DNA from: Alphaproteobacteria bacterium | GTDB taxonomy: Bacteria; Pseudomonadota; Alphaproteobacteria; UBA828 | Assembly: GCA_963422645.2 (NCBI GenBank) | Contig: CAXXVO010000002.1 | Location: 96,001-160,000 of the forward strand | Direction: 5' to 3' | Length of the DNA stretch: 64,000 nt | Shown here: one piece after another, positions 1 to 64,000 of the stretch | Layout: each line of letters starts with the position of its first letter | How positions within the stretch are numbered: the stretch's first letter is position 1 | The notes under the pieces: model-generated | The model's input: only the letters and a program-made list of their open reading frames with translations | What the model was told of the DNA's origin: nothing | Database searches by the model: none | Program-made: the position numbers and the translations under genes

Positions 1-1420
1 AACGCCCGGCTTCGGGAGGAAAATGCCTGGCTTCGGCAGCAGAACGCGCGGCTGGAAGAGCAAGTCGCGCGTCTCGTCGAGCGCATCGAGGAGTTGGAGC
101 GCCGTCTCGGCCTCAACAGCGGCAACAGCGGCAAGCCGCCTTCGAGCGATGGGCTGAGGAAGCCGAATTCGAAGCGGCGAACCCGAAGCCTGCGCGGCAA
201 ATCGGGCCGCAAGCCCGGTGGCCAGCCCGGCCACAAGGGCAAGACGCTGCGCCGCGCCGATCACCCGGATCGGGTGAAGGATCACGTCCCGGCTTCCTGC
301 AAGGGATGCGGTTCGCCGCTTTCGGACGCGGCCAGGGCGGGAACGCCCGTCGCCCGCCAGGTGTTCGATCTGCCCGAGCCGAGCCCCCTGGAGGTGACCG
401 AGCACCGGGCGCATGCCAAGTGCTGCGGGCATTGCGGGACGGTGACCCGGGCGGCGTTCCCCGACGGGGTGTCGGCGCCGGTGCAGTACGGCCCGCGCAT
501 TGCCGGGGTGGCGGTCTACCTTCAGCACGCTCACTTCCTGCCGGAGGATCGGCTGTCGCAGGTGATGGCCGAGCTCTTCGGCGCGCCGGTGACGGCTGCG
601 ACGTTGGCGACGATGAGCGAGAGGGCGGCCGAGCGGCTTGCGGGACGCGGCCTTGCACATACAGGACCTGGCGGCGGGCACGGCGCGGGTGAAACACATG
701 GACGAGACCGGCTTGCGGATCGGCGGTCAGACGCAGTGGCTTCATGTGATCTGCACGCCGCTGCTGGCGGCGTACCGGGTCAGCGGCAAGCGCGGCGCCC
801 TGCTCTCGGGTGTCTCCGGCATCGTCGTGCACGATCACTGGAAGCCGTACTTCGCGATGGAAGGGGTGGAGCACGGCCTGTGCAACGCCCATCACCTGCG
901 GGAGTTGCAGGCGCTGGTGGACATCGAAGGGGAGGCTTGGGCCCGGCGGATGCAGCAGCTCCTGCGCCGAGCCAATCGCGCCGCCCGCATCGCGCTGGAC
1001 AAGGATATCGCCGTTCCGGCGAGGCTTGTGGCGCTGATCGAGCGCCGATACGACGAGATCATCGCCGATGCGCTGGCCTTTCACGAGAGCCAACCACCGT
1101 TCTCGCCTGGCAAGAGGAAGAAGCGCCGGAAGCGAAGGATCGGTCACAATCTGGCCTTGAGGCTGCGCGACCACAAATGCGCGGTGCTCCGGTTCCTGAT
1201 CGACCTCGAGGTCGGGTTCACGAACAACGAGGCCGAGCGCGACCTTCGGATGATGAAGCTGCGCCAGAAGATCTCCGGGGGCTTCCGGTCCGCGCAGGGG
1301 GCCGAGAACTTCGCCATCCTGCGCAGCGTCATCACCACCGCCAGAAAGCAGGGCTGGAATATCATCGAAGCCCTGACCAGCCCATCGGATCGGCTCATCG
1401 CCACCGTCAAGTGCGCGTAA
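1..1420 (+). pseudogene. IS66-family transposase (TnpC type), 5' end outside the window, one frameshift near 638
   Basis: Coiled coil, NSGKPPSSD, GGQPGHKG, CxxC motifs, DETG, HDHW, CNAHHLREL, TNNEAERDLR, QKISGGFRS; split between ORF frames 94.. and 638..1420. Confidence 0.85.
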
Positions 1421-1688
1421 GCTCACCTGGCACGGGTTCTCCAACAGCGGAGCCATTCTCATAAACGATCATGGTCGACGCCGTGCTGGACCACCCCATA
1501 GAATGAAAATCGGTGCCCGTCGCGCGGGCGGACTTCGGGCCACATCGGGGTAGCTTACCGGTCGCAGTCCGCAAGAGGGGCATCGTGAGCTGTGAAACCC
1601 GGCGACCCCAGAGGAGCACACGGGCGTCGCGTGGGTAGCGTTGTGCCGAATCCCAGAGAATTTTCACAGCAAGAACCTGGGCAGTTAC
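1..1688 (+). mobile_element. IS66-family element, left part outside the window; right end ...ACCTGGGCAGTTAC at 1675-1688
   Basis: TnpC-like ORF plus a terminal sequence ending in TTAC that is identical to the right end of the element at 49017-51478. Confidence 0.85.
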
Positions 1689-1712
1689 GGAAATTCTCTT
1701 TACACGTATTCC

Positions 1713-1796
1713 TTATTCACAGGATCTCGGTTAAGGGAGAAACCGTCGAAACCGTGACTTCTCGGGGGTTTCGGCTGTGGGCAACTCTGTGGAAAA
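1713..1796. promoter_or_regulatory. Cluster of DnaA-box-like 9-mers
   Basis: TTATTCACA at 1713-1721, TGTGGGCAA at 1776-1784 and TGTGGAAAA at 1788-1796, each 1-2 mismatches from TTATCCACA or its complement. Confidence 0.35.
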
Positions 1797-1829
1797 CGGA
1801 TTGAGACCGACCTGCGGGGCTTTGCCCGC

Positions 1830-3044
1830 TCAGGCGGCGTGGGCGCGCTCCCAGTCCACCATGTAGTCGCGGGTCAGCGGCGCCGCGTCCTGGCGCCGGG
1901 CAAGCTGAATCTGGGCCACCATGTGGTCCTGATGACGGAACGCAGCCTCGGACCCGGCGAGGTAGAACTCCCACATCCGGCAGAAGCGCTCGTCATAGAC
2001 CGCCTTCACCCGCTCACGGCTCGCCTGGAAGTTGCGCGACCAGTGCTTAAGCGTATCGGCGTAGTGCAGGCGCAGCATTTCCACGTCGAGGGACTTCAGG
2101 CCGGTCTGCTCCAGCGCGGCAAACACCTCGGAGAGCGAGGGGCAATAGCCACCGGGGAAGATGTACTTGCGCAGCCACGGATTGGTGACGCTCGGCCCGT
2201 CCCAACGGGCGATGGTGTGGAGCAGCGCGACGCCATCCTTTTTGAGTAGCCGCTCCAACTTGCGGAAGAACTCGACGTAGTGCTTGACCCCCACGTGCTC
2301 GAACATGCCGACTGAGACGATCCGGTCGTAGGTGCCGGCATCCTCGCGATAGTCGCGAAGATGAAAGGTCACGTGATCCTGGATGCCTAGATCCTTGGCG
2401 CGCGCTGAGGCGTAGGCCTGCTGCTCGCGCGAGAGCGTGAGCCCGGTCACCGAAGCGCCGGCCTCCTTATGCAGGTAGATGCCGAGGCCGCCCCAGCCCG
2501 AGCCGATGTCGAGCACGCTGAGACCGGGGCGGTCGAGCAGCAGCTTCGACGCGAGGTGACGCTTCTTGGCGTGCTGAGCCTGCTCCAACGAGTGATTGGG
2601 CGTATCGAAGTAGGCGCAGGAATACTGGCGGTCCGAGTCGAGGAAGAGGTCGTAGAGGTCGTCCGAGAGATCGTAGTGATGGGCCACGTTCTGCCGGGCA
2701 CGGCCGATCGGATTGTGCTGCTGCAGCGGGCGAACCCATTGCACGAGCCAGTTGCGCGCCTTGACCACCGTGTTCTCGTCGAGCAAATGGATGTTCTCGC
2801 CGACCAGGTGCAGGAAGTCGCGGATGGTGGCGTCGTCCTCCAGCGTCAGTGTGCCGTCCATGTAGGCTTCGCCGACGGCGAGGCGCGGGTTCCACAGCAG
2901 CTTCCAGTGGAGGGAGCGGTCGTGTAGGCGGATCGCTACCGTTGGCCCCGGCTCGCCTGCGAAGGTGTGGAGCTTGCCCCGCGCATCGAACACGCGCAGC
3001 GTACCCCGCCTCATCAATGTCCTGAACAGGGGCGCGACCAGCAT
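1830..3044 (-). CDS. cfa: Cyclopropane-fatty-acyl-phospholipid synthase family methyltransferase
   Basis: NVAHHYDLS, QYSCAYF, LDIGSGWGG, VSVGMFEHVG, KYIFPGG and RMWEFYL motifs; usual neighbour of rplI in Alphaproteobacteria. Confidence 0.9.
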   Translation of the reverse strand: MLVAPLFRTLMRRGTLRVFDARGKLHTFAGEPGPTVAIRLHDRSLHWKLLWNPRLAVGEAYMDGTLTLEDDATIRDFLHLVGENIHLLDENTVVKARNWLVQWVRPLQQHNPIGRARQNVAHHYDLSDDLYDLFLDSDRQYSCAYFDTPNHSLEQAQHAKKRHLASKLLLDRPGLSVLDIGSGWGGLGIYLHKEAGASVTGLTLSREQQAYASARAKDLGIQDHVTFHLRDYREDAGTYDRIVSVGMFEHVGVKHYVEFFRKLERLLKKDGVALLHTIARWDGPSVTNPWLRKYIFPGGYCPSLSEVFAALEQTGLKSLDVEMLRLHYADTLKHWSRNFQASRERVKAVYDERFCRMWEFYLAGSEAAFRHQDHMVAQIQLARRQDAAPLTRDYMVDWERAHAA

Positions 3045-3099
3045 GGCAGAAAGCCTCGAGTCTTGGGTCTAGGCGCTGGGGGAGCCTTCGTCCTTGGGC

Positions 3100-3720
3100 T
3101 CATCCGCGCCGCCGTCCGCTTCGTTCATTTACGGCAGTCTCGTCCTCTGCCGCTGCAGCGGCCGCCTCCGAAGCGTCGTCGGCATCGTCCGCGATCCCCT
3201 CTGCCGCGACCTCTTCGTCGGCGTCTTCATCCTCGTCGAGGATGGTACCACCGCGGGCCTGAATCTCCGCCTCCTCGGGCGATCGGGCAACGTTGACCTT
3301 GACCGTCACCGTCACCTCCGGGTGGAGCGCGATTCGCACATCGTGCACGCCAAGCGACTTGATGGGGCGGTCCAATCGCACCTGCTGGCGCCTGACCTCG
3401 GCGCCGCGCTCGGCCATCGCCTCGGCGACATCGCGCGCGTTGACGGAGCCGTAGAGTTGCAGCGTGTCGCTCGCCTGGCGGATGAGGATGATGCTCTCGC
3501 CCTCAAGCCGCGTGGCGGCAGAGCTGGCGGCGTCGCGCCGGTCGCCGTTCAGCTGCTCCAGCGCCTCGCGCTCCCGCTCGAAGCGCGCCATGTTCTCGGG
3601 TGTGGCCCGAAGGGCCTTCTTGCGGGGCAGCAGAAAGTTGCGGGCGTAGCCGTCCTTCACCCCGACGACATCGCCCATCCCGCCGAGCTTCTCGATCCTC
3701 TCGAGCAAGATGATTTCCAT
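3100..3720 (-). CDS. rplI: 50S ribosomal protein L9 with acidic C-terminal tail
   Basis: MEIILLERIEKLG...VKDGYARNFLLP, LYGSV, PIKSLG; rpsF-rpsR-rplI operon. Confidence 0.97.
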   Translation of the reverse strand: MEIILLERIEKLGGMGDVVGVKDGYARNFLLPRKKALRATPENMARFEREREALEQLNGDRRDAASSAATRLEGESIILIRQASDTLQLYGSVNARDVAEAMAERGAEVRRQQVRLDRPIKSLGVHDVRIALHPEVTVTVKVNVARSPEEAEIQARGGTILDEDEDADEEVAAEGIADDADDASEAAAAAAEDETAVNERSGRRRG

Positions 3721-3789
3721 AACCCCGTTCCTCGCTTGGCGGATCGCCCGGCCAGCAGCACCGGTGCCGGGCGAAGACCGGCTGTCCGA

Positions 3790-4173
3790 CTACTTGATGA
3801 CGTAAGGCAACAGCGCCAGGTGACGCGCCCGCTTGATCGCCCGTGCAAGCTCCCGCTGCTTCTTGGCCGAGACTGCGGTGATGCGGCTCGGCACGATCTT
3901 GCCCCGCTCCGAAAGGAAGCGCTGAAGCAGTTTTACGTCCCGATAGTCAATCTTCGGCGCATTGGGTCCGCTGAAGGGGCACGACTTCTTGCGGCGAAAG
4001 AAGGGCCGCCGCGGGAACGAAACCATCGGCACGCCTCCGCCGCCGCGTCCACCACCCGGCCCGCCGTGACGCGGTCCGCCGAAGGGATGCTGCCGGCGGC
4101 TGTCGTCGCCTGGCCCGGGTCGGCTTGCACCGGCGGGCTGCGACCCGCTCTCGGTCCGTTCGCCTTCAACCAT
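3790..4173 (-). CDS. rpsR: 30S ribosomal protein S18 with Gly-rich N-terminal extension (start uncertain)
   Basis: [47 protein letters not shown]. Confidence 0.95.
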
Positions 4174-4711
4174 CGCTCTTCTCCTCGGCGCCGCTGCTGC
4201 CCGCCTCGCCCCCGCCTACCGCGTCGCTCGCGGCGGGCTCGCTCGCAGCCTCCTTGGCACTTGCATCGGCAGCCGGCGCGGCGTCCTTACGCTGAGCACG
4301 CTCGCCGTCTCCCTCCCGGCGGCGACCCTCGCCGTCATCGTCCCGGCGGCGACCCTCCCACCGTCCGCCGCGGCCTCCACGGCCGCGGCCGCGCGACTGG
4401 GTGAGCGGCGCCGGGTTGGGGTCGTGCTCGTCCACCCGCACCGTCAGGTAGCGGATGACGTCCTCGTTGATGCGCATCGTGCGCTCCATCGAGTCGATCG
4501 CTTCCGCCGGCGCATCGATGTTCATGAAGTAGTAGTGGCCCTTGCGGTTCTTCTTGATGCGGTACGCAAGGCTGCGCAGCCCCCAATACTCGGTCTTGGC
4601 GATCTCGCCACCGGCCTCCGTCAGGATCTCGCGAAACTGTTCGGCCAGGCCGTCCACCTGTTGGGACGAGATGTCGGGACGCGCGATAAACGTGCTCTCG
4701 TAGAGCGGCAT
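4166..4711 (-). CDS. rpsF: 30S ribosomal protein S6 with long charged C-terminal tail
   Basis: [42 protein letters not shown]; start taken at the MPLYE ATG. Confidence 0.95.
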
Positions 4712-4916
4712 GCGGCGCTGTTCTCCTGAGTATCGGTCGCGGCACGTAACAGGTCCCCCGCCCCGCTCCAACGGGGCGGCAGACCCAGGCGGCGGACTAT
4801 ACATCATCATTCATGCATCGCAAGCAGTGCTGCGGCCCGTTCGCTTGACAGGTCTCGGGCTGCGTGGTGAGTAGCGGCGCGCAAGTTGGGCTTGCGAGAG
4901 CGCGAAAGTCCCCCAG

Positions 4917-5861
4917 ATGACGACGGCCATCATCTTTCCCGGACAGGGCTCGCAGCAGGTCGGCATGGGCCTGGACCTGCACGATGCCTTTCCGGCTGCC
5001 CGCGCCGTGTTTCAGGAGGTGGACGAGGCGCTCGGTGAGCCCCTCTCACGGCTGATGTTCGAAGGCGAGGAGAGCGAGCTCACGCTGACGCGGAACGCCC
5101 AGCCCGCGCTCATGGCGGTCTCGGTCGCAATCATTCGCGTGTTCGAAGAAGAGGGTGCTTGGCGGCTGTCCGATCGCGCAGCCTTCGTCGCCGGCCATTC
5201 GCTGGGCGAATACACGGCGCTCACCGCCGCGGGCTGCCTAGCGCTGGCCGACGCGGCGCGCCTGCTGCGCCTGCGGGGCGAAGCCATGCAACAGGCGGTG
5301 CCGGTGGGCGCAGGCGCCATGGCCGCGCTGCTCGGCGCCGGTCTCGCGCAGGCCGAGGCGATCGCGCAGGCGGCGGCCGAAGGCGAGGTTTGCGTCATCG
5401 GCAACGACAACGCGCCTGGCCAGGTCGTGGTTAGCGGCGCCGCGGCGGCGGTGGGGCGCGCGGTGGCGCTCGCGCCGGAACACGGCATCAAGCGCGCCGT
5501 GATGCTGCCGGTAAGCGCACCTTTCCACTCGCCGCTGCTGGCACCGGCGGCGGAGACTATGGCGACGGCGTTCGAGACGATCTCATTCAATCCGCTGGCC
5601 GTCCCGGTGGTCTCAAACGTGACCGCGCGCCGGATCCACGAGGCTTCCGACGTACCGGCGCTGCTGGTGCGCCAGGTGACGGCGATGGTGCGCTGGCGCG
5701 AGAGCGTGCTTCACATGGCGAGCGAGGGCGTGGATACGCTGATTGAGGTCGGCGCCGGCAAGGTGCTCACTGGGCTTGCGCGCCGCATCGACCGCGGATT
5801 GGGCGCGAGCGCAGTCGGAACGGTTGCAGACGTCGACGCCCTGTTGGGGCGGTCGGCATAG
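4917..5861 (+). CDS. fabD: Malonyl CoA-ACP transacylase
   Basis: FPGQGSQ, AGHSLGEY and VSAPFHS motifs. Confidence 0.96.
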   Translation: MTTAIIFPGQGSQQVGMGLDLHDAFPAARAVFQEVDEALGEPLSRLMFEGEESELTLTRNAQPALMAVSVAIIRVFEEEGAWRLSDRAAFVAGHSLGEYTALTAAGCLALADAARLLRLRGEAMQQAVPVGAGAMAALLGAGLAQAEAIAQAAAEGEVCVIGNDNAPGQVVVSGAAAAVGRAVALAPEHGIKRAVMLPVSAPFHSPLLAPAAETMATAFETISFNPLAVPVVSNVTARRIHEASDVPALLVRQVTAMVRWRESVLHMASEGVDTLIEVGAGKVLTGLARRIDRGLGASAVGTVADVDALLGRSA

Positions 5862-5902
5862 GCGGAACAGGCGCTACAGGCAGCAGCGGGGAGTGGCGAG
5901 GG

Positions 5903-6640
5903 ATGTTCGATCTGTCGGGAAAGGCGGCGCTGGTGACGGGGGCGTCCGGCGGCATCGGTGGCGCCATCGCCGAGGCCCTGCACCGCCAAGGGGCATCGGT
6001 GGCACTCTCTGGCCGGCGCGCGGAAGCACTGGAGGCGCTCGCCTCGAAGCTCGGGGAGGGGGCCCACGCGGTGCCCTGCGATCTCTCCGACCGCGATGCC
6101 CTTACAGCGCTGCCCGAGCGGGCGGCGGAGGCGCTGGGCGCACCCGCCATCCTGGTCCATTGCGGCGGGATCACCCGCGACGGGCTCGCGCTCCGCATGA
6201 AGGACGAAGACTGGCAGGAGGTGCTGGAAGTCAATCTCAGCGCCGGTTTCGTGCTCGCCCGCGCCTGCCTGCGCGGCATGATTCGCCAGCGCTGGGGACG
6301 GCTCATCTTCATCACCTCGGTGGTGGGGACGACCGGCAACGCCGGTCAGGCGAACTACGCAGCCTCCAAGGCCGGCCTCGCGGGCATGGTGAAGGCGCTC
6401 GCCGCCGAGACGGCCGCGCGCGGCGTCACCGCCAATTGTATTGCCCCCGGCTTTATCGAGACGGCAATGACCGACGCGCTGGCGGACGCGCAGAAAGAGG
6501 CGCTTCTTGGCACGATCCCGGCCGGGCGCTTCGGGGAGGGGAGCGATGTCGCCGCCGCCTGCGTCTACCTCGCGAGCGAGGAGGCCCGCTACGTCACCGG
6601 GCAGACGCTCCACGTCAACGGCGGCATGGCCATGATTTGA
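5903..6640 (+). CDS. fabG: 3-oxoacyl-ACP reductase
   Basis: TGASGGIG, GQANYAASK, APGFIET, GQTLHVNGGM; fab cluster context. Confidence 0.95.
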   Translation: MFDLSGKAALVTGASGGIGGAIAEALHRQGASVALSGRRAEALEALASKLGEGAHAVPCDLSDRDALTALPERAAEALGAPAILVHCGGITRDGLALRMKDEDWQEVLEVNLSAGFVLARACLRGMIRQRWGRLIFITSVVGTTGNAGQANYAASKAGLAGMVKALAAETAARGVTANCIAPGFIETAMTDALADAQKEALLGTIPAGRFGEGSDVAAACVYLASEEARYVTGQTLHVNGGMAMI

Positions 6641-6672
6641 ACGCGGCGCGCGCCGACGGGCACTCAGTCTTC

Positions 6673-7620
6673 CTAGAGCGCCTGTTTGCGGCCAGGCTTT
6701 CCGGCGCGTATGGCGAGCACGCCGGCAACGACAATCAGCACCGCGCCCGCACCCATGAGCCAGTCCACGCCCTCGCCCCAGAACAGCCAGCCGAAGACGG
6801 CGGCAAACACCACCGCCGTGTAGATGAACGTACCGACCCGGTCGGTCGGCGCAATCAGGCAGCCTTTTGCGAAGAGGACGTGGGCGGCGGTCGAGCACAC
6901 GCCCAGCACGATCAACCCGGGCCAGGTTTCAGCCGGCGGCAGGGTCGGGTTCATCAGCACGGGCGTGAGCGTCACCAGAATGCCGATGAGCGCAAAGTAG
7001 ACGGCGATGCGGAACGGGTCCTCGTTGGCCGGCATGCGCCAGATCGCGACGGCGGAGAGCCCGCCCAGCACGCCGGATGCGAGCCCGATCAGGGCCGCAA
7101 ATTGAAAGAATTCCGTTCCCGGCTTGAGGATCAGGGCGACGCCCGCGAAGCCGATCAACACCGCCGCCAGCACCCTGCCATCGAACGCGAATCGGAACAG
7201 AAGAAAACCCAAAACGGGCACGAAGATGGGCGAGCTGAAGTTGAGCAGCACCGCCTCGGCAAGCGGGAGCACGCTGACTGCGTGGTAGTAGCAGAGCAGC
7301 GCCGCTACCAATGCCACCCCGCGCATCACCATCAGCCCGCGATGCGCCGGGCGCATCGACCGGGGCCAGTGCCGGATGACCCAGGGCGTCAGGATTGCGA
7401 GGCTCAGCACGTTGCGCCAGAACAGCACCTCAAAGCTGGAAAGGCTCTCCTCCGCCATCTTGATGCCCATGCCGGCGAGGGCGAACATCAGCCCGGCAGC
7501 AGCCACGAGCGCCGCGCCCAGGAGCACCCGCCCGCGTCCGGGAATGGTGCTTGATACCGTCTGTTGATCGCTCATCGCGGGGTGCGGGACGGTGGGTTCG
7601 GTGTTTCTCTCATGGCTCAC
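6673..7620 (-). CDS. DMT/EamA family transporter
   Basis: About 10 hydrophobic segments with an EamA pattern (PLAEAVLLNFSSPIFV, LFWGE). Confidence 0.85.
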   Translation of the reverse strand: MSHERNTEPTVPHPAMSDQQTVSSTIPGRGRVLLGAALVAAAGLMFALAGMGIKMAEESLSSFEVLFWRNVLSLAILTPWVIRHWPRSMRPAHRGLMVMRGVALVAALLCYYHAVSVLPLAEAVLLNFSSPIFVPVLGFLLFRFAFDGRVLAAVLIGFAGVALILKPGTEFFQFAALIGLASGVLGGLSAVAIWRMPANEDPFRIAVYFALIGILVTLTPVLMNPTLPPAETWPGLIVLGVCSTAAHVLFAKGCLIAPTDRVGTFIYTAVVFAAVFGWLFWGEGVDWLMGAGAVLIVVAGVLAIRAGKPGRKQAL

Positions 7621-7822
7621 GGGCCGACTTCCGACTTAAATTGGCGGGCGTACCAACGCCATCTTCCGAGCGTATGGAGTATCGCCGAAAAATGTGTTAC
7701 CTAGCGCCGCGTCCGTCCGTCCACGCGGCATGGTCCGTCCGTGATTCGGGAGCCGCACGGGGCCGCTGTCCGCCGGTTGAGACCGGCGTAGCCGTTCACG
7801 CAGTCCGACGAGGGAAGGTTAC

Positions 7823-8062
7823 ATGAGCGATAACGATATCGCCGCACGCGTCAAGAAGATCGTCGTCGATCACCTTGGCATCGAAGAGGAAAAGGTGACC
7901 GAGAATGCGAGCTTCATTGACGATCTCGGTGCGGACAGTCTCGATACGGTCGAGCTCGTGATGGCCTTCGAGGAGGAGTTCGGCTGCGAAATACCCGATG
8001 ACGCCGCCGAGAAGATCCTCACGGTGAAGGACGCCATCGACCACATCGAGCAGATCACCTGA
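7823..8062 (+). CDS. acpP: Acyl carrier protein
   Basis: [20 protein letters not shown] phosphopantetheine motif. Confidence 0.98.
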
Positions 8063-8131
8063 CGGGGCGGCCAGAGGGGCCGATGGCGCGGACACAGCCT
8101 GCGCGAGACCCCAATAGCTGGAGAGCAATGA

Positions 8132-9409
8132 ATGCGCACCGCTGACCCGGCGCGCAGAGTGGTGGTCACCGGTGTCGGCATGGTGTCGCCGCTGGCGAAC
8201 GGCGTTCGCCTGAGCTGGGAGCGGCTCCTCGCCGGGCGCTCGGGCATCGCGCCAATCGAAGGGTTCGATCCCAGCGATCTGCCGGTCAAGATCGCTGGCG
8301 AAATCTCGTCCGGCGACGATGAGGGCGCGTTTCGCCCGGCGGACATTGTATCCACCAAGGACCTGCGCAAGATGGACGATTTCATCGTCTACGCGCTTTG
8401 TGCCGCGGTGGAGGCGGTGGAGGATTCGGGTTGGATACCCGATGACGAGGAGAGCCTGGAGCGAACCGGCGTGATGATTGGCTCCGGAATCGGCGGGCTC
8501 AAGACCATCGAGGCTGCAACCGTGATGGTTGAAGCGAAAGGCCCGAGGCGGCTCAGCCCGTTTTTCATCCCGTCGAGCCTCATCAACCTGGCCTCGGGAC
8601 ACGTGTCGATCCGATACGGCTTTCGCGGACCCAATCACTCGGTGGTCACCGCGTGCTCGACGGGGGCGCATGCGATCGGCGATGCGTCGCACCTCATTTT
8701 GCGGGGCGATGCGGATGTCATGGTCGCCGGCGGGGCGGAAGCGGGCGTTTGCCATCTCGGCGTCGCCGGCTTCGCGGCTGCCCGCGCGCTCTCCACCAAT
8801 TTCAACGACACGCCGGAGCGTGCATCCCGCCCCTGGGACGAGGCGCGCGACGGGTTCGTGATGGGCGAGGGCGCGGGCGTGGTCGTACTGGAGGAGTACG
8901 AGCACGCGAAGGAGCGGGGCGCTCCCATCTATGCCGAAATTCTCGGTTACGGCATGAGCGGCGATGCCCACCACGTGACCGCACCAGCGCCGGACGGCTC
9001 CGGCGGCTATCGCTCCATGGCGCACGCGCTCAGGACCGCGGAGCTCAACACCGACGAGATCGACTACATCAACGCGCACGGCACCTCGACGCCGCTCGGC
9101 GACGAAATTGAGCTCGGCGCCGTCAAGCAACTCTTCGGCGAGGACGCCGGGCATCTCTCGATGTCATCGACGAAGTCGTCGATCGGGCATCTGCTCGGTG
9201 CGGCGGGCAGCGTGGAGCTGATCTTCTCCATTCTCGCCATCAACCACGGCGTGATCCCGCCGACACTCAATCTCGACAATCCCTCGCCGGGCTGCGATCT
9301 CGATCTGGTGCCGCACGAGGCCAAGGAGCGCAAGGTCGAGCGGGCGCTGTCGAACTCATTCGGGTTCGGCGGCACCAACGCCTCGGTCATCGTAGGCCGG
9401 CTAGCTTAG
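8132..9409 (+). CDS. fabF: Beta-ketoacyl-ACP synthase II
   Basis: RRVVVTGVG, TACSTG, NAHGTST, GHLLGAAG, NSFGFGGTN. Confidence 0.97.
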   Translation: MRTADPARRVVVTGVGMVSPLANGVRLSWERLLAGRSGIAPIEGFDPSDLPVKIAGEISSGDDEGAFRPADIVSTKDLRKMDDFIVYALCAAVEAVEDSGWIPDDEESLERTGVMIGSGIGGLKTIEAATVMVEAKGPRRLSPFFIPSSLINLASGHVSIRYGFRGPNHSVVTACSTGAHAIGDASHLILRGDADVMVAGGAEAGVCHLGVAGFAAARALSTNFNDTPERASRPWDEARDGFVMGEGAGVVVLEEYEHAKERGAPIYAEILGYGMSGDAHHVTAPAPDGSGGYRSMAHALRTAELNTDEIDYINAHGTSTPLGDEIELGAVKQLFGEDAGHLSMSSTKSSIGHLLGAAGSVELIFSILAINHGVIPPTLNLDNPSPGCDLDLVPHEAKERKVERALSNSFGFGGTNASVIVGRLA

Positions 9410-9419
9410 GGGGTGGGCA

Positions 9420-10415
9420 ATGAGGCGCGCCCTCCTATGGCCGCTCACGGGCGTGGCGGTCGTGGTGGGCCTCGCCGTCGTCCTGGCGATAACAGGTTGG
9501 CTCTACGTCCACGGCCAACTCGACACACCGGGGCCCGCGCGCGACGAGCGCACCGTGGTCCTGCCCCAAGGACTGAGTGCCTTCGACATCGCCGATGCGC
9601 TGGAGGAAGCAGGCGTCATCGACGATCCCTTGCTCTTCGTCGCAGGGCTCTGGATCGAGGACAAGCAGCACGCGCTCAAGGCCGGCGAGTACGTGTTCGA
9701 GGCGCTAATCACGCCGCGCGGCGTGATGGAGAGGCTGGTCGCGGGCAAGACCGTCGTGCACCGCCTGACCGTCGTCGAGGGCATGACCAGCGCCGAGGTC
9801 GTGGCCGCGCTCAACGCGGCACCCGGGCTCGAAGGCGAAATCATGGCGGTGCCAGAAGAAGGCACGCTCTTGCCCGAGACCTATCACTACGCGCTGGGCG
9901 ACAGCCGTGCCGTGCTCATTGAGCGCATGCAGCGCGCCATGGCGCGCCTAGTCGACGAGCTGTGGTCGGCCCGTGATCTCTCGGCTGGCCTCGACGAAGC
10001 ACACAAAGCCGTGGTGCTGGCCTCCGTGGTCGAGAAGGAGACGGCTCTCATCGATGAGATGCCGGTGATTGCTGGCGTCTTCCTCAACCGACTGCGGAAG
10101 GACATGCGGCTCCAGGCCGACCCCACCGTGATCTACGCGATTACCGGCGGCGAGCGGCCCTTGGGACGGGCGCTGAGGCGTGCAGACCTCTGGGTCGAGA
10201 GCCCATACAACACCTACCGCCAGAAGGGCCTGCCGCCCGGTCCCATCGCCAATCCGGGGCGCGCGGCGCTCACCGCAGTGCTGAACCCGGCCGAGACAGA
10301 CGCGCTCTACTTCGTTGCCGACGGCTCAGGCGGGCATGCGTTCGCGAAGACCCTGGATGAGCACAACCGCAACGTCGCAAGCTGGCGCGCCAAGCGTGCC
10401 AAGGCAAGAAAGTAG
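9420..10415 (+). CDS. mltG: Endolytic transglycosylase MltG
   Basis: N-terminal TM segment, LASVVEKET, LQADPTVIY, SPYNTY, GLPPGPIANPG, LYFVADG. Confidence 0.95.
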   Translation: MRRALLWPLTGVAVVVGLAVVLAITGWLYVHGQLDTPGPARDERTVVLPQGLSAFDIADALEEAGVIDDPLLFVAGLWIEDKQHALKAGEYVFEALITPRGVMERLVAGKTVVHRLTVVEGMTSAEVVAALNAAPGLEGEIMAVPEEGTLLPETYHYALGDSRAVLIERMQRAMARLVDELWSARDLSAGLDEAHKAVVLASVVEKETALIDEMPVIAGVFLNRLRKDMRLQADPTVIYAITGGERPLGRALRRADLWVESPYNTYRQKGLPPGPIANPGRAALTAVLNPAETDALYFVADGSGGHAFAKTLDEHNRNVASWRAKRAKARK

Positions 10416-10430
10416 CAGCGGGAGGGCGAT

Positions 10431-11327
10431 ATGGGCGGTGCTTCGGCCCTATCCAGCATGACGGGCTTTGCGCGGGCGAGCGGCGGCAATGGCGCGGCTG
10501 GCTGGAGCTGGGAGGTGAAGAGCGTCAACGGGCGGGCACTGGACATCCGCTGCCGCCTGCCGCAGGGGATGGAGCGGCTCGACCCGGCGGTGCGCAGCGC
10601 GGTGTCTGCACAGCTTCGGCGAGGCAATGTCACGGTGGGGCTCAGGCTCTCGCATGCGCCGGAAGCTGCGGCCATGCGCGTCAACAGGGCCTGGCTCGAC
10701 GAGCTGATCGCGCTTGCCGCCGAGTATCGCAGCAGCGACGACATCGCGCCGGCGCGCCTCGACGGCATGCTGGCGCTGCGTGGCGTCATCGAGACGGTGG
10801 AATCGTCTGACGATGCCGAGCGCGCCCAGGACGACGGCGCCATTCTGGAGACGCTCGACGTGGCGCTCGCCGAGCTGGTGCGCGAGCGGCAGGCCGAGGG
10901 GGCCGCGCTCGCAGCAACGCTGACGCAACGGATCGAGGAGATCGTGGCGCTCACACGCCAGGCCGAGGCGTTGGCGCCCACGCGCCAGGAGGCGCTCAGC
11001 GAGCGCCTGCGCGAGCAGGTGGGAGCGTTGATCGGCGCAGGCTCCCCTGTATCTGAGGATCGGCTGGTGACGGAGCTCGCGCTCCTCGCCGTCAAGATCG
11101 ATGTGACCGAGGAGATCGACCGGCTCAAGTCCCACTGTGCGGCGGCGGCGCGCCACCTGCGAGAGGAGGGTGCGGTCGGGCGCAAGCTCGATTTCCTGGC
11201 ACAGGAGTTCAACCGGGAGGCCAATACGCTCTGCTCCAAGGCCTCCGATTCAGCGCTCACGGAGGTCGGCCTCGCACTCAAAGCCGCCATCGACCAATTC
11301 CGTGAGCAGGCGCAAAACGTCGAGTAG
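10431..11327 (+). CDS. yicC: YicC/YloC family endoribonuclease
   Basis: SMTGFAR, SVNGR, GRKLDFLAQEFNREANTLCSK, REQAQNVE. Confidence 0.93.
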   Translation: MGGASALSSMTGFARASGGNGAAGWSWEVKSVNGRALDIRCRLPQGMERLDPAVRSAVSAQLRRGNVTVGLRLSHAPEAAAMRVNRAWLDELIALAAEYRSSDDIAPARLDGMLALRGVIETVESSDDAERAQDDGAILETLDVALAELVRERQAEGAALAATLTQRIEEIVALTRQAEALAPTRQEALSERLREQVGALIGAGSPVSEDRLVTELALLAVKIDVTEEIDRLKSHCAAAARHLREEGAVGRKLDFLAQEFNREANTLCSKASDSALTEVGLALKAAIDQFREQAQNVE

Positions 11328-11330
11328 GCG

Positions 11331-11999
11331 GTGAGCGTTCTTACCGACAGTTCGGCTCTCGGGCGCCGCGGCCTCCTGCTGGTGCTGTCATCGCCCTCCG
11401 GTGCCGGCAAGACGACCATCACCCGCCGCCTGGTCGAGCTCGAAGGTGACGGAGTCGAAATCTCGGTCTCGCACACCACGCGGCCCAAGCGGCCGGACGA
11501 GATCGACGGCCGCGACTATCATTTCGTCGACGAGGCTGGGTTCGCACGCCTGCGGGAGCGCGGGGCGTTCCTTGAATGCGCGGAGGTGTTCGGCCACTGG
11601 TACGGCACTGCCCGCGACCCGGTGGAAAGCGCGCTAGATGCCGGCCGCGATGTCGTCTTCGACATCGATTGGCAGGGGAGCCAGCAGCTTGCCGAGGCGG
11701 ACGAGGGCGACCTGGTCCGCATCTTCATCCTGCCGCCGTCGTTGGAGGCGTTGGAAGAGCGGCTCAAGCGGCGCGCCCAGGACAGCCCGGCCGTGGTCGC
11801 GGAGCGCATGAGCCGCGCCGCTGACGAGATGAGCCACTACGTCGAGTATGACTACGTGGTGGTGAATAGCGCGCTTGAGCGGTCCGTCGCGGAGGTGCGT
11901 GCGGTGCTCCGCGCCGAGCGGTTGCGCCGGGGCCGCCTGAAAGAGCTCGACGAGTTCGTGCGCGGGCTCACGGCCAACACGAAGCCGCCTCAGGGCTGA
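11331..11999 (+). CDS. gmk: Guanylate kinase
   Basis: SSPSGAGKTT P-loop, SHTTR, DIDWQG, FILPPS. Confidence 0.96.
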   Translation: MSVLTDSSALGRRGLLLVLSSPSGAGKTTITRRLVELEGDGVEISVSHTTRPKRPDEIDGRDYHFVDEAGFARLRERGAFLECAEVFGHWYGTARDPVESALDAGRDVVFDIDWQGSQQLAEADEGDLVRIFILPPSLEALEERLKRRAQDSPAVVAERMSRAADEMSHYVEYDYVVVNSALERSVAEVRAVLRAERLRRGRLKELDEFVRGLTANTKPPQG

Positions 12000-12483
12000 G
12001 CCGGACGACTGCGCCGGCCACACCGTCGAGGGCACCGGGGGCGACAGCCAGCGCGAGCAGCCGGCTGGAATCCTCGAGGCCAGGCAGGGTGATCCCGTAG
12101 CGCACCGCGCTCGTAAAGCCGAAGCGGCCGAGATAACTCTGTTCGCCCACCGCGACGATGATCGCATGCCCCTCTGCTGCGGCCTTTTCCAGCGCGGTCC
12201 GGACCAGGAGTCCGCCAATCCCGCGTCGTTCATGAGCCGGATCGACCGCAATCGGCCCCAGTAGAAGCACAGGCCCCGCATCACCGATTCGCACGGGCCA
12301 GTGTCGGATTGTGCCGAGGATTCGGCCCTCAGCCTCAGCAACGAAGCAGAGGTCGTGCACGGGCCGGAGGCCTTCGCGCAGGCGGTAGGAAGGGCGGGCC
12401 AGGCGGTCCGCGCCAAAGGCGCGGTCCAACAGGGCCTCGATATGCGGGCCGTCTTGCGGCCCCTCGGTGCGAATGGAAGGCAT
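11968..12483 (-). CDS. GNAT family N-acetyltransferase (YhbS-like)
   Basis: LLLGPIAVDP..RRGIG acetyl-CoA motif, VG..YLGRFGF. Confidence 0.85.
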   Translation of the reverse strand: MPSIRTEGPQDGPHIEALLDRAFGADRLARPSYRLREGLRPVHDLCFVAEAEGRILGTIRHWPVRIGDAGPVLLLGPIAVDPAHERRGIGGLLVRTALEKAAAEGHAIIVAVGEQSYLGRFGFTSAVRYGITLPGLEDSSRLLALAVAPGALDGVAGAVVRLSPEAASCWP

Positions 12484-12624
12484 GATGACGTTGCTCTCGA
12501 CGACGGACGGGCGTGATGTTGGCGCCGCCGTGCCGGTGGCGCGGCGGTGTCAGCGGTGTCGTCGTCGCTCGCGAGCAAAACGCATCATGATGGCTCGCTG
12601 ACTAGCCCGAATTTCCTATCCTGG

Positions 12625-13506
12625 TCAAGGTTTGTGCAGCGCCGCCCAAGCGCGAGCGAGCGTGCAGAACTCGGCGACCGAAAGCGTCTCGGCCCGCGCT
12701 TCGGGTGGGATGCCCGCGTTCCGAAGCAGCGCCAGCGGCTCCGTAGTGAGGCCGCGAAGCGCGCGGCGCAGCATCTTTCTGCGCTGGCCGAATGCCGCGC
12801 GGGTCACGGCATCGAGAGCGTCGGGGTCGGCCGGAGCGAGCGGTGTCGCGCGGGGCACCAGGCGCACCACCGTCGAGACCACGCCGGGCGGCGGCACGAA
12901 AGCGCGGGGGCTCACGTCGAAGAGGCGCTCGCAGGTGCAGAGCCACTGCGCACGCACCGAGAGGCCGCCGTAGTCTCGCCCGCCGGTCGCGGTGATCCGC
13001 GCCGCCACTTCCTTCTGGAACATGAGGGTCATGCTCTCGATCCGCTCGACCCGTTCCAGCCAGCGCAACAGGAGCCGTGTGCCGACGTTGTAGGGGAGGT
13101 TCGCCACGATCCCGATGCGGTCAGACCCGAGAGTCGCGATGTCAAACGCGAGCGCGTCGCCCTCGACGATCTCGAGCCGATCGGGATAGCGCGCCGCGAG
13201 CTCTCCGAGCGCGGCCACGCAGCGGCGGTCCTTCTCGACCGCGACGACACGGGCTGCACCGGCGGCCAGCAGGGCCCTGGTCAGCCCACCTGGTCCCGGC
13301 CCCACCTCTAGTATGATTGCCGGGCTGCCAGGTTGGGCCGCCCGCGCGATTCTCCCGCACAGGCTGGGATCGAGCAGGAAATGCTGCCCCAGCGCCCGCC
13401 TGGGCTGCAGACCGTGGCGTGCGATGACGGCGGAGAGCGGCGGCAGCGGGCCCGCACGCCCGGCGTCTGCGGTGTCCGCCGCATCGGGGGCGCTGCCGGC
13501 GGTCAA
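12625..13506 (-). CDS. rsmA: 16S rRNA adenine dimethyltransferase
   Basis: LGQHFLLD, EVGPGPGGLT, ANLPYNV, MFQKEVA, AFGQRRKML. Confidence 0.96.
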   Translation of the reverse strand: MTAGSAPDAADTADAGRAGPLPPLSAVIARHGLQPRRALGQHFLLDPSLCGRIARAAQPGSPAIILEVGPGPGGLTRALLAAGAARVVAVEKDRRCVAALGELAARYPDRLEIVEGDALAFDIATLGSDRIGIVANLPYNVGTRLLLRWLERVERIESMTLMFQKEVAARITATGGRDYGGLSVRAQWLCTCERLFDVSPRAFVPPPGVVSTVVRLVPRATPLAPADPDALDAVTRAAFGQRRKMLRRALRGLTTEPLALLRNAGIPPEARAETLSVAEFCTLARAWAALHKP

Positions 13507-14471
13507 ATTCGTACGTCGATGAACGCCGATCGGTGCAGGTCACGCACGTAGCGCCGCGCCAGCATCTCCAGCCTGCGCCCCGCGATATCCTGCCGGATCG
13601 CTTCCCGATCGAGCCCGGCGGCAGGCATATCCGCGAGCACGGTGCGGCGGTCGATCAGCGAGACGATGTAGTAGCCGTCGAACGCCCGCACCGGGGGCGC
13701 GATCGATCCTGGTTCCAAGTCCGCGAGCACGGCTTCGATCTCACTCGGGAGCTGCCCTTCGACCACCCAACCGATGTCACCGCCGACGGCGGCGGTGGCG
13801 CTTTGCGAAAACTGCTGCGCGATCTGGGCGAAGCTGGCACCGGCGGTCAACTGACGGTAGAGACTCGCTGCAGCGCCGCGGACCTCCGCTTCCCGCCCGA
13901 TCGAATCGACCGCCAGAAAGATCTCGGCCACACGGTATTCGGGACGACCCCGGTTGGCCTCGAGCCGGGCGATCGCCTCGTCGATCTCGCCCTCGCCGAC
14001 CGAAACCGTCGCACCCAGGCGACCACGCACGAGCTTGGACCAGAGAATCTCGGCGCGCAGTTGCTCCGTGACGGACGCAATGTCCAGTCCCTGGCGTCGC
14101 AGAAACTCGTCGAGCGCGCCGGCTGGGATACCGTTACGTTGCTCGACGGTCCGCCGCGCGTTCGCCATCTCCACCCTGCTGACCCTCACCCTGTAGCGCT
14201 CGGCCTCTTGCACCTTCAGTCTTTCGTCGATGAGCGAGCGGAGTACCTGCGGTGCCAGTTGTTGGCGTAGCTCCTCGCTGATCTGCAATCGGGACGACAC
14301 GATGGCGATATCGATCCGCGCCACGAGATCGGGGACCGAGATCGCCTCGTTGTTGACTACGGCGGCGATCCGCACGGCTTGCTGACCGCTCGCCCTGTCG
14401 ACAGGCAGGAGCATGATCGGCAGCAGCCCGAACAGCAGCAGGGCGGCGCGCGTGAGCGGCAATAGTTTCAT
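13503..14471 (-). CDS. surA: SurA-like periplasmic chaperone/PPIase
   Basis: Signal peptide, IAAVVN, single rotamase domain (FAQIAQQFS, GGDIGW), AFIDVR end; follows lptD. Confidence 0.88.
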   Translation of the reverse strand: MKLLPLTRAALLLFGLLPIMLLPVDRASGQQAVRIAAVVNNEAISVPDLVARIDIAIVSSRLQISEELRQQLAPQVLRSLIDERLKVQEAERYRVRVSRVEMANARRTVEQRNGIPAGALDEFLRRQGLDIASVTEQLRAEILWSKLVRGRLGATVSVGEGEIDEAIARLEANRGRPEYRVAEIFLAVDSIGREAEVRGAAASLYRQLTAGASFAQIAQQFSQSATAAVGGDIGWVVEGQLPSEIEAVLADLEPGSIAPPVRAFDGYYIVSLIDRRTVLADMPAAGLDREAIRQDIAGRRLEMLARRYVRDLHRSAFIDVRI

Positions 14472-14478
14472 CGTCGCC

Positions 14479-16638
14479 TCAGCCGGCGTGCTTCAGATTG
14501 ACGGTCAAGTGCCATACCGTGCCTGACTCTACGTCCCGGTCACGGGTGAAGGAGCGCGACACACTCGTGCCGATAACAATACATTCATCTTCATAGAAAA
14601 GACCGACTCTCCAGTTAATGGAAGCGTTGTCTTCGAGGTCGCGCCGGGCCTCGGCGGAGAGCGTCCAGTTGTCGAGGGGTTTTGCCGTGAAGCCCATGAG
14701 CGCCTCTCTGCCACCGGCAAAGTCCGTCAACATGCTCTCGGGAGGCCGGTCCACGTCGGCGAAGCCAAGCCGGGCGCGCAGCCACTCCGGACCGGCGGTG
14801 AGGTCAATTTCGTTGCGTCTGACGGTGAAGTCTCGGTGGTCGAGACGGAAGCGCAGGGAAAAATCGAGCCAAGGCGACGGCTGCACGAGGATGCGGCCAA
14901 CGTAGTCGGACATCTGATGTTCAAGGCCGCTGCCGGCCTCGAAGGGCGAATCCTCACCGGCCCGCGCGCTTTGGCCGATCAGCGCGGTCGCACGGCCACC
15001 GCCTGGGCCGTAGAGGCCGAGGCGCACACCGTAATTCACACGCGGTCCGGTCTCGATACGGTCGAGGCCGGTGTGGCGATTGGTGCTGAATAGATTGGTG
15101 TGATCAAACTCCAGGTCTCGGCTGTCTTCGTTGGGAATATCGGAGGGATTGCCACCTTTGGGGCTGATCACGCCTTGCACGATGGGTTCGATAAGATGTC
15201 GGAACGGTCCGATCCGCGTGATGAGCGGATAGCGCCATTCGACCGCAAGCTCCGGCACGAAGCGCCCGGCCGCTTCGCTGCTCACAACACCGTAGGGCTC
15301 CAGGTGCTTTACCGGGGTATAGGCGTGATAGAGGTCGCCGCGCAGGCTCGCGTCGATCCGGAAGAGGTGGCCGCCCGGCAAGATCGTCGGACGGTGCCAG
15401 CCGCCGGTGATCGAGAGCCTGCGCGTGTCGATTCCGTCCAGGCGCTCCAATATCAAGAGGTTGGCGTCGAGTGTGGTGTAGCCGCCGGCATAGTTCGGTG
15501 CGCTCACCAGGTGCGCATCGAGCAGGGGGAGCACGATCGGGCTTTGGTCCCCCTGCTTGCCGGCCCGGAGGCCCTGGAACGAGTAGCCGGCGCCCGACAT
15601 GTAGCTGCGCCGGTGGAACCGCTCCGCAAACAGGGTCGTGACCAGATCGTCCTTCGACGAGATGCTGTAGCGGCGCAGGTAGGTGTCGTCGAGGGCGCGC
15701 TCCAGATCGAAGCCCCATCGCCAGGTCTCGTCGATGTCGAAGAAGCCATGGCCGAAGACGTGTCCCCGGATTCTGTCGCCGTCCTGGTCGGCGGTAAGGG
15801 CGCGGGTAATGCTCGCATCGATGGTAAACTGACCGTCCTGCGTGCGCTCGCGGTACTCGCCGGCCAGCACGGCACTTTCCAGGGCGGTGAACCGGGGCGC
15901 AAAGGTCACATCCCGATCAGGTGCGAGGGACCAGTAGTAGGGAATTGTCACCTCGGCGCCCAGGGCCGTAGAGCTGCTGTAGGACGGGCTAAGGAATCCG
16001 CTTTGGCGCGTCACGCTCGGATCGGGATGGCGGAAATAGGGCGTGTACAAGATCGGCAGGCCGAAGAACTCGAGCGACGCATCGCGGTAGGTAATGGAAC
16101 GCTCCACCTGATCGTGAATCACGCGCGCTGCCTTGAGTTGCCAGAGCGGTACCGAGGCAGGATCGTCGGGGCATAGTTCGCACGGCGAAAACACCGCCCT
16201 CCGCATTACCGTGCGGGTGCCGCCGATGCGTCGGGCGCCGCTTGCAACGAGCCGCGACTGGTCCGTCAACAGCACACTCAGACGGTGAATCACCCCTTCC
16301 CTCAGATCGCCGGTGAGCTCGAGGGATTCGGCGAACATCACTTCGCCGGTGGGCTCGCGTAGGGCGACGCCGCCCTTCGCCGTCACCACATCGTCGCCGC
16401 GCCGGTAATGGATGCGTGCGGCACGCAGCACGCGATCGCCCTGGGCGACTTCTACATTGCCGGAGGCGATGACGGTGTCGGCGGCCTGGTCGTAGATCAG
16501 CTCGTCGGCGGTCATCAGGAGATCGCCCGTCATCAGGTCGCCGAGATCGGGCGCGGACTCGGTCTGTTGCGCACTCGCCTCCAGCGAGGAGAGGGCCAGG
16601 AGACACGCGAAAACGAGCGGCGCGAGGGCCTTCGTCAT
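14479..16638 (-). CDS. lptD: LPS-assembly protein LptD
   Basis: ADELIYD, FSPCELC, PYFRHPDP..RQSGFL, PNEDS, DRIE; start taken at MTKALAP. Confidence 0.92.
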   Translation of the reverse strand: MTKALAPLVFACLLALSSLEASAQQTESAPDLGDLMTGDLLMTADELIYDQAADTVIASGNVEVAQGDRVLRAARIHYRRGDDVVTAKGGVALREPTGEVMFAESLELTGDLREGVIHRLSVLLTDQSRLVASGARRIGGTRTVMRRAVFSPCELCPDDPASVPLWQLKAARVIHDQVERSITYRDASLEFFGLPILYTPYFRHPDPSVTRQSGFLSPSYSSSTALGAEVTIPYYWSLAPDRDVTFAPRFTALESAVLAGEYRERTQDGQFTIDASITRALTADQDGDRIRGHVFGHGFFDIDETWRWGFDLERALDDTYLRRYSISSKDDLVTTLFAERFHRRSYMSGAGYSFQGLRAGKQGDQSPIVLPLLDAHLVSAPNYAGGYTTLDANLLILERLDGIDTRRLSITGGWHRPTILPGGHLFRIDASLRGDLYHAYTPVKHLEPYGVVSSEAAGRFVPELAVEWRYPLITRIGPFRHLIEPIVQGVISPKGGNPSDIPNEDSRDLEFDHTNLFSTNRHTGLDRIETGPRVNYGVRLGLYGPGGGRATALIGQSARAGEDSPFEAGSGLEHQMSDYVGRILVQPSPWLDFSLRFRLDHRDFTVRRNEIDLTAGPEWLRARLGFADVDRPPESMLTDFAGGREALMGFTAKPLDNWTLSAEARRDLEDNASINWRVGLFYEDECIVIGTSVSRSFTRDRDVESGTVWHLTVNLKHAG

Positions 16639-16645
16639 GCCGCCG

Positions 16646-17740
16646 CTATCCGTCCTCGAGATGGAACAAGCCCGCAACGCCGAGCAACGTGAAAATGCCT
16701 GCAGGTGTCCACGCCGCAAGCACCGGCGGCAGCTTGCCGGAAAGGCCAAGAGCGAGCACGAGGTCCGAAATGAAATAGAGGAGAAAGCCCGTAAGCAGTC
16801 CGGCCAGAACCAGCACCCAGGTGCCTCGCCGCGTGAAACGGAGCGAAAAGGTCGCTGCGATCAAGACCATCGCGCAAAGCAGGAGTGGGCCGGAGAGAAG
16901 CGAATGCCAGTGCAGCCGGTGCTTCACCGAAGAGAAGCCGGAATCATCCAACACCCTTATGAAACCGGGCAACGCCCAGAAGGATAGGGTCTCCGGTGGC
17001 GAGAAGCTGTTTTGGATGCGCTCCAGGGTGAGGTCGGTTGGCAGGCGAGCGTTCGCCCGATGTCGGGCCGGCTCGTTCGGCGCGCTGAAGAGCGCATCCC
17101 GCAGGTTCCAGTACCCCTCCTCCAGCCGGGCCTCGGCGGCGTCGATCCGCCCGACGAACTGGTCCTCCTTCGCGTACAGGAATATGATCGTGTCGTAGAG
17201 CGTCATCGTTTCCTGATCGATGCGCTCGGCGTGAACTACCGATTGGCTCTCCGAATCTCCCTGTCTGAGCCAGATGCCGGACTTGGAAAGCTCCATGAGG
17301 CTCGATTTTCCGCGCAAGTATGTCGCGTCCATCTGTTCGAATCGCGACGTCGTGGCCGAGGCGAGCGGATTGACGACCGTCATGAAGAGGCCGCCCAGCA
17401 GCGCCGCGATGACGAGCGCCGGCAGCAGGAATTGCCAGACCGAGACGCCCGCCGCGCGCGCCACCACGAGCTCGCGGCTCCGCGTCATCTTCGCGAAGGT
17501 CACGATACCGCCGACGAGCACGATGAAGGGCAACGCCTTTTGCGCCATGAAGGGGATGTGCAGCGATGCCATTTGGAGAACGGTCTCGATCGTCGCCGTC
17601 TTGTCCGGCCCGGAGGCGCGGCGCAGCAGCTCGATCGTGTCGGCAATGAGAATGGTCAGCATGACGAGCAGGAACACGAGCGCGACGCTCTGCAGGTAGT
17701 GCCTGCCCATATAGAGCGACAGGGTGGATGAGAGACGCAC
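16646..17740 (-). CDS. lptG: LPS export ABC transporter permease LptG
   Basis: ELVVARAAGVSVWQFL, WLRQ, C-terminal LFHLEDG. Confidence 0.92.
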   Translation of the reverse strand: MRLSSTLSLYMGRHYLQSVALVFLLVMLTILIADTIELLRRASGPDKTATIETVLQMASLHIPFMAQKALPFIVLVGGIVTFAKMTRSRELVVARAAGVSVWQFLLPALVIAALLGGLFMTVVNPLASATTSRFEQMDATYLRGKSSLMELSKSGIWLRQGDSESQSVVHAERIDQETMTLYDTIIFLYAKEDQFVGRIDAAEARLEEGYWNLRDALFSAPNEPARHRANARLPTDLTLERIQNSFSPPETLSFWALPGFIRVLDDSGFSSVKHRLHWHSLLSGPLLLCAMVLIAATFSLRFTRRGTWVLVLAGLLTGFLLYFISDLVLALGLSGKLPPVLAAWTPAGIFTLLGVAGLFHLEDG

Positions 17741-17752
17741 GTGCCGCGGCTC

Positions 17753-18877
17753 CTACCCGCGCGCGCCCGGCTCAGCCGCCGCACCGCGGCCGCCGAAGAC
17801 GCGCGGCCAGCGATGGCGCATCAGGGCCATCGCCGCGGCAATCATGAGAACCGGGTTGAGATACATGAGCGGGATGAGAGAGCTATTCTTGGCGGTCGCG
17901 TTGACCAGGAAAAGGGCCACGGCCTCGAGCATGACCCCGGCTGCAATGGCCACGAGGATGCGGCGCCACTGTCCACGCCGGTTCACATTGCCGGAGAGCA
18001 GCGCCGCGAGCCCTATGGCGGCAAGCGCATAGCCGAAGAGCGGCGAGACGATGCGATTGTGCGCTTCGGAGAGGAACTTGCCCCGCAGCCGCTCGGCACC
18101 CTCGCTGTTGGGGTTGAGGAGCTCGTCGATGAACCGCTCGCGCGGCTCGCGCGAGCGCGTGCCTCCGCGTTGGACGAAGTCGCTCAAGTCCATCGTGTAG
18201 CGTTCGAAATTGAGCAGCGAGAGTTTTGACGAATCCCGGTCGAACCGCTGTCGGTGGCCGTTGATGAGAATGAAGCGCGGCCCCTCATCGGTCTGCACCA
18301 GGATGCCCTGCTCGGCCATCATCGTAACCGGCCGTTCCTGCTCGCGGGCGTCGTGCACGAGGATGCCGTGGAGCCTGCCGCCCTCGCGCCCGCGAATGTA
18401 AACGGTGACGCCCTCGGTCAGTGTGTTGAAGGTGCCCTCCTCCAGGAGCAGCGCCGAGTGATCGCCGCGCAGGACGAACTGCCGCTCCTTGAACTCCCTG
18501 TGGCTGACGGGCATCACGTACATGATGATCGCGTAGGAGATGACGACGACGATCGTGGCCATCACCAGCGCCGGCTTCGCCAGCGACCATTGACTCACGC
18601 CGGCCGCGCGCAGGCTGACCAGCTCGCTGTCGATCGTGAGCTTGTTGTAGACGAAGAGCAGTGAGCAGAATAATGCGATCGGCAGGATCGCGCTCAGAAA
18701 TGTCGGCAGCACCAGCATGCTCATCAGCAGGAAAGTGCTGAACGACAGACCCTTGTTGACGATCAGGTCGATGATGCGCAGCGACTGCGACAGCCAGACG
18801 ATCGCTGTAAGCCCCAGCGTGACGAGCAGGAAGGGACCAATAAGCTGGCGCAGCAGGTAACGTTGGTAGCGCGGCAT
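17753..18877 (-). CDS. lptF: LPS export ABC transporter permease LptF
   Basis: RYLLRQL, WLSQSLR, DSELVSLRAAG, EGTFN; paired with lptG. Confidence 0.92.
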   Translation of the reverse strand: MPRYQRYLLRQLIGPFLLVTLGLTAIVWLSQSLRIIDLIVNKGLSFSTFLLMSMLVLPTFLSAILPIALFCSLLFVYNKLTIDSELVSLRAAGVSQWSLAKPALVMATIVVVISYAIIMYVMPVSHREFKERQFVLRGDHSALLLEEGTFNTLTEGVTVYIRGREGGRLHGILVHDAREQERPVTMMAEQGILVQTDEGPRFILINGHRQRFDRDSSKLSLLNFERYTMDLSDFVQRGGTRSREPRERFIDELLNPNSEGAERLRGKFLSEAHNRIVSPLFGYALAAIGLAALLSGNVNRRGQWRRILVAIAAGVMLEAVALFLVNATAKNSSLIPLMYLNPVLMIAAAMALMRHRWPRVFGGRGAAAEPGARG

Positions 18878-18975
18878 GCCTCATTATAGCGGGTCGCGCG
18901 CCGGAACGGGTGAATCCCGGTAGCGGCTCCGATCGAGCGCGCCGCGTCAACTTTGACCGTGCCGAAAATTCTCGA

Positions 18976-20400
18976 CTAGAGCGGCGGGCGGTGACGGCTC
19001 CAATTTGTCGCCGCCTCAAAGGCCGCCGCCGCGCGAAACACGCGGGCATCGTCGTAGGTGCGGCCGACGATCTGCAGGCCGGTGGGGACGCCGGTTCGTG
19101 CAAATCCGGTCGGCACGCTCGCCACCGGGCACTGATTCATCATGTTGAACGGGTAGGTCAGCAGCCAGCCCAGGTGCGGCTCGACAGGCTTGCCGTTGAT
19201 AGTGAAGCCGGGATCCATGTTGGTGTGGTCGGCTTTGACTGCCGGCACCGCGAGCGTCGGGCAGATCATGACGTCATAGCGCTCGAGGATCGGCGCGAGC
19301 TTCTGGTACATCCGGCCCCGCGTTTGGCTGACGCGCTCGTATTCGACGGCGCTGACGCGCTTCCCCTTCTCCACCAGATCGACCACCTTCGGGTCCATCT
19401 CGAAGCGCCATTCGGGGAGAAAGTCCTGAAGCCCGCTGGCGAAGAGGACCTCGAAGAGCCGCAGATACTGGTTCAGCACACCCGAGGTCCAGCCGAGGTC
19501 AACCTCCTCGACCTCGCAGCCGAGCTCGCGGAAGACGTCCACGGCCTTCCGCGTGTTCTCCTGCACCTCCTCGTCGACCTCGACGTAGCCGAGATTCGGC
19601 GAGTAGGCGATGCGCCAGCCCTCGATGCCCTCGCAGGTGAGCGGCAGGCGAACCCGTGTCCTGAGGGAGGCGATGTCCGCCTTGTGGGGGCCCGAGACGA
19701 CATTCTGGAGCAATGCGGATTCGGCCACTGTGCGGGTCAGCACGCCGATCTGCACCAGGAAGGCGTGGGGCGCGGTGGTGTCGTTCGGGTTGCGGCCGTA
19801 GGGCGGCTTGAAGCCAAAGATGCCGTTGACCGATGCCGGGATGCGGATCGACCCGCCGCCGTCGCCGCCGTCCGCGATCGTGGTCATACCAGCGGCCACC
19901 GCGCCGCCGCTGCCGCCGGAGGATCCCCCTGGCGTGTAGTCGCTGTTCCAGGGATTGCGGCTCACGCCCCAGAGCGGGCTGTGACTCGTCCCGGCGTAGC
20001 CGAACTCGGGCGTCGTGGTGCGGATGTGGAGGATCGCGCCAGCGCGCATGAGCCGCTCGGTCACCGGGTAGGTGTGATCGGGGCGGTTGTGCTCCATGAT
20101 CTTGGAGCCGATCGTGGTGATCTCGCCCTTGATCGCGTGATAGTCCTTGCTCGCGAAGGGCAGACCTTCGAGTGTGCGCAGACGCCCGTCGGTCTTGCCG
20201 TAGCGCGCCTCGGCCGCCTTGGCCTGCTCCAGTGCGCGCTCGAAATAGCTGTAGGTGACCAGGTTGAGCGCCGGGTTGACCGCCTCGCAACGGGCGATCA
20301 CCGCCTTCATCAGCTCGACCGGCGACAGCGTGCGCGCCTTGAACGCCGCGAGCGCGTCGAGCGCGCTCATGTAGCAAAGGTCGAGATCGGCGGTGGCCAT
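18976..20400 (-). CDS. Amidase-signature family amidase
   Basis: GLPFASKD, PGGSSGGS and DGGGSIRIPAS (Lys-Ser-Ser triad). Confidence 0.9.
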   Translation of the reverse strand: MATADLDLCYMSALDALAAFKARTLSPVELMKAVIARCEAVNPALNLVTYSYFERALEQAKAAEARYGKTDGRLRTLEGLPFASKDYHAIKGEITTIGSKIMEHNRPDHTYPVTERLMRAGAILHIRTTTPEFGYAGTSHSPLWGVSRNPWNSDYTPGGSSGGSGGAVAAGMTTIADGGDGGGSIRIPASVNGIFGFKPPYGRNPNDTTAPHAFLVQIGVLTRTVAESALLQNVVSGPHKADIASLRTRVRLPLTCEGIEGWRIAYSPNLGYVEVDEEVQENTRKAVDVFRELGCEVEEVDLGWTSGVLNQYLRLFEVLFASGLQDFLPEWRFEMDPKVVDLVEKGKRVSAVEYERVSQTRGRMYQKLAPILERYDVMICPTLAVPAVKADHTNMDPGFTINGKPVEPHLGWLLTYPFNMMNQCPVASVPTGFARTGVPTGLQIVGRTYDDARVFRAAAAFEAATNWSRHRPPL

Positions 20401-20417
20401 GACGAACGCTCCCCTTC

Positions 20418-21128
20418 CTATTCGTTGCTGAAGGCCTCAAGCTCGTTGAGGTAGGCGACGACGCGCTCGGCCGGCTCGACATCGCCGAACTTGGCGTCGA
20501 TATCGAACAGGTTCCACTCCACAACCCCCGGTACCCGGTCGCCCACGCCTTCCCGAACGACGATGGGGCGGAAGCCTTCGGCGATGGCATCCTCGGCGGA
20601 GTGGCGCACGCAGCCAGCCATGGTGACGCCGGTGATGATCACCGTGTCCACCCGCTGGGCGCGGAGGTAGCCCGCGAGGTAGGTGCCGTGGAACGCGCTC
20701 GCGCGCTTCTTCACGATCACCTGCTCGCCGCGCTCCGGCATCGGCGCGATGCGCTCGTCGATTTGCGCCTCGGTTGAACCTTCCCGCAGGGTCTCGACCG
20801 GAATCTTCATGTGCCAGAGCCCGGTGTCGGCGTGCGGCCCGGTCGGGTCCTGATAGGCCGTCGTCGTGTAGATAACGGGAATGTTCTTTTCGCGTGCGGC
20901 GGCCAGCAGCTGCTGGTTGGTGGGGATGATCACCTCCATGTTGTCGCACGTGAAATTGTGGCCCGGACGGGTCCAGGCATTGGCGAGGTCGATGATCAGG
21001 AGCGCCGGGCGGGTTCCGAACCCGATGCGGCGCTGGAATCCCCGCGTCTGGTAAATCTCCGAATCGGCGGCGAAGATCGTCTCGAGTGCCCGCCTGACTT
21101 CCTCGTCGCGTGTAAGCTCCGCCGTCAT
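20418..21128 (-). CDS. Isochorismatase-family cysteine hydrolase (N-carbamoylsarcosine/maleamate amidohydrolase-like)
   Basis: GFGTRPALLIID, KKRASAFHGT, GCVRHS, LFDIDAKFGDV. Confidence 0.85.
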   Translation of the reverse strand: MTAELTRDEEVRRALETIFAADSEIYQTRGFQRRIGFGTRPALLIIDLANAWTRPGHNFTCDNMEVIIPTNQQLLAAAREKNIPVIYTTTAYQDPTGPHADTGLWHMKIPVETLREGSTEAQIDERIAPMPERGEQVIVKKRASAFHGTYLAGYLRAQRVDTVIITGVTMAGCVRHSAEDAIAEGFRPIVVREGVGDRVPGVVEWNLFDIDAKFGDVEPAERVVAYLNELEAFSNE

Positions 21129-21289
21129 CCTGAATCCTCCTGCCGTGGACAGGCGTCGAGTGTAGCCGGCGCGCCCACGGGTCGCCAGACGCGCTCACGG
21201 CAACTGTGGTGGAAGTTCCAGGTCGAAGACGGTTGACCCTGGCGGTACGCGGCGCCTAAATGAAGTGCGGACGCTGATGTGCGCCCTGG

Positions 21290-21363
21290 GGCCGGGTGGC
21301 AGAATGGCTATGCAGCGGACTGCAAATCCGTGTACGCCGGTTCGATTCCGGCCTCGGCCTCCA
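21290..21363 (+). tRNA. tRNA-Cys(GCA)
   Basis: Acceptor stem GGCCGGG/CTCGGCC, anticodon arm GCGGA-CTGCAAA-TCCGT, T-loop GGTTCGATTCC, encoded CCA. Confidence 0.97.
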
Positions 21364-21520
21364 GCTTCGCTGTGATCTGGCGCTCATACTCCTGCGCCGC
21401 TTCCGCGTGGCGCCATCTTGGGACCGGCAAACGAGGCGGCGACGCATTCGTCGTGGGCGCCCGGCGGGTCTATAGTGGTTGGCGATTGTGATGGTCCGCG
21501 AAAGGCCCCGACCCTCGACG

Positions 21521-22411
21521 ATGAGCATTCCTCTCTACGTCCCGCTCGACGACCGCGGCGTGGTCACCGTGGATGGTCCGGAGGCCGGCCCCTTCCTCCA
21601 GGGGTTGATCTCCAACGATATCGAGCGTGTGTCCGAAGCGCGCTGCATCTACGCCGCGCTGCTGACGCCCCAGGGCAAGTTTCTGCACGATTTCTTCGTG
21701 CTGCGGCAGGGGGATGGCTACCTGCTCGACTGCGAGGGGCCGCGCGTCGGCGACCTTGGGGGACGGCTGGTGGCCTACAGGCTGCGCGCCGATATCCAGC
21801 TCGCCGACGCGACCGAGGATTTTCAGGTCGTGGCGCTCTTCGGCGGCGAGGATCACGGCGGCAAGTTCGGCGTGCCGCCCGGCGAAGGCAGCGCGGCGCC
21901 CTGCGAAGGTGGCACCATCATGCGCGATCCCAGAGCCGCGGCGCTCGGGCTTCGCGCGGTCCTGCCGCGCGACGTGGACCTCGCGTTCCTGGAACAGGCG
22001 GGCTTCGCCCAGGGCCACATCGCCGACTACGAGCGCCACCGCATCGCCCAGGGCGCGCCCGACGGCAGCCGCGACATGGAGGTCGGCAGGGCGACGCTGA
22101 TGGAGTGCGGCTTCGAGACGCTGAACGGCGTCGATTTCGAGAAGGGCTGCTACGTCGGCCAGGAGCTGACGGCACGCACCAAGCATCGCGGCCTCGTGCG
22201 CCGGCGTCTCGCGCCGGTTGCGCTGGAAGGGCCGCTGCCGCCGGCCGGCACGCCGATCATGGCGGGCGAGCGGGAGGTGGGGGAGCTTCGCTCAGGCCTG
22301 GACGATGCCGCGCTGGCGGTCTTGCGCCCGGAGAGGATCGCAGCGGCTGCCGAGGCGGGAGAACCACTCACCGCAGGCGAGGCGCGGGTTATCCCTCCCG
22401 ATCTTCCTTGA
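21521..22411 (+). CDS. ygfZ: Folate-binding Fe-S cluster repair protein YgfZ
   Basis: FLQGLISND, LLTPQGK and the KGCYVGQE signature. Confidence 0.93.
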   Translation: MSIPLYVPLDDRGVVTVDGPEAGPFLQGLISNDIERVSEARCIYAALLTPQGKFLHDFFVLRQGDGYLLDCEGPRVGDLGGRLVAYRLRADIQLADATEDFQVVALFGGEDHGGKFGVPPGEGSAAPCEGGTIMRDPRAAALGLRAVLPRDVDLAFLEQAGFAQGHIADYERHRIAQGAPDGSRDMEVGRATLMECGFETLNGVDFEKGCYVGQELTARTKHRGLVRRRLAPVALEGPLPPAGTPIMAGEREVGELRSGLDDAALAVLRPERIAAAAEAGEPLTAGEARVIPPDLP

Positions 22412-25082
22412 GGGTATCGGCGTTTCCCCCCCGCGCGATGGCGGCCTGGGCTGCGGCGAGGCGCGCCACCGGCACGCGGTAGGGTGAGCACGAGACATAA
22501 TCGAGGCCGACGTCTTCGAAGAAGGCGATGGAATCCGGGTCGCCGCCATGCTCGCCGCAGATGCCGAGCTTGAGGTCGGCGCGGGTTGCCCGGCCTCGCT
22601 CTACGGCAATTCGGACAAGCTCGCCGACACCCTCCGCATCGATGGTGACGAAGGGGTCGCGCGGCAGGACGCCTGCCCGCTCGTAGTCACCGACGAAGCT
22701 CGCCGCGTCGTCGCGCGAGATGCCGAAGGTCGTCTGGGTCAGGTCGTTGGTGCCGAAGCTGAAGAAGGACGCACTCTCGGCGATCTCGCCAGCGCGCAGC
22801 GCCGCGCGCGGCAGCTCGATCATGGTACCGACCGCATAGGCGATCTCCGCGCCGCTTTCCTCCTCCACCGCCTCGTGCACGCGCTCGATGGCGGCCTCGA
22901 GGATGTCGAACTCGCGCCTGGTTGCCGCCAGCGGAATCATGATTTCGAGCTCGACCGGGCGTGTTCCGCCAGCCTCCGCCGCCGCCTCGAAGATGGCGCG
23001 CGCCTGCATCTCGTAGATCTCGGGGTACGAGATGCCGAGGCGGCAGCCGCGATGCCCCAGCATCGGGTTGGTCTCGTGAAGCTGCGCGATGCGCCCGCGC
23101 AGGGCCTCGAAGGTGACCCCGGCTGCCCGGGCGACGCCCGCGATCTCGGCATCGGTACGGGGCAGGAACTCGTGCAACGGGGGGTCGAGCAGGCGGATTG
23201 TCACCGGCAGCCCCGCCATGAGGCGGAAGAGCGCGACGAAATCGCTGCGCTGCGCCGGCAGCAGCTTGGCGAGCGCGGCGCGGCGGCCGTCCACATCCGT
23301 CGCCACGATCATCTCGCGCACCGCGACGATGCGCTCGTCGTCGAAGAACATGTGCTCGGTGCGGCAAAGGCCGATCCCCTCCGCGCCAAAGCGGAGCGCC
23401 GTCTCGGCATCCCCGGTCGTCTCCGCGTTGGCGCGGACGCGCAGGCGCCGCGTGCGGTCCGCCCAGCCCATGAGCGTGGCGAAGTCGTCGGAGAGCGCGG
23501 GCTCGATGGTCGGCACCGCGCCTTCCAGCAGCTCGCCGCTGGTACCGTCGATGGTGACGACATCGCCCGCCGCGATCACCGCGCTCCCGGCCCGGCACTC
23601 CCGCGCCGCCTCGTCGATGCGCAGCTCGCCGGCGCCGGTGATGCAGGGGCGCCCCATGCCGCGGGCGACCACGGCAGCGTGGCTGGTCATGCCGCCCCGG
23701 CTGGTGACGATGCCGCGTGCTGCGTGCATGCCGTGGATGTCCTCCGGGCTGGTCTCGGTGCGGAGCAGAATCACCGCTTCGCCCCGCGCGGCGCGGTCCT
23801 CGGCCTCGTCGGCGTCGAAGACGACCTTGCCGCAGGCGGCACCGGGCGACGCCGGCAGGCCGCGCGCCAGCACCTGGCGCGGCGCTTCGGGGTCGAGTGT
23901 GGGATGGAGAAGCTGCTCGAGCGCCAGCGGGTCCACCCGCGTCAGCGCCTCCGCCTCGCTCACCAGGCCCGCGCCTGCCATGTCGACGGCGATCTTCAGC
24001 GCCGCCTTGGCGGTGCGCTTGCCGGCGCGGGTCTGCAGGATCCAGAGGGTGCCCTGCTGCACCGTGAACTCGACGTCCTGCATGTCGCGGTAATGGCCTT
24101 CGAGCCGGCCGAGCGCCGCCTGGAGCGCGGCGAAGGCCTCGGGCATGGCCCGCTCCATGGAGGGGCCCTCGGTGCCGCTGGCTGTACGCGCGGCCTCGCT
24201 CACTGCGCGGGGCGTGCGGATTCCGGCCACCACGTCCTCGCCTTGGGCGTTGACCAGATACTCGCCGTAGAGTGCCGCATCGCCGGTGGAGGGGTTTCGG
24301 GTGAAGGCGACGCCGGTGGCGCAGTCCCCGCCCATGTTGCCGAAGACCATGGCTTGGACGGTGACCGCCGTGCCCCATTCGGCCGGGATGCCGTGCAGCC
24401 GGCGGTAGGTGACGGCCCGCGCATTCATCCATGAAGCCAGGACCGCGCCGATCGCGCCCTTTAGCTGCTCCCTGGGCGCTTGGGGGAAATCGCTGCCGGT
24501 CTCCTCGCGCACCAGCGCCTTGTAGTCCTCGATCAGGCGGGACCAGTCGCCGGCCTCCATGTCGGTGTCGAGGCGGTAGCCCCTGGCTTCCTTCTCCCGC
24601 TCCAGCAACTCCTCGAAGGCGCGGTGCCCGACGCCGAGGACGACATCGCCGTACATCTGGATCAGGCGGCGGTAGCTGTCGTAGGCGAAACGGGCATCGC
24701 CGCTCGCGCGTGCGAGGCCGTCCGCGGTCGCGTCGTTGAGGCCGAGGTTGAGGACGGTGTCCATCATGCCGGGCATGGACGCGCGGGCGCCGGAGCGGAC
24801 CGAGACCAGCAGCGTGCGGTCCGGGTCGCCGAAGCCTGCGCCTGCGATCCGCTCGATGTGGGCGAGGCCCGCCTCGATCTCGGCATCGAGGCCAGAAGGC
24901 AGCGCGCGGCCCTCGGCGTAGTAGGCGTTGCAGAGCGCGGTGGTGATGGTGAAGCCGGGCGGGACAGGCAGGCCGATGGCGGCCATCTCGGCGAGGTTGG
25001 CGCCCTTGCCGCCGAGCAGCGCGCGCATTCCGGCGTCGCCGTCCGCCTCCCCCCCGCCGAAGCGGTAGACCCACTCGGCCAC
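22389..25082 (-). CDS. ppdK: Pyruvate, phosphate dikinase
   Basis: LGGKGANLAEM, SVRSGA, GGMTSHAAVVARG, GTNDLTQ, ICGEHGG. Confidence 0.97.
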   Translation of the reverse strand: MAEWVYRFGGGEADGDAGMRALLGGKGANLAEMAAIGLPVPPGFTITTALCNAYYAEGRALPSGLDAEIEAGLAHIERIAGAGFGDPDRTLLVSVRSGARASMPGMMDTVLNLGLNDATADGLARASGDARFAYDSYRRLIQMYGDVVLGVGHRAFEELLEREKEARGYRLDTDMEAGDWSRLIEDYKALVREETGSDFPQAPREQLKGAIGAVLASWMNARAVTYRRLHGIPAEWGTAVTVQAMVFGNMGGDCATGVAFTRNPSTGDAALYGEYLVNAQGEDVVAGIRTPRAVSEAARTASGTEGPSMERAMPEAFAALQAALGRLEGHYRDMQDVEFTVQQGTLWILQTRAGKRTAKAALKIAVDMAGAGLVSEAEALTRVDPLALEQLLHPTLDPEAPRQVLARGLPASPGAACGKVVFDADEAEDRAARGEAVILLRTETSPEDIHGMHAARGIVTSRGGMTSHAAVVARGMGRPCITGAGELRIDEAARECRAGSAVIAAGDVVTIDGTSGELLEGAVPTIEPALSDDFATLMGWADRTRRLRVRANAETTGDAETALRFGAEGIGLCRTEHMFFDDERIVAVREMIVATDVDGRRAALAKLLPAQRSDFVALFRLMAGLPVTIRLLDPPLHEFLPRTDAEIAGVARAAGVTFEALRGRIAQLHETNPMLGHRGCRLGISYPEIYEMQARAIFEAAAEAGGTRPVELEIMIPLAATRREFDILEAAIERVHEAVEEESGAEIAYAVGTMIELPRAALRAGEIAESASFFSFGTNDLTQTTFGISRDDAASFVGDYERAGVLPRDPFVTIDAEGVGELVRIAVERGRATRADLKLGICGEHGGDPDSIAFFEDVGLDYVSCSPYRVPVARLAAAQAAIARGGNADTLKEDREG

Positions 25083-25132
25083 GGCCTAGTATCCCGCCTC
25101 GGACACGCACTTCGGGGACGCGATTCTTCTCT

Positions 25133-25223
25133 CGTCATACCGGGACTTGTTCAGGGCATCCACGTTCTTTGTATCGACCGCACAAACAAGCCGTGGATGG
25201 CCGGGACAAGCCCGGCCATGACG
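25133..25223. repeat. Alphaproteobacterial REP/RIME-like palindromic intergenic element
   Basis: CGTCAT...CATCCACG arm and CGTGGATGGCCGGGACAAGCCCGGCCATGACG arm form a long imperfect inverted repeat between glyS and ppdK. Confidence 0.75.
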
Positions 25224-25265
25224 AATAGGGAGGATGCCGGAAGCAGTCTGTTTCCGGGCCACGGC

Positions 25266-27344
25266 TCAGCCCTCGATCTTCGAGAAGTCGGCGACGCGAT
25301 CCAGCGTGCGGCGAATTTGTGAGAGCATCAGCAGCCGGTTGCGGCGCTTCGCGGGATCATCAACGCAGTTGACCGTTACGTTGTCGAAGAAGGCATCGAC
25401 TGGCTCGCGGAGCGTAGCCATGGCCGCCATCGCTTCCCCGAATTCTTCTTTCCCGAGCGCGTCTTCGGCGCGCTTGTTGGCCTCGTCGATACGTCTACGT
25501 AGGGAGCGCTCCTCGGGCTCGACGAAGAGCGATTCGTTCGCATACCCACCATAGCGCTGGCCGTCCTTCTTCCCCTCGATGCGGACGATATTCGCGGCGC
25601 GACGATAGGCGATCAGCAGATTGGCGCCGTCATCCCTTTCGAGGAAGTGCTCGAGCGCATCGATGCGCGCTAGCAGGCGCACCAGATCGTCCTCAATCCG
25701 GTCCTCAAAGACGGCACTCACGAGGTCGTGCCGCATGCCCTTGTCACGCAGGTGTACCCTGAGCCGGTCGGCGAAGAAGGTAAGCAGCGAATAGCACGTG
25801 GCATTAATCCCAGGCTCGGGCGGCAGCAACTTACCGTAGCCAGCGAGCGCCTCCCTGAACGCTTCGTCGAGCGGTAGACGCAGTTTGTTCTCGATGACAA
25901 TGCGGATTACGCCGAGTGCGGCACGGCGCAGCGCGAAGGGATCCTTCGAACCGGTCGGCCGCTCGTCGATGGCGAAGAAACCGGCGAGCGTATCGAGTTT
26001 GTCCGCGAGCGCCACGGCGACGCTCACCGGCGCAGTCGGACACGGTTCGTCCGGGCCTCGCGGCGCGTAGTGCTCGCGGATGGCCTTGTACACAGCCTCT
26101 TCCTCACCATCGTCGCGCGCGTAGTAGCACCCCATAATTCCCTGCAAGTCGGGGAACTCGCCCACCATTTCGGTCACGAGGTCGGCCTTACAGAGGGTGC
26201 CCGCCAGCGCCGCGTCGTCCGGGTTGGCGCCTGGAATCGCCGGACATAGTACGCGGGCCAGCCCTTCGATGCGTCGGGACTTGTCGGCCATCGTGCCGAG
26301 GCGCGCATGGAAAATGACACCTCTCAGGCCCGTCAAGTTTTCTTCCAGCAGTCGGCGCCTGTCTTGGCCCCAGAAGAAGCGGGCATCGGCGAGGCGGGCG
26401 CGCAGCACTCGTTCGTTGCCGGCAACGACGACGGCGCAATCGTCTTCGGTTTCGACATCGGCGACCATGACGAAGCGGGGCGCCGGCCGGTCGGCATTGT
26501 CGACTAAACCGAAATAACGTTGGTGCTTGCGCATGGCCGAGCGCAGTACTTCGGGAGGCAAATCCATGAAGCGCTCGTCGATGGAGCCCATCCGCACTAC
26601 CGGCCATTCAACGAGACCTGCGTTCTCTCTTAGCAGCCAGTGATCCGAAGAGAAGTTGAGAGCTGCCCTTTTCGCCAACTGACCGGCCTCGTCCGCGATC
26701 TTTTTCGCCCGGACCGGCCAATCCAATACGACCTTGGCCTGCTCAAGCATCTCTACATAGTCACCCGCGTCAGCGACAGTAAGACTGCCGGATGAGAGGA
26801 ATCGATGGCCTAGCGTCGTCCGCCCGCTCTCGACCGTCCCGAAGCGGAAGGGCACGACCGCATCATCCAGCAGGCAGAGGATGGAGCGGATGGGGCGCAC
26901 CCAGCGCACGCCGCTCTCGTCCCACCGCATGGACTTGGGCCAGGAGACGGCGGCCAGTGCCTCGGGCAACAGGTCGGTGAGGAGGTCGGCGGTGGGGCGC
27001 CCCGGCTCCTGTTTGACCGCGAACCACACCGGGCCCTTGGGCGTTTCCCGCTGCTCGCAGTCTTCCAGCGTGAGGCCCGTGGACTTGAGGAAACCCTGGA
27101 TCGCCCTCTCAGGTGCATCGACCCGCGGCCCCTTGCGCTCCACTCTCATGTCGGGCTGCATGTCCGGCAGACCGCGCACCAGCACTGCTAAGCGCCGGGG
27201 CGTCGCGAAATACTCCTCTCCCTTGAAGTCGAGACGTGCCTCTTCCAGCCGGGACAAGACGTGCCGCCTAAGCTCCTTCGCCCCGCCCGCTTGCATGCGC
27301 GCCGGGATTTCCTCGGAGAGCACCTCCAGCAGCAGATCGGGCAT
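25266..27344 (-). CDS. glyS: Glycine--tRNA ligase beta subunit
   Basis: LLLEVLSEEIPARMQ, TPRRL, WPKSMRW, KADL..MVGEFPDLQG, PTGSKDPFALRR. Confidence 0.96.
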   Translation of the reverse strand: MPDLLLEVLSEEIPARMQAGGAKELRRHVLSRLEEARLDFKGEEYFATPRRLAVLVRGLPDMQPDMRVERKGPRVDAPERAIQGFLKSTGLTLEDCEQRETPKGPVWFAVKQEPGRPTADLLTDLLPEALAAVSWPKSMRWDESGVRWVRPIRSILCLLDDAVVPFRFGTVESGRTTLGHRFLSSGSLTVADAGDYVEMLEQAKVVLDWPVRAKKIADEAGQLAKRAALNFSSDHWLLRENAGLVEWPVVRMGSIDERFMDLPPEVLRSAMRKHQRYFGLVDNADRPAPRFVMVADVETEDDCAVVVAGNERVLRARLADARFFWGQDRRRLLEENLTGLRGVIFHARLGTMADKSRRIEGLARVLCPAIPGANPDDAALAGTLCKADLVTEMVGEFPDLQGIMGCYYARDDGEEEAVYKAIREHYAPRGPDEPCPTAPVSVAVALADKLDTLAGFFAIDERPTGSKDPFALRRAALGVIRIVIENKLRLPLDEAFREALAGYGKLLPPEPGINATCYSLLTFFADRLRVHLRDKGMRHDLVSAVFEDRIEDDLVRLLARIDALEHFLERDDGANLLIAYRRAANIVRIEGKKDGQRYGGYANESLFVEPEERSLRRRIDEANKRAEDALGKEEFGEAMAAMATLREPVDAFFDNVTVNCVDDPAKRRNRLLMLSQIRRTLDRVADFSKIEG

Positions 27345-27347
27345 GTC

Positions 27348-28220
27348 CTAGGCCGCTCCCGCCAGCCAGGCCTCGCAGCAGGCCTTGGCCAGCGCGCGGA
27401 CGCGGCCGATGTAGGCGGCGCGTTCCACCACGCTGATTGCACCCCGCGCGTCCAGCAGGTTGAAGAGGTGGCTCGCCTTCATGCACTGGTCGTAGGCCGG
27501 CAGCGCCAGCGGCTTCTCACCTCCGAGCAGGGCCCTGCACTCGGCCTCCGCGTCCTCGAAGTGGCGGCGCAGGCGGTCGACATCGGCGTGCTCGAAGTTG
27601 AAGGCTGAGAACTCGCGCTCGGCGCGCAGGAACACGTCGCCGTATCGGGTGCCGTGGCCGTCCCAATCGAGGTCGTAGACGTTGTCGACCCCCTGCACGT
27701 ACATGGCCAAGCGCTCCATGCCGTAGGTGAGCTCGACCGGGACCGGGTCGCAGTCGATCCCCCCCACCTGCTGGAAGTAAGTGAACTGGGTCACCTCCAT
27801 CCCGTCGCACCAGACCTCCCAGCCGAGGCCCCAGGCGCCTAGCGTCGGGCTCTCCCAATCGTCCTCGACGAAACGGATGTCGTGGGCGTGGACGTCGATG
27901 CCGAGCACCCCCAGGCTGCCGAGATACTGGTCCTGCACGTCCTCGGGCGCGGGCTTCATGATCACTTGGAACTGGTAGTAGTGCTGGAGCCGGTTGGGGT
28001 TCTCGCCGTAGCGCCCGTCGCCGGGCCGGCGCGAGGGCTGGACGTAGGCCGCGCGCCAGGGCTCAGGCCCGAGGCTGCGCAGCGTGGTCGCGGGATGGAA
28101 GGTGCCGGCGCCCACCTCCATGTCGTAGGGCTGCAGGATGACGCAGCCCCGCTCGGCCCAATAGGCCTGCAGGCCAAGGATGAGCGACTGGAACGACCGG
28201 TCGCGACTGTTGGCGTCCAT
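27348..28220 (-). CDS. glyQ: Glycine--tRNA ligase alpha subunit
   Basis: [46 protein letters not shown]. Confidence 0.97.
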
Positions 28221-28319
28221 CGAAGGGCGATTCGGGTGAATGGGCGGGCGGATAATGCCCCCCGCTGGGGCGGCGGTCAACCGCGCGGATGCCCCGCGGC
28301 CGCCGCGGAAGCGCGTGCG

Positions 28320-28469
28320 TTAGCGGTTGTCGTCGATGTTCTGGTGCTCCTCGTGCTCGAGCGGCTCCGCGGCCCTGGCCTTGGCGCGCACTCGGCCGAT
28401 TGCCTTGAAGCCGAACCAGACGGCCGCAAGCAGCACCGCGAGGACAAGCAGTTTCATCGGGCTGAACAT
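28320..28469 (-). CDS. 49-aa small single-pass membrane protein (not in the ORF track)
   Basis: GGGAG RBS, then MFSPMKLLVLAVLLAAVWFGFKAIGRVRAKARAAEPLEHEEHQNIDDNR*; hydrophobic helix followed by a charged tail. Confidence 0.65.
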   Translation of the reverse strand: MFSPMKLLVLAVLLAAVWFGFKAIGRVRAKARAAEPLEHEEHQNIDDNR

Positions 28470-28587
28470 GTTTTACGCTCCCATCACCGAACGCGGCGCG
28501 CGTCACCCGCAGCAGCAGATCTGCCGCCCCGTTCAGCCGCCACTCTGATGCGCCCGTGCGGGCAGGTCAAGTGTTGTCTAAGGAGGG

Positions 28588-29331
28588 GTGGGATTGACGG
28601 TGGGGCGGCGGACGGCCATCGTCCGCCCCGTGCCGCGAGACATCAGTATCGTGATTCCGACCCTCGACGCCGCCCAAGTGCTCGGCGCAACCCTCGTCGG
28701 CATGGCGCCCGGCATCGCCCGGCTCGAAGAGCGTGGGATTGCGGCCGAGGTCGTGGTCGCCGACGGCGGCTCGCGGGACGGCACCGCCGACAACGCCCGC
28801 CGCCACGGCGCGCGGATGGTCGAAGCCGAGGCCGGCCGCGGTCGCCAGCTCTCGGCGGGCGCGGAAGCGGCCGAGGGTGCGTGGCTGCTCTTCCTCCACG
28901 CCGATACGCGCCCGGCGTCGGGCTGGGACGAGGAGGTGAGCGCCTTCATCGCCCAGCCGGCCAATCAGGGCCGCGCGGCCTGCTTCCGCTTCGCCCTCGA
29001 CGACCGGGCCGCTGCCGCGCGGATGCTGGAGCGGCTGGTGGCGCTCAGGTGCTGCCTCTTCGCGCTCCCCTACGGCGACCAGGGACTCTTGATCCACCGC
29101 GGCCTCTATGAGGCGCTGGGCGGCTTCCGCCCCCTGCCCATGATGGAGGATGTCGATTTGGTGCGCCGGATCGGCCGGCGGCGGCTCGTCTACCTGGCGA
29201 CGCCGGCGGTCACCTCGGCCGTGCGCTTTCGGCGCGGGGGCTACCTGCCCCGCATGCTGCGCAACTTCTGCTGCCTGCTGCTCTTCATCTTTGGCGTGCG
29301 GGCCGAGACGGTGGCCAGGCTCTACGGATGA
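28588..29331 (+). CDS. Family 2 glycosyltransferase, TIGR04283-like
   Basis: ISIVIPTL, DGGSRDGT, LLFLHAD, PYGDQGL, MEDVDL, TSAVR. Confidence 0.88.
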   Translation: MGLTVGRRTAIVRPVPRDISIVIPTLDAAQVLGATLVGMAPGIARLEERGIAAEVVVADGGSRDGTADNARRHGARMVEAEAGRGRQLSAGAEAAEGAWLLFLHADTRPASGWDEEVSAFIAQPANQGRAACFRFALDDRAAAARMLERLVALRCCLFALPYGDQGLLIHRGLYEALGGFRPLPMMEDVDLVRRIGRRRLVYLATPAVTSAVRFRRGGYLPRMLRNFCCLLLFIFGVRAETVARLYG

Positions 29332-30119
29332 GGCCTAACCTCGCGATCTTCCTCAAGGAGCCGAGGCTCGGCCGGGTGAAGGGGCGACTCGCCCGCGATG
29401 TCGGGCAGGCCGAGGCCTGGCTCTTCTATCGGCGGCTGGTGCGCCGGGTGCTGCCGCCGCTCGCCCGCGATGGGCGCTGGAGCGCATGCCTCGCCACCGC
29501 GCCGGACAACTGGCGCGGGCGGGAGCCCTTCTGGCCCTTTGCGCTCCCGTGCCTGCCGCAGGGGCCGGGCGACATCGGCCAGCGCATGCTGCGGGTCTTC
29601 CGCAGTCTGCCGCCGGGGCCGGCGATCATCGTCGGCAGCGATATACCTGACCTCGCGCCGGAGCATGTGGCGCGCGGCTTCACGGCCTTGGGAAGCGCCG
29701 ACATGGTGCTGGGGCCTGCCGAGGACGGCGGCTACTGGCTGATCGGACTCGGGCCGCGCGCACGGACGATCGACCCCTTCAAGGGCGTGCGCTGGTCAAG
29801 CCCGTGGGCGCTCGCCGATACCGAGCGGGGGCTGCCGGCGGGGTTTCGGCTCGCGCTGGTGGACCGCCTCGCCGATGTCGACGACGGCCCTGCGTACCGG
29901 GACTGGCGCGCGCGGGCGAGCGAGGCCTTGCGTCCGTGCACTCAGGCGAGTGCGACGTCCGATTCGCGCGCTCAAGCGAGCGCGACGTCCGATCCGCGCG
30001 CTCAGGAGAGCGCGACGTCCGATCCGCGCGCTCAGGAGAGCGCGACGCACTCGATCTCGATATCGAACTCCATGGGCCAGGACGCCATGGCGACGAAGGT
30101 TCGGGCCGGCGGGTCCTGA
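29328..30119 (+). CDS. TIGR04282/DUF2064 family transferase with repeat-derived C-terminal extension
   Basis: KEPRLGRVKGRL, QGPGDIGQRM, GSDIP, LGPAEDGGYWLIG, DVD; ATGA overlap with the upstream glycosyltransferase. Confidence 0.85.
   Translation: MRPNLAIFLKEPRLGRVKGRLARDVGQAEAWLFYRRLVRRVLPPLARDGRWSACLATAPDNWRGREPFWPFALPCLPQGPGDIGQRMLRVFRSLPPGPAIIVGSDIPDLAPEHVARGFTALGSADMVLGPAEDGGYWLIGLGPRARTIDPFKGVRWSSPWALADTERGLPAGFRLALVDRLADVDDGPAYRDWRARASEALRPCTQASATSDSRAQASATSDPRAQESATSDPRAQESATHSISISNSMGQDAMATKVRAGGS
29941..30047. repeat. 30-bp tandem repeat, about 3.6 copies (CTCAGGAGAGCGCGACGTCCGATCCGCGCG)
   Basis: Units start at 29941, 29971, 30001 and 30031; the last partial unit is the 3' end of the Rid gene. 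Confidence 0.9.
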
Positions 30120-30411
30120 GGGAAGTAGCGGCCGTAGATCTCGTTCACGATCCGGTAGTAGGCCGCGTTGGTGACGAAGACCTGGGTCTTCACCACACGG
30201 TCGAGGGACGACCCTGCGCTCTCCAGCGTGTGCTTCAGCACCTCCATCACCTGCTCGGTCTGCACGTCGATACCGCCCTTCACCATGGTCCCTGAGTCGA
30301 GGTCCAACGGTGGCAGGCCCGAGATGTAGAGGAAGCCGCCTGCGCGCACGCAGGGCGAGAGCGGCACGCCGATTTTGCGCAGCGCGTCGGACAGCTTGGG
30401 GATCTCGACGA

Positions 30412-31462
30412 ACCGCTTATGCACATGGCTCCGGTCGCGAGAGTTTGCCACCAGATGTTGAGGTTGAGGTTAGGGCGGGAGAACGGGTAGAATGTTGCCT
30501 ATACGTTCCTGCCGACGGAGCCACCACATGAAACAGGTCGCCGACAGCCTCCTCGCCTTCCAGCACATGTTCCCGGACGATGACGCCTGCGCCGCCTGGC
30601 TGATCGAAATGCGCTGGCCGGACGGCTTCGTCTGTCCCGCGTGCGGCCATGAAAAGGGATGGGCGCTGCGCAGAAAAGCACACACCTTCGAGTGCGCCGG
30701 CTGCCGCCGGCAGACCTCGGTGACGGCCGGGACGATCCTGCACGCCAGCAAGCTGCCGCTCACCGTCTGGTTCTGGGCCGCCTACCTGATGGCGACCCAC
30801 TCCAACGGCATCTCTGCCCTGCAGCTCCAGAAACAGCTCGGTATCGGCTCTTACCGCAGCGCTTGGCTGCTCGCCCACAAGCTGCGCGCCAGCATGGTCG
30901 ACCCCGAGCGCAACCCGTTGTCGGGCCTGGTGGAAATCGACGAGGCCAGCCTTCCATTCCGGACCAAAGACGATCCTCCCACCGGAGGGCAAGGACGCAG
31001 CCACGACGGCAAGATGCTCATCGTCGGCGCCATCGAACTGGGGGATGGAACCATCCCGGGCCGCCTGCGGCTGGCCGAAATCTCCTCCTACGGCGCCGCC
31101 GACCTCGGACACTTCGTCGAAACCGCCGCCGATCCCGACGCCATCGCGAAAACCGACGGCTGGTCCGGCTACGCTGCGGTCCCCGCCGATCGCCACAATG
31201 TCCATGTCGTCGGGAAGACCGCCGCTCACCTCGTCCTGCCGTGGATCCACCAAGTCTTCTCCAACCTCAAAGGATGGGCGCGAGGCGTCTACCACGGGCT
31301 GCGCCGCAAGCATCTGCAGGCCTATCTCGATGAGTTCGCCTTTCGCTTCAACCGCCGCAAAACCCGCCACGCTGCTTTCCGCTCGCTCTTCCGCATCGCC
31401 ACCAATGCAAAACCCCTTACCTACAGCATGTTGATCGAACCGGAGCCATGTGCATAAGCGGT
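30412..31462 (+). mobile_element. IS1595-family element, 1051 bp, copy 1
   Basis: 24-bp perfect terminal IR ACCGCTTATGCACATGGCTCCGGT; 8-bp TSD CTCGACGA at 30404-30411 and 31463-31470. Confidence 0.95.
30528..31457 (+). CDS. IS1595-family transposase
   Basis: Zn ribbon CPACG..CAGC, VEIDEA, TDGWSGY, YLDEFAFRFNRR. Confidence 0.93.
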   Translation: MKQVADSLLAFQHMFPDDDACAAWLIEMRWPDGFVCPACGHEKGWALRRKAHTFECAGCRRQTSVTAGTILHASKLPLTVWFWAAYLMATHSNGISALQLQKQLGIGSYRSAWLLAHKLRASMVDPERNPLSGLVEIDEASLPFRTKDDPPTGGQGRSHDGKMLIVGAIELGDGTIPGRLRLAEISSYGAADLGHFVETAADPDAIAKTDGWSGYAAVPADRHNVHVVGKTAAHLVLPWIHQVFSNLKGWARGVYHGLRRKHLQAYLDEFAFRFNRRKTRHAAFRSLFRIATNAKPLTYSMLIEPEPCA

Positions 31463-31515
31463 CTCGACGATTTCCTTCTCCACCTTCTCCTCCTCTCAGG
31501 ACTCGACCGGTTGAT

Positions 31516-32064
31516 TCAGGCAGCGCCCCGGCGTTCGGTTTCCTGCAGGCGCGGCATCAGCTCGACCAGGTTGCACGGCCGCCAGCGGTAGTCGAGCTGG
31601 TGTTGCAGGATCTTGTCCCAGCCGTCCTTGCAGGCGCCGGGGGAGCCCGGGAGCGCGAACAGGTAAGTGCCGCCGGCGACGCCACCGGTGGTGCGCGATT
31701 GCATCGTGGACGTGCCGATCAGGTCGTAGCTGAGCTGACGGAACAGCTCGCCGAAGCCCGGAATATCCCGCTCGTAGACGTCGTGGAAGGCCTCGGGCGT
31801 CACGTCGCGGCCGGTCACTCCGGTGCCGCCGGTGGCGATTACCACGTCGACCTCCGGGTCGGCGATCCAGCCCCGGAGGGCGGCCACGATCTCGGCCCGC
31901 TCGTCGGGAACGATGCGGCGCTCGGCGACGCGGTGGCCGGCGCCTTCGATCCGCTCCACCAGCACCCGGCCGGAGCGGTCCTCGGCCAGCCCCCGGGTGT
32001 CCGAGACCGTGAGCACCGCGATGTTCACGGCGCGGAAGGGCCGCTTCTCGTCGATCCCGATCAT
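31516..32064 (-). CDS. moaB: Molybdenum cofactor biosynthesis protein B
   Basis: IAVLTVSDTR, TGGTGVTGRDVTPEA, PGFGELFR, LPGSPGAC, PCNLVE. Confidence 0.92.
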   Translation of the reverse strand: MIGIDEKRPFRAVNIAVLTVSDTRGLAEDRSGRVLVERIEGAGHRVAERRIVPDERAEIVAALRGWIADPEVDVVIATGGTGVTGRDVTPEAFHDVYERDIPGFGELFRQLSYDLIGTSTMQSRTTGGVAGGTYLFALPGSPGACKDGWDKILQHQLDYRWRPCNLVELMPRLQETERRGAA

Positions 32065-32906
32065 GGCAGCGTCTCTCCCTTCTTCATCTTGTCCTCGATC
32101 TCCAACAGGTCGCGCCAGACCTCGCGCTTCGCAGAGGGTGTGCGCAGCAGGTAGGCGGGGTGAAAGGTCGCCGTGGCCTGGATCGCCCCCTCCATTCCCG
32201 GCGTCGAGAAGGGGAACCACTGGCCGCGCAGGCGGGTGATGCCCTCCCGCCGGTTGAGCAGGGCCTTCGCGGCGATGCCGCCCACCAGCACCAGGATGCG
32301 GGGCGCGATCAACTCGATCTGGCGCTCCAGGAAGGGCTGGCAGATGGCGAGCTCCTCGGCGGTGGGCGAGCGGTTGCCGGGCGGCCGCCAGGGCAGCATG
32401 TTGGTGATGTAGACGGCGGAGCGGTCGAGCCCGATCGCCGCCAGCATCCGGTCCAGCAGCCGGCCCGCCGGCCCGACGAAGGGGAGTCCCTGGCGGTCTT
32501 CTTCGGCGCCCGGCGCCTCCCCCACGATCATCAATGCAGCCTGCGGGTTGCCGTCGCCGATCACCGTGTTGGTGGCGGTGCGCTTGAGCGCGCAGCCGTC
32601 GAAGGCACGCACCGCCGCCACCAGCCGATCGAGGCTGGTGCAGGCGGCGGCGATCTCCTGCGCGCTCCAGGTCGCGTCGCCCGGCGGGAGCAGCGATTGC
32701 GCGGGCAGCACCGGCTGAGGGGGCGCAGGCGCTGCCTCGCGTGCGACTGCTGGCTCAGGCGCGGGGGCTGGCGGGGGCTCGGCCGCAGCCGCCAGCGCGT
32801 CGGCCGCTTCCCGGTAGCGATCCCGCGGCGCGTGGTCGATCGCCTGGTCGACGCCGGCGAGCGTGTACCACTCAAGAAGCGCCCGGATCGCCTGGTCACC
32901 GCTCAT
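32061..32906 (-). CDS. Uracil-DNA glycosylase, family 4 type
   Basis: VGEAPGAEEDRQGLPFVG, PWRPPGNR, TFHPAYLLR. Confidence 0.92.
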   Translation of the reverse strand: MSGDQAIRALLEWYTLAGVDQAIDHAPRDRYREAADALAAAAEPPPAPAPEPAVAREAAPAPPQPVLPAQSLLPPGDATWSAQEIAAACTSLDRLVAAVRAFDGCALKRTATNTVIGDGNPQAALMIVGEAPGAEEDRQGLPFVGPAGRLLDRMLAAIGLDRSAVYITNMLPWRPPGNRSPTAEELAICQPFLERQIELIAPRILVLVGGIAAKALLNRREGITRLRGQWFPFSTPGMEGAIQATATFHPAYLLRTPSAKREVWRDLLEIEDKMKKGETLP

Positions 32907-33009
32907 CGGCGGCACGATACCAGACCCGCTCCTGGCGGGCGATTGCATCCCCCACGCGTGCGGCCCAGGATGGTCTCGGAAGCCATACGCATTCGGCAGG
33001 GAGAGAGGG

Positions 33010-34020
33010 ATGAGCGACTACGAGATTTTCGACGCGGGCGATGTGGTGCTGCAGAAGGGTGCGACGCTCAGGGACGCCAAGCTCGCCTACAAGACCTACG
33101 GCACGCTGAACGCCAAGAAGGACAACGTCATCATCCAGCCGACCTGGTACTCCGGCCACCACACCGACGTGGAGTGGACCATCGGCGAGGATCAGGCCCT
33201 CGACCCCAGGCAATACTTCATCATCGTGCCCAACATGCTGGGCAACGGCCTCTCGTCGTCGCCGAGCAACACGCCGGCGCCCTACGACAAGGCGCGCTTC
33301 CCCAACGTCACGGCCTGCGACAACGTGCGCCTGCAGCACCGGCTGGTGACCGAGGTGTTCGGAATCGAGCGCATCAAGCTGGTGACCGGCTGGTCCATGG
33401 GCGCGCTCCAGACCTTCCACTGGGGCTGCCTCTACCCCGACATGGTGGAGCGCATCGTGCCGACCTGCGGCTCCGCCAAGTGCTCGCGCCACAACTTCGT
33501 GTTCCTGGAGGGCGTGAAGGCGGCGCTCACAGCCGACGACGCCTGGAAGGGCGGTTGGTACGACGCACCGCCCACCAAGGGCCTGCGCGCCATGGCGCGG
33601 GTCTATGCGGGCTGGGGCTTCTCCCAGACCTTCTACCGGGTCGAGGAGGACCTCAAGCTCGGCTTCTCATCGCTCGAGGATTTTTTGGTGGCGTTCTGGG
33701 AGGGCTTCTTCATCCACAAGGACGCGAACAACCTGCTCACCATGCTCTGGACCTGGCAGAACGGCGATGTCGGCGACAACGAGATCTACGGCGGCGACTT
33801 CAAGAAGGCGCTCGCCGGGATCAAGGCCAAGGCCATCGTGATGCCGGGGCGCACCGACCTCTACTTCCCGCCGGAGGACAGCGAGATCGAAGTCGACCAC
33901 ATGCCGAATGCCGAGTTGCGCGTGTTCGAGTCCTACTACGGCCACTTCGCCTCGAGCTTCCTGAACCCCGCCGACGTGGCGTTCCAGAACGAAGCGATCA
34001 GGGAGATCCTGGCGAGCTGA
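33010..34020 (+). CDS. Alpha/beta hydrolase, homoserine O-acetyltransferase-like
   Basis: LAYKTYGTLN, GNGLSSSPSN, GWSMG nucleophile elbow, DLYFP, GH. Confidence 0.85.
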   Translation: MSDYEIFDAGDVVLQKGATLRDAKLAYKTYGTLNAKKDNVIIQPTWYSGHHTDVEWTIGEDQALDPRQYFIIVPNMLGNGLSSSPSNTPAPYDKARFPNVTACDNVRLQHRLVTEVFGIERIKLVTGWSMGALQTFHWGCLYPDMVERIVPTCGSAKCSRHNFVFLEGVKAALTADDAWKGGWYDAPPTKGLRAMARVYAGWGFSQTFYRVEEDLKLGFSSLEDFLVAFWEGFFIHKDANNLLTMLWTWQNGDVGDNEIYGGDFKKALAGIKAKAIVMPGRTDLYFPPEDSEIEVDHMPNAELRVFESYYGHFASSFLNPADVAFQNEAIREILAS

Positions 34021-34086
34021 CCCGGAATTCACGCCCCGGTCGCGGCCAGAGCGCTGCACGAGACGCCCGCGCCACAACAATTTTAT

Positions 34087-34136
34087 GTGGGATTCGCGGG
34101 ATAAGTGGGATGTAAGTGGGATAAGTGGGATTCCAC
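34087..34136. repeat. Five G(T/C)GGGAT direct repeats with 9-11 bp spacing
   Basis: Starts at 34087, 34096, 34105, 34116 and 34125 in an intergenic gap between convergent genes. Confidence 0.7.
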
Positions 34137-34256
34137 CCGACAGGCGGTCGATCATCCCGCATGCTGTGGCCCCTTCGTTTTTCCCTTGCATGGCGCGATC
34201 CTGGCGCATGAGCTGCGCGCGGTGCACCGCACCATGTTCCGGGGTTTTCGGCGGGG

Positions 34257-35015
34257 CTACCCCCGGCCGATGAAGGGCATCGTCGTCGCCATCACTGTCA
34301 TGAACTGAACGTTGGCGTCGAGCGGCAGGCGCGCCATGTAGAGCACCGCCTGGGCCACGTTCTCCACCGCCATCGTCGCCTCGGAGGCAACGGAGCCGTC
34401 GGCCTGCGGCACCCCCTGGCTCATGCGCTGGGTCATCTCGGTCGCCGCGTTGCCCACGTCGATCTGGCCGCAGGCGATGTTGTACTTGCGCCCGTCGAGC
34501 GAGGTCGAGCGGGTGAGGCCGGTCACGGCGTGCTTGGTCGACGTGTAGGGCGCGGAGTTGGGCCGGGGCACGTGAGCCGAGATCGAGCCGTTGTTGACGA
34601 TGCGCCCGCCCATGGGCTCCTGCGCCTTCATGATGCGAAAGGCTTCCTGGGTGCAGAGGAAGATGCCCGTGAGGTTGGTATCGACCACCTGCTGCCACTT
34701 GTCGAAGCGGAGGTCTTCCAGCGGCACGGGCGGGGCGCTGATACCGGCATTGTTGAAGAGCAGATCGAGCCGGCCGAACGCGGACTTCGTCTCGGCGAAG
34801 AGCGCCGCGACCTGGTCCGGCTTGCCGACATCGCAGGTCACGGCGATCGCCCTGTCCGCGCCCGCGCCGGCCTCGGCGATGGCCGCCTCCAGCGTCTCCT
34901 GCCGGCGGCCGGAGAAGACCACTGTCCAGCCGTCGGCCAGCAGCCCGTGGGCCGCCGCCTTGCCGATCCCCTGACCCGCGCCCGTCACGAGGGCGACCCT
35001 GCGATCCGCGTTCAT
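34257..35015 (-). CDS. Short-chain dehydrogenase/reductase
   Basis: [23 protein letters not shown] (YxxxK), MPFIGRG end. Confidence 0.92.
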
Positions 35016-35118
35016 GGATGATGTTCCCACGCTTCTGCCGCCAGAGGCGGCGTGCATATCCCTTTCGAGGCACCGCGTATAGCATGGCGCCGAAGCATCG
35101 CGAAATCGCTTCGCCGCA

Positions 35119-36732
35119 TCATCGTGAGCGCTTGCGCTCGCGGAGGTCGTGGCAGCCCGCGACCTGACGCGGGTCGGTGCCGTCGGGGAAGAGCTTCACC
35201 TTCTGCACCTTCTGCGTGCTGGTGACCGGCAGCGTATCGACGAAGAGCAGGTAGCCCGGCGCCTTGTAGTAGGCGAGGCGCTCCAGGCACATGTCCTGCA
35301 GCGCCTCCGCCGCGCCCTGATCCGCGCCCGCACCCGGCGCCGGCACGATGCAGGCCATCACCTCCTCCTGCCGCAGCTCGTCGGGCACCGCGATCACCGC
35401 CGCCTGGGCCACCCGCTCGTCGGCCTGGAGCACGGCCTCGACTTCGGCGGCGGCGATGTTCTCCCCACTGCGGCGGATGATGTTCTTCTTGCGGTCGACG
35501 AAGCAGAGCATGCCGTCGGCAGCCTGGGTCACGACGTCGCCGGTGTGGAACCAGCCGCCCCGCCAGGCTTCGCCGGTCGCTTCCGGGTCCTTGAGATAGC
35601 CGGAGAAGAGCCCGCGCCTGGGATCGTGGCCGGTCATCCGCAGCGTGAGCTCGCCCGGAACGCCCGGCGGCACCGCACGATCCTCGTCGTCGACCACCTG
35701 CACCTCGCAGCCCGAGAGCGGGCGGCCGAAGGCGCGCGTATCGCTTTGCCGGGGCTCGACGCTCGCCCAGGTCGGCATCGCGACCTCGGTCATGCCCCAG
35801 CCCTCGATGAGCGGGAAGCCGAAGCGCGCCTCGAAGGCCTCGTGATGCTTGGGATCGATGCCGGCGCCGGCGCCGAACTTCACGGCATGGGTGCGGTCCT
35901 CGGGCCCTGGCGGCAGGCTGAGCAGGAGCGGCGGCATGATGCCGAGATAGTGAATGATCGTGGCCCGGGTCGCGGCCACATCGGTCCACCAGCTACGAGG
36001 GTGGAAGCGGTCGGCCATGACGATGCACCCGGCCGCGCTCAGCATCGCCATGCTGCCGATGGCGAGCGCGTTTGCATGGTGGAGCGGCAACGGATTGAGC
36101 AGCCGCTCGCAGCCTTCCTCCAACGCCATCAGGCCGCCCGCCTCCCGATACCAGCGCGCCGCATTGAGGAAATAGCGGTTGGTGAGGATGCAGCCCTTGG
36201 GGCGCCCCGTGGTGCCCGAGGTGTAGAGCAGCGCCGCCTCGTCGTCGACGCCGGGCGCGCCAGCTGCGCTGACGCCGCCCAAGGGTGCCGGCAGCCGGGC
36301 CGGGAGAGCGGCGGCATCGACGATCGGCACTGCATGTTTGCAGAGGCGGACCGCAGCCTCGATATCGGCCAGCCGCTCCGGCACCGAGACCACCAGGCCC
36401 GCCTCGGAATGGTCGATGAGATAGACCATCTCGTCCTGCCGCCAGGCCGGGTTGATGGGCACGATGGCGCAGCCCAGGGCGTTGAGCGCCCACCAGTGCA
36501 GGTGGAAATCGGGCCGGTTCTCCAAGAGCAGCGCCACCCGGTGGCCGCGGCCGTAGCCTGCCTCGCGATAGAGAGCGCCGAGCGCCGCCACCCGCTCGCG
36601 CGCCGCGCGGTAGCTGATCTCGACACCATCGGGATGGTAGGGCCTGCCCGCCATGGGCGGCGCGCAGAGGCAGCCGCCCTCCGGCGCGCGCCGGGCCGCC
36701 GCGGCGAACAGGTCGAACACCGTCTCCGTCAT
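35119..36732 (-). CDS. AMP-dependent acyl-CoA ligase (CaiC-like)
   Basis: [36 protein letters not shown]. Confidence 0.9.
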
Positions 36733-36806
36733 CGCTGCTCCGCTTGTCGCTCCCCGGCTGGACGCTTAGGTTGTCGCCCCTTCCGCCATGACGTGAGAGT
36801 CGAAGC

Positions 36807-37055
36807 ATGGGCAGGTTCTACGAACCCGATCTTGGCCGCAATCCGGACGATCCCTTCGCCCGAGACGCCGAGGGCAAACTGATCCGCCGCTCCTTCTGGC
36901 TCGACATGAGCGACCGCTCGCTGGTGCTGGCCATGACGCAGGGCGTCGGCGCCGCGCTCAGCAACGATTATAAGCGCGCTCACCTGGCGGATATCGGCCG
37001 CGCCCACGTGATCGACCAAGTGTGCGTGCAGGAGATATTGCCGCCGGAGAGATAG
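36807..37055 (+). CDS. Hypothetical 82-aa protein
   Basis: Fills the gap between two minus-strand genes, high-GC3 codon usage, protein-like composition. Confidence 0.65.
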   Translation: MGRFYEPDLGRNPDDPFARDAEGKLIRRSFWLDMSDRSLVLAMTQGVGAALSNDYKRAHLADIGRAHVIDQVCVQEILPPER

Positions 37056-37059
37056 GCGG

Positions 37060-37977
37060 CTAAGGCTTCGCCGGCGTCGCCGGCTGGCGCCGCGCAGCGT
37101 GGATCAGCAGGGCGACGCCTGCCAGCATCAGCGCCGCGGCGGCCCACACATAGGCGCTGTGGCTCTCCTGAAAGAAGAGGATGCCCCAGCCGAGACCGGC
37201 CACCACCACCACGTAATTGAACTGCGAGAAGAACACCGGGCCGGCGGCGCGGACGATGATCAGGAAGGTGATGTACATGGTGATGGTGACGCCGGCGGCG
37301 CCCAGGATCGCGAGATCGGCGGCGGTGTCCGGCCCCGGCACCACGTAGGTCTCGCCGAGCCCGATCATCACCGGCGCCAGCAGGATCGCCGCCGCCGTCA
37401 CGATGCCGCTTGCAAAGGTGAGCACCGGTGTCTCCGGCGGATCGATTAAGGCCGCGAGGTTGTTGGTCAACGCGAACGAGGCGGGCGCCAGCAGGGCGAG
37501 CAGGAACCAGACGACCAGGCCGGGGTCCGGCAGGGAAAACGTGGGGATCGCCATTAGCAGGATGCCGCCCACCCCGCACAGCACGCCGATCAGGCTCAAG
37601 GCGCGCACCCGCTCCAGCCGGAGCGTCAGCGCAATCAGATAGGTGATCGGCGGCGAGAGGATCACCACCATGGAGAGGATGCCGGTCGGCAGCTTCGGTG
37701 CGAGCCAGGTCATCAGCGCGACCGGTGCAGCGATGCCGAACAACCCGAGCACGAAATAGACCTTGAGGTGCCGGGCCTCCAGCCGCGGCAGCGCCCGCCG
37801 CCACGCGGCGACGATCAGCAGCAGGACTGCGGCGCCGAGGGTCTGCCAGAAGGTGAACGCGAGCGGCGGAGTCCCGGCGTCCACCGCGATCTTGTTCATG
37901 GTGAAGATGAGCGGATAGACCGCCCCGATCGTGAACAGCAGGAATATCGGGAGAGAAAGCGGCCCGCGGCGCCGCAT
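37060..37977 (-). CDS. DMT/EamA family transporter
   Basis: About 10 TM segments, AGPVFFSQ..Y, WGILFFQE; start approximate. Confidence 0.85.
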   Translation of the reverse strand: MRRRGPLSLPIFLLFTIGAVYPLIFTMNKIAVDAGTPPLAFTFWQTLGAAVLLLIVAAWRRALPRLEARHLKVYFVLGLFGIAAPVALMTWLAPKLPTGILSMVVILSPPITYLIALTLRLERVRALSLIGVLCGVGGILLMAIPTFSLPDPGLVVWFLLALLAPASFALTNNLAALIDPPETPVLTFASGIVTAAAILLAPVMIGLGETYVVPGPDTAADLAILGAAGVTITMYITFLIIVRAAGPVFFSQFNYVVVVAGLGWGILFFQESHSAYVWAAAALMLAGVALLIHAARRQPATPAKP

Positions 37978-38005
37978 CAGGCTTGTGATCCAAGGACGGG
38001 CAGGA

Positions 38006-38803
38006 CTATTGGGCGGCGGCGGTGCGCTCGGGTTCCACCAGGAGACAATCGTCGCCGAGGGCTTCGATCGGCGTGAAGTCCCTGTGCGCGATGTACTCCG
38101 GCCGCTTGAAACGGCGGATCGCGTTATCCACGCAGTTGGCCGAGAAATAGACCGCAAGCCGGCCCCAGGGCGACATGTTGGGCGCGGAGCCGTGCACCAG
38201 ATTACAGTGGAAGAGCAGCGCTGCGCCGGGCTCGCCCTTGGGCGCGACGATTCCGCCTTCCGCAACCAGCTGCTCGATGGTCTCGTTGTCGACCGTCCAG
38301 AGCGGGTAGCTCGTGGTCTCGATGTCGTGGCCGGCCTCGATCCGGCCGCGCCGATGCGAGCGCGGGATGAACATGAGCGGCCCGTTGAACTCGTTCACCG
38401 GGTCGAGGAAGACCGCCAGGTTCATCGCCTGGGGCTCGGGCATGAGGTCGTCCCGCGACCAGGTGCCGTAGTCCTGATGCCACTGCCAGACGTCGCCGTC
38501 GAAGGCGGCCTTGGCGTTCACCTTGAACTGATGGATGTAGATCGGCCCGCCCAGCACCTGCATCGCAGGCTCGACCAGGCGCGGATGGCGCGAGAGCCGC
38601 CAGTAGATGTCGCTATAGGTATGGACGCCGAAGGCAGTACGCACCGCGCCGCTGTGCTCGCGCACGATTTCCGGCCCCTTGCGCGCGAAGACGGCCGGCA
38701 GCGCCGCGCGCAGTGCCGCAGCCTCCTCGGCCGAGAAGAGGTTCGGCAGGAAGAGATAGCCCTCGCGGTCCAGGGTCTCGCACTGTTCGGCCGAAAGCTT
38801 CAT
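38006..38803 (-). CDS. Fe(II)/2-oxoglutarate dioxygenase, PhyH family (ectoine/proline hydroxylase-like)
   Basis: HQFKVNAK, WQWHQD (HxD), NGPLMFIP.SH, VHGSAPN. Confidence 0.88.
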   Translation of the reverse strand: MKLSAEQCETLDREGYLFLPNLFSAEEAAALRAALPAVFARKGPEIVREHSGAVRTAFGVHTYSDIYWRLSRHPRLVEPAMQVLGGPIYIHQFKVNAKAAFDGDVWQWHQDYGTWSRDDLMPEPQAMNLAVFLDPVNEFNGPLMFIPRSHRRGRIEAGHDIETTSYPLWTVDNETIEQLVAEGGIVAPKGEPGAALLFHCNLVHGSAPNMSPWGRLAVYFSANCVDNAIRRFKRPEYIAHRDFTPIEALGDDCLLVEPERTAAAQ

Positions 38804-39104
38804 GGTCCGCTCCCTCCTGCGGCTGAGGCGCAAATTGCGCCCAGAGCGGCGGGTGCGTCAAGACGCCGGATCGGATGCCTTGCCCTGCGGCGCGGCCGGC
38901 CGGTTGACTAGAAAGAGTCCGGCGAGCATGAGCACGAGCGCGAGCCAGATCCAGTAACTGTGGCTCTCGCCGAAGAAGAGCACGCCCCAGCCGATGCCGG
39001 TGAGCGGGATCATGAAGTTGACCGTGGTGAAGAACACGGGGCCGGCGAGGCGGATGATTTCCACCATCAGGTAGAAGACCAGCGCCGTGACCCCCGCCGC
39101 GGCG

Positions 39105-41580
39105 CAATGGCATTCATTTGGCGCGAAGATTGTTCCGGGGTTTTTTTGGTGGTGTCGTAACGAGTTGATTTCTTGTGTGGATTGTCGGTCTCGGCGTTTC
39201 CCGCACGAGGGGGATTGACCGGCGGCGTGTGCTTTGGCACACTGTGGCTGTCCCCCTGTCAGTGGAGCCGGCCCATGGACCCCCGCATCACCGCGCTGAA
39301 GTCGACGACCTTTTTCGGCAGACGTCTGACCCGCCGGCAGATTGCCGACATCCAGGAGACGGTGGCGCTGTTTCCGGCGATCAGCCGCAACGAGCTCGGG
39401 CACACGATCTGCGAGCATTTGAACTGGCGCGCGCCGAGCGGGCGGAACCGTGTCGCGGTCTGCCTGCGGATGCTGGAGGAGTTGGAGCGGCTGGGCATCC
39501 TGACCCTGCCGGCGCGGGACGAGGCGCAGGTGCGGGGGCCGCAGGAGGCGATGGCCCGGAGCGAGCGGACGGCGCCGGCCGCGGCGATCGCGGAGGACCT
39601 GGCCGCGCTGATGCCGCTGCGCCTGTCGATTGCGGCGGGCAAGGAGGAGGGCGGGCTGTGGAACGAGTTCGTCGCGCGCCACCACTATCTCGGGCTGCAT
39701 CGTCTGGGGTCGGCGCGCATCTGCGCTATTTTCTCCTGGACCGCCACGGGCGGCCTCTGGGCTGCCTTCTGTTTGCCCGGGCGTCGCGCACGCTGCCCTG
39801 CCGCGACGAGTGGATCGGGTGGCCGGCGGAAGGCTTCCGCAAGCACCTCGATCTGGTCGTGGGTCACACGCGTTTCCTGATCTTTCCCTGGGTCCGGGTC
39901 GACAACCTGGCGTCGAAAGCGCTGTCGATGGCGCTGCGCCAGCTGCCCGGCGACTGGGAGGCGCGCTTCGGAGCGCGCCCGGTTCTGGTGGAGACCTTCG
40001 TGGACCCCAGCCTCTTCGACGGCGCCTGCTACCGCGCGGCCAACTGGCGCTGTCTCGGCGAGACCGGGGGCGGCAAGGGCAAGACCCGCAAAAGCGTCTA
40101 CGTCTACCCGCTGACGCCGGACTTCCGCTCGATCCTGCTCGAAGGCCCGCGGCCGGCGCGGCGCGGGAACAGGACACGGCCGGCAGCGCTGGCGCCGGAC
40201 GATCCCTTCGTGGCGCTGTGGCAGGACCTGATCGGCGCACTGGCGGCGGTGGCCGCCGATCACGACCGGGTGTGGCAGAGCCGCCGGCGGGTCCTCGACA
40301 CCCTTCTCGTCATGCTCTTCATCTTCCGGCTGGCGTTCTCGAACGGCCGCGCGGGCTACGCCACGACGCTGGCCGGGCTGTGGGAGCAGTGCCGGGTCCT
40401 GGGCGTCGCACTGCCGCAGCCGGCGCCGGTCTCGGCCTCGGCGATGTGCATGGCGCGGGCCAAGGTCGACGAGGCGGTGTTCAAGACGCTGCACGCCGAG
40501 ATCCTCAAGCGCGCCGACGGCCCGGCCTGGAAGGGCCACCGCGTGTTCGCGGTCGACGGCTCCAAGCTCAACCTGCCGCGGCCGCTGCTCAAGGCCGGCT
40601 ACCGCACGCCCTCCGAGGCGGCCCACTACCCGCAGGGCCTGCTGAGTTGCCTCTACCGGCTGCACGCGAACATCCCGGTGGACTTCGACCTGGTCGCGCA
40701 CGGCGACGAAAGAAGGGCCGCCCTCGCCCACCTCAAGGCGCTCTCGGCCAACGACATCGTGGTCTATGACCGCGGCTACTACTCTTGGGAGATGCTGCAC
40801 GCCCATGTCGCCCGCGGCCTGCACCCCGTGTTCCGGATCAAGAAGAAGGCAGGCGCCGCCCTCGACGCCTTCATCGCCGACGGCCGCACGGACGCGCCGA
40901 TCACCGTCGCTCCCGGAAAGGACACCCTGAGAAAGCTGCGCCGCAAGACGCCGCACGTCGACGCCACCCCGCTGCGCCTGCGACTGGTCCGCTACCGCAT
41001 CGGCAGCACGGTCTTCATCCTCGCCACCACCCTCCTCGACCCCAAGGCCTGGAGCGTCGCGGAACTGGCCGAGCTCTATCACGCGCGCTGGGGAATCGAG
41101 GAACTCTACAAGACCTCGAAACAGGCCATGGCCGTCGAGGCCTTCCACAGCCAGACCGAGCGCGGCGTCCGCCAGGAGCTCTTCGCCCACTTCAACCTCA
41201 TCGCCATGACCCGGCTCTTCACCAACCGCAGCAACGCAAGCCTCGACGCCGAGCGCCCTGCCGACGGCAAGCCGGCGATGAAAGCCAACTTCAGCAACGG
41301 CCTCGCCACCGTCGCGCGCAACCTCGAAGCGCTGCTGCTGCGCCATACGGCGATGGTCGCCGAAACCCTCAGCCATGTCCTCTCCTGCATCAACCAGGCG
41401 CGTCAGCGCCCGCGCCCCGGCCGGTCCTGCGAACGCAGGTCGCGCAAACCCCGCGGCAAGTGGGCACGCGCAAAGCGGGCCGTCGCCTGAACACCTGAAC
41501 GACAGAAACGCACGCAACCGACAGCGCAAGAACACGACTCCTTAAGTGAACAGTCGAAAACCGCTAAGTGAATGCCATTG
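39105..41580 (+). mobile_element. IS4-family element, 2476 bp
   Basis: IR CAATGGCATTCA(T/C)TT at both ends; 10-bp palindromic TSD CGCCGCGGCG at 39095-39104 and 41581-41590. Confidence 0.93.
39275..41490 (+). CDS. DUF4338/DruA-like domain fused to an IS4 DDE transposase; one frameshift near 39706
   Basis: N part: ICEHLNW, HHYLG, RDEWIGW, RFLIFPWV, NLASKAL, LVETFVD, YRAANW. C part: AVDGSK, DRGY, YHARWGIEELYK. Confidence 0.75.
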
Positions 41581-42298
41581 CGCCGCGGCGGCCAGCGCCC
41601 AGTCGCCGTCGCTCATCGGCCCCTCGAACCACCACCACTCACCGGTCGCCGCCATCACCACGAACATGAAGACCGCCCCGGTCGCCAGCATGCCTCCGGC
41701 GAGCGGCAGTGCGCCATCAGGCGGCGGCTTGAGCCACGATATGATCAACGCATTCGCGACGTAGAGCACCGCTGCCACGAAGCTCAGCAGCACCCAGGGC
41801 GCCATGTCGGGGGTGGGAAGGCTGGTCTCGGGCACCACCACCAGCGCCACGCCGCCGACGCCGAGGACCAGTCCCACGGTGCGGATCGCGCGGAAGCGGT
41901 CCATGCGAAGGAGCGCGGCAGCGGGATAGGTGAGGATGGGCGTGAGCGTCGCGCCCAGCCCGAGCACGCCCGCCGGCACCTTGGGCGCGACGAAGACCAG
42001 CACGGTGTAGGTCATGCCGAAGGAGATCGTGCCGAGCACGAGATAGCCGCGCATGTGCTCCCACGAGAGCTTGGGCAGCGTGCGGAACACCGCGCCGAGC
42101 GCCAGCAGGATGAGCGCGGCGCCGGTCCCCATCCAGAACACGTAGGGGATGAAGGGAATGCCGTCGGTCGTCGCCAGCCGGTTGAGCGAATAGAGCATGC
42201 CCCAGCCGAGGGCCGAGACCGCCAGCAGAACCGCCGGCCAGAGGAGCGCGTGTGCGCCGCTGCGCGGCTCGGGCCCCGTCACGCGCGCCCCTCCCGCG

Positions 42299-44293
42299 TT
42301 ACAGTCTCATGCCGAGCATCCGGCCTTCGTAGAAGGCCATGCTGGCGGTGCGTGCCGCGACCATGTCGCCCACGGCGTGAAGCTCGATGGAATCGTCCGC
42401 AAGCGCGCGGGCGAGCGTGTCGTCGACCGTGTTGGTGGTCGCCAGCACGAGGCTGTCAGCCTCCACCTGCCGCTCATCGCCCGTGTGAAGGTTCACGATG
42501 GTGGCCGTGTTCCCCTCCCAGCGGGTCAGCGCATGGGCGCAGATCACCTCGACGCCCTGCTTCGCAAAGCGTTCGCGCGTGCTCGGGCCGAGATGCGAGC
42601 CATCGAGCGCCTCCGCCGCCTTCTCGGATGCGGTGACCACGGTCACGGCGTGGCCCCCCTCTGCAAGGTGGAGCGCGGTGCCGGATGCGGGCCACCAGCC
42701 GTTGAGATCGTCGAGCAGGAGGACCCGCGCGCCGGGCCGGGCGGTGCCGTCGAGAACGTCGTTCGCGGCGCAGACATTCTCCTGCTCGACGCCGGGAAGG
42801 GCATCGAGGTGGGGGAGCGCGCGCTGGAACCCGGTGCGCGTCGGCACCGAGCCGGTGGAGAGCACGACCGCATCGGCCCCAAGATCCCGGATGGCGTCGG
42901 CGGTCATTTCCGTGCCGAGCTCGACCCGGACCTGCAGCTTCTCCAGCTGGGTCCGGTACCAGCCCAGCAGCTCGTCGATCTCGTCCCGCTCGGGCTGCGC
43001 GGCGGCGAGGCGGAACTGCCCGCCGAGTTCCTCCGCCTTCTCTGCCAGCGTCACGCGGTGCCCGCGTGCCGCCGCCATCCGCGCCGCCTCCAGCCCGGCC
43101 GGGCCCCCGCCCACCACCAGCACGTGGCGGGGCGTCTCGGCCGGCGGGGCGCTGTCGCCGTCCCACGCGAACTCCCGACCGGCGGAGGGATTGACCAGGC
43201 AGGAGATGTGATAGTCCCGCATGCGCCGGCCGAGGCAGAGCTGATTGCAGGAGATGCACGGTCGGATGTCTTCCGCCCGGCCCTCGCGCGCCTTGTTGGC
43301 GAGGTGCGGATCGGCGATCTGTCCGCGCACGATGGAGACCAGATCGCAGCAGCCGCTCGCGATGGCGGCCTCGGCGCGCGCGGGCGTCTTCACCCGCGCC
43401 TCGGCCGTGACCAGTGCGTGCTTCACCACCTGCTTGATGGCGGCGGCGTCCTCCGTGCCGAGCGGCGCCGCGTAGTGGAAGCCCGGCACGATCGCCGTGA
43501 ACTTGTTGATGTAGCTACCAGTGCCGCAGGAGAAGTAGTCCGCGAGGCCGCGTTCGTCGAGCCACGCGAAGATCTCCTGCTTGTCAGCCATGGTGAGGCC
43601 ACCGGGGTAGGGCTCAGGCCCGGAGACGGTCATGCCGACGATGAAGTCCGGCCCGCAGGCCTTGCGGATGCCGTCCGCGATCTCGGTCACGAAGCGCAGC
43701 CGGTTCTCCAGGCTGCCGCCCCAGGCATCGTCGCGCCGGTTGGTCAGCGGCGACCAGAACTGGTCGATCAGGCAGGAATAGCCGGCGAAGAGGTCGACCC
43801 CGTCGAAGCCGCCCTTCTGGTCGCGCAGCGCTTGGTCGATGAAGGCCTGGATGAGCTCGCGGATCTCGGGCTCGCTCATGGCGTGGCTGCCCCAGGGGTC
43901 GTGGTGGCTGACCTGGCCGGAGGGGGACCAGTAGGGCGCCCAGGAGTTGTCCTGATCGCCGTGGGCGCCCACATGATAGATCTGGTGGCACATGACGGTG
44001 CCGTGGCTGTGGCACTCGTCGGTAATCTTGCGGAAGTGGGGTATCACCGCGTCGTCGGCCATGAAGTTGCCGCGCGTGAGGATCGCCGTCGGATGCGGCG
44101 GGGTGGGCTCCACCACGATCATGCCGGCGCCGCCGCGCGCGCGCTCCCGGTAGTAGCCGAAGTGCCGGTCGGCCGGCAGCCCGCCTTCCGCCATGTTCGC
44201 GGTGTGCGCGCCGAAGACGATGCGGCAGCGGAGCGTATGCCCGCGCAGGCGCGCCGGCGCGAACAGGTTCGGGAAGTGTCCAGGCTCCGTCAT
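42299..44293 (-). CDS. NADH:flavin oxidoreductase (Old Yellow Enzyme barrel + Fe-S + FAD domain; trimethylamine dehydrogenase/dienoyl-CoA reductase architecture)
   Basis: RARGGAGMI, QFWSPLTNRR.D.WGGSLENR, CISCNQLC...C, VGGGPAGLEAA. Confidence 0.88.
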   Translation of the reverse strand: MTEPGHFPNLFAPARLRGHTLRCRIVFGAHTANMAEGGLPADRHFGYYRERARGGAGMIVVEPTPPHPTAILTRGNFMADDAVIPHFRKITDECHSHGTVMCHQIYHVGAHGDQDNSWAPYWSPSGQVSHHDPWGSHAMSEPEIRELIQAFIDQALRDQKGGFDGVDLFAGYSCLIDQFWSPLTNRRDDAWGGSLENRLRFVTEIADGIRKACGPDFIVGMTVSGPEPYPGGLTMADKQEIFAWLDERGLADYFSCGTGSYINKFTAIVPGFHYAAPLGTEDAAAIKQVVKHALVTAEARVKTPARAEAAIASGCCDLVSIVRGQIADPHLANKAREGRAEDIRPCISCNQLCLGRRMRDYHISCLVNPSAGREFAWDGDSAPPAETPRHVLVVGGGPAGLEAARMAAARGHRVTLAEKAEELGGQFRLAAAQPERDEIDELLGWYRTQLEKLQVRVELGTEMTADAIRDLGADAVVLSTGSVPTRTGFQRALPHLDALPGVEQENVCAANDVLDGTARPGARVLLLDDLNGWWPASGTALHLAEGGHAVTVVTASEKAAEALDGSHLGPSTRERFAKQGVEVICAHALTRWEGNTATIVNLHTGDERQVEADSLVLATTNTVDDTLARALADDSIELHAVGDMVAARTASMAFYEGRMLGMRL

Positions 44294-44426
44294 CGCGTGC
44301 CCCCTACGGCTTCGGCCACGTGCGGCTACGCCGCGCCACCCACGGCGTAGCCAGTAACGATATCACCATCTGTACCGGCAGGTTTTCGTGGACATCGCGG
44401 CGATGGCATGACATCAGGCACCCACC

Positions 44427-45341
44427 ATGACCTGCGAGAGCGTGAGCTTCTACAGCGAGGGTGTGCGGCTCGAGGGCGATCTCTATCGGCCCAAGGGTGC
44501 AAGCACGGACGAGTTGCGCGCCGGCATCGTGCTTTGCCACGGCTACACCGGCGTGAAGAGCCTCTATCTGCCCGATAACGCGCGGGTGCTGACGGAGGCG
44601 GGCTACGTGGTGCTCGCCTTCGACTACAAGGGTTGGGGCGCGAGCGAAGGGCCGCGCGCCAGACTCGCACCCTTCAGCCGCGTTGCCGACGTGCAGGCCG
44701 CGCTCACCTTCTTGGGGACCCGGCCGGGGGTCGACCGCACCCACCTTGGCCTCTACGGCACCAGCTACGGCGGCGCCACGGTGATCTGGACGGCCGCAAT
44801 CGACGAACGCGTGCGCTGCGTGGTGAGCGTGGTGGGAGTGGGCGACGGCAGACGCTGGATGCGGAGCGTGCGCCGGCCGGACGAATGGCACGACCTGCTC
44901 GAGAGCGCGCGCGAGGATCGGGAGCAAGCGGTGGAGAGCGGCGAGTCCGCGCTCGCCGAGCGCGACGAGATACTTCTGCAAGATCGGGCGTCCGCCGCGC
45001 TCTCGGCGGCAGCGCGGGCCAACAATCCCGACGCGGTCTCGACCGTGCCGGCCTCATTCATCGACGAGACGCTTTCCTTCCACGCCGACTGGGTGGTGGG
45101 GAAGATCGCCCCGCGCCCCCTCCTGCTCATCACCACCGAGGACGACCGGCTGGTGCCGCCGGAGCAATCGCGAGCCCTCTACAACCTCGCCGGCGAGCCC
45201 AAGAAGCTCATCGTGCTCAAGGGCTACGGACACTACGACGTCTATGCCGAGCCCGCTTTCGGCGAGGTCATGGCGGCGACGCTCTCGTGGTACCGGGCGC
45301 ACCTGCCGGCACAGTCTCTCGACGCTCCATCGACAGGCTGA
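44427..45341 (+). CDS. Alpha/beta hydrolase (peptidase S15/CocE-like)
   Basis: LCHGY, FDYKGWGASEG, GTSYGG, DRLVP, GHYD. Confidence 0.85.
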   Translation: MTCESVSFYSEGVRLEGDLYRPKGASTDELRAGIVLCHGYTGVKSLYLPDNARVLTEAGYVVLAFDYKGWGASEGPRARLAPFSRVADVQAALTFLGTRPGVDRTHLGLYGTSYGGATVIWTAAIDERVRCVVSVVGVGDGRRWMRSVRRPDEWHDLLESAREDREQAVESGESALAERDEILLQDRASAALSAAARANNPDAVSTVPASFIDETLSFHADWVVGKIAPRPLLLITTEDDRLVPPEQSRALYNLAGEPKKLIVLKGYGHYDVYAEPAFGEVMAATLSWYRAHLPAQSLDAPSTG

Positions 45342-45344
45342 TCC

Positions 45345-46343
45345 ATGACCGAGCCCGTGACAATCAGGCTGGAGCCCTCCGGCGACAGCTTCACCTGTGG
45401 CCCGGGCGAGACCATCCTGCGCGCTGGGCTCGCGGCGGGCTTCGCCATGCCCTACGAATGCGCGAGCGGAAGCTGCAGCTCGTGCAAGGGGCGGCTGATC
45501 GAGGGCAAGGTGGATCACCTCTGGCCCGAGGCGACCGGGCTGAGCGAGCGCGACCGGCGCAAGGGCGACCGCATCCTCTGCTGCCAGGCGCTGCCTCAGG
45601 GCGACTGCAGGGTCCAGGTGCGCCTCGGCCCGGTGGAGGGTGCGCGGGAAGAGCCCAGGCCTGCGCCCTTTAGCGCCACCGTCGAGACGCTGGAGCGCCT
45701 GGTGCCGGGCGTGATCGCGTTCAGTTGCAGGCCGGCGCAGCCCGTCCCCTTCCTGCCCGGGCAGTACGTGCTGCTGCAGGTACCGGGCGGCGAGCGCCGC
45801 GCCTACTCGATGGCCAACACCGAGGCGGAGACCTTGGACTTCATCGCCAAGGAGAAGCCGGGCGGCCACGCGTCCCGCTATCTCTTCGACGAACTTGCCA
45901 CAGGCGGCACGGTGAACCTGGAGGGGCCCTACGGCCGCGCCTACCTGCGCACCCCGCCGGAGCGCGAGATCGTCTGCGTCGCCGGCGGCTCCGGGCTCGC
46001 GCCGATACTCTCGGTGGTCGAGGGGGCGCTCGCCAGGCCCGATACCCCCGGCGTCCGGCTCTTCTTCGGCGCGAACACGGCCGAGGAGCTCTTCATGGTG
46101 GACGAGATGGAGGCGCTTGCGGCCGCGCACGATCGACTCTCGCTCACGCTGGCCGTCCGCGACGGCGCGCCGGGCGCGGCCACCGGCCTGGTCGGCGATG
46201 TCGCGCTGGCGGCGATGGAAGACCTTGACGACTGCGACTTCTACATGGCCGGCCCGCCGGGGCTGATCGACGCGCTGCTCCGCCCCGTCATGCGCAGCCG
46301 CAAGGCCCGGCCCGAGCGCATCTTCTTCGACCGCTTTTACTAG
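45345..46343 (+). CDS. 2Fe-2S ferredoxin:NAD(P)H reductase (monooxygenase electron-transfer component type)
   Basis: YECASGSCSSC, ILCCQA, RAYSMAN, EGPYG, AGGSGLAP, AGPP, FFDRFY. Confidence 0.9.
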   Translation: MTEPVTIRLEPSGDSFTCGPGETILRAGLAAGFAMPYECASGSCSSCKGRLIEGKVDHLWPEATGLSERDRRKGDRILCCQALPQGDCRVQVRLGPVEGAREEPRPAPFSATVETLERLVPGVIAFSCRPAQPVPFLPGQYVLLQVPGGERRAYSMANTEAETLDFIAKEKPGGHASRYLFDELATGGTVNLEGPYGRAYLRTPPEREIVCVAGGSGLAPILSVVEGALARPDTPGVRLFFGANTAEELFMVDEMEALAAAHDRLSLTLAVRDGAPGAATGLVGDVALAAMEDLDDCDFYMAGPPGLIDALLRPVMRSRKARPERIFFDRFY

Positions 46344-47525
46344 TCACCTGGCACTGAAGTAGGGTTCATTGTAGGGTGGCTCTCCGAGTCGGACAGAGGA
46401 GGTCATCTCGATGGCGCGCGGTACGGGACGGCCGCTGGCGGCCCTGGTCTTGAGCGGTGAGGAGCGGTCGTTTCTGGAAGCGCAGGTTCGCCGCCACCGT
46501 GTGGCGCGCTCCATGTCGGATCGCTGCCGCATGATCCTGCTTTGCGCGGACGGGCTTGGCAACAAGGCGGTGGCCGCAGAGATCGGCGTGCACGAACACA
46601 CCGTCGGCAAGTGGCGGAGGCGCTTCGTCAAGGACCGCATCGAGGGTCTGTCGGACGAACCCCGGCCGGGACGGCCGCGGACCATCGCGGACGAGAAGGT
46701 GGCGCAAGTGATCGAGCGGACGCTCACCTCGACGCCTGCGGACGCCACCCACTGGTCGCTGCGCTCGATGGCGAAGGAGGCGGGGCTGTCGCACACGTCG
46801 ATCTGGCGCATCTGGGGCGCCTTCGGCCTGCAGCCCCATCGGGCCGAGACCTTCAAGCTGTCGGCCTATCCGCACTTCGTGGAGAAGGTCCGCGACATCG
46901 TAGGCCTCTACATGTCGCCGCCGGATCGCGCGCTGGTGCTCTGCGTCGACGAGAAGAGCCAGATCCAGGCCCTCGACCGTACACAGCCGGTCCTGCCGAT
47001 GCTGCCGGGCATCCCTGAGCGGCGCACCCATGACTACAAGCGCAACGGCACGACCTCGCTCTTCGCCGCCCTCGACGTTGCCACCGGCTCGGTCATAGGC
47101 AAGTGCTATCGCCGCCACCGGGCCAGGGAGTTCCTCGACTTCCTGAAGGTGATCGATCGCAATGTCCCGGACGGACTGGACATCCACGTCGTCATGGACA
47201 ACTACGCCACCCACAAGACGGCGGGGGTCAAGGCCTGGCTGGCGCGGCGTCCGCATTGGCACGTTCACTTCACGCCGACGTCGGCGTCGTGGATCAACCA
47301 GGTCGAACGCTGGTTCGCCGAGCTGACACGCAAGCAGCTGCAACGCGGGGTGCACCGCTCCACCCTCCAGCTCGAGGCCGACATCCGCGCTTTCATCGAA
47401 ACCCACAACGAAAATCCTCGACCCTTCAGGTGGACCAAATCAGCCGACGACATCCTCGCTGCCGTCAAGCGCTTCTGCCTTCGGGTCGAACAAAACTTAT
47501 GCCACGAACTTTAGATTCAGGTGAC
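46343..47525 (+). mobile_element. IS630-family element, 1183 bp, copy 1 (transposase 46411-47514)
   Basis: IR GTCACCTG...CAGGTGAC flanked by TA; [28 protein letters not shown]. Confidence 0.95.
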
Positions 47526-47527
47526 TA

Positions 47528-48710
47528 GTCACCTGGCACTGAAGCAGGGTTCATTGTAGGGTGGCTCTCCGAGTCGGACAGAGGAGGTCATCTCGATGGC
47601 GCGCGGTACGGGACGGCCGCTGGCGGCCCTGGTCTTGAGCGGTGAGGAGCGGTCGTTTCTGGAAGCGCAGGTTCGCCGCCACCGTGTGGCGCGCTCCATG
47701 TCGGATCGCTGCCGCATGATCCTGCTTTGCGCGGACGGGCTTGGCAACAAGGCGGTGGCCGCAGAGATCGGCGTGCACGAACACACCGTCGGCAAGTGGC
47801 GGAGGCGCTTCGTCAAGGACCGCATCGAGGGTCTGTCGGACGAACCCCGGCCGGGACGGCCGCGGACCATCGCGGACGAGAAGGTGGCGCAAGTGATCGA
47901 GCGGACGCTCACCTCGACGCCTGCGGACGCCACCCACTGGTCGCTGCGCTCGATGGCGAAGGAGGCGGGGCTGTCGCACACGTCGATCTGGCGCATCTGG
48001 GGCGCCTTCGGCCTGCAGCCCCATCGGGCCGAGACCTTCAAGCTGTCGGCCTATCCGCACTTCGTGGAGAAGGTCCGCGACATCGTAGGCCTCTACATGT
48101 CGCCGCCGGATCGCGCGCTGGTGCTCTGCGTCGACGAGAAGAGCCAGATCCAGGCCCTCGACCGTACACAGCCGGTCCTGCCGATGCTGCCGGGCATCCC
48201 TGAGCGGCGCACCCATGACTACAAGCGCAACGGCACGACCTCGCTCTTCGCCGCCCTCGACGTTGCCACCGGCTCGGTCATAGGCAAGTGCTATCGCCGC
48301 CACCGGGCCAGGGAGTTCCTCGACTTCCTGAAGGTGATCGATCGCAATGTCCCGGACGGACTGGACATCCACGTCGTCATGGACAACTACGCCACCCACA
48401 AGACGGCGGGGGTCAAGGCCTGGCTGGCGCGGCGTCCGCATTGGCACGTTCACTTCACGCCGACGTCGGCGTCGTGGATCAACCAGGTCGAACGCTGGTT
48501 CGCCGAGCTGACACGCAAGCAGCTGCAACGCGGGGTGCACCGCTCCACCCTCCAGCTCGAGGCCGACATCCGCGCTTTCATCGAAACCCACAACGAAAAT
48601 CCTCGACCCTTCAGGTGGACCAAATCAGCCGACGACATCCTCGCTGCCGTCAAGCGCTTCTGCCTTCGGGTCGAACAAAACTTATGCCACGAACTTTAGA
48701 TTTAGGTGAC
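47528..48710 (+). mobile_element. IS630-family element, copy 2 in direct tandem (transposase 47596-48699)
   Basis: Identical protein; separated from copy 1 only by TA at 47526-47527; followed by TA at 48711-48712. Confidence 0.95.
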
Positions 48711-48712
48711 TA

Positions 48713-49016
48713 GGGCGTGGACTCATTAGCGCGCAACCAGATGCGGATTGTGGCGAGTTTGATCATCGCGAGGTAGTTTGCGGCGAGTTTTTCGTAGCGT
48801 GTTGCGGTGCACCTGAACTGCTTGAGTTTGGTGAAGAATCGCTCGACCCGATTACGCAGGCGGTGGAGAATGTGACTGAAGGCATGGGCAGCCTTGGCGT
48901 TGCTGCGGTCGGGAATGATCGCCACGGCGTCCTGCGCCTCGATCATCGTTCTGATCCATTCGGCGTCGTAGGCCTTGTCGCCGAGGAGGAAGCTGTCTGC
49001 AGGAAGTTGATCTTCG
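48713..49016 (-). pseudogene. 3' fragment and right end of an IS5-family (IS427-like) transposase, truncated by IS66
   Basis: GDKAYDA, IIP, RNRVERFFTKLKQFR..ATRYEKLA.NYLAM. Confidence 0.85.
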
Positions 49017-49111
49017 GTAACTACCCAGGTACCCCGCCGCCAGTTCTGAGTGCGTGCTGATGTTGCTTGCCGTCGGTGCCGTTTCGCCGTCGGCGCGTCG
49101 TTGATCCCCGC

Positions 49112-49140
49112 TTGACTGTATAGGTTCTCTCGCCTATGGG
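49112..49140 (+). promoter_or_regulatory. Putative sigma70 promoter of the methyltransferase-transposase operon
   Basis: TTGACT-N17-TATGGG; the same arrangement TTGACC-N17-TATGGA recurs at 63681-63709 in the related element. Confidence 0.5.
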
Positions 49141-49168
49141 TTGCACTCTCGCATGAGAGGAGCAGCCG

Positions 49169-49837
49169 GTGGGGTATTTCGGGTCGAAGGCGACGACCGG
49201 TCTGAGCCAGGCGCTGATTGCGCTGATGCCGCGGCACTCTGTCTATATCGAGAGCCATCTTGGGGGCGGGGCGCTGATGAAGCGCAAGCCTGCGGCCATG
49301 CGCTCGATCGGGATCGACCGCGACGAGCGGGCGCTTGAGGCCTTTGGCTGCGACTACCCGGTGGAGTTGGTGCACGGCTGCGCCCATTCCTTCCTGGCCT
49401 CGTTCCCGTTTCTGGGCCCGGAGCTGGTCTACAGCGATCCGCCCTATCTGCACGCGACCCGGCGTTCGTCGCAGCGCTACCGCTTCGAGTACGAGGAGGC
49501 CGACCACGTCGCGCTCCTCGAACTGCTCAAGGGTCTGCCCTGCCAGGTGATGGTCTCGGGCCACCCGTCTGCGCTCTATGACGAGCTGCTGGCGGGCTGG
49601 CGCCGGCTGGCGCTGCAGGTGACGACCCAGGCCCAGGTGCGGACCGAGGTCGTGTGGTTCAACTTCGCGCCTGACCGGGTGCACTGGGCGAGCTTCGCCG
49701 GCCGGAACTTCACCGAGCGCCAGTGCATCAAGCGCAAGGCGGCCAACTGGGGCCGGCGCTACGAGGCCATGCCGGCGGGCGAACGCCTGGCGGTGCTGGC
49801 CGCGATCATGGCCGTCGAGGCCGACGAGGGTTCGTGA
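49169..49837 (+). CDS. Small D12-class (Dam-like) N6-adenine DNA methyltransferase
   Basis: YFGSK (motif X), ESHLGGG (motif I variant), GID, YSDPPY (motif IV), RTEVVWFNF. Confidence 0.8.
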   Translation: MGYFGSKATTGLSQALIALMPRHSVYIESHLGGGALMKRKPAAMRSIGIDRDERALEAFGCDYPVELVHGCAHSFLASFPFLGPELVYSDPPYLHATRRSSQRYRFEYEEADHVALLELLKGLPCQVMVSGHPSALYDELLAGWRRLALQVTTQAQVRTEVVWFNFAPDRVHWASFAGRNFTERQCIKRKAANWGRRYEAMPAGERLAVLAAIMAVEADEGS

Positions 49838-51376
49838 CAGTGTCGCGCTGGCACGAGGACCTCGCTGCCCACGACGAGGCCTTCGCGTGCCTGCAGGACC
49901 TTTTCACCCCACAATCCTTCGCAATGACCGCCGTCAAAGCCATTCGGGAATGGGGCCAGAGGTTGCTGCGCCTGAGCGCGGCCCTGGTCAAGGAGAACGA
50001 CGCGCTGGAGCGGGAGAACGCCCGCTTGCGCGAGCGGATCGCCGAACTCGAGCGCAGCGCCGCGCTCGACAGCACCACCAGCTCCAAGCCGCCGGCCAGC
50101 GACGGTCTGAAGAAGAAGAGCGGTGACCGGGAGAAGCGCACCCGGAGCCAGCGCGGCAAGTCCGACAGGCCCAGTGGCGGCCAGCCGGGCCACAAGGGAA
50201 CTACCCTGGAGCGGACCGCGACGCCCGACCATGTCGTCGATCATGATCCCGTCCGCCTGTGAGGGCTGCGGCGCGCCGCTGTCGGACGCTGACCGTCACG
50301 GAGCCCCCGTCTGCCGGCAGGTCTTCGATGTGCCCGAGCCGCAGCCCCTCGAGGTCACCGAACATCGCGGCCATCGTTGCCTCTGCGCTGCCTGCGGCAC
50401 CGTGACGACAGCCGTCTTCCCGAACGGCGTGAGCGCACCGGTCCAATACGGGCCGCGCATCACCGCGTGGGTGACCTACCTGCTGCACGCTCAGTTCATT
50501 CCCGAGAAGCGGGTCGCCGAGGTCATGAGCGACCTCTTCGCGGTCAAGCTCTCAACAGCCACCATCGTCGCCATGGGAAGGCGCACCGCCCGGCGCTTCG
50601 AGGGCTTCCTCGATCGCCTCGCGGAGATCATCCGCACCGCAGCCCCAGTCAAACACCTCGACGAGACCGGCATCCGCATCGCCGCCCGGACCCATTGGCT
50701 CCATGTGCTGTGCACCCCGTTGCTCACCATCCTGCGCGTCGCCACCGGGCGCAGCCACATCGACGAGAAGCTCAACGGCATCGTCATCCATGACGACTAC
50801 GCCACCTACTTCGCTCTCGAGGGCGTGCGCCACGGGGCCTGCAACGCCCATCACCTGCGCGAGCTCCAAGCCCTCATCGAGATCGAGAAGGAAGACTGGG
50901 CAACGAGCACGCACCGGCTCCTCATCCGTGCCAACAGAGCCGCCCGCTTCGCCCACAAGAACGACCGCGACGTGCCCGCCTCACTGGTGGCCCGCATCTC
51001 GCGAGCCTGGGACCGCATCCTCGAACGTGCCATCGCCTCTCACGAAGAAATGCCACCGCTCCAGACCGGAAAGCGCGGACGACAAAAGCGCCGCATCGGT
51101 CACAACCTCGCCCTCCGACTCCAGAAGTACAAGGAGGGGTGCCTGCGCTTCCTCACCGATCCGCGAACCCCCTTCTCCAACAACGAGGCCGAGCGCGACC
51201 TCCGAATGGGCAAGCTGCGCCAGAAAATCTCAGGCGGCTTCCGCTCGATACAAGGCGCCCGCGACTTCGCAAACCTGCGATCCGTCATCGCCACCGCTCG
51301 AAAACAGCGCTGGAATGTCCTCGAAACCCTGGCGCACCCCGATCCAATCCAGCTGATCCCCGTATTGCGCTTCTGA
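49834..51376 (+). pseudogene. IS66-family transposase, one frameshift near 50250
   Basis: GTGA overlap with the methyltransferase stop; SSKPPASD, GGQPGHKG, DETG, CNAHHLREL, NNEAERDLR, QKISGGFRS. Confidence 0.85.
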
Positions 51377-51575
51377 AATCCTGCGCTGCTCCGGGAAAGC
51401 GCCGCCTGACCCCTGGCTGGTCAGAACCATCAATCCATCACGTCCGAGTGCTCGGCAGAATCAGACCTGGGCAGTTACATGGCGGCCACAGGACTTTGAC
51501 TTGCATCCCATGATAGCATAATTTGCTGGCAAAATAGCCTATGAGCAGGCTGCCAACCCTGCCGGAGCCGCCGAC

Positions 51576-51833
51576 ATGAGCACAAGCATTACCGTCCGCG
51601 ACATCGATCCCGGAGACAAGTCCTGGCTCCGACGCGAAGCCCGCCAGATCGGCGTGTCAATGGAAGAGCTGGTCCGCCGTCTGATCCACGAGAAGCGTAC
51701 CAGGACCGAGCGCCGTCTGAAACCGTCCGAGGTCTTCGCACGGCATTTCGGGGAGGAGCACGGCGTCGAGCTTCCGCCTCCGCTCCGTCGCGGCTATCAG
51801 TCGCTGTCGTTCTCCCGTGAGGACGAGGAATGA
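51576..51833 (+). CDS. FitA-like ribbon-helix-helix antitoxin
   Basis: SITVRDID...LRREA..GVSMEE.VRRLI; ATGA overlap with the PIN gene. Confidence 0.8.
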   Translation: MSTSITVRDIDPGDKSWLRREARQIGVSMEELVRRLIHEKRTRTERRLKPSEVFARHFGEEHGVELPPPLRRGYQSLSFSREDEE

Positions 51834-52279
51834 CCGCCTCACTGGCGTGGCTGATCGACACGAACGTCGTCTCCGAAATGATGCGACAGCGGCCCGAGCC
51901 GGGGGTCGGGGCTTTTCTCGATTCGATTGCCGACGAGGGCCTTGGCCTCGCCTCCATCACCGTCTGGGAGGTGCTTGACGGCATCGGCCGGCTCGACCCC
52001 GGCCGGCGACGGCGCGACCTCGCTGACCGGTTCCAGGACCTTGTCGACGAGTTGTTCGAGGACCGGATCGTCGAGTGGTCCTTGGCCGATGCGCAGGCAT
52101 GCGCGCGGATCATGGAAGAAAAGCGCCGGCGCGGGGAGGCGCTCGACGACCATGTACCGGATGCCTTCCTCGCCGCGGCGGCCGCCACGCGAGGCCTCGC
52201 CGTCGTGACCCGCAACGCGGGCGAGTTCCGCAATACCGGCGTTAAGACTGTCGATCCATGGACGGCAGGACCGCGATGA
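51830..52279 (+). CDS. VapC/FitB PIN-domain toxin
   Basis: LIDTNVVSE, ITVWE, DAFLAA.A, VVTRN..F, DPW. Confidence 0.9.
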   Translation: MTASLAWLIDTNVVSEMMRQRPEPGVGAFLDSIADEGLGLASITVWEVLDGIGRLDPGRRRRDLADRFQDLVDELFEDRIVEWSLADAQACARIMEEKRRRGEALDDHVPDAFLAAAAATRGLAVVTRNAGEFRNTGVKTVDPWTAGPR

Positions 52280-52384
52280 GGATGGTTCCCAACACGGGAC
52301 ATCGTCGTTCGGTCGACGTCGTCCGGTCTGGGAGGCTATTTGCCGTCGGGGCGGCCGTTCAGGACTTGCCTCGCTGTGGTAGCG

Positions 52385-52476
52385 TGTTGTTAAGCGTCGA
52401 ATCCTGACCCCCTAGTATCTAGCTTTCTCAATAGGTTACAGTGCCGATCGGCGTCAAACACCTGCGCCGAACAACA
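52385..52476 (+). mobile_element. 92-bp miniature element (TGTTG...CAACA) with IS21-like ends, copy A
   Basis: 66/92 ungapped identity (manual count) to the reconstructed copy B; TGACCCCC at positions 21-28, the same register as the IS21 end at 63834. Confidence 0.7.
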
Positions 52477-52504
52477 CTCTAGGCGGGCTGGAGGTGGACT
52501 GAAC

Positions 52505-53968
52505 ATGGTTTCACGAGTCATTCCGGTCGATCCCTTCGATCTTGTGGTCTTCGGCGGCACTGGCGATCTGGCGCGGCGCAAGCTGCTGCCCGCGCTCTAT
52601 CGCCGCATGCTCGCAGGCCAGGTGTTGCAGGGTTCGAGGGTGATCGCCGTCGGCCGAAGAGCGCTCGACGCCGACGGCTACCGCCGCATGGCCGAGGCGG
52701 CGCTCAAGGAGCATGCGGGTCCCGGCGCACTCGATCCCGATCGGGCGGCGACCTTCCTCGACATGCTCGACTACGCGCGCGTCGATGCGGAGGGCGAGGG
52801 GGGCTGGGCCTCGCTCTCCGACAAGCTCGAAGGCTCGGAGCGCATGCGGGTTTTCTACCTCTCGGTGGTGCCGCAACTCTTTGGCCCAATCAGTGAACGG
52901 GTGGCGCGGAGTGGCTGCCGCACGCCCGACACGCGGCTGGTCGTCGAGAAGCCGCTCGGCCGCGATCTCCAGAGCGCGCAGACGCTGAACCGCCGGCTTG
53001 CGACGCTCTTCGACGAGCGCCAGATCTACCGGATCGACCACTATCTCGGGAAGGAGACGGTGCAGAACCTGATGGCGCTGCGCTTCGCCAATGCGCTCTT
53101 CGAGCCGATCTGGAACGCGCGCCATGTCGACCACGTGCAGATCACCGTCGCCGAGCGGGTCGGCGTCGGCGGCCGGGGCGCCTATTACGACCGGAACGGT
53201 GCGCTTCGGGACATGATGCAGAACCATCTTCTGCAACTTCTCTGCCTGACCGCCATGGAGCCGCCGGCGCATTTCGATCCGGACGCGGTGCGCGACGAGA
53301 AGCTCAAGGTGCTACGCAGCCTGAAGCCGCTGGAGGGGCTCGGCGACGTCGTGCGCGGCCAGTACCTCGGCGCGGGCGGCGAGGCGGGCTACCTGGAGGA
53401 TTCGGAGAACCCCGGATCGCGCACCGAGAGCTTCGTCGCGGTCAAGGCGGAGGTCGCCAACTGGCGCTGGAACGGGGCGCCCTTCTATCTGCGCACCGGA
53501 AAGCGGCTGCGGGCGCGAATGTCGGAGATCGCCGTCGTCTTCAAGGACGCGCCGCATTCGATCTTCTCCGAAAGCGCGGGCAACACGCGTCCCAACGTAT
53601 TGGCGATCCGCCTGCAGCCCGACGAGGGGATAAAGCTGAGGCTGACGATCAAGGAGCCGGGCCCCGGCGGCATGCGGCTCTGCGAGGCGCCGCTCGACAT
53701 GACCTTTGCCGAGACCCTGGGCGCCGAGGGGCTGCGCATGCCGGACGCCTACGAGCGGCTGGTGATGGACGTGATCCGCGGCGACCAGACGCTCTTCATG
53801 CGGGGCGACGAGGTCGAGGCGGCCTGGCGCTGGATCGATCCGATCATCGCTGCGGCGGAGAGCGCGCCCCAAGGGCCCCAACCCTATGACAGCTATTCGT
53901 CGGGACCCGAAGATGCGCTGATGCTGATGCATCGGGACGGGCGGCGCTGGCGCTCGCTCGCGGCGTGA
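52505..53968 (+). CDS. zwf: Glucose-6-phosphate 1-dehydrogenase
   Basis: FGGTGDLARRKL, EKPLG, YRIDHYLGKETVQN, QNHLLQ, RTGKR. Confidence 0.97.
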   Translation: MVSRVIPVDPFDLVVFGGTGDLARRKLLPALYRRMLAGQVLQGSRVIAVGRRALDADGYRRMAEAALKEHAGPGALDPDRAATFLDMLDYARVDAEGEGGWASLSDKLEGSERMRVFYLSVVPQLFGPISERVARSGCRTPDTRLVVEKPLGRDLQSAQTLNRRLATLFDERQIYRIDHYLGKETVQNLMALRFANALFEPIWNARHVDHVQITVAERVGVGGRGAYYDRNGALRDMMQNHLLQLLCLTAMEPPAHFDPDAVRDEKLKVLRSLKPLEGLGDVVRGQYLGAGGEAGYLEDSENPGSRTESFVAVKAEVANWRWNGAPFYLRTGKRLRARMSEIAVVFKDAPHSIFSESAGNTRPNVLAIRLQPDEGIKLRLTIKEPGPGGMRLCEAPLDMTFAETLGAEGLRMPDAYERLVMDVIRGDQTLFMRGDEVEAAWRWIDPIIAAAESAPQGPQPYDSYSSGPEDALMLMHRDGRRWRSLAA

Positions 53969-54618
53969 CGCGAATCGTCGAGGCCGAGGACCGGGGCGCG
54001 CTGGCCCGGCTTCTGGCCGGCGAGGTCGCGGCGGTGCTGGAGGGGGCGATTCGAGACACCGGCCGCGCCGCGCTGGCGGTGCCGGGCGGCACCACCCCCG
54101 CCGCGTTCCTCTCCGCGCTCGGCGGCCAAGCGCTCGACTGGGGGGCCGTCGCGGTGACTCTCACCGACGAGCGCTGTGTCCCCGCTGATCATCCGCGCTC
54201 CAACAGGCGTCTGCTCGACGAGACGCTGTTTGCCGGACCGGCCAACGCGGCGCGGTTCGTGGCGCTCGACGATGCGCAGGCGCTGTCCACGCTCCTGCCC
54301 CTCGATGCCTGCGTGCTGGGGATGGGGGAGGATCTGCACATCGCCTCGCTCTTCCCCGGTGCCGAGCGCCTGGACGAGGCGCTTTCGGCGGAATGCGGCA
54401 CGCCGGCGCTCAGGTTGCGTGCCCCCGGTGCGCCGGAAGAGCGCATCACGCTCACCGCGCCGGTGCTGACCGGGGCGGGCCGGTGCTTCGTGCTAATCCA
54501 TGGCGCGGAGAAGCGCGAGGCACTCGATCGGGCAGGGGCTGCGGCCGGCCTGGCGCACGCCCCGGTCCGGCTGGTGCTCGACGGGCCGAACCCCGCCACC
54601 CTCTACTGGGCGCCCTAA
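53965..54618 (+). CDS. pgl: 6-phosphogluconolactonase
   Basis: VPGGTTP, TDERCV, LGMGED.HIASLFP, RITLT. Confidence 0.93.
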   Translation: MTRIVEAEDRGALARLLAGEVAAVLEGAIRDTGRAALAVPGGTTPAAFLSALGGQALDWGAVAVTLTDERCVPADHPRSNRRLLDETLFAGPANAARFVALDDAQALSTLLPLDACVLGMGEDLHIASLFPGAERLDEALSAECGTPALRLRAPGAPEERITLTAPVLTGAGRCFVLIHGAEKREALDRAGAAAGLAHAPVRLVLDGPNPATLYWAP

Positions 54619-54639
54619 GGCAACGATCGGGAGAGCCCG

Positions 54640-56454
54640 ATGCCACTGAACGATACCGTGCACCAGGTGACCGAGCGGATCCGCGCGCGGAGCCGGAGCG
54701 TGCGCACCGCCTATCTTGAGCGCATGGCCCGGGCCGCCGACGCAGGGCCCGCGCGCGCGCATCTCTCCTGCGGCAACCTCGCGCACGCCTTCGCCGCCAG
54801 CCCGGGGGCCGACAAGACGCGCCAGGCCGAGGGCGCCGCCGGCAACATCGGCATCGTCACCGCCTATAACGACATGCTCTCGGCCCACCAGCCCTTCGAG
54901 GGTTTCCCCGCGCTGATCCGAGAGGAAGCACGGCAGGCGGGCGGCACTGCCCAGGTCGCCGGCGGCGTGCCGGCGATGTGCGACGGCGTCACCCAGGGGC
55001 AGCCGGGCATGGAGCTCTCGCTCTTCAGCCGCGATGTGATCGCGCTCGCGGCGGGCGTGGCGCTCTCGCACAACTGCTTCGACGCCGCGATCTTCCTCGG
55101 CGTCTGCGACAAGATCGTCCCCGGGCTCGTGATCGCGGCGGCGACCTTCGGCCATGTCCCGGCCATCTTCGCGCCGGCGGGGCCGATGACCTCGGGCCTG
55201 CCGAACGACGAGAAGGCCGCCGTGCGCCAGCGCTTCGCCCGCGGCGAGATCGGCCGGGACGAGCTGATGGCCGCCGAAATGGCCTCCTATCACGGCCCCG
55301 GCACCTGCACCTTCTACGGTACGGCGAACTCGAACCAGATGCTGATGGAGTTCATGGGCCTGCACCTGCCCGGCGCGAGCTTCGTCAATCCCGGCACGCC
55401 GCTCCGCGAGGCGCTGACCCGAGCGGCGGCGCGGCGGGCGCTGGAGATCACCGCCAAGGGCAACTCCTACACGCCCGCGAGCGCGGTGCTCGACGAGCGC
55501 GCCTTCGTCAACGGCATGGTCGGCCTGCACGCCACGGGCGGCTCGACCAACCTGACCCTGCACCTCGTTGCGATGGCCCGTGCCGCGGGCGTGCTGATCG
55601 ACTGGGGAGACATGGCGCAGCTTTCCGCCGTCACGCCGCTGATGGCGCGGGTCTATCCCAACGGGTTGGCCGACGTGAACCACTTCCACGCCGCCGGCGG
55701 GCTCGGCTTCATGATCGGCGAGCTGTTGGACGCCGGGCTGCTGCACGGCGACGTCCGCACCGTCGCCGGCGACGGACTGGCCCGCTACACCGAGGAGCCG
55801 GTGCTGGGCGACGATGGGCTGGTCTGGCGCGAGGGCACGCGCGCGAGCCTGAACCAGAGGATCCTGCGCCCCGCGGCCGATCCTTTCCAGCGCACCGGCG
55901 GGCTCGCCATGCTGACCGGCAATCTCGGCCAGGCGGTGATCAAGACCTCGGCGGTTAGACCTGAGCACCATGTCGTCGAGGCGCCGGCCCGCGTGTTCCA
56001 GGATCAGGAGGAGATCAAGGCCGCGTTCCGCGCTGGCGCGCTGGCGCAGGATTTCATCTGCGTGCTGCGCTTCCAGGGCCCCCAGGCCAACGGCATGCCC
56101 GAGCTGCACGCGCTGACGCCGGTTCTCGGCAGCCTGCAGGACCAGGGCTTCCGCGTGGCGCTGGTCACCGACGGGCGCATGTCCGGCGCGTCGGGCAAGG
56201 TGCCGGCGGCCATCCATGTTACGCCCGAGGCCGCGGCGGGCGGGGCGATCGCGCGGGTGCGCGACGGCGACATGCTCCGGCTCGACGCCGCGGCGGGCCG
56301 GCTCGACGTGCTTGTCGATCCGGCAGAGTTCGCCGCGCGCACGCCGGCTCAGGTCGATCTCTCCGCCAATGCCAGCGGCATCGGGCGCGAGCTCTTCACC
56401 GCCTTCCGCAGCAATGTGGGTCCCGCGGAAGCCGGCGCCGCGGTCGTGGTCTAG
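54640..56454 (+). CDS. edd: Phosphogluconate dehydratase
   Basis: [43 protein letters not shown]. Confidence 0.97.
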
Positions 56455-56664
56455 AGCATATCCGTTTTAAACGGAACCATATCCGACGTTTCGGATGTAG
56501 TTTTGGCATTCTGCGGGCTCGATGGTGGCGATGAGGTGCCCGAGGTGGCGCCAAGTGTCCTCGAAGTCGCGCCTCTGCGCGTTGCGCATCCAGTGCTTGA
56601 TCTTGGCGAAGGCCTGCTCGATGGGGTTGAGGTCGGGTGAGTAGGGTGGCAGGAACCAGAGGCA
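56454..56664 (-). pseudogene. 3' fragment and end of a second type of IS630-family element
   Basis: [31 protein letters not shown]; its end abuts the CTAG formed by the edd stop. Confidence 0.85.
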
Positions 56665-56811
56665 GTCTCCGGTGCTGCGGATCGCCACCTTGGCGCTGCG
56701 CCCTTCGGCGAGGTGCCGGTCGATGAAGGGCACTGCGACGTTGAAGACGTTGGCGAAGGTCAGCGCGGTCGGCGTCTGTGCGGCATCAACCGCGACGGTG
56801 TGATCGTCCAT
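56665..56811 (-). pseudogene. 5' fragment of a benzoate-CoA ligase-like gene
   Basis: FNVAVPFIDRHLAEGR..KVAI, fused in frame to the IS630 fragment. Confidence 0.65.
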
Positions 56812-56988
56812 ACCGGTTCCCTGCCATCCCGATGTCCTTGTCTGCCCCCGCCGGACACGATCGCCGGATTCGCCTGCGTGGAGCGGCGCAATCGGAGTAC
56901 CCTATGCCCAAACGCGGGGGCCCAGCAGTCTCCAATTTCAGGGAGGTGTGCGCGCAAATCCGGCGCAGGTCGGGATCGTGAGGAGGCG

Positions 56989-57026
56989 ATGGTGACGTGG
57001 GATTACATCGTCGTGGGCGCGGGGAC
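56989..57026 (+). pseudogene. 5' stub of a GMC/FAD oxidoreductase
   Basis: GAGGAGG RBS plus MVTWDYIVVGAG, cut by the miniature element. Confidence 0.6.
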
Positions 57027-57126
57027 TGTTGATCGGCGCACGGGTTCGGTGCCGATCGGCGCGGTAACCCATTGATCTGGCTGGATTACGGGGGGTCAAC
57101 AAAGCGTGCTCTTGAGTAACAGATGC

Positions 57127-58545
57127 CTAAGCGATTGACGGCATTGGGTTCTGTTTTTCCTCTCCTTGCGTTTTCGGGATGAGTTGGAACCCGAGCTTTT
57201 GGGCTTGGCGGTCGAGATGAGCGAACTTTCTGTTGAGGCGCCGCTTCTCGTAGGCGCCGATGCCCTGCTCGACGTATTCCTGGCCCTCGGTCACCATGAG
57301 GTAGATCAGACAGGCGAGTTCGCGGGCGGTCGCCTTGATCGCGACGGGGGTGTCCATTCGGGCGAGCCTTGCGCGGTGCTTGGCGCCGATGAAGGTCTGG
57401 CTGCGGCGCGCGGCCATGGCCGCCAAGCGCAGGGCCTGTCCGACGGGGTTGACCGCCTTCGGCGACTTGCCGGGGAGATTCTTGCCGCCGCTGATCCTGG
57501 TTCCCGGCGCGAGCGCAAGCCAGGAGCAGAAGTGCTGAGCGGAGGGGAAGGCGGAGAAGTCCGGGCCGATCTCCGAGGCGATCACCAGTGCGGTACCGGG
57601 ACCGACGGTGGGGATCGCGGTGAGGTCGACGCCCATCATCTTGCGCAACGCCAGGGGCTGGATGCCCTCCTTGCCGGTGTCGTTGGTTGCGGCGTTCGCG
57701 GAGCGGCCCGACGCGGTGTCCGAGGTCGTGCCGGGGGCAGGGTCCGGTGCACCGCCCTCCGGGGGATCGTCCGGCGGTGTCAGGCGCTCGACCTCGGCCA
57801 TCACCCGGGCCTCGCAGTCGTCGATCTGCCGGGTCAGGAAGTCGTAGCGCTGCATGGCCTGTTCGAGGGCGAAGAGATGCTCCTCGCGCCACGTCCCCTG
57901 AAGGCTCGCGGCGATCGTATCGGCGTCGGCCTTGATGCCCCGGTGGCGGAGCGTCGCCAGGCGCTCCGGGTCACGCTCGCCGTCGACGATCGCGCGCAGG
58001 ATGCGCTGGCCGGTCAGTCCCGTGATGTTGGCGATCACCGAGTCGAGCCTGACGTTCATCTCGGTCAGCGCCTTTTGCATGTGCAGGACGCAGCGGGAGC
58101 GGTCCTCGGTCAGCCGCCTCATCTGGCGGGCGTAGGAGCGCAGCGGGCAAACCTCGTCGCCCGGACGGAACGCTCCCCGCAGCAGACCGTAGGACATCAG
58201 CTGCCAGATCCACTGGCAGTCCAGCACGTCGCTCTTGCGCCCGCCGATCTGCTTCGTCATGCGCGGCGGCACCAGCATCACCTCGAAGCCCGCGCGCTCC
58301 AGCGTCTCGTAGACCGGGATCCAGTAGACCGAGGTCGACTCCATTGCGACCTTCGTCACCCCGCACGACGCCAGCCACGCCGCCATCGCCGCCAGATCGC
58401 GGGTAAAGGAGCCGAACGAACGCACCGGCTCATCGCTGCGTTCCGCCTCGACCGCCACGAAGTGCCGGTCCTTGCCGATGTCGATCCCTGCGCAGTCAGG
58501 GTTCACCACCCTGAGGCGACGGGTTCTTCGAGACTTGCGCGCCAT
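57127..58545 (-). CDS. IS110-family DEDD recombinase/transposase
   Basis: GIDIGK, MESTSVYW, KSDVLDC (DEDD), C-terminal IASEIG..F.S..F.SW..L.P....SGGK with the conserved Ser. Confidence 0.93.
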   Translation of the reverse strand: MARKSRRTRRLRVVNPDCAGIDIGKDRHFVAVEAERSDEPVRSFGSFTRDLAAMAAWLASCGVTKVAMESTSVYWIPVYETLERAGFEVMLVPPRMTKQIGGRKSDVLDCQWIWQLMSYGLLRGAFRPGDEVCPLRSYARQMRRLTEDRSRCVLHMQKALTEMNVRLDSVIANITGLTGQRILRAIVDGERDPERLATLRHRGIKADADTIAASLQGTWREEHLFALEQAMQRYDFLTRQIDDCEARVMAEVERLTPPDDPPEGGAPDPAPGTTSDTASGRSANAATNDTGKEGIQPLALRKMMGVDLTAIPTVGPGTALVIASEIGPDFSAFPSAQHFCSWLALAPGTRISGGKNLPGKSPKAVNPVGQALRLAAMAARRSQTFIGAKHRARLARMDTPVAIKATARELACLIYLMVTEGQEYVEQGIGAYEKRRLNRKFAHLDRQAQKLGFQLIPKTQGEEKQNPMPSIA

Positions 58546-58559
58546 GGAACATCCTCCCG

Positions 58560-58816
58560 CCTTTCATCTCCGTCGCGAGCGGGGAGGAACCATGGTCGAA
58601 GTCCCATTCTCTTGAACGAGGTCGCGGGAAACCCGCGCCATCAGTGACCGGAGCCGACAAAATGGTTCGGGCCAAGCTTAACAGCGGGTGCCGCTACAGC
58701 ACGCCAGTGCACGAACGGCCTCTTCACCCCACCCGCCGCCAGTTCACGACCGAGGCGTCGCAGACACAAGCCCCCGTTACTCCCGCGACCGAGCCGGAGC
58801 GCCGCGCCGGTGGAAG
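58560..58816 (-). ncRNA. Candidate IS110 bridge RNA (boundaries approximate)
   Basis: About 270-nt non-coding left end with hairpins AGCGG-CAC-CCGCU and CGCGGG-UUU-CCCGCG, flanked by segments matching the target flanks and the element right end. Confidence 0.7.
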
Positions 58817-58826
58817 CTTAACAACA

Positions 58827-59221
58827 AGCGGGCGCAGCCAGCGCTTGGACTCCACCACGGCAAGGCCGAGCTCGTAGCGCCGCCATTCCTCGGCGAAGCC
58901 GTTGGCCTGGCCCTTCGCCGCTTCGTCCGCAAACAGCAAGCCGTCCGGCACGTCCACCCGGCCGTATGCGCTCAGGTTCTGCTGCCGCAGGCTCGCCGTC
59001 CACCCAAGCCGTGCGAGGACGGGCCAGATCAGATCATCCTCGGTCTGGCTTTCGTTGGGCGATGCGGCGACCGGGAGGCGGTCGCAGATCGCGCGCAGCG
59101 CGGCCTCGAGGTCTTCAAGCGACGCGTCGTCCAGTTCCTGCCAGTCGGGCAATCCGGTGATGGCGTCGCACAGGAAATCGCTGGCGAAGAGGCTCCCCTG
59201 AAATGCAGTGTCGAGGCTCAT
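58827..59221 (-). pseudogene. N-terminal fragment of a type IIG-like restriction-modification enzyme
   Basis: PNESQTEDDLIWPVL..LGW, PDGLLF and VVESKRW (PD-ExK nuclease motif); cut by the miniature element. Confidence 0.65.
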
Positions 59222-59552
59222 ACGCCTATGATCCACGATCCAGTTCGATATTTCAGCATCACGCCATAGGCGCGCGCCATCACGACCGCAGGCGGCGCAC
59301 TATGGCGAAACCTCATCGGCGACCCATCCCAGTCGAAGGGAGACTCCTTCGACCTCGACCTCCGCGGAAAGCTCATTCGTGCCGGAGACAGATGTGCCGA
59401 TGGCGTCGGCGAACGCCCGAAAATCGTCGAACCAGCTATGATTTTCGGAGAACGAGTGCACGAGCATCACCGCCCGACGGACCTTGTAGCGCTGCGCTTC
59501 GTATATCGCCGCTGCCGTGCGGTGTAGAAGCTGGTATCGCAGTTTCGAGATA

Positions 59553-60603
59553 ACCGCTTATGCACATGGCTCCGGTCGCGAGAGTTTGCCACCAGATGTT
59601 GAGGTTGAGGTTAGGGCGGGAGAACGGGTAGAATGTTGCCTATACGTTCCTGCCGACGGAGCCACCACATGAAACAGGTCGCCGACAGCCTCCTCGCCTT
59701 CCAGCACATGTTCCCGGACGATGACGCCTGCGCCGCCTGGCTGATCGAAATGCGCTGGCCGGACGGCTTCGTCTGTCCCGCGTGCGGCCATGAAAAGGGA
59801 TGGGCGCTGCGCAGAAAAGCACACACCTTCGAGTGCGCCGGCTGCCGCCGGCAGACCTCGGTGACGGCCGGGACGATCCTGCACGCCAGCAAGCTGCCGC
59901 TCACCGTCTGGTTCTGGGCCGCCTACCTGATGGCGACCCACTCCAACGGCATCTCTGCCCTGCAGCTCCAGAAACAGCTCGGTATCGGCTCTTACCGCAG
60001 CGCTTGGCTGCTCGCCCACAAGCTGCGCGCCAGCATGGTCGACCCCGAGCGCAACCCGTTGTCGGGCCTGGTGGAAATCGACGAGGCCAGCCTTCCATTC
60101 CGGACCAAAGACGATCCTCCCACCGGAGGGCAAGGACGCAGCCACGACGGCAAGATGCTCATCGTCGGCGCCATCGAACTGGGGGATGGAACCATCCCGG
60201 GCCGCCTGCGGCTGGCCGAAATCTCCTCCTACGGCGCCGCCGACCTCGGACACTTCGTCGAAACCGCCGCCGATCCCGACGCCATCGCGAAAACCGACGG
60301 CTGGTCCGGCTACGCTGCGGTCCCCGCCGATCGCCACAATGTCCATGTCGTCGGGAAGACCGCCGCTCACCTCGTCCTGCCGTGGATCCACCAAGTCTTC
60401 TCCAACCTCAAAGGATGGGCGCGAGGCGTCTACCACGGGCTGCGCCGCAAGCATCTGCAGGCCTATCTCGATGAGTTCGCCTTTCGCTTCAACCGCCGCA
60501 AAACCCGCCACGCTGCTTTCCGCTCGCTCTTCCGCATCGCCACCAATGCAAAACCCCTTACCTACAGCATGTTGATCGAACCGGAGCCATGTGCATAAGC
60601 GGT
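59553..60603 (+). mobile_element. IS1595-family element, copy 2 (transposase 59669-60598)
   Basis: Same length, IRs and protein as 30412-31462; 8-bp TSD TCGAGATA at 59545-59552 and 60604-60611. Confidence 0.95.
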
Positions 60604-60613
60604 TCGAGATATT

Positions 60614-63125
60614 CAGACTTCCTGACCTCGTGATGCTGGCTGTTCTGGGCAGCGTGCCGGGAACTCCTTGAATTCTGATACATTTCGGTTGTTTCAGGCG
60701 GTTTTTCGCTGGGTGTCGCGCCCGAGGTCTGATATTATAATTTGATACCAATTGCACGGTCTCAACCATGCCCAGTACCCTCCCAATGTGCCCTCCAGAG
60801 GCGGTCTCGATCGGCAACAGCTGCTTCGCCGTCCTGATCTCGGACGACACCTTCACCTACTTTTCCAACCTCATTCCCTTTGACAGCCACGCCGCCGATG
60901 ACCGCACGGCCATGCTCTTGCGGATCGGCCGCCTCGCGGCGATCAGCGCGGTCTCGCCGCAGGAACTGGCTGACGCTTTCGCTGTCTCGCGCGCGACGGT
61001 GCAGCGCGCACGACGGCGCTACCTGGCCGAGGGCGAAGCGGGGTTCATGAAGCCCCGGCGCGGTCGCGGGCCGTCGGTGTTCACTCCGGAGTTGGCGGAG
61101 AAGGCGACGGCGTTGCTGGCATCGGGCCTGAGCGGCTCTGCGGCGGCCCGGGTTCTCGGCGTGTCAGCGCCATCGGTCAACAAGTGGCGCCGTCAGGGAC
61201 TGATCGGCAACACGGAGGCGGATGGGGAGCCCGGACGCTCAGCGCTGGCTGCGCCGCCTGACGCGGGTGCGGCTCCTGAAGGCCGTGTCGATGAAGAGAG
61301 TACCGGTGCCCCGGGGCCGGAGACGGCGCCGGGGCTGGAAGCGCAGCCGCAAACGGATCGCAGCGCGCGCGATCGGCGGGACCGGCAGGCGCCGATGGGG
61401 CGTGCGACTTGCGATGTTCCGGCTCGGGTTCTGGCCAGTTGTGGACAGGCGGGGCCGGTCGAACCGCAGTTCGCCGCCGCCGCCCGCGGTGTCCGCTTCG
61501 GCGGCGTGCTCGCCGCCCTGCCGGCCCTGCTGAAGGAAGGTCTTCTCTCCGAGACCGGTCTCCTGCCATTGCTGCCGAAGGGCTATTACGGCTTGCCTAC
61601 GATCCTGCTCTTCCTGGCCTTCATGACCTTGGCGCGGGTGCGCAACCCCGAGAGCCTGCGCTACCAGGCGCCGGGCGAATGGGGCGCCATTCTCGGCCTC
61701 GATCGCTGCCCCGAGGTCAAGACGCTGCGCCGCAAGATCGCTCTCATCGCCGACGACGAGGCCGGCGTGCGGGCGTGGCAGCTCGCCCTTGCCAGGCGCT
61801 GGCAAGGCCGACGAGCCGGAGCTCTGGGCGACGCTGGCCATCGACGGGCACGTCAAGGTCTACTCCGGCCGCAAGGGGCGCTTGCCCAAGCACTTCGTCT
61901 CGCGCGAGAAGCTGTGCCTGCCGGCGAGCGCCAGCTACTGGATCAACGCTCTGGGCGGCAAGCCGCTGCTCTGTCTGCACAAGCCGCTGGACCCGAAGAT
62001 GGTCGCGGCCATCGAAGCCGACGTGGTGCCGGCGCTGCAGGAGCTTGGGATCGTTGGCGCCGGGGCGCCGGACCTGACCGCCGAGCATCCCGGCCAGCCG
62101 GCGCTCACCCTGGTCTTCGACCGCGAGGGCTGGAGCCCGGATCTGTTCCGCCGGCTGGCGAGGCGCGGCGTCGCCTGCCTGACCTGGCACAAGAACTTCA
62201 GGGGCGAGGACTGGCCGGCCGAGGACTTCGGCGCGATGACCGTTCCCATTCACGGACCGGCGGCGGACGGCAGCGCCACCATGCGGCTGGCTGAGAAGCC
62301 GGTGACGTTGCCGAACGGCTTCAGGGTGCGCCAGATCCGCCGCCTGCTCGACAACGGCCGTCAGGTGCCGCTGATCACCACCGATCCGCACAAGCCGATG
62401 GCTGAGGTTGCGGGCGCCATGTTCTCGCGCTGGTCGCAGGAGAACTTCTTCAAGTACATGCGTGACGAGTTCAATCTCGACGCCCTGCCGACCCACGAGC
62501 TCGAGCCTCTCGATCCCGCCGCCATGGTCGTCAACCCGCTGCGGCGGGCCTATGACAAGGCAATCCATCGCCTCGACCGCCAGCTTGGCCGCCTGCGCAA
62601 CCGCATCGCCGACACGGCCCGGAAGAAGCAGCCGACGGCGGAACTCAGGAGGGAAGTCAGGGACCTCCAGGATGTCCGCGACATCGTCAGGGCCAGCCGC
62701 AGGGAGACGCCCAAGCACTGCCGGGCCGGCGACCTCGACGAAGCCGAGCAGCTCGATGCCTTGCCCGCGCGCGAGCGCCTCCTCCTCGACGTCATCCGGA
62801 TGATCGCCTACCGCGCCGAAACCCGCATGATGATTCCCGTCATGCAGGCGCAGGGCCACAAGCCCCATCCCCGGAAACTGCTTCAAGCGCTGCTCACCGC
62901 CGATGCCGACATCCTGCCGGATCCTGGCAATGGCCTCCTGCGGGTCCACATTCTTGGCCTCGCAAACGACGCCTGCGACCGTTGGATCGATGCGGTTCTG
63001 AGCGACCTGAACGCCACCGAAACGGTCTTCCCCGGCACCCGTCTGCGCATAGTCTACGACATCGACGGGGCCTCGGAATCCGCGCGGCTCGTGTCACCTA
63101 AAATCAGCAGAGGTCAGGAAGTCTG
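60614..63125 (+). mobile_element. Unclassified IS, 2512 bp, with a large transposase (60768-63126, frameshift near 61806)
   Basis: 16-bp perfect IR CAGACTTCCTGACCTC; 5-bp TSD ATATT; N-terminal HTHs; IDGH, FDREG and RWSQENFFK DDE-like motifs. Confidence 0.85.
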
Positions 63126-63596
63126 ATATTGTGACCCGCAAGCCCCAATGTCCCTTGAAGAACCGACAGTCGCGCTTGCTTGTTCGCCGAGGCATCGACG
63201 AGCCACTCCGAGACGAGCGACCCGAAGGGCTCGTCCACCTTGCCCTCGACACCAAGCACCGCAAAACCCTCGCCGTCGCCAATCAGCGCCAGCAGGTCCG
63301 TCTGGCTGGGCCGCCCGCGGGAGCGAAGATCGGTCTCTTTCTCGAAGAAGCCCTCGATAAGCTCCATGCCCCGGAATTCTTCCGCCTGATGCAGGATCGC
63401 ACCCACCTGGTCAGGAATGCCTTTCGCTCCCACCCAGGAACAGGCCAGCTCGTAGGCTGAGTATCCCTTCTTCCAATGCCGCTCCTGCTTCGCCAAGTAC
63501 GGAATTATATCCTCGGGCCTCGTGATCGGCGCGGCAAAGAAGAGTCTATCGGTCATTCGAAAGTGCAATACCACTTGCTTGGAGCAGAAAGATGTT

Positions 63597-63833
63597 GTAA
63601 CTACCCAGGTACCCAATCCTGAGTTGAGGACGGTGATTATGGCGGCGGCCGCGGCCTGGTTCTGCCACCGCGATTGGTTCTTGACCTCATAGAGTTGCGG
63701 GACTATGGACTGCTCTCTCGCGTGACGGGAGCGGTCCATGGGGTATTTCGGCTCGAAGGCGACAGCAGGTCTGTGCCAAGCGCTGATTGCGCTGATGCCG
63801 CCGCACTCCGTCTACATCGAAAGCCACCTTGGG
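63597..63833 (+). mobile_element. Left end of a second methyltransferase-bearing IS66-type element; methyltransferase 63738-63833 interrupted by IS21
   Basis: GTAACTACCCAGGTACCC identical to 49017-49034; MGYFGSKATAGLCQALIALMPPHSVYIESHLG is 29/32 identical to the 49169 protein. Confidence 0.85.
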
Positions 63834-64000
63834 TGTCAATCGGCTTTCAATACTGACCCCCGATCGGCGTGCAAAATTGACCCCCCTGAGTGGCACGGCG
63901 GAGGTTGTCCCGGTAGCCAATAGGGGGGACCCGCGCGGCTTCGTGTGGCGCCCTGCGCTACGCGGAGCGAAGCCGCGTGGGGGGTCCCTGTTGGCCCACC
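63834..64000 (-). mobile_element. End of an IS21-family element (continues beyond the window)
   Basis: TGTCAATCGGC..TGACCCCC-GATCGGCG..AAAATTGACCCCCC with tandem ~24-bp subterminal repeats typical of IS21 ends. Confidence 0.75.

Follow-up and report, generated by a model that had tools for sequence, protein, structure and literature searches.

An IS66-family insertion sequence in this genome carries, ahead of its transposase gene tnpC, a gene for a 222-aa protein with a predicted Dam/DpnM fold, and we are inclined, with modest confidence, to regard this protein as an autorepressor of the operon formed by its own gene and tnpC. The element occupies positions 49017–51478 of the window (the whole stretch of 64,000 nucleotides that was analysed), and the copy found there is an inactivated, damaged copy of a very active insertion sequence. 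The gene for the small protein is called here the cassette gene. The features of the window copy are as follows.

49017..51478, + strand: IS66-family insertion sequence with inverted repeats GTAAC...GTTAC, cassette gene and tnpC inside
49017..49030, + strand: left inverted repeat GTAACTACCCAGGT, 14 nt, 13/14 complementary to 51465–51478; copies begin exactly here
49112..49140, + strand: putative promoter, with −35 TTGACT (49112–49117), a 17-nt spacer and a weak −10 TATGGG (49135–49140)
49120..49137, + strand: operator-like dyad ATAG-N10-CTAT, between −35 and −10, at element position 104
49169..49837, + strand: gene for the 222-aa Upf31-type Dam-fold protein without target-recognition insert; GTG start, TGA stop
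49834..51376, + strand: IS66 tnpC, broken here; DUF6444/leucine-zipper part 49834–50262, then a stop; zinc-finger and DDE part up to 51376 in a different frame
50248..50250, + strand: C-run with one extra C, source of the tnpC frameshift, private to the window copy (1/13 aligned copies)
51465..51478, + strand: right inverted repeat ACCTGGGCAGTTAC, 14 nt; copies stop exactly here

Structure of the element and its copies

The inverted repeats, the 222-aa frame with YFGSK, HLGGG and DPPY, and the GTGA overlap had been described in an earlier note made from the letters of this DNA, and all of them were recovered, positions included. Its assignment of the element to the IS66 type was borne out by the PF03050/NF033517 match of TnpC, by 13 full-length copies and by 8-bp duplications; GTAA ends and 8-bp duplications are marks of IS66. 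Inverted repeats of 14 nt are short as sole evidence of element ends. The ends are independently fixed by the full-length copies, all 13 of which lie in the same genome at ≥99.8% identity with identical start and stop bases, and by the 8-bp target duplications, which were present at 11 of the 14 copies of this element examined; one more copy in the genome is 97.3% identical, and a comparison of family ends extends the left-end match to 19 nt in the sister family B. The window copy itself has no target duplication (flanks gatcttcg and atggcggc). The 2,461 bp of the element comprise a 152-bp leader, the 669-bp cassette gene, tnpC and about 100 bp. Neither tnpA nor tnpB was found upstream of tnpC, where the Dam-like gene is the only open reading frame, and the element therefore fits the tnpC-only subgroup of IS66.

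The cassette gene had been described earlier as coupled to the transposase. The GTG start of tnpC (49834–49836) does overlap the TGA stop of the cassette gene (49835–49837), but the tnpC of the window copy is frameshifted, a point that the earlier note missed together with the absent target duplication and the lack of a scan-called promoter in this copy. The frame is broken because of the extra C at 50248–50250; intact copies elsewhere in the genome encode 513 aa. The DUF6444/leucine-zipper match forms the N-terminal part of TnpC, Pfam places both PF03050 (1.9e-38) and zf-IS66 on the C-terminal frame of the window copy, and TnpC matches NF033517 at 3.8e-81 (273 bits; cut-off 180). A programmed frameshift was ruled out, the frame being intact in 12 of 13 aligned copies, and one RNA-library contig that covers the site lacks the extra C. 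The GTGA overlap is found in families A and B and in locus L099; in other lineages a gap of about 30 to 340 nt separates the two genes, so that tight translational coupling is not general. Relatives of both genes appear in RNA-library contigs from three studies, one contig spanning the junction; as DNA carry-over is possible, these contigs are at most a weak hint of co-transcription.

Two further features of the window belong to related families.

63597..63833, + strand: left end of sister family B (82% identical), with inverted repeat, promoter with dyad and the first ~32 cassette codons, then cut by foreign sequence at about 63833
1..1688, + strand: right 1688 bp of a 1889-bp tnpC-only IS66 cousin (family C), with the same terminal 14 nt, without cassette and without dyad

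The first had been taken for a diverged copy, and it has in common with the 49017 element its first bases, the TTGAC...CTATGG stretch and 29 of 32 residues; this sister family has 38 high-scoring matches in the genome at ~82%. The second ends in the same ACCTGGGCAGTTAC, as the earlier note had stated, and when its left part was followed up, the whole element proved to be 1889 bp long and tnpC-only. Families B and C are also flanked by 8-bp target duplications. At least 71 copies of family C, without the cassette gene, and at least 76 cassette-bearing copies lie in the same genome; the passenger argument weighed below treats family C as the more numerous. Since family C has the same 14-nt ends and has reached such numbers without the gene, the cassette gene is not needed in cis for the spread of this backbone.

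A Dam fold without the recognition insert

The cassette protein contains YFGSK, HLGGG (residues 30–34) and DPPY (residues 90–93), and has the SAM-binding motif I and the catalytic DPPY in alpha-class order. D90, P91, P92 and G32 do not vary across an alignment of 39 cassette-family sequences. Of 118 close homologues, 117 retain DPPY, all 118 show the motif-I pattern and 115 have an RxxIKRK-like motif; among representatives of at least 200 aa, DPPY is retained in 104 of 110. A family profile matched DpnM at 1.6e-9 and aligned with E. coli Dam in two blocks (query 12–58 with Dam 17–62; query 72–147 with Dam 162–243), leaving about 13 residues between motifs I–III and motif IV, where the target-recognition region of Dam has ~100. 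The protein scores 15.6 bits with PF02086 and 27 bits with TIGR00571, below the respective cut-offs of 22 and 114.85; PF02086 matches at E ≤0.1 in 37 of the 39 family members, and the catalytic half also gives matches to type II and phage methyltransferase models from PADLOC and PHROGs. The AF2 model (pLDDT 91) has two extra C-terminal helices, 181–200 and 203–221, and its top Foldseek matches are Dam and DpnM (TM ~0.5); homodimer prediction scored 0.25 and 0.21, short of the 0.42 mark, which speaks neither for nor against a dimer. By profile and model, the cassette protein is a Dam/DpnM fold that lacks the ~100-residue recognition insert and carries in addition a basic C-terminal helical hairpin.

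The earlier name of methyltransferase is unproven; Upf31, at 43% identity, is reported to act as an autorepressor without detectable methylation. The cassette gene is under purifying selection and is an integral part of the element: dN/dS is 0.226 between the sister families A and B, and an internal stop occurs in only two of the strong cassette-gene matches listed in this genome.

Promoter and operator-like dyad

In a sigma-70 scan of 48950–51600, neither a promoter nor a terminator was found; the missing promoter call is due to the −10 of the window copy, TATGGG. The homologous site of locus L095, TTGACA-17-TATGCT, scores 10/12 in the same kind of scan, and the distance from TTGAC to the start codon is fixed in most cassette lineages. 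A relaxed form of the dyad, AT(A/C)G-N10-C(T/G)AT, placed 8 nt past the start of TTGAC, is present in 22 of 29 non-redundant upstream regions, where shuffling expects 0.39, and missing from seven. Its arms are conserved while the spacer between them varies; because the −10 box and the right arm (CTAT) overlap, part of this conservation may be mere promoter conservation. CATAG...CTATG is retained upstream of the plasmid homologues from Xanthomonas and Shewanella; for the pA1 homologue (L107), CATCG-N10-CGATG stands at the same place in the promoter. Genome-wide, 79 of the 83 ATAG-N10-CTAT sites fall in these cassette promoters. The dyad occurs once per element, in the promoter, and was found neither in the inverted repeats nor at the promoter of family C; the marking of ends by the protein, which had been suggested earlier, thus left no sign. 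In families A, B and L099, the GTGA overlap, with no separate tnpC promoter evident, means that the cassette promoter must drive tnpC.

Linkage to transposases and mobility of the cassette

The association of the gene with tnpC, which the earlier note proposed to check, is general: an IS66 tnpC follows the cassette gene in 71 of 80 genome loci and in 65 of 68 usable metagenome loci (64, plus L177 by Pfam). The metagenome scan was run with an alignment of 10 close relatives, since 39 diverse cassette sequences gave too variable a profile, and its sample is biased towards the L095-type lineage. The earlier notion of a stable lineage with an integral partner holds for the integral, selected gene and fails for the single lineage. 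Loci L095 and L097 have cassette proteins that are 87% identical, TnpC proteins that are 21% identical and different inverted repeats, and the cassette also occurs inside an IS701-like element. These sequence comparisons show that the promoter-plus-gene unit is a movable cassette, present in at least three backbones with different ends. Two loci, L087 and L088, retain the left inverted repeat and the cassette without tnpC and are remnants that persist in one genome. The IS1380-family ISSp1 of a Sphingobium plasmid was considered as a third partner and rejected as a chance insertion, as ISSp1 and the methylase-like region each occur apart in many records. Homologues of the cassette protein numbered 2,873 in one search and 5,949 representative clusters in another, the record labels of cassette copies span several phyla, and the cassette-tnpC arrangement is found widely in environmental bacteria. 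Among the plasmid relatives of the protein, 134 of 198 records are on conjugative plasmids.

Comparison with known systems

ISBst12 carries tnpC alone. The ISBst12-like members ISGst1 and ISGka4 share with the 49017 element the IS66 DDE transposase, the DUF6444/leucine-zipper N-terminus, the 8-bp duplication, the GTAA ends and the lack of tnpA and tnpB, and these Geobacillus transposases are 34–37% identical to TnpC; unlike them, the 49017 element adds the 222-aa Dam-fold gene, a promoter of its own with the dyad, and the stop/start overlap with tnpC. No plasmid-borne TnpC relative exceeded 47.5% identity, and none of the host genera of the nearest ones appeared in the genus tally of the cassette-protein search. 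Canonical IS66, with tnpA, tnpB and tnpC, has the same transposase family, the same style of ends and overlapping small genes before tnpC. In contrast, the 49017 element has one accessory gene instead of two, and this gene is unrelated to tnpA or tnpB, its only Pfam match being the weak one to PF02086.

By sequence, the closest studied relative of the cassette protein is Upf31 (upf31.0) of the IncP-1beta plasmid pBP136, which shares 43% identity across 224 aligned positions (E 4e-62, residues 1–220). Upf31 is reported to repress its own promoter, from 4.76 to 0.09 XylE units, and to influence plasmid persistence in a way that depends on its C-terminal domain; neither GATC methylation by restriction digest nor an SMRT kinetic signal was detected for it, the SMRT test having used E. 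coli ER2796 with the gene expressed from a vector (Elg et al., bioRxiv 10.1101/2024.02.05.579024). Both proteins retain HLGGG and DPPY and combine a Dam-like core with a C-terminal helical domain, and in both systems a promoter dyad stands directly behind the −35 box. The upf31 gene is, however, a plasmid backbone gene without a transposase link, whereas the cassette gene sits before tnpC; KorB, the proposed partner of Upf31, has no counterpart in the insertion sequence, and the half-site of Upf31 is CATCG, that of the insertion sequence CATAG.

Host Dam is described in the available part of PMC9296519, which cites the primary work, as controlling IS10, IS50 and IS903 through GATC sites in the promoter and inner end. 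In these elements, too, an adenine-methylase-type protein is tied to the transposase promoter, an analogy that would hold if methylation occurs here; the methylase there is the host's, whereas the 49017 element brings its own Dam-like protein, its site is not GATC, and methylation is unproven. That same part of PMC9296519 contains nothing on a Dam-like gene combined with IS66 tnpC. The arrangement was also not described in the literature searched on IS66 with methylase, methyltransferase or passenger genes (ISfinder lay outside its scope), in agreement with the earlier view that it is uncharacterised.

Proposed mechanism and alternatives

Based on the dyad and on the analogy with Upf31, a possible mechanism for the cassette protein was proposed. 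A single promoter would drive both the cassette gene and tnpC, and the small protein, probably as a dimer, would bind the dyad (C)ATAG-N10-CTAT(G) between −35 and −10. Occupation of the dyad could then repress the synthesis of both the protein itself and the transposase, which would thereby be held low and self-limited. Dyad binding, repression and dimerisation are inferred here, and the repression mechanism is taken from a homologue at 43% identity. The conservation of DPPY and motif I exceeds the apparent need of a pure DNA-binding repressor, and the −10 of the window copy (TATGGG) is poor and the dyad absent in 7 of 29 upstream regions; both points speak against an autorepressor.

The almost invariant DPPY keeps operator-restricted methylation by the cassette protein under consideration. 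A site-restricted adenine methyltransferase would flip and methylate an adenine, either that of CAT(A/C)G in the promoter dyad or one elsewhere in the element, making transposase expression methylation-dependent and replication-coupled as host Dam does for IS10 and IS50; this, in essence the idea of the earlier note, we regard as unlikely. The motif-I pattern is as well kept as DPPY, an acidic residue at the end of strand 2 is retained in our reading of the family alignment, the fold is that of Dam and DpnM, and CAT is conserved within the half-site. No operator is evident in the SMRT test of Upf31 as given in the available text, so that a very rare target could escape; the same text nevertheless reports this family member to be without GATC methylation or kinetic signal, and the absence of the Dam recognition insert, the lack of the dyad in the inverted repeats and the spread of the same-end family C without the gene all weigh against such an enzyme. 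The narrowest version, in which a working adenine methyltransferase has the two CAT(A/C)G half-sites of its own promoter dyad as sole targets and gives each element a private epigenetic switch, is likewise doubtful. If true, fully methylated or protein-bound DNA would be off, and hemimethylated DNA after replication or newly arrived unmethylated DNA would give a burst of transposase; it would also explain the near-invariant DPPY and SAM motifs, the silence of Upf31 in a host without the operator, and the repeated recruitment of the cassette by unrelated transposases.

Orphan methylases borne by mobile elements are thought to shield DNA from restriction, and the cassette protein could be a broad or low-specificity adenine methyltransferase that protects the incoming element, its vector plasmid or the host. 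The largely conjugative plasmid relatives (134 of 198 records), the matches of type II and phage methyltransferase models to the catalytic half, and a loss of specificity that could accompany loss of the recognition insert fit such a role, which is nonetheless quite improbable: a low-specificity enzyme should be the easiest to see, yet genome-wide methylation by Upf31 in ER2796 was undetectable according to the available text, and neither the fixed-position dyad tied to the gene nor its constant place upstream of, and co-directional with, the transposase gene is explained. We give an equally small chance to a selfish hitch-hiker, or a passenger with a host-directed role, which would ride insertion sequences, regulate only itself and add nothing to transposition. 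The movement of the cassette with its own promoter among unrelated backbones, the L087 and L088 remnants and the greater number of the tnpC-only family C agree with this, but tnpC in A, B and L099 must depend on the cassette promoter, and the repeated uptake of the cassette, each time in the same place and direction, suggests that the element benefits from it. Neutral carriage is, moreover, unlikely, since Upf31 is reported to impose a cost on its plasmid in E. coli.

Significance

Little is understood, to our knowledge, about the accessory proteins of the large IS66 family. The 49017 element belongs to a widespread group of IS66 elements that have, in place of tnpA or tnpB, an accessory gene for a Dam-fold protein. 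Genes of the Upf31 type bear the label "DNA adenine methylase" in many plasmids and insertion sequences, an annotation to be treated with caution, and they now have a concrete candidate role with a defined DNA site, as a repressor or a site-restricted methylase. As one genome holds at least 76 cassette-bearing and at least 71 cassette-less copies with the same ends, their comparison could reveal the effect of the accessory gene on transposition dynamics.

A recently active insertion sequence with a Dam-fold gene upstream of tnpC

The organization of the IS66-type element in the window and of its surroundings, an insertion-sequence graveyard, is as follows.

47596-48699: IS630-type transposase gene, left of the element
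truncated at 49016, minus strand: last 101 codons of an IS5-type transposase
49017 and 51478: element ends, 14-nt terminal inverted repeats GTAACTACCCAGGT and ACCTGGGCAGTTAC, 13 of 14 positions complementary
between the left inverted repeat end of the element and the first gene: 152-bp leader
49169-49837: first gene, a 222-aa ORF with the motifs YFGSK, HLGGG and DPPY
49834 (GTG start): IS66 transposase gene tnpC, overlapping the TGA of the 222-aa ORF
within 51576-52279: FitA-like antitoxin and PIN toxin pair, on the other side of the element

The 14-nt inverted repeat by itself would be weak evidence for an element. In a blastn search of the 5.9-Mb genome (23 contigs) to which the window belongs, 13 full-length copies with at least 99.8% identity and boundaries at exactly the same bases were found, together with one additional copy at 97.3% identity; these constitute family A. 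The first 105 bp are missing from five copies, and 38 matches of approximately 82% identity represent a sister family, family B. Because the full-length copies are near-identical and perfect 8-bp direct repeats flank 11 of the 14 copies examined, family A is a recently active insertion sequence. The copies outside the window are 2,461 bp long and, when intact, encode a TnpC of 513 aa. The window copy carries an extra C in the C-run at 50248-50250, seen in one of 13 aligned copies, by which tnpC is broken into a first part, 49834-50262, and a part in another frame that stops at 51376. Comparison of its flanks revealed no target duplication, and it adjoins the 3' fragment of the IS5-type transposase gene, the remaining half of which is absent from the opposite flank; the window copy therefore went through a rearrangement.

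Sister and cousin families in the same genome

Family B elements measure 2,508 bp and possess a 19-nt inverted repeat, 8-bp duplications and the same two-gene layout as family A. What the earlier note described as a second, diverged copy at 63597 is indeed the left end of a family B copy, truncated near 63833; it is broken off after approximately 32 codons of the cassette (the first gene with its own promoter), and the interrupting sequence (63833-64000) starts with TGTCAATCGGCTTTC. Between families A and B, dN/dS is 0.23 for the first gene (dN 0.070, dS 0.307) and 0.24 for tnpC (dN 0.153, dS 0.625), which indicates purifying selection. In this pair of elements, the cassette gene shows half the synonymous divergence of the neighbouring tnpC (dS 0.31 against 0.63); gene conversion or cassette exchange between the families, or extra constraints on the DNA, could account for the low value.

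Family C, to which the element at window 1-1688 belongs as a right part, comprises 1,889 bp with tnpC only and 8-bp duplications; its terminal 14 nt are common to all three families, consistent with the shared right end noticed before. In a genome-wide tblastn census with the first gene and TnpC, 76 first-gene matches covering at least 200 residues and 156 large TnpC matches were obtained. The first gene immediately precedes 74 of the 82 TnpC matches in the 65-100% identity classes; the 71 matches of the 55% identity class, which is family C, all lack it. Full-length family C copies are listed at about 99.7-100% identity. In both copies translated (window 1-1688 and G000:C9:96545-98433, on another contig of the genome), tnpC is divided between two frames, 115-1665 and 839-1621 in element coordinates, reflecting either a programmed frameshift or a burst of at least 71 copies mobilized in trans by the A/B transposases.

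The cassette protein and its relationship to Upf31

Curated models barely detect the first gene: Pfam gave no match at E ≤ 0.01, PF02086 reached 15.6 bits, below its cut-off of 22, and the TIGR00571 match is confined to residues 85-154. A profile of 39 homologues matches DpnM (1.6e-9) and E. coli Dam, the latter in two separate pieces, the N-terminal SAM-binding part and the part from DPPY to the end. Approximately 100 Dam residues between these pieces, the region of GATC recognition in Dam, have no counterpart in the cassette protein. In the confident AF2 model (pLDDT 91.2, pTM 0.85), a methyltransferase core of the Rossmann type precedes two long helices (181-200 and 203-221), and the Foldseek list is headed by Dam and DpnM. 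The family conserves D90, P91, P92, G32 and, in the C-terminal part, an RxxIKRK..W motif; DPPY occurs in 117 of 118 close homologues, and 104 of 110 representatives of at least 200 aa have it as well. One search returned 2,873 proteins and a second 5,949 representative clusters, 479 of them with E ≤ 1e-30.

In a plasmid collection, 198 records matched, all below 60% identity to the cassette protein and 134 of them conjugative, including upf31.0 of IncP-1beta plasmids. Upf31 of pBP136Km, the closest studied relative, aligns over 224 positions at 43% identity (E 4e-62) and keeps HLGGG and DPPY. According to a preprint (Elg et al., bioRxiv 10.1101/2024.02.05.579024), Upf31 shows no Dam-type GATC methylation, and its expression in methylation-free E. 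coli ER2796 produced no SMRT kinetic signal; it strongly represses its own promoter (from 4.76 to 0.09 XylE units, with an R751/pBP136 hybrid protein), and its effect on plasmid persistence needs the C-terminal domain, which those authors modelled as a dimerization domain.

Linkage to IS66 transposases and mobility of the cassette

IS66 tnpC lies directly 3' of the gene in 71 of 80 genome loci encoding close relatives. A metagenome sample, skewed to one lineage through query choice, comprised 80 loci, 68 with at least 500 nt downstream and 12 on short contigs; the TnpC panel matches 64 of the 68, and L177 adds one through a PF03050 hit, giving 65 of 68, and the tnpC start is visible on 7 of the 12 short contigs. 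The gene is patchy among relatives, with any match in 6 of 18 congeneric genomes and strong matches in three only. Record titles of gene-bearing loci cover several phyla, although short IS contigs in metagenome bins are easily misplaced.

The partners of the cassette diverge far more than the cassette itself. Family A and L095, another cassette locus, share 69% identity in the cassette protein and 30% in TnpC; L095 and L097 share 87% and 21%, respectively. The ends of L095 and L100 are GTAACTACTCACCC, and L097 has a different 29-nt inverted repeat beginning GTATCCGTTCAG. Six loci (L085, L086, L090, L092-L094) have the promoter and gene (81-85% protein identity to that of the window) in a non-IS66 backbone, a 2,781-bp element that encodes a 490-aa DDE_5 (PF13546) transposase, is bounded by inverted repeats of its own (CTCGACTTTGTACATTT) and shows a 5-bp CTNAG duplication. 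This IS701-like element also carries a conserved 175-aa opposite-strand ORF (L092:3472-3999, minus strand; also in L085 and L090) without a Pfam match. The earlier note's view of a stable IS lineage with the methyltransferase as an integral partner thus holds for the regular association with IS66 and fails for the single lineage, since the cassette occurs on different backbones. As judged from these sequence comparisons, the association is general but is that of a cassette rather than of a single lineage.

Other arrangements were also observed. On one metagenome contig (L109:633-3130), a 557-aa ORF lies downstream of the cassette and contains DUF4277, a domain found at the N-terminus of some IS4/IS1634-type transposases; this single instance may represent a further partner family. 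Two remnants in one genome (L087:3867-4692 and L088:3865-4692; 94% identical over 828 bp) retain an open cassette gene and its promoter next to part of the left inverted repeat; neither has tnpC, one has an IS630-type gene downstream, and they may be solo cassettes that are still maintained. ISSp1, which adjoins the gene on a Sphingobium plasmid, was rejected as an extra partner because it is a chance insertion (negative control).

A conserved dyad in the cassette promoter

The 130 nt upstream of the gene were compared across 29 non-redundant loci (IS-borne copies and seven plasmid homologues). AT(A/C)G-N10-C(T/G)AT was present in 22 of the 29 regions (0.39 expected from shuffling), and the stricter dyad with flanking C and G in 10 (0.04 expected). 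In every dyad-bearing IS locus, its first base lies 8 nt downstream of the first base of TTGAC, so that it falls between the -35 and -10 boxes; the arms are constant across lineages and the intervening 10 nt vary. The Xanthomonas and Shewanella plasmid homologues have CATAG-N10-CTATG, that of pA1 has CATCG-N10-CGATG immediately 3' of TTGACA, and a Citrobacter homologue, read by eye, shows an extended palindrome built around CATCG...CGATG. Since the right arm overlaps the -10 box, the evidence comes mostly from the left arm. The -10 box is weak in the window copy (TATGGG), where a promoter scan called none; the homologous site in L095 scores 10/12.

In the window's genome, 79 of 83 ATAG-N10-CTAT sites fall in cassette promoters, one per element, and family C has neither cassette gene nor dyad. 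The element ends contain no dyad, which disfavours the suggestion of the earlier note that the methyltransferase marks the ends. The dyad is regarded as a conserved, putative operator-like site.

An unrelated high-copy IS (ends CAGACTTCCTGACCTC, apparent 5-bp duplication AGGTT) is inserted in the family A dyad spacer at element positions 106-111 (window 49122-49127). At least 16 left-end fragments carry it at this very point, inserted in either orientation (e.g., G000:C8:778501-779640 and G000:C10:125238-127870), and one different relative is also found there. This IS looks to prefer the operator of another insertion sequence as its target.

Possible role of the cassette

Upf31 has been measured to repress itself, the dyad has a fixed position and accompanies the gene, and in A, B and L099 the stop codon of the gene overlaps the tnpC start. 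On these grounds, the reading that we prefer, with slightly better than even confidence, is that the cassette protein acts at the promoter dyad to repress the cassette-tnpC operon. The near-invariant catalytic motifs argue against a pure repressor and keep alive the rather unlikely alternative that the protein methylates only its own operator half-sites. A broad anti-restriction methylase agrees badly with the negative SMRT result for Upf31 and is considered improbable; equally improbable is a mere hitch-hiker, which sits badly with the shared transcription unit. Metatranscriptome contigs from three studies contain relatives of both genes at 90-99% identity, and one bridges the first gene/tnpC junction; they are not counted as evidence of expression because DNA carry-over is possible.

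Previous knowledge covers the transposase family, the structure of the ends and the Upf31/Dam-like family. As far as the literature searched shows, ISfinder aside, the regular union of the cassette with an IS66 transposase, the transfer of the cassette between backbones and the conserved dyad are new.

Follow-up and report, generated by a model that had tools for sequence, protein, structure and literature searches.

A predicted bridge RNA with a mirrored guide layout in a long-recombinase IS110-family insertion sequence

That an IS110 element should carry a bridge RNA is in itself no longer a surprise. The question raised by this locus, on the minus strand of the window (the whole 64,000-nucleotide stretch of DNA analyzed here), is which parts of the element's non-coding left end would read the target and the element's own ends, and whether the guides do run in the opposite order to those of IS621. 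The first-pass annotation, made from this one sequence, had proposed a recombinase paired with a four-guide RNA of inverted layout. With a probability of about 0.8, we favor an intact IS110 element of mirrored layout that carries a guide-bearing bridge RNA, belongs to a clade of long recombinases, and recombines at AG.

The element, its copies and its target site

The locus contains a complete IS110-family insertion sequence of 1,708 bp (Table 1). Its boundaries were drawn from copies in the same genome, where three full copies at 99-100% identity, one truncated copy, and two left-end fragments were found. The element lacks terminal inverted repeats, and duplication is limited to the shared AG(C). 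Read on the minus strand, with slashes marking the boundaries, the junctions are TGTTGTTA-AG/CTTCCACC...ACTCAAG-AG/CACGCTTT, and they overlap in this copy by three nucleotides (AGC). A core of GC or AGC, which that overlap would allow, was rejected, as locus L005 and the gammaproteobacterial relatives have only AG in common; across homologues, AG stands on the gene strand at 25/25 left boundaries and 26/26 right boundaries. The non-coding region upstream of the recombinase gene is 271 nt long, with 17 nt beyond the stop codon.

The left half of the target adjoins the left end in all five copies or fragments, with unrelated DNA further out, and TGTTGTTAAG is present at 5/5 left junctions. In locus L007 of the same genome, the left and right halves are continuous, giving the uninterrupted empty site that had been predicted from the flanks; empty and filled sites differ by the element and one AG only. 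The empty target was also seen at the loose ends of two RNA-library contigs (X4 and X7). L007 belongs to a repeat family (L007-L015) that has its terminus in common with a high-copy IS21-family element, at the left end of the latter, and a further member, a miniature element of about 95 bp, is the one invaded here. The target is the repeat that terminates an IS21-family element of about 70 copies and its miniature derivatives, and the IS110 element is shown to parasitize it. One IS110/IS1111-family element reportedly has the terminal repeat of another transposon as its specific target; it differs from the present case in its host element (here IS21 family and miniatures), its subgroup, and the position of its RNA. 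Because there are three full copies at such high identity together with fragments, and an empty site, the element has been recently active.

The circle junction predicted by the first-pass annotation is absent from the assembly of this genome but occurs in a close relative (93-94% amino-acid identity), as the right-end/left-end junction between head-to-tail tandem copies. It also occurs in one RNA-library contig from a relative, whose joint runs from 58815 to 57108 ("goes back 1708") with three ambiguous letters, and in which a circle and a tandem pair are indistinguishable.

The recombinase is assigned by sequence to the IS110 family because it matches PF01548 (1e-21), PF02371 (5.5e-12), and the NCBIfam model NF033542, "IS110 family RNA-guided transposase" (260 bits, cutoff 140), in agreement with the initial assignment. 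It weakly matches the IS621 chain 8wt6_A (E 5e-6), and its TRISGG motif is unvarying in seven homologues. Plasmid matches are named just "IS110 family transposase." The initial reading had singled out the length of the protein and a Pro/Gly-rich insert. Both are present, but their importance was over-rated: the Pro/Gly/Ser-rich stretch is the sole poorly aligned block among the seven homologues, variable in every one of them, and its length differs over about 25-50 aa. Section 6 of PMC11187229 describes long IS110 transposases with a variable region, to which the 472-aa length and this stretch correspond; they are normal for the subgroup.

Table 1. Features of the element and its surroundings, in window coordinates.
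Feature	Position	Strand	Remarks
Insertion sequence	57109..58816	-	Length counts right-hand AG (57110-57109)
Recombinase gene, 472 aa, DEDD RuvC-like domain and Transposase_20 domain with TRISGG serine motif	57127..58545	-	
Pro/Gly/Ser-rich variable region, about aa 256-300	57646..57780	-	Alignment of 7 homologues
Remainder of ~95-bp miniature element with invaded terminal repeat (TGTTGTTAAGCACGC...GATCAACA)	57024..57108	-	
Right half of target, CACGCTTT	57101..57108	-	CGTGGAAG at this place in L002 and L003
Donor half-site, right end, TCAAG + AG	57109..57115	-	
Sub-terminal inverted repeat, right copy, GTTAC	57116..57120	-	Covarying, 5 bp
Predicted structured bridge-RNA domain, closing stem P1 from 5' GGGUGGGG to 3' CUCCCCGCU	58578..58734	-	RNA ends predicted; RNAalifold, alpha and gamma subsets
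Stem P3, encloses donor module, GAACCAU (58668-58662) with AUGGUUC (58593-58587)	58587..58668	-	
3' strand of donor loop	58603..58616	-	Predicted guide UCAAG-AG (58615-58609), equal to element right end + core
Apical hairpin P4 of donor loop, UGAUGGCGC...GCGACCUCG	58617..58643	-	
Stem P2a, encloses target loop, GGCC (58720-58717) with GGCC (58673-58670)	58670..58720	-	
3' strand of target loop, CUGUUAAGCUU	58674..58684	-	Predicted guide UGUUA-AG (58683-58677), equal to left flank + core
Apical hairpin P2b of target loop, UGGCGUGC / GCACCCG	58685..58706	-	Holds GCGUGCU (58704-58698)
5' strand of target loop, GUUCGUGCAC	58707..58716	-	Candidate short guide CGUGC (58713-58709)
Sub-terminal inverted repeat, left copy, GTAAC	58776..58780	-	36 nt inside left end, after conserved GTCGCG
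Left half of target, TGTTGTTA + core AG (58818-58817)	58817..58826	-	

A structured RNA domain in the left end

Comparison of 28 distinct homologous sequences predicts a structured domain whose end lies some 30 nt ahead of the start codon. Its closing stem P1 is complementary at 8/8 positions in most gammaproteobacterial sequences and more weakly in the alphaproteobacterial ones. Compensatory changes occur in 10 of the 22 consensus pairs called by RNAalifold. P2a appears as GGUC/GACC, GACC/GGUC, GAUC/GAUC, and AACC/GGUU, with both sides altered in three of its four pairs; P4 has seven pairs with both sides altered and an unvarying closing U.G pair. In P3, every tested position pairs in 25 of 28 sequences (7/7, or 8/8 in L070), and its segments differ in a compensatory manner between clades (GAACCGC/GCGGUUC, GGACCGCG/CGCGGUCC, and GCACGGU/ACCGUGU). 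In the MAFFT alignment of all 28 rows, the 3' portions of both P1 and P3 are out of register between clades, and RNAalifold run on that alignment missed them; they were recovered by RNAalifold on subsets and by direct complement search. Folded as one RNA, the whole left end has a minimum free energy no better than that of shuffles (z = 0.96), and an Rfam search in evalue mode over 56500-59500 returned a chance lncRNA match only.

These stems redraw part of the initial map. The order of a target-reading loop followed by a donor-reading loop holds. The GUUCG/CGAAC stem proposed to close the target loop gives way, as CGAAC has its partner in a downstream GGUUC, a pairing backed by compensatory changes, and L005 has no GUUCG; GGCU, offered as a weak second donor guide, falls inside a CGGC/GCCG stem.

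The pairing also bears on strand. That a functional guide RNA is made from the opposite strand is the least probable of the alternatives that we weighed. Antisense reads are reported to be abundant ahead of the recombinase gene in ISPpu9 and ISPpu10 (PMC12288879), and our RNA-library contigs, which come from four studies and cover relatives of the whole element, carry no strand information. The two unvarying closing U.G pairs, together with further G.U pairs in covarying stems, are, however, compatible with the sense strand alone, since on the opposite strand they become C.A or A.C mismatches; that strand would also place the core at the 5' ends of the guides, whereas the IS621 rule places it at the 3' ends (PMC11208160). 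A sense-strand RNA is the reading that we carry forward. The library contigs speak to cover without ends, strand, or level, and the libraries may contain DNA; the greater depth over the left end in contigs X3 and X7 was accordingly set aside. A consensus promoter and terminator scan of 57050-58900, with the two ends treated separately, found nothing that met consensus. By eye, the joined right-end/left-end junction has no -10-like hexamer. Also by eye, alphaproteobacterial relatives keep a TTGNNN-17-TGAAGT pattern that lies within the left end.

Guides that change with the DNA they would read

All three strings named by the first-pass annotation are present on the minus strand at the positions it gave, GCGTGCT and TCAAGAG as in Table 1 and TGTTAAGC at 58683-58676. 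Its suggested check, covariation of the loops with the flanking DNA across homologues, was run: both 3' strands change with the DNA, and the right flank gives a weak, register-specific signal. Of the four guides claimed, UGUUAAG and UCAAGAG thus stand, covarying in 28 distinct RNAs, while GCGUGCU and GGCU do not.

Across the 28 predicted RNAs, the first loop repeats the left flank plus AG on its 3' strand. From flank position -7 to position -1, DNA and RNA agree in 22/24, 24/25, 25/25, 24/25, 25/25, 25/25, and 25/25 sequences, and agreement drops to 5/23 at position -8. All four bases occur at four of the five variable positions. As a control, at least 7 of 8 positions matched in 42 of 60 own windows, compared with 18 of 883 cross pairings, and two of the 25 left flanks (L055 and L077) matched at only 5/8. 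The loops were parsed by a regular expression that left 29 loci without a parse, which are mostly flank-only or repeat loci, with some diverged or truncated elements among them (L046, L047, L058, L098, and L021).

The 3' strand of the second loop likewise equals the element's right end plus AG across the same predicted RNAs. Eight distinct right-end 7-mers were found, each identical to its own RNA. Positions -7 to -1 match in 26/26 and position -8 in 0/26, counts that are partly circular in that the right end was located by this 7-mer at the homologous position. In 2,000 dinucleotide shuffles of the non-coding left end of this single copy, the left-flank 7-mer arose in 49, the right-end 7-mer in 28, and both together in none.

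For the right half of the target, the initial map had GCGUGCU as the first guide. Taken whole, with that guide, the GUUCG/CGAAC closure, and GGCU as second donor guide, the map is unlikely to be exact, though it ranks ahead of the other alternatives. In its favor, GCGUGCU complements core plus right flank perfectly over 7 nt, both core bases included, whereas the CGUGC that we propose in its stead leaves an A opposite the core A. Against this, the P2b stem that contains GCGUGCU has UGG and GUG unvarying in 28/28 RNAs whose right flanks differ and are unrelated, L005 retains GGCGUGC despite a flank of GATCG, and a match as long as GCGTGCT arose in 188 of the 2,000 shuffles; GCGUGCU is probably a chance match. 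The stem assignments of CGAAC and GGCU given above also count against the map.

We propose instead that CGUGC, in the 5' strand of the target loop, is a short, mismatch-tolerant target guide that covaries with the flank. It is complementary to the core G plus the flank CACG, and in L005 the corresponding GAUCC faces a flank of G/GATC. When the register was tested over 25 distinct RNAs, an average of 3.45 out of 6 pairs formed, compared with 2.49 +/- 0.19 under permutation; none of 5,000 permutations scored as high, and other offsets were without signal. Pairing by position was 18/26, 16/26, 12/26, 12/25, and 9/25. Some families hardly pair (the L059 type at 1-2/6, L068 at 2/6), and L002 and L003, at CGTG sites, would need two wobbles (G.T/U.G). 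Within this genome, the 5' strand varies between UUCGUGC and UUUGCGC (L006) with P2b constant.

No counterpart was found for the left end of the element. The analogous register gave 1/25, 12/25, 5/25, and so on, a mutual-information scan returned clade-confounded signals only, and the best match within this copy was 5 nt, equalled in 1,795 of the 2,000 shuffles. An extra C or CUU on the 3' side of the target loop was considered as a left-end "handshake" and rejected, as it fits this element and L022 only (15/25, 5/25, and 5/25). The ends do share a sub-terminal inverted repeat, asymmetrically placed, of 5 bp (7 in this copy). Its two copies are complementary in 25/25 sequences, with five pair types, in a set whose left 5-mers had been pre-filtered by a loose pattern. 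A GAAAC/GTTTC repeat pattern was seen by eye in relatives at 45-49% identity.

A quite different account would make the left-end structure mainly a translational control, as a 5' UTR and possibly an antisense RNA, with the flank matches as by-products of protein-only recombination. For ISPpu9, a 5' UTR that inhibits translation has been reported together with an antisense RNA (PMC12288879), and the domain described here ends, fittingly for that role, ahead of the start codon. A protein-only mechanism nonetheless leaves unexplained why RNA loops, flanks, and ends change together base for base and through all four bases, and the guide positions lie unpaired between conserved stems, as in characterized bridge RNAs. 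Translational control and guide roles can also coexist. We consider this account very improbable, slightly ahead of an opposite-strand guide.

Under the bridge RNA reading, the left end would encode the RNA on the strand that also encodes the recombinase, and the closing stem would hold two modules, each an internal loop with a conserved hairpin cap. Specificity would come mainly from the two 5+2-nt 3'-strand guides, UGUUA-AG for the left target half and UCAAG-AG for the element's own right end. The short, tolerant 5' guide of the first loop, CGUG-C, would read the right target half, and the covarying sub-terminal repeat may help to define the donor. By analogy with IS621 and ISPpu9, the recombinase-RNA complex would join two AG sites and excise a circle (right end-AG-left end), which would then insert at TGTTGTTA-AG-CRYG, in the IS21-family terminal repeat or its miniatures.

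Relation to known IS110-family systems

The element resembles IS621 (Durrant et al. 2024, PMC11208160; see also Hiraizumi et al. 2024) in its DEDD/serine recombinase, in a predicted RNA encoded ahead of the recombinase gene on the same strand, in the order of its loops, target before donor, in internal loops with both-strand guides that meet at a 2-nt core, and in having no inverted terminal repeats and only the core in common with the target. In IS621, the long 5'-strand guides are identical to the left flank and right end, the 3' guides are short, and CT is the core on the gene strand; pairing between the 5' strands and the bottom strand extends over 8-9 nt, and both guides of one loop must include the core (PMC11208160). 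Here, the predicted guide order and the core are inverted, with the 3' strands carrying the long, sense-identical guides, AG as the core on the recombinase strand, a short 5' target guide, and no 5' donor guide found. The 472-aa recombinase, with its weak match to 8wt6, also sets it apart, and a junction promoter is not evident. The inversion noticed in the first-pass annotation is real but not unique to this copy, being common to 28/28 distinct homologous RNAs and seen by eye in four relatives at 45-49% identity. Written with CT on top, the loop geometry is that of IS621, the 5' strands ending in C(U) and the 3' strands in AG; in this frame, the strong guides are of RTG/RDG type and the donor is inverted, so that the element is reversed relative to the core.

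The IS1111 seekRNAs of ISEc11, ISKpn4, and ISPa11 show the same guide order in print (Siddiquee et al. 2024, PMC11187229), with the complement of the top strand preceding the match to it, and these elements likewise have sub-terminal inverted repeats. In IS1111 elements, the RNA follows a transposase of 330-350 aa, and the repeats measure 7-17 bp (PMC11187229), unlike the upstream RNA, 472-aa protein, and 5-7 bp repeat here, with the left copy 36 nt inside the end. For ISPpu10 (preprint 10.64898/2026.03.19.712850; also Extended Data Fig. 10 of Durrant et al., PMC11208160), the RTG is described as stringent over five positions and the LTG as tolerant. With CT on top, our element shares this pattern, in that its RTG-type guide is strict over five positions plus core, and its LTG-type guide tolerates mismatches and wobbles. 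ISPpu10 differs in having CT on the gene strand, a junction promoter, and a mapping that follows IS621 logic; here, the donor would be read in the opposite orientation. ISPpu10-like paralogues were not found in the five Pseudomonas genomes searched.

The closest parallels are with ISPpu9 of Pseudomonas putida (Pares-Guillen et al. 2025, PMC12288879), for which an AG recombination dinucleotide, a circle, and a native promoter, with no junction promoter, are reported. Both elements recombine at AG on the gene strand, target a repeated palindromic element (an IS21 terminal repeat here, REP in ISPpu9), and have a long left non-coding end upstream of the gene. The ends of ISPpu9 are joined at AG into a circle, as would be the case here. 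ISPpu9 has a short conserved right end (B box, 16 bp) and a longer conserved left end (A box, 43 bp), sizes that would take in the two sub-terminal repeat copies seen in our element; the accessible text of PMC12288879 contains no loop map of the ISPpu9 RNA. Our recombinase is about 52-57% identical to Pseudomonas homologues, which are taken as ISPpu9-like without direct comparison. The clade appears to contain ISPpu9, judging from the REP-type flanks that the Pseudomonas homologues share with it and from the AG core rather than from a comparison with the ISPpu9 sequence.

We tentatively extend the model, with rather less than even confidence, to an alpha-, beta-, and gammaproteobacterial clade of long recombinases that includes ISPpu9, in which the layout would be mirrored, three guides would be used, the left end would be set by core and repeat rather than by RNA, and orientation would follow from how the donor loop is read. 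Bridge recombinases are under development as genome-rearrangement tools and are almost wholly of the IS621 type, so a clade with its stringent guides on the other loop strand would widen the design space. Such a clade would combine the opposite donor reading with the apparent lack of a junction promoter and of an RNA guide to one of the donor halves, and it would offer a simple rule for insertion orientation. For annotating its members, our analysis supplies a map of the RNA domain, the guides, the AG core, and the sub-terminal repeat. If true, the extension would explain why one and the same site receives ISPpu9, with AG, in one orientation and ISPpu10, with CT, in the other.

The element, its copies and its junctions

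The IS110-family element spans 1,708 bp (57109-58816, minus strand), one AG included; sequences are read here on the recombinase strand, where the core is AG. Its recombinase carries both Pfam domains of IS110 transposases (PF01548 and PF02371), scores 260 bits against NCBIfam NF033542, "IS110 family RNA-guided transposase", and weakly matches the solved IS621 protein (8wt6_A, E 5e-6). The Pro/Gly-rich insert of this long protein, which the first-pass annotation had singled out, is present (about aa 256-300); among seven homologues it is the only poorly aligned block and varies in length; it is not peculiar to this copy. A variable region between coiled-coil helices has been held to account for the 395-455-aa size of this subgroup (PMC11187229). 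Further copies were searched for across the 23 contigs of the genome.

Features of the element, its surroundings and its copies in the same genome
Feature	Position or locus	Strand or location	Basis
Recombinase ORF, 472 aa	57127-58545	minus	ORF call
Miniature element hosting the IS110 copy	57024-57108 with 58817-58826	window	
170-aa ORF without Pfam match, running into miniature element	58724-59236	minus	
DDE_3 transposase fragment	56467-56811	minus	
IS1595-family transposase	59633-60598	plus	
Further full copies, 99-100% identity	L002, L003	own genome	
5'-truncated copy	L004	own genome	
Left-end fragments	L006, L012	own genome	
Relative, 76% identity, different flanks	L005	own genome	

The junctions read TGTTGTTA-AG/CTTCCACC ... 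ACTCAAG-AG/CACGCTTT (slash, boundary). The empty target predicted from the sequence was matched exactly elsewhere in the genome (L007, ...TGTTGTTA/AGCACGCTTTGTTGACC), and two RNA-library contigs, X4 and X7, run on in the same way (loose ends at 57110). The predicted end-to-end junction was not found in this genome's assembly. An element of 93-94% identity does show it, as GTTACTCAAGAG/CCTCCACC, in one MAG, where many of its copies stand in head-to-tail tandem, and one RNA-library contig joins 58815 to 57108 ("goes back 1708") with three ambiguous letters, which are the AGC overlap; in this contig a circle and a tandem pair are inseparable, and DNA in the library is possible. Full-length relatives of the element, at 90-99% identity, are represented in RNA-library contigs from four studies, which show coverage only. 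A consensus scan yielded neither a promoter nor a terminator; a putative TTGNNN-17-TGAAGT pattern was seen by eye upstream of the RNA domain in alpha relatives.

Head-to-tail tandem copies are common in the clade (L025-L043 in MAG OZ253557; L114, L115). Burkholderia and Caballeronia plasmids carry two different IS110 elements in tandem, the target guide of the downstream element matching the right end plus AG of the upstream one; these elements can therefore insert at one another's ends, or at a left junction that is already filled. At some right junctions (L054, L057, L061-L065, L073, L074), the right-end AG is followed immediately by additional AG units or a long (AG)n run, which may have arisen by slippage or when the core recombined repeatedly; once these are skipped in L054, its flank matches the 5' guide perfectly over 5 nt. 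The fragment L006 (G000:C18:55926-56137) breaks off behind ...GACCUCGUU, immediately ahead of the donor-guide sequence, where unrelated DNA begins; this breakpoint (58615) and its continuation recur in RNA-library contigs X3 and X7, from two studies. Left-end remnants of 7-8 nt, CCTCCAC[C], which look like footprints or deleted copies, lie on the minus strand of contig C21 near 56616, directly behind TGTTAAG and followed by unrelated DNA, and, at L028, directly behind the right end-AG of a full copy.

Guides and structure of the RNA

A contig scan comprised 439 relatives, with 78 loci kept, and a pattern parse gave 85 loop pairs and 29 distinct RNAs; the 29 loci without a parse were mostly flank-only, with a few diverged or truncated elements. 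We aligned 28 distinct RNAs, leaving out L056, L092, and L093, which had no left flank; the left flanks of L055, L068, L070, and L089 were read by hand. Flank positions -7 to -1 carry the same base as the 3' strand of the target loop, loop 1 (alignment columns 76-82), in 22/24, 24/25, 25/25, 24/25, 25/25, 25/25, and 25/25 cases, dropping to 5/23 at -8. As a control, 42 of 60 own upstream windows reached at least 7/8 matches, versus 18 of 883 cross pairings; most misses among the own windows arose because the window was too short for gamma relatives. Likewise, each of eight distinct right-end 7-mers (TCAAGAG, TCGAGAG, TCGGGAG, ATGGAAG, ATGAGAG, ATAAGAG, ATGAAAG, and ATAGGAG) equals the 3' strand of loop 2, the donor loop, of its own element. 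Agreement is 26/26 per position and 0/26 at -8, a count that is partly circular since the right end was located by its 7-mer; raw right ends show the same pattern. Because both segments covary across homologous RNAs, with left flank and right end respectively, UGUUAAG and UCAAGAG are guides, as first proposed, and each consists of 5 nt plus AG.

GCGUGCU (58704-58698) is not confirmed as the first target guide and is probably a chance match. It lies inside the apical hairpin of loop 1, where UGG and GUG are invariant in 28/28 RNAs regardless of right flank; L005 keeps the segment despite its flank GATCG, and such a 7-nt match arises in 188 of 2000 shuffles. The flank-dependent segment sits just upstream: CGUGC (58713-58709) for flank G/CACG in the window, replaced by GAUCC in L005, with flank G/GATC. 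With the base before A-N-UGG paired to the core G, 25 distinct RNAs (46 guide/flank instances) paired at 3.45 of 6 positions, versus 2.49 +/- 0.19 with permuted flanks (0 of 5000 permutations as high), even though two instances had wrongly assigned flanks, which weigh against the result; the signal was absent at offsets -3 to +3. Pairing decays along the guide (18/26, 16/26, 12/26, 12/25, 9/25) and is barely present in some families (L059 type, L068, L087). The 5'-strand target guide is real, though short and mismatch-tolerant.

No RNA segment covaried with the left-end start among the distinct homologous RNAs, and GGCU, proposed as second donor guide, falls in a CGGC/GCCG stem. A sub-terminal repeat may help to define the donor where an RNA guide was not found: GTTAC, the 5 bp that adjoin the right-end guide site on its inner side, is complementary to GTAAC 36 nt inside the left end, behind a conserved GTCGCG. 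This complementarity is present in 25/25 RNAs with data, after a loose pre-filter, in five pair types (GTTAC/GTAAC, TTTAC/GTAAA, GTTCC/GGAAC, GTTTG/CAAAC, and GTTTC/GAAAC).

The RNAalifold consensus has 22 pairs, 10 with changes on both sides, and an invariant U.G pair closes each of two apical hairpins. Stem P2a (GGCC/GGCC) varies as GGUC/GACC, GACC/GGUC, GAUC/GAUC, and AACC/GGUU. Clade subsets reveal two more stems, the closing stem P1 and P3 around the donor module; in 25 of 28 sequences P3 is paired at every position tested (7/7; 8/8 in L070), and its variants are GAACCAU/AUGGUUC, GAACCGC/GCGGUUC, GGACCGCG/CGCGGUCC, and GCACGGU/ACCGUGU. P2a and P3 therefore supersede the GUUCG/CGAAC stem drawn earlier. 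The G.U pairs are compatible with the sense strand only.

Target sites and surrounding mobile DNA

The genome contains 76 matches to TGTTAAGCRYG, versus 5 for the reversed control, and 71 of the 76 are CGTG sites. Among the first 40 sites listed, every CGTG site but one is the left terminus, identical each time, of a high-copy element; its proteins are IstA-like (rve, Mu-transpos_C_2) and IstB_IS21, and it is therefore an IS21-family IS. This element has ~70 copies, apparently identical across at least 110 bp (e.g., L118, G000:C5:221150-224400, left terminus TGTTGTTAAGCGTGGAAAAGTGACCCCC), and the IS110 target is present only at its left end. The window copy and L004 are inserted in ~95-bp miniature elements with the IS21 terminus (L007-L015); the cleanest, at C7:25352, has inverted termini TGTTGTTAAGCGCG...CGCGCTTAACAACA. 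CACG sites are filled in 2 of 4 cases, versus 2 of 73 for CGTG, a difference that is suggestive only. At L002 and L003, the IS21-type right flank CGTGGAAG approximates the reverse complement of the left-end start (58809-58816), so a 7-bp inverted repeat brackets the filled site; ISPpu9 has a comparable palindrome common to its left end and right target half (PMC12288879). The DNA around the element is strewn with the remains of mobile elements.

Layout relative to known IS110 systems

The first-pass map was largely right and its main inference holds, with one guide and one stem misplaced and one guide unsupported; the system belongs to a known family and appears to work like a bridge RNA. The layout described as inverted relative to IS621 is borne out and clade-wide, with sense-identical guides on the 3' strands and an AG core. 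By eye, it is also present in four relatives on plasmids of Burkholderia, Caballeronia, Dinoroseobacter, and Bradyrhizobium (45-49% identity), two of them with an apparent AA core. No published loop mapping for this clade was found in the passages searched, and as far as that search extends the layout is a clade-wide variant unmapped in print.

The RNA lies upstream, as in IS110 elements, and the guide order is that of IS1111 elements, relative to which the IS110-type ISEc21 is reversed (PMC11187229). The AG core is shared with ISPpu9, which recombines at AG on the gene strand, forms circles at AG, lacks a junction promoter, and is expressed from a native promoter ahead of a long 5' leader; ISPpu10 uses CT at the same REP site (PMC12288879). 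Gamma homologues are flanked by REP-like sequences (GTGGCGAGGGAG/.../CTTGCTCCCGC and TGTAGGAG/.../CGGGC) and are provisionally taken to be ISPpu9-like. With CT on top, the target loop resembles that of ISPpu10, in which the right target guide is strict across five positions and the left one tolerant (preprint 10.64898/2026.03.19.712850). In both loops of the IS621 RNA, 8-9 nt of the 5' strand pair with the bottom DNA strand and 4-7 nt of the 3' strand with the top one, and the core is part of all four pairings (PMC11208160). Both loops here have this geometry with CT on top, 5' strands ending at C(A) and 3' strands at AG; the difference is that the 3' strand of the donor loop reads the right end, not the left-end start, from which we infer that the element is inverted relative to the core.
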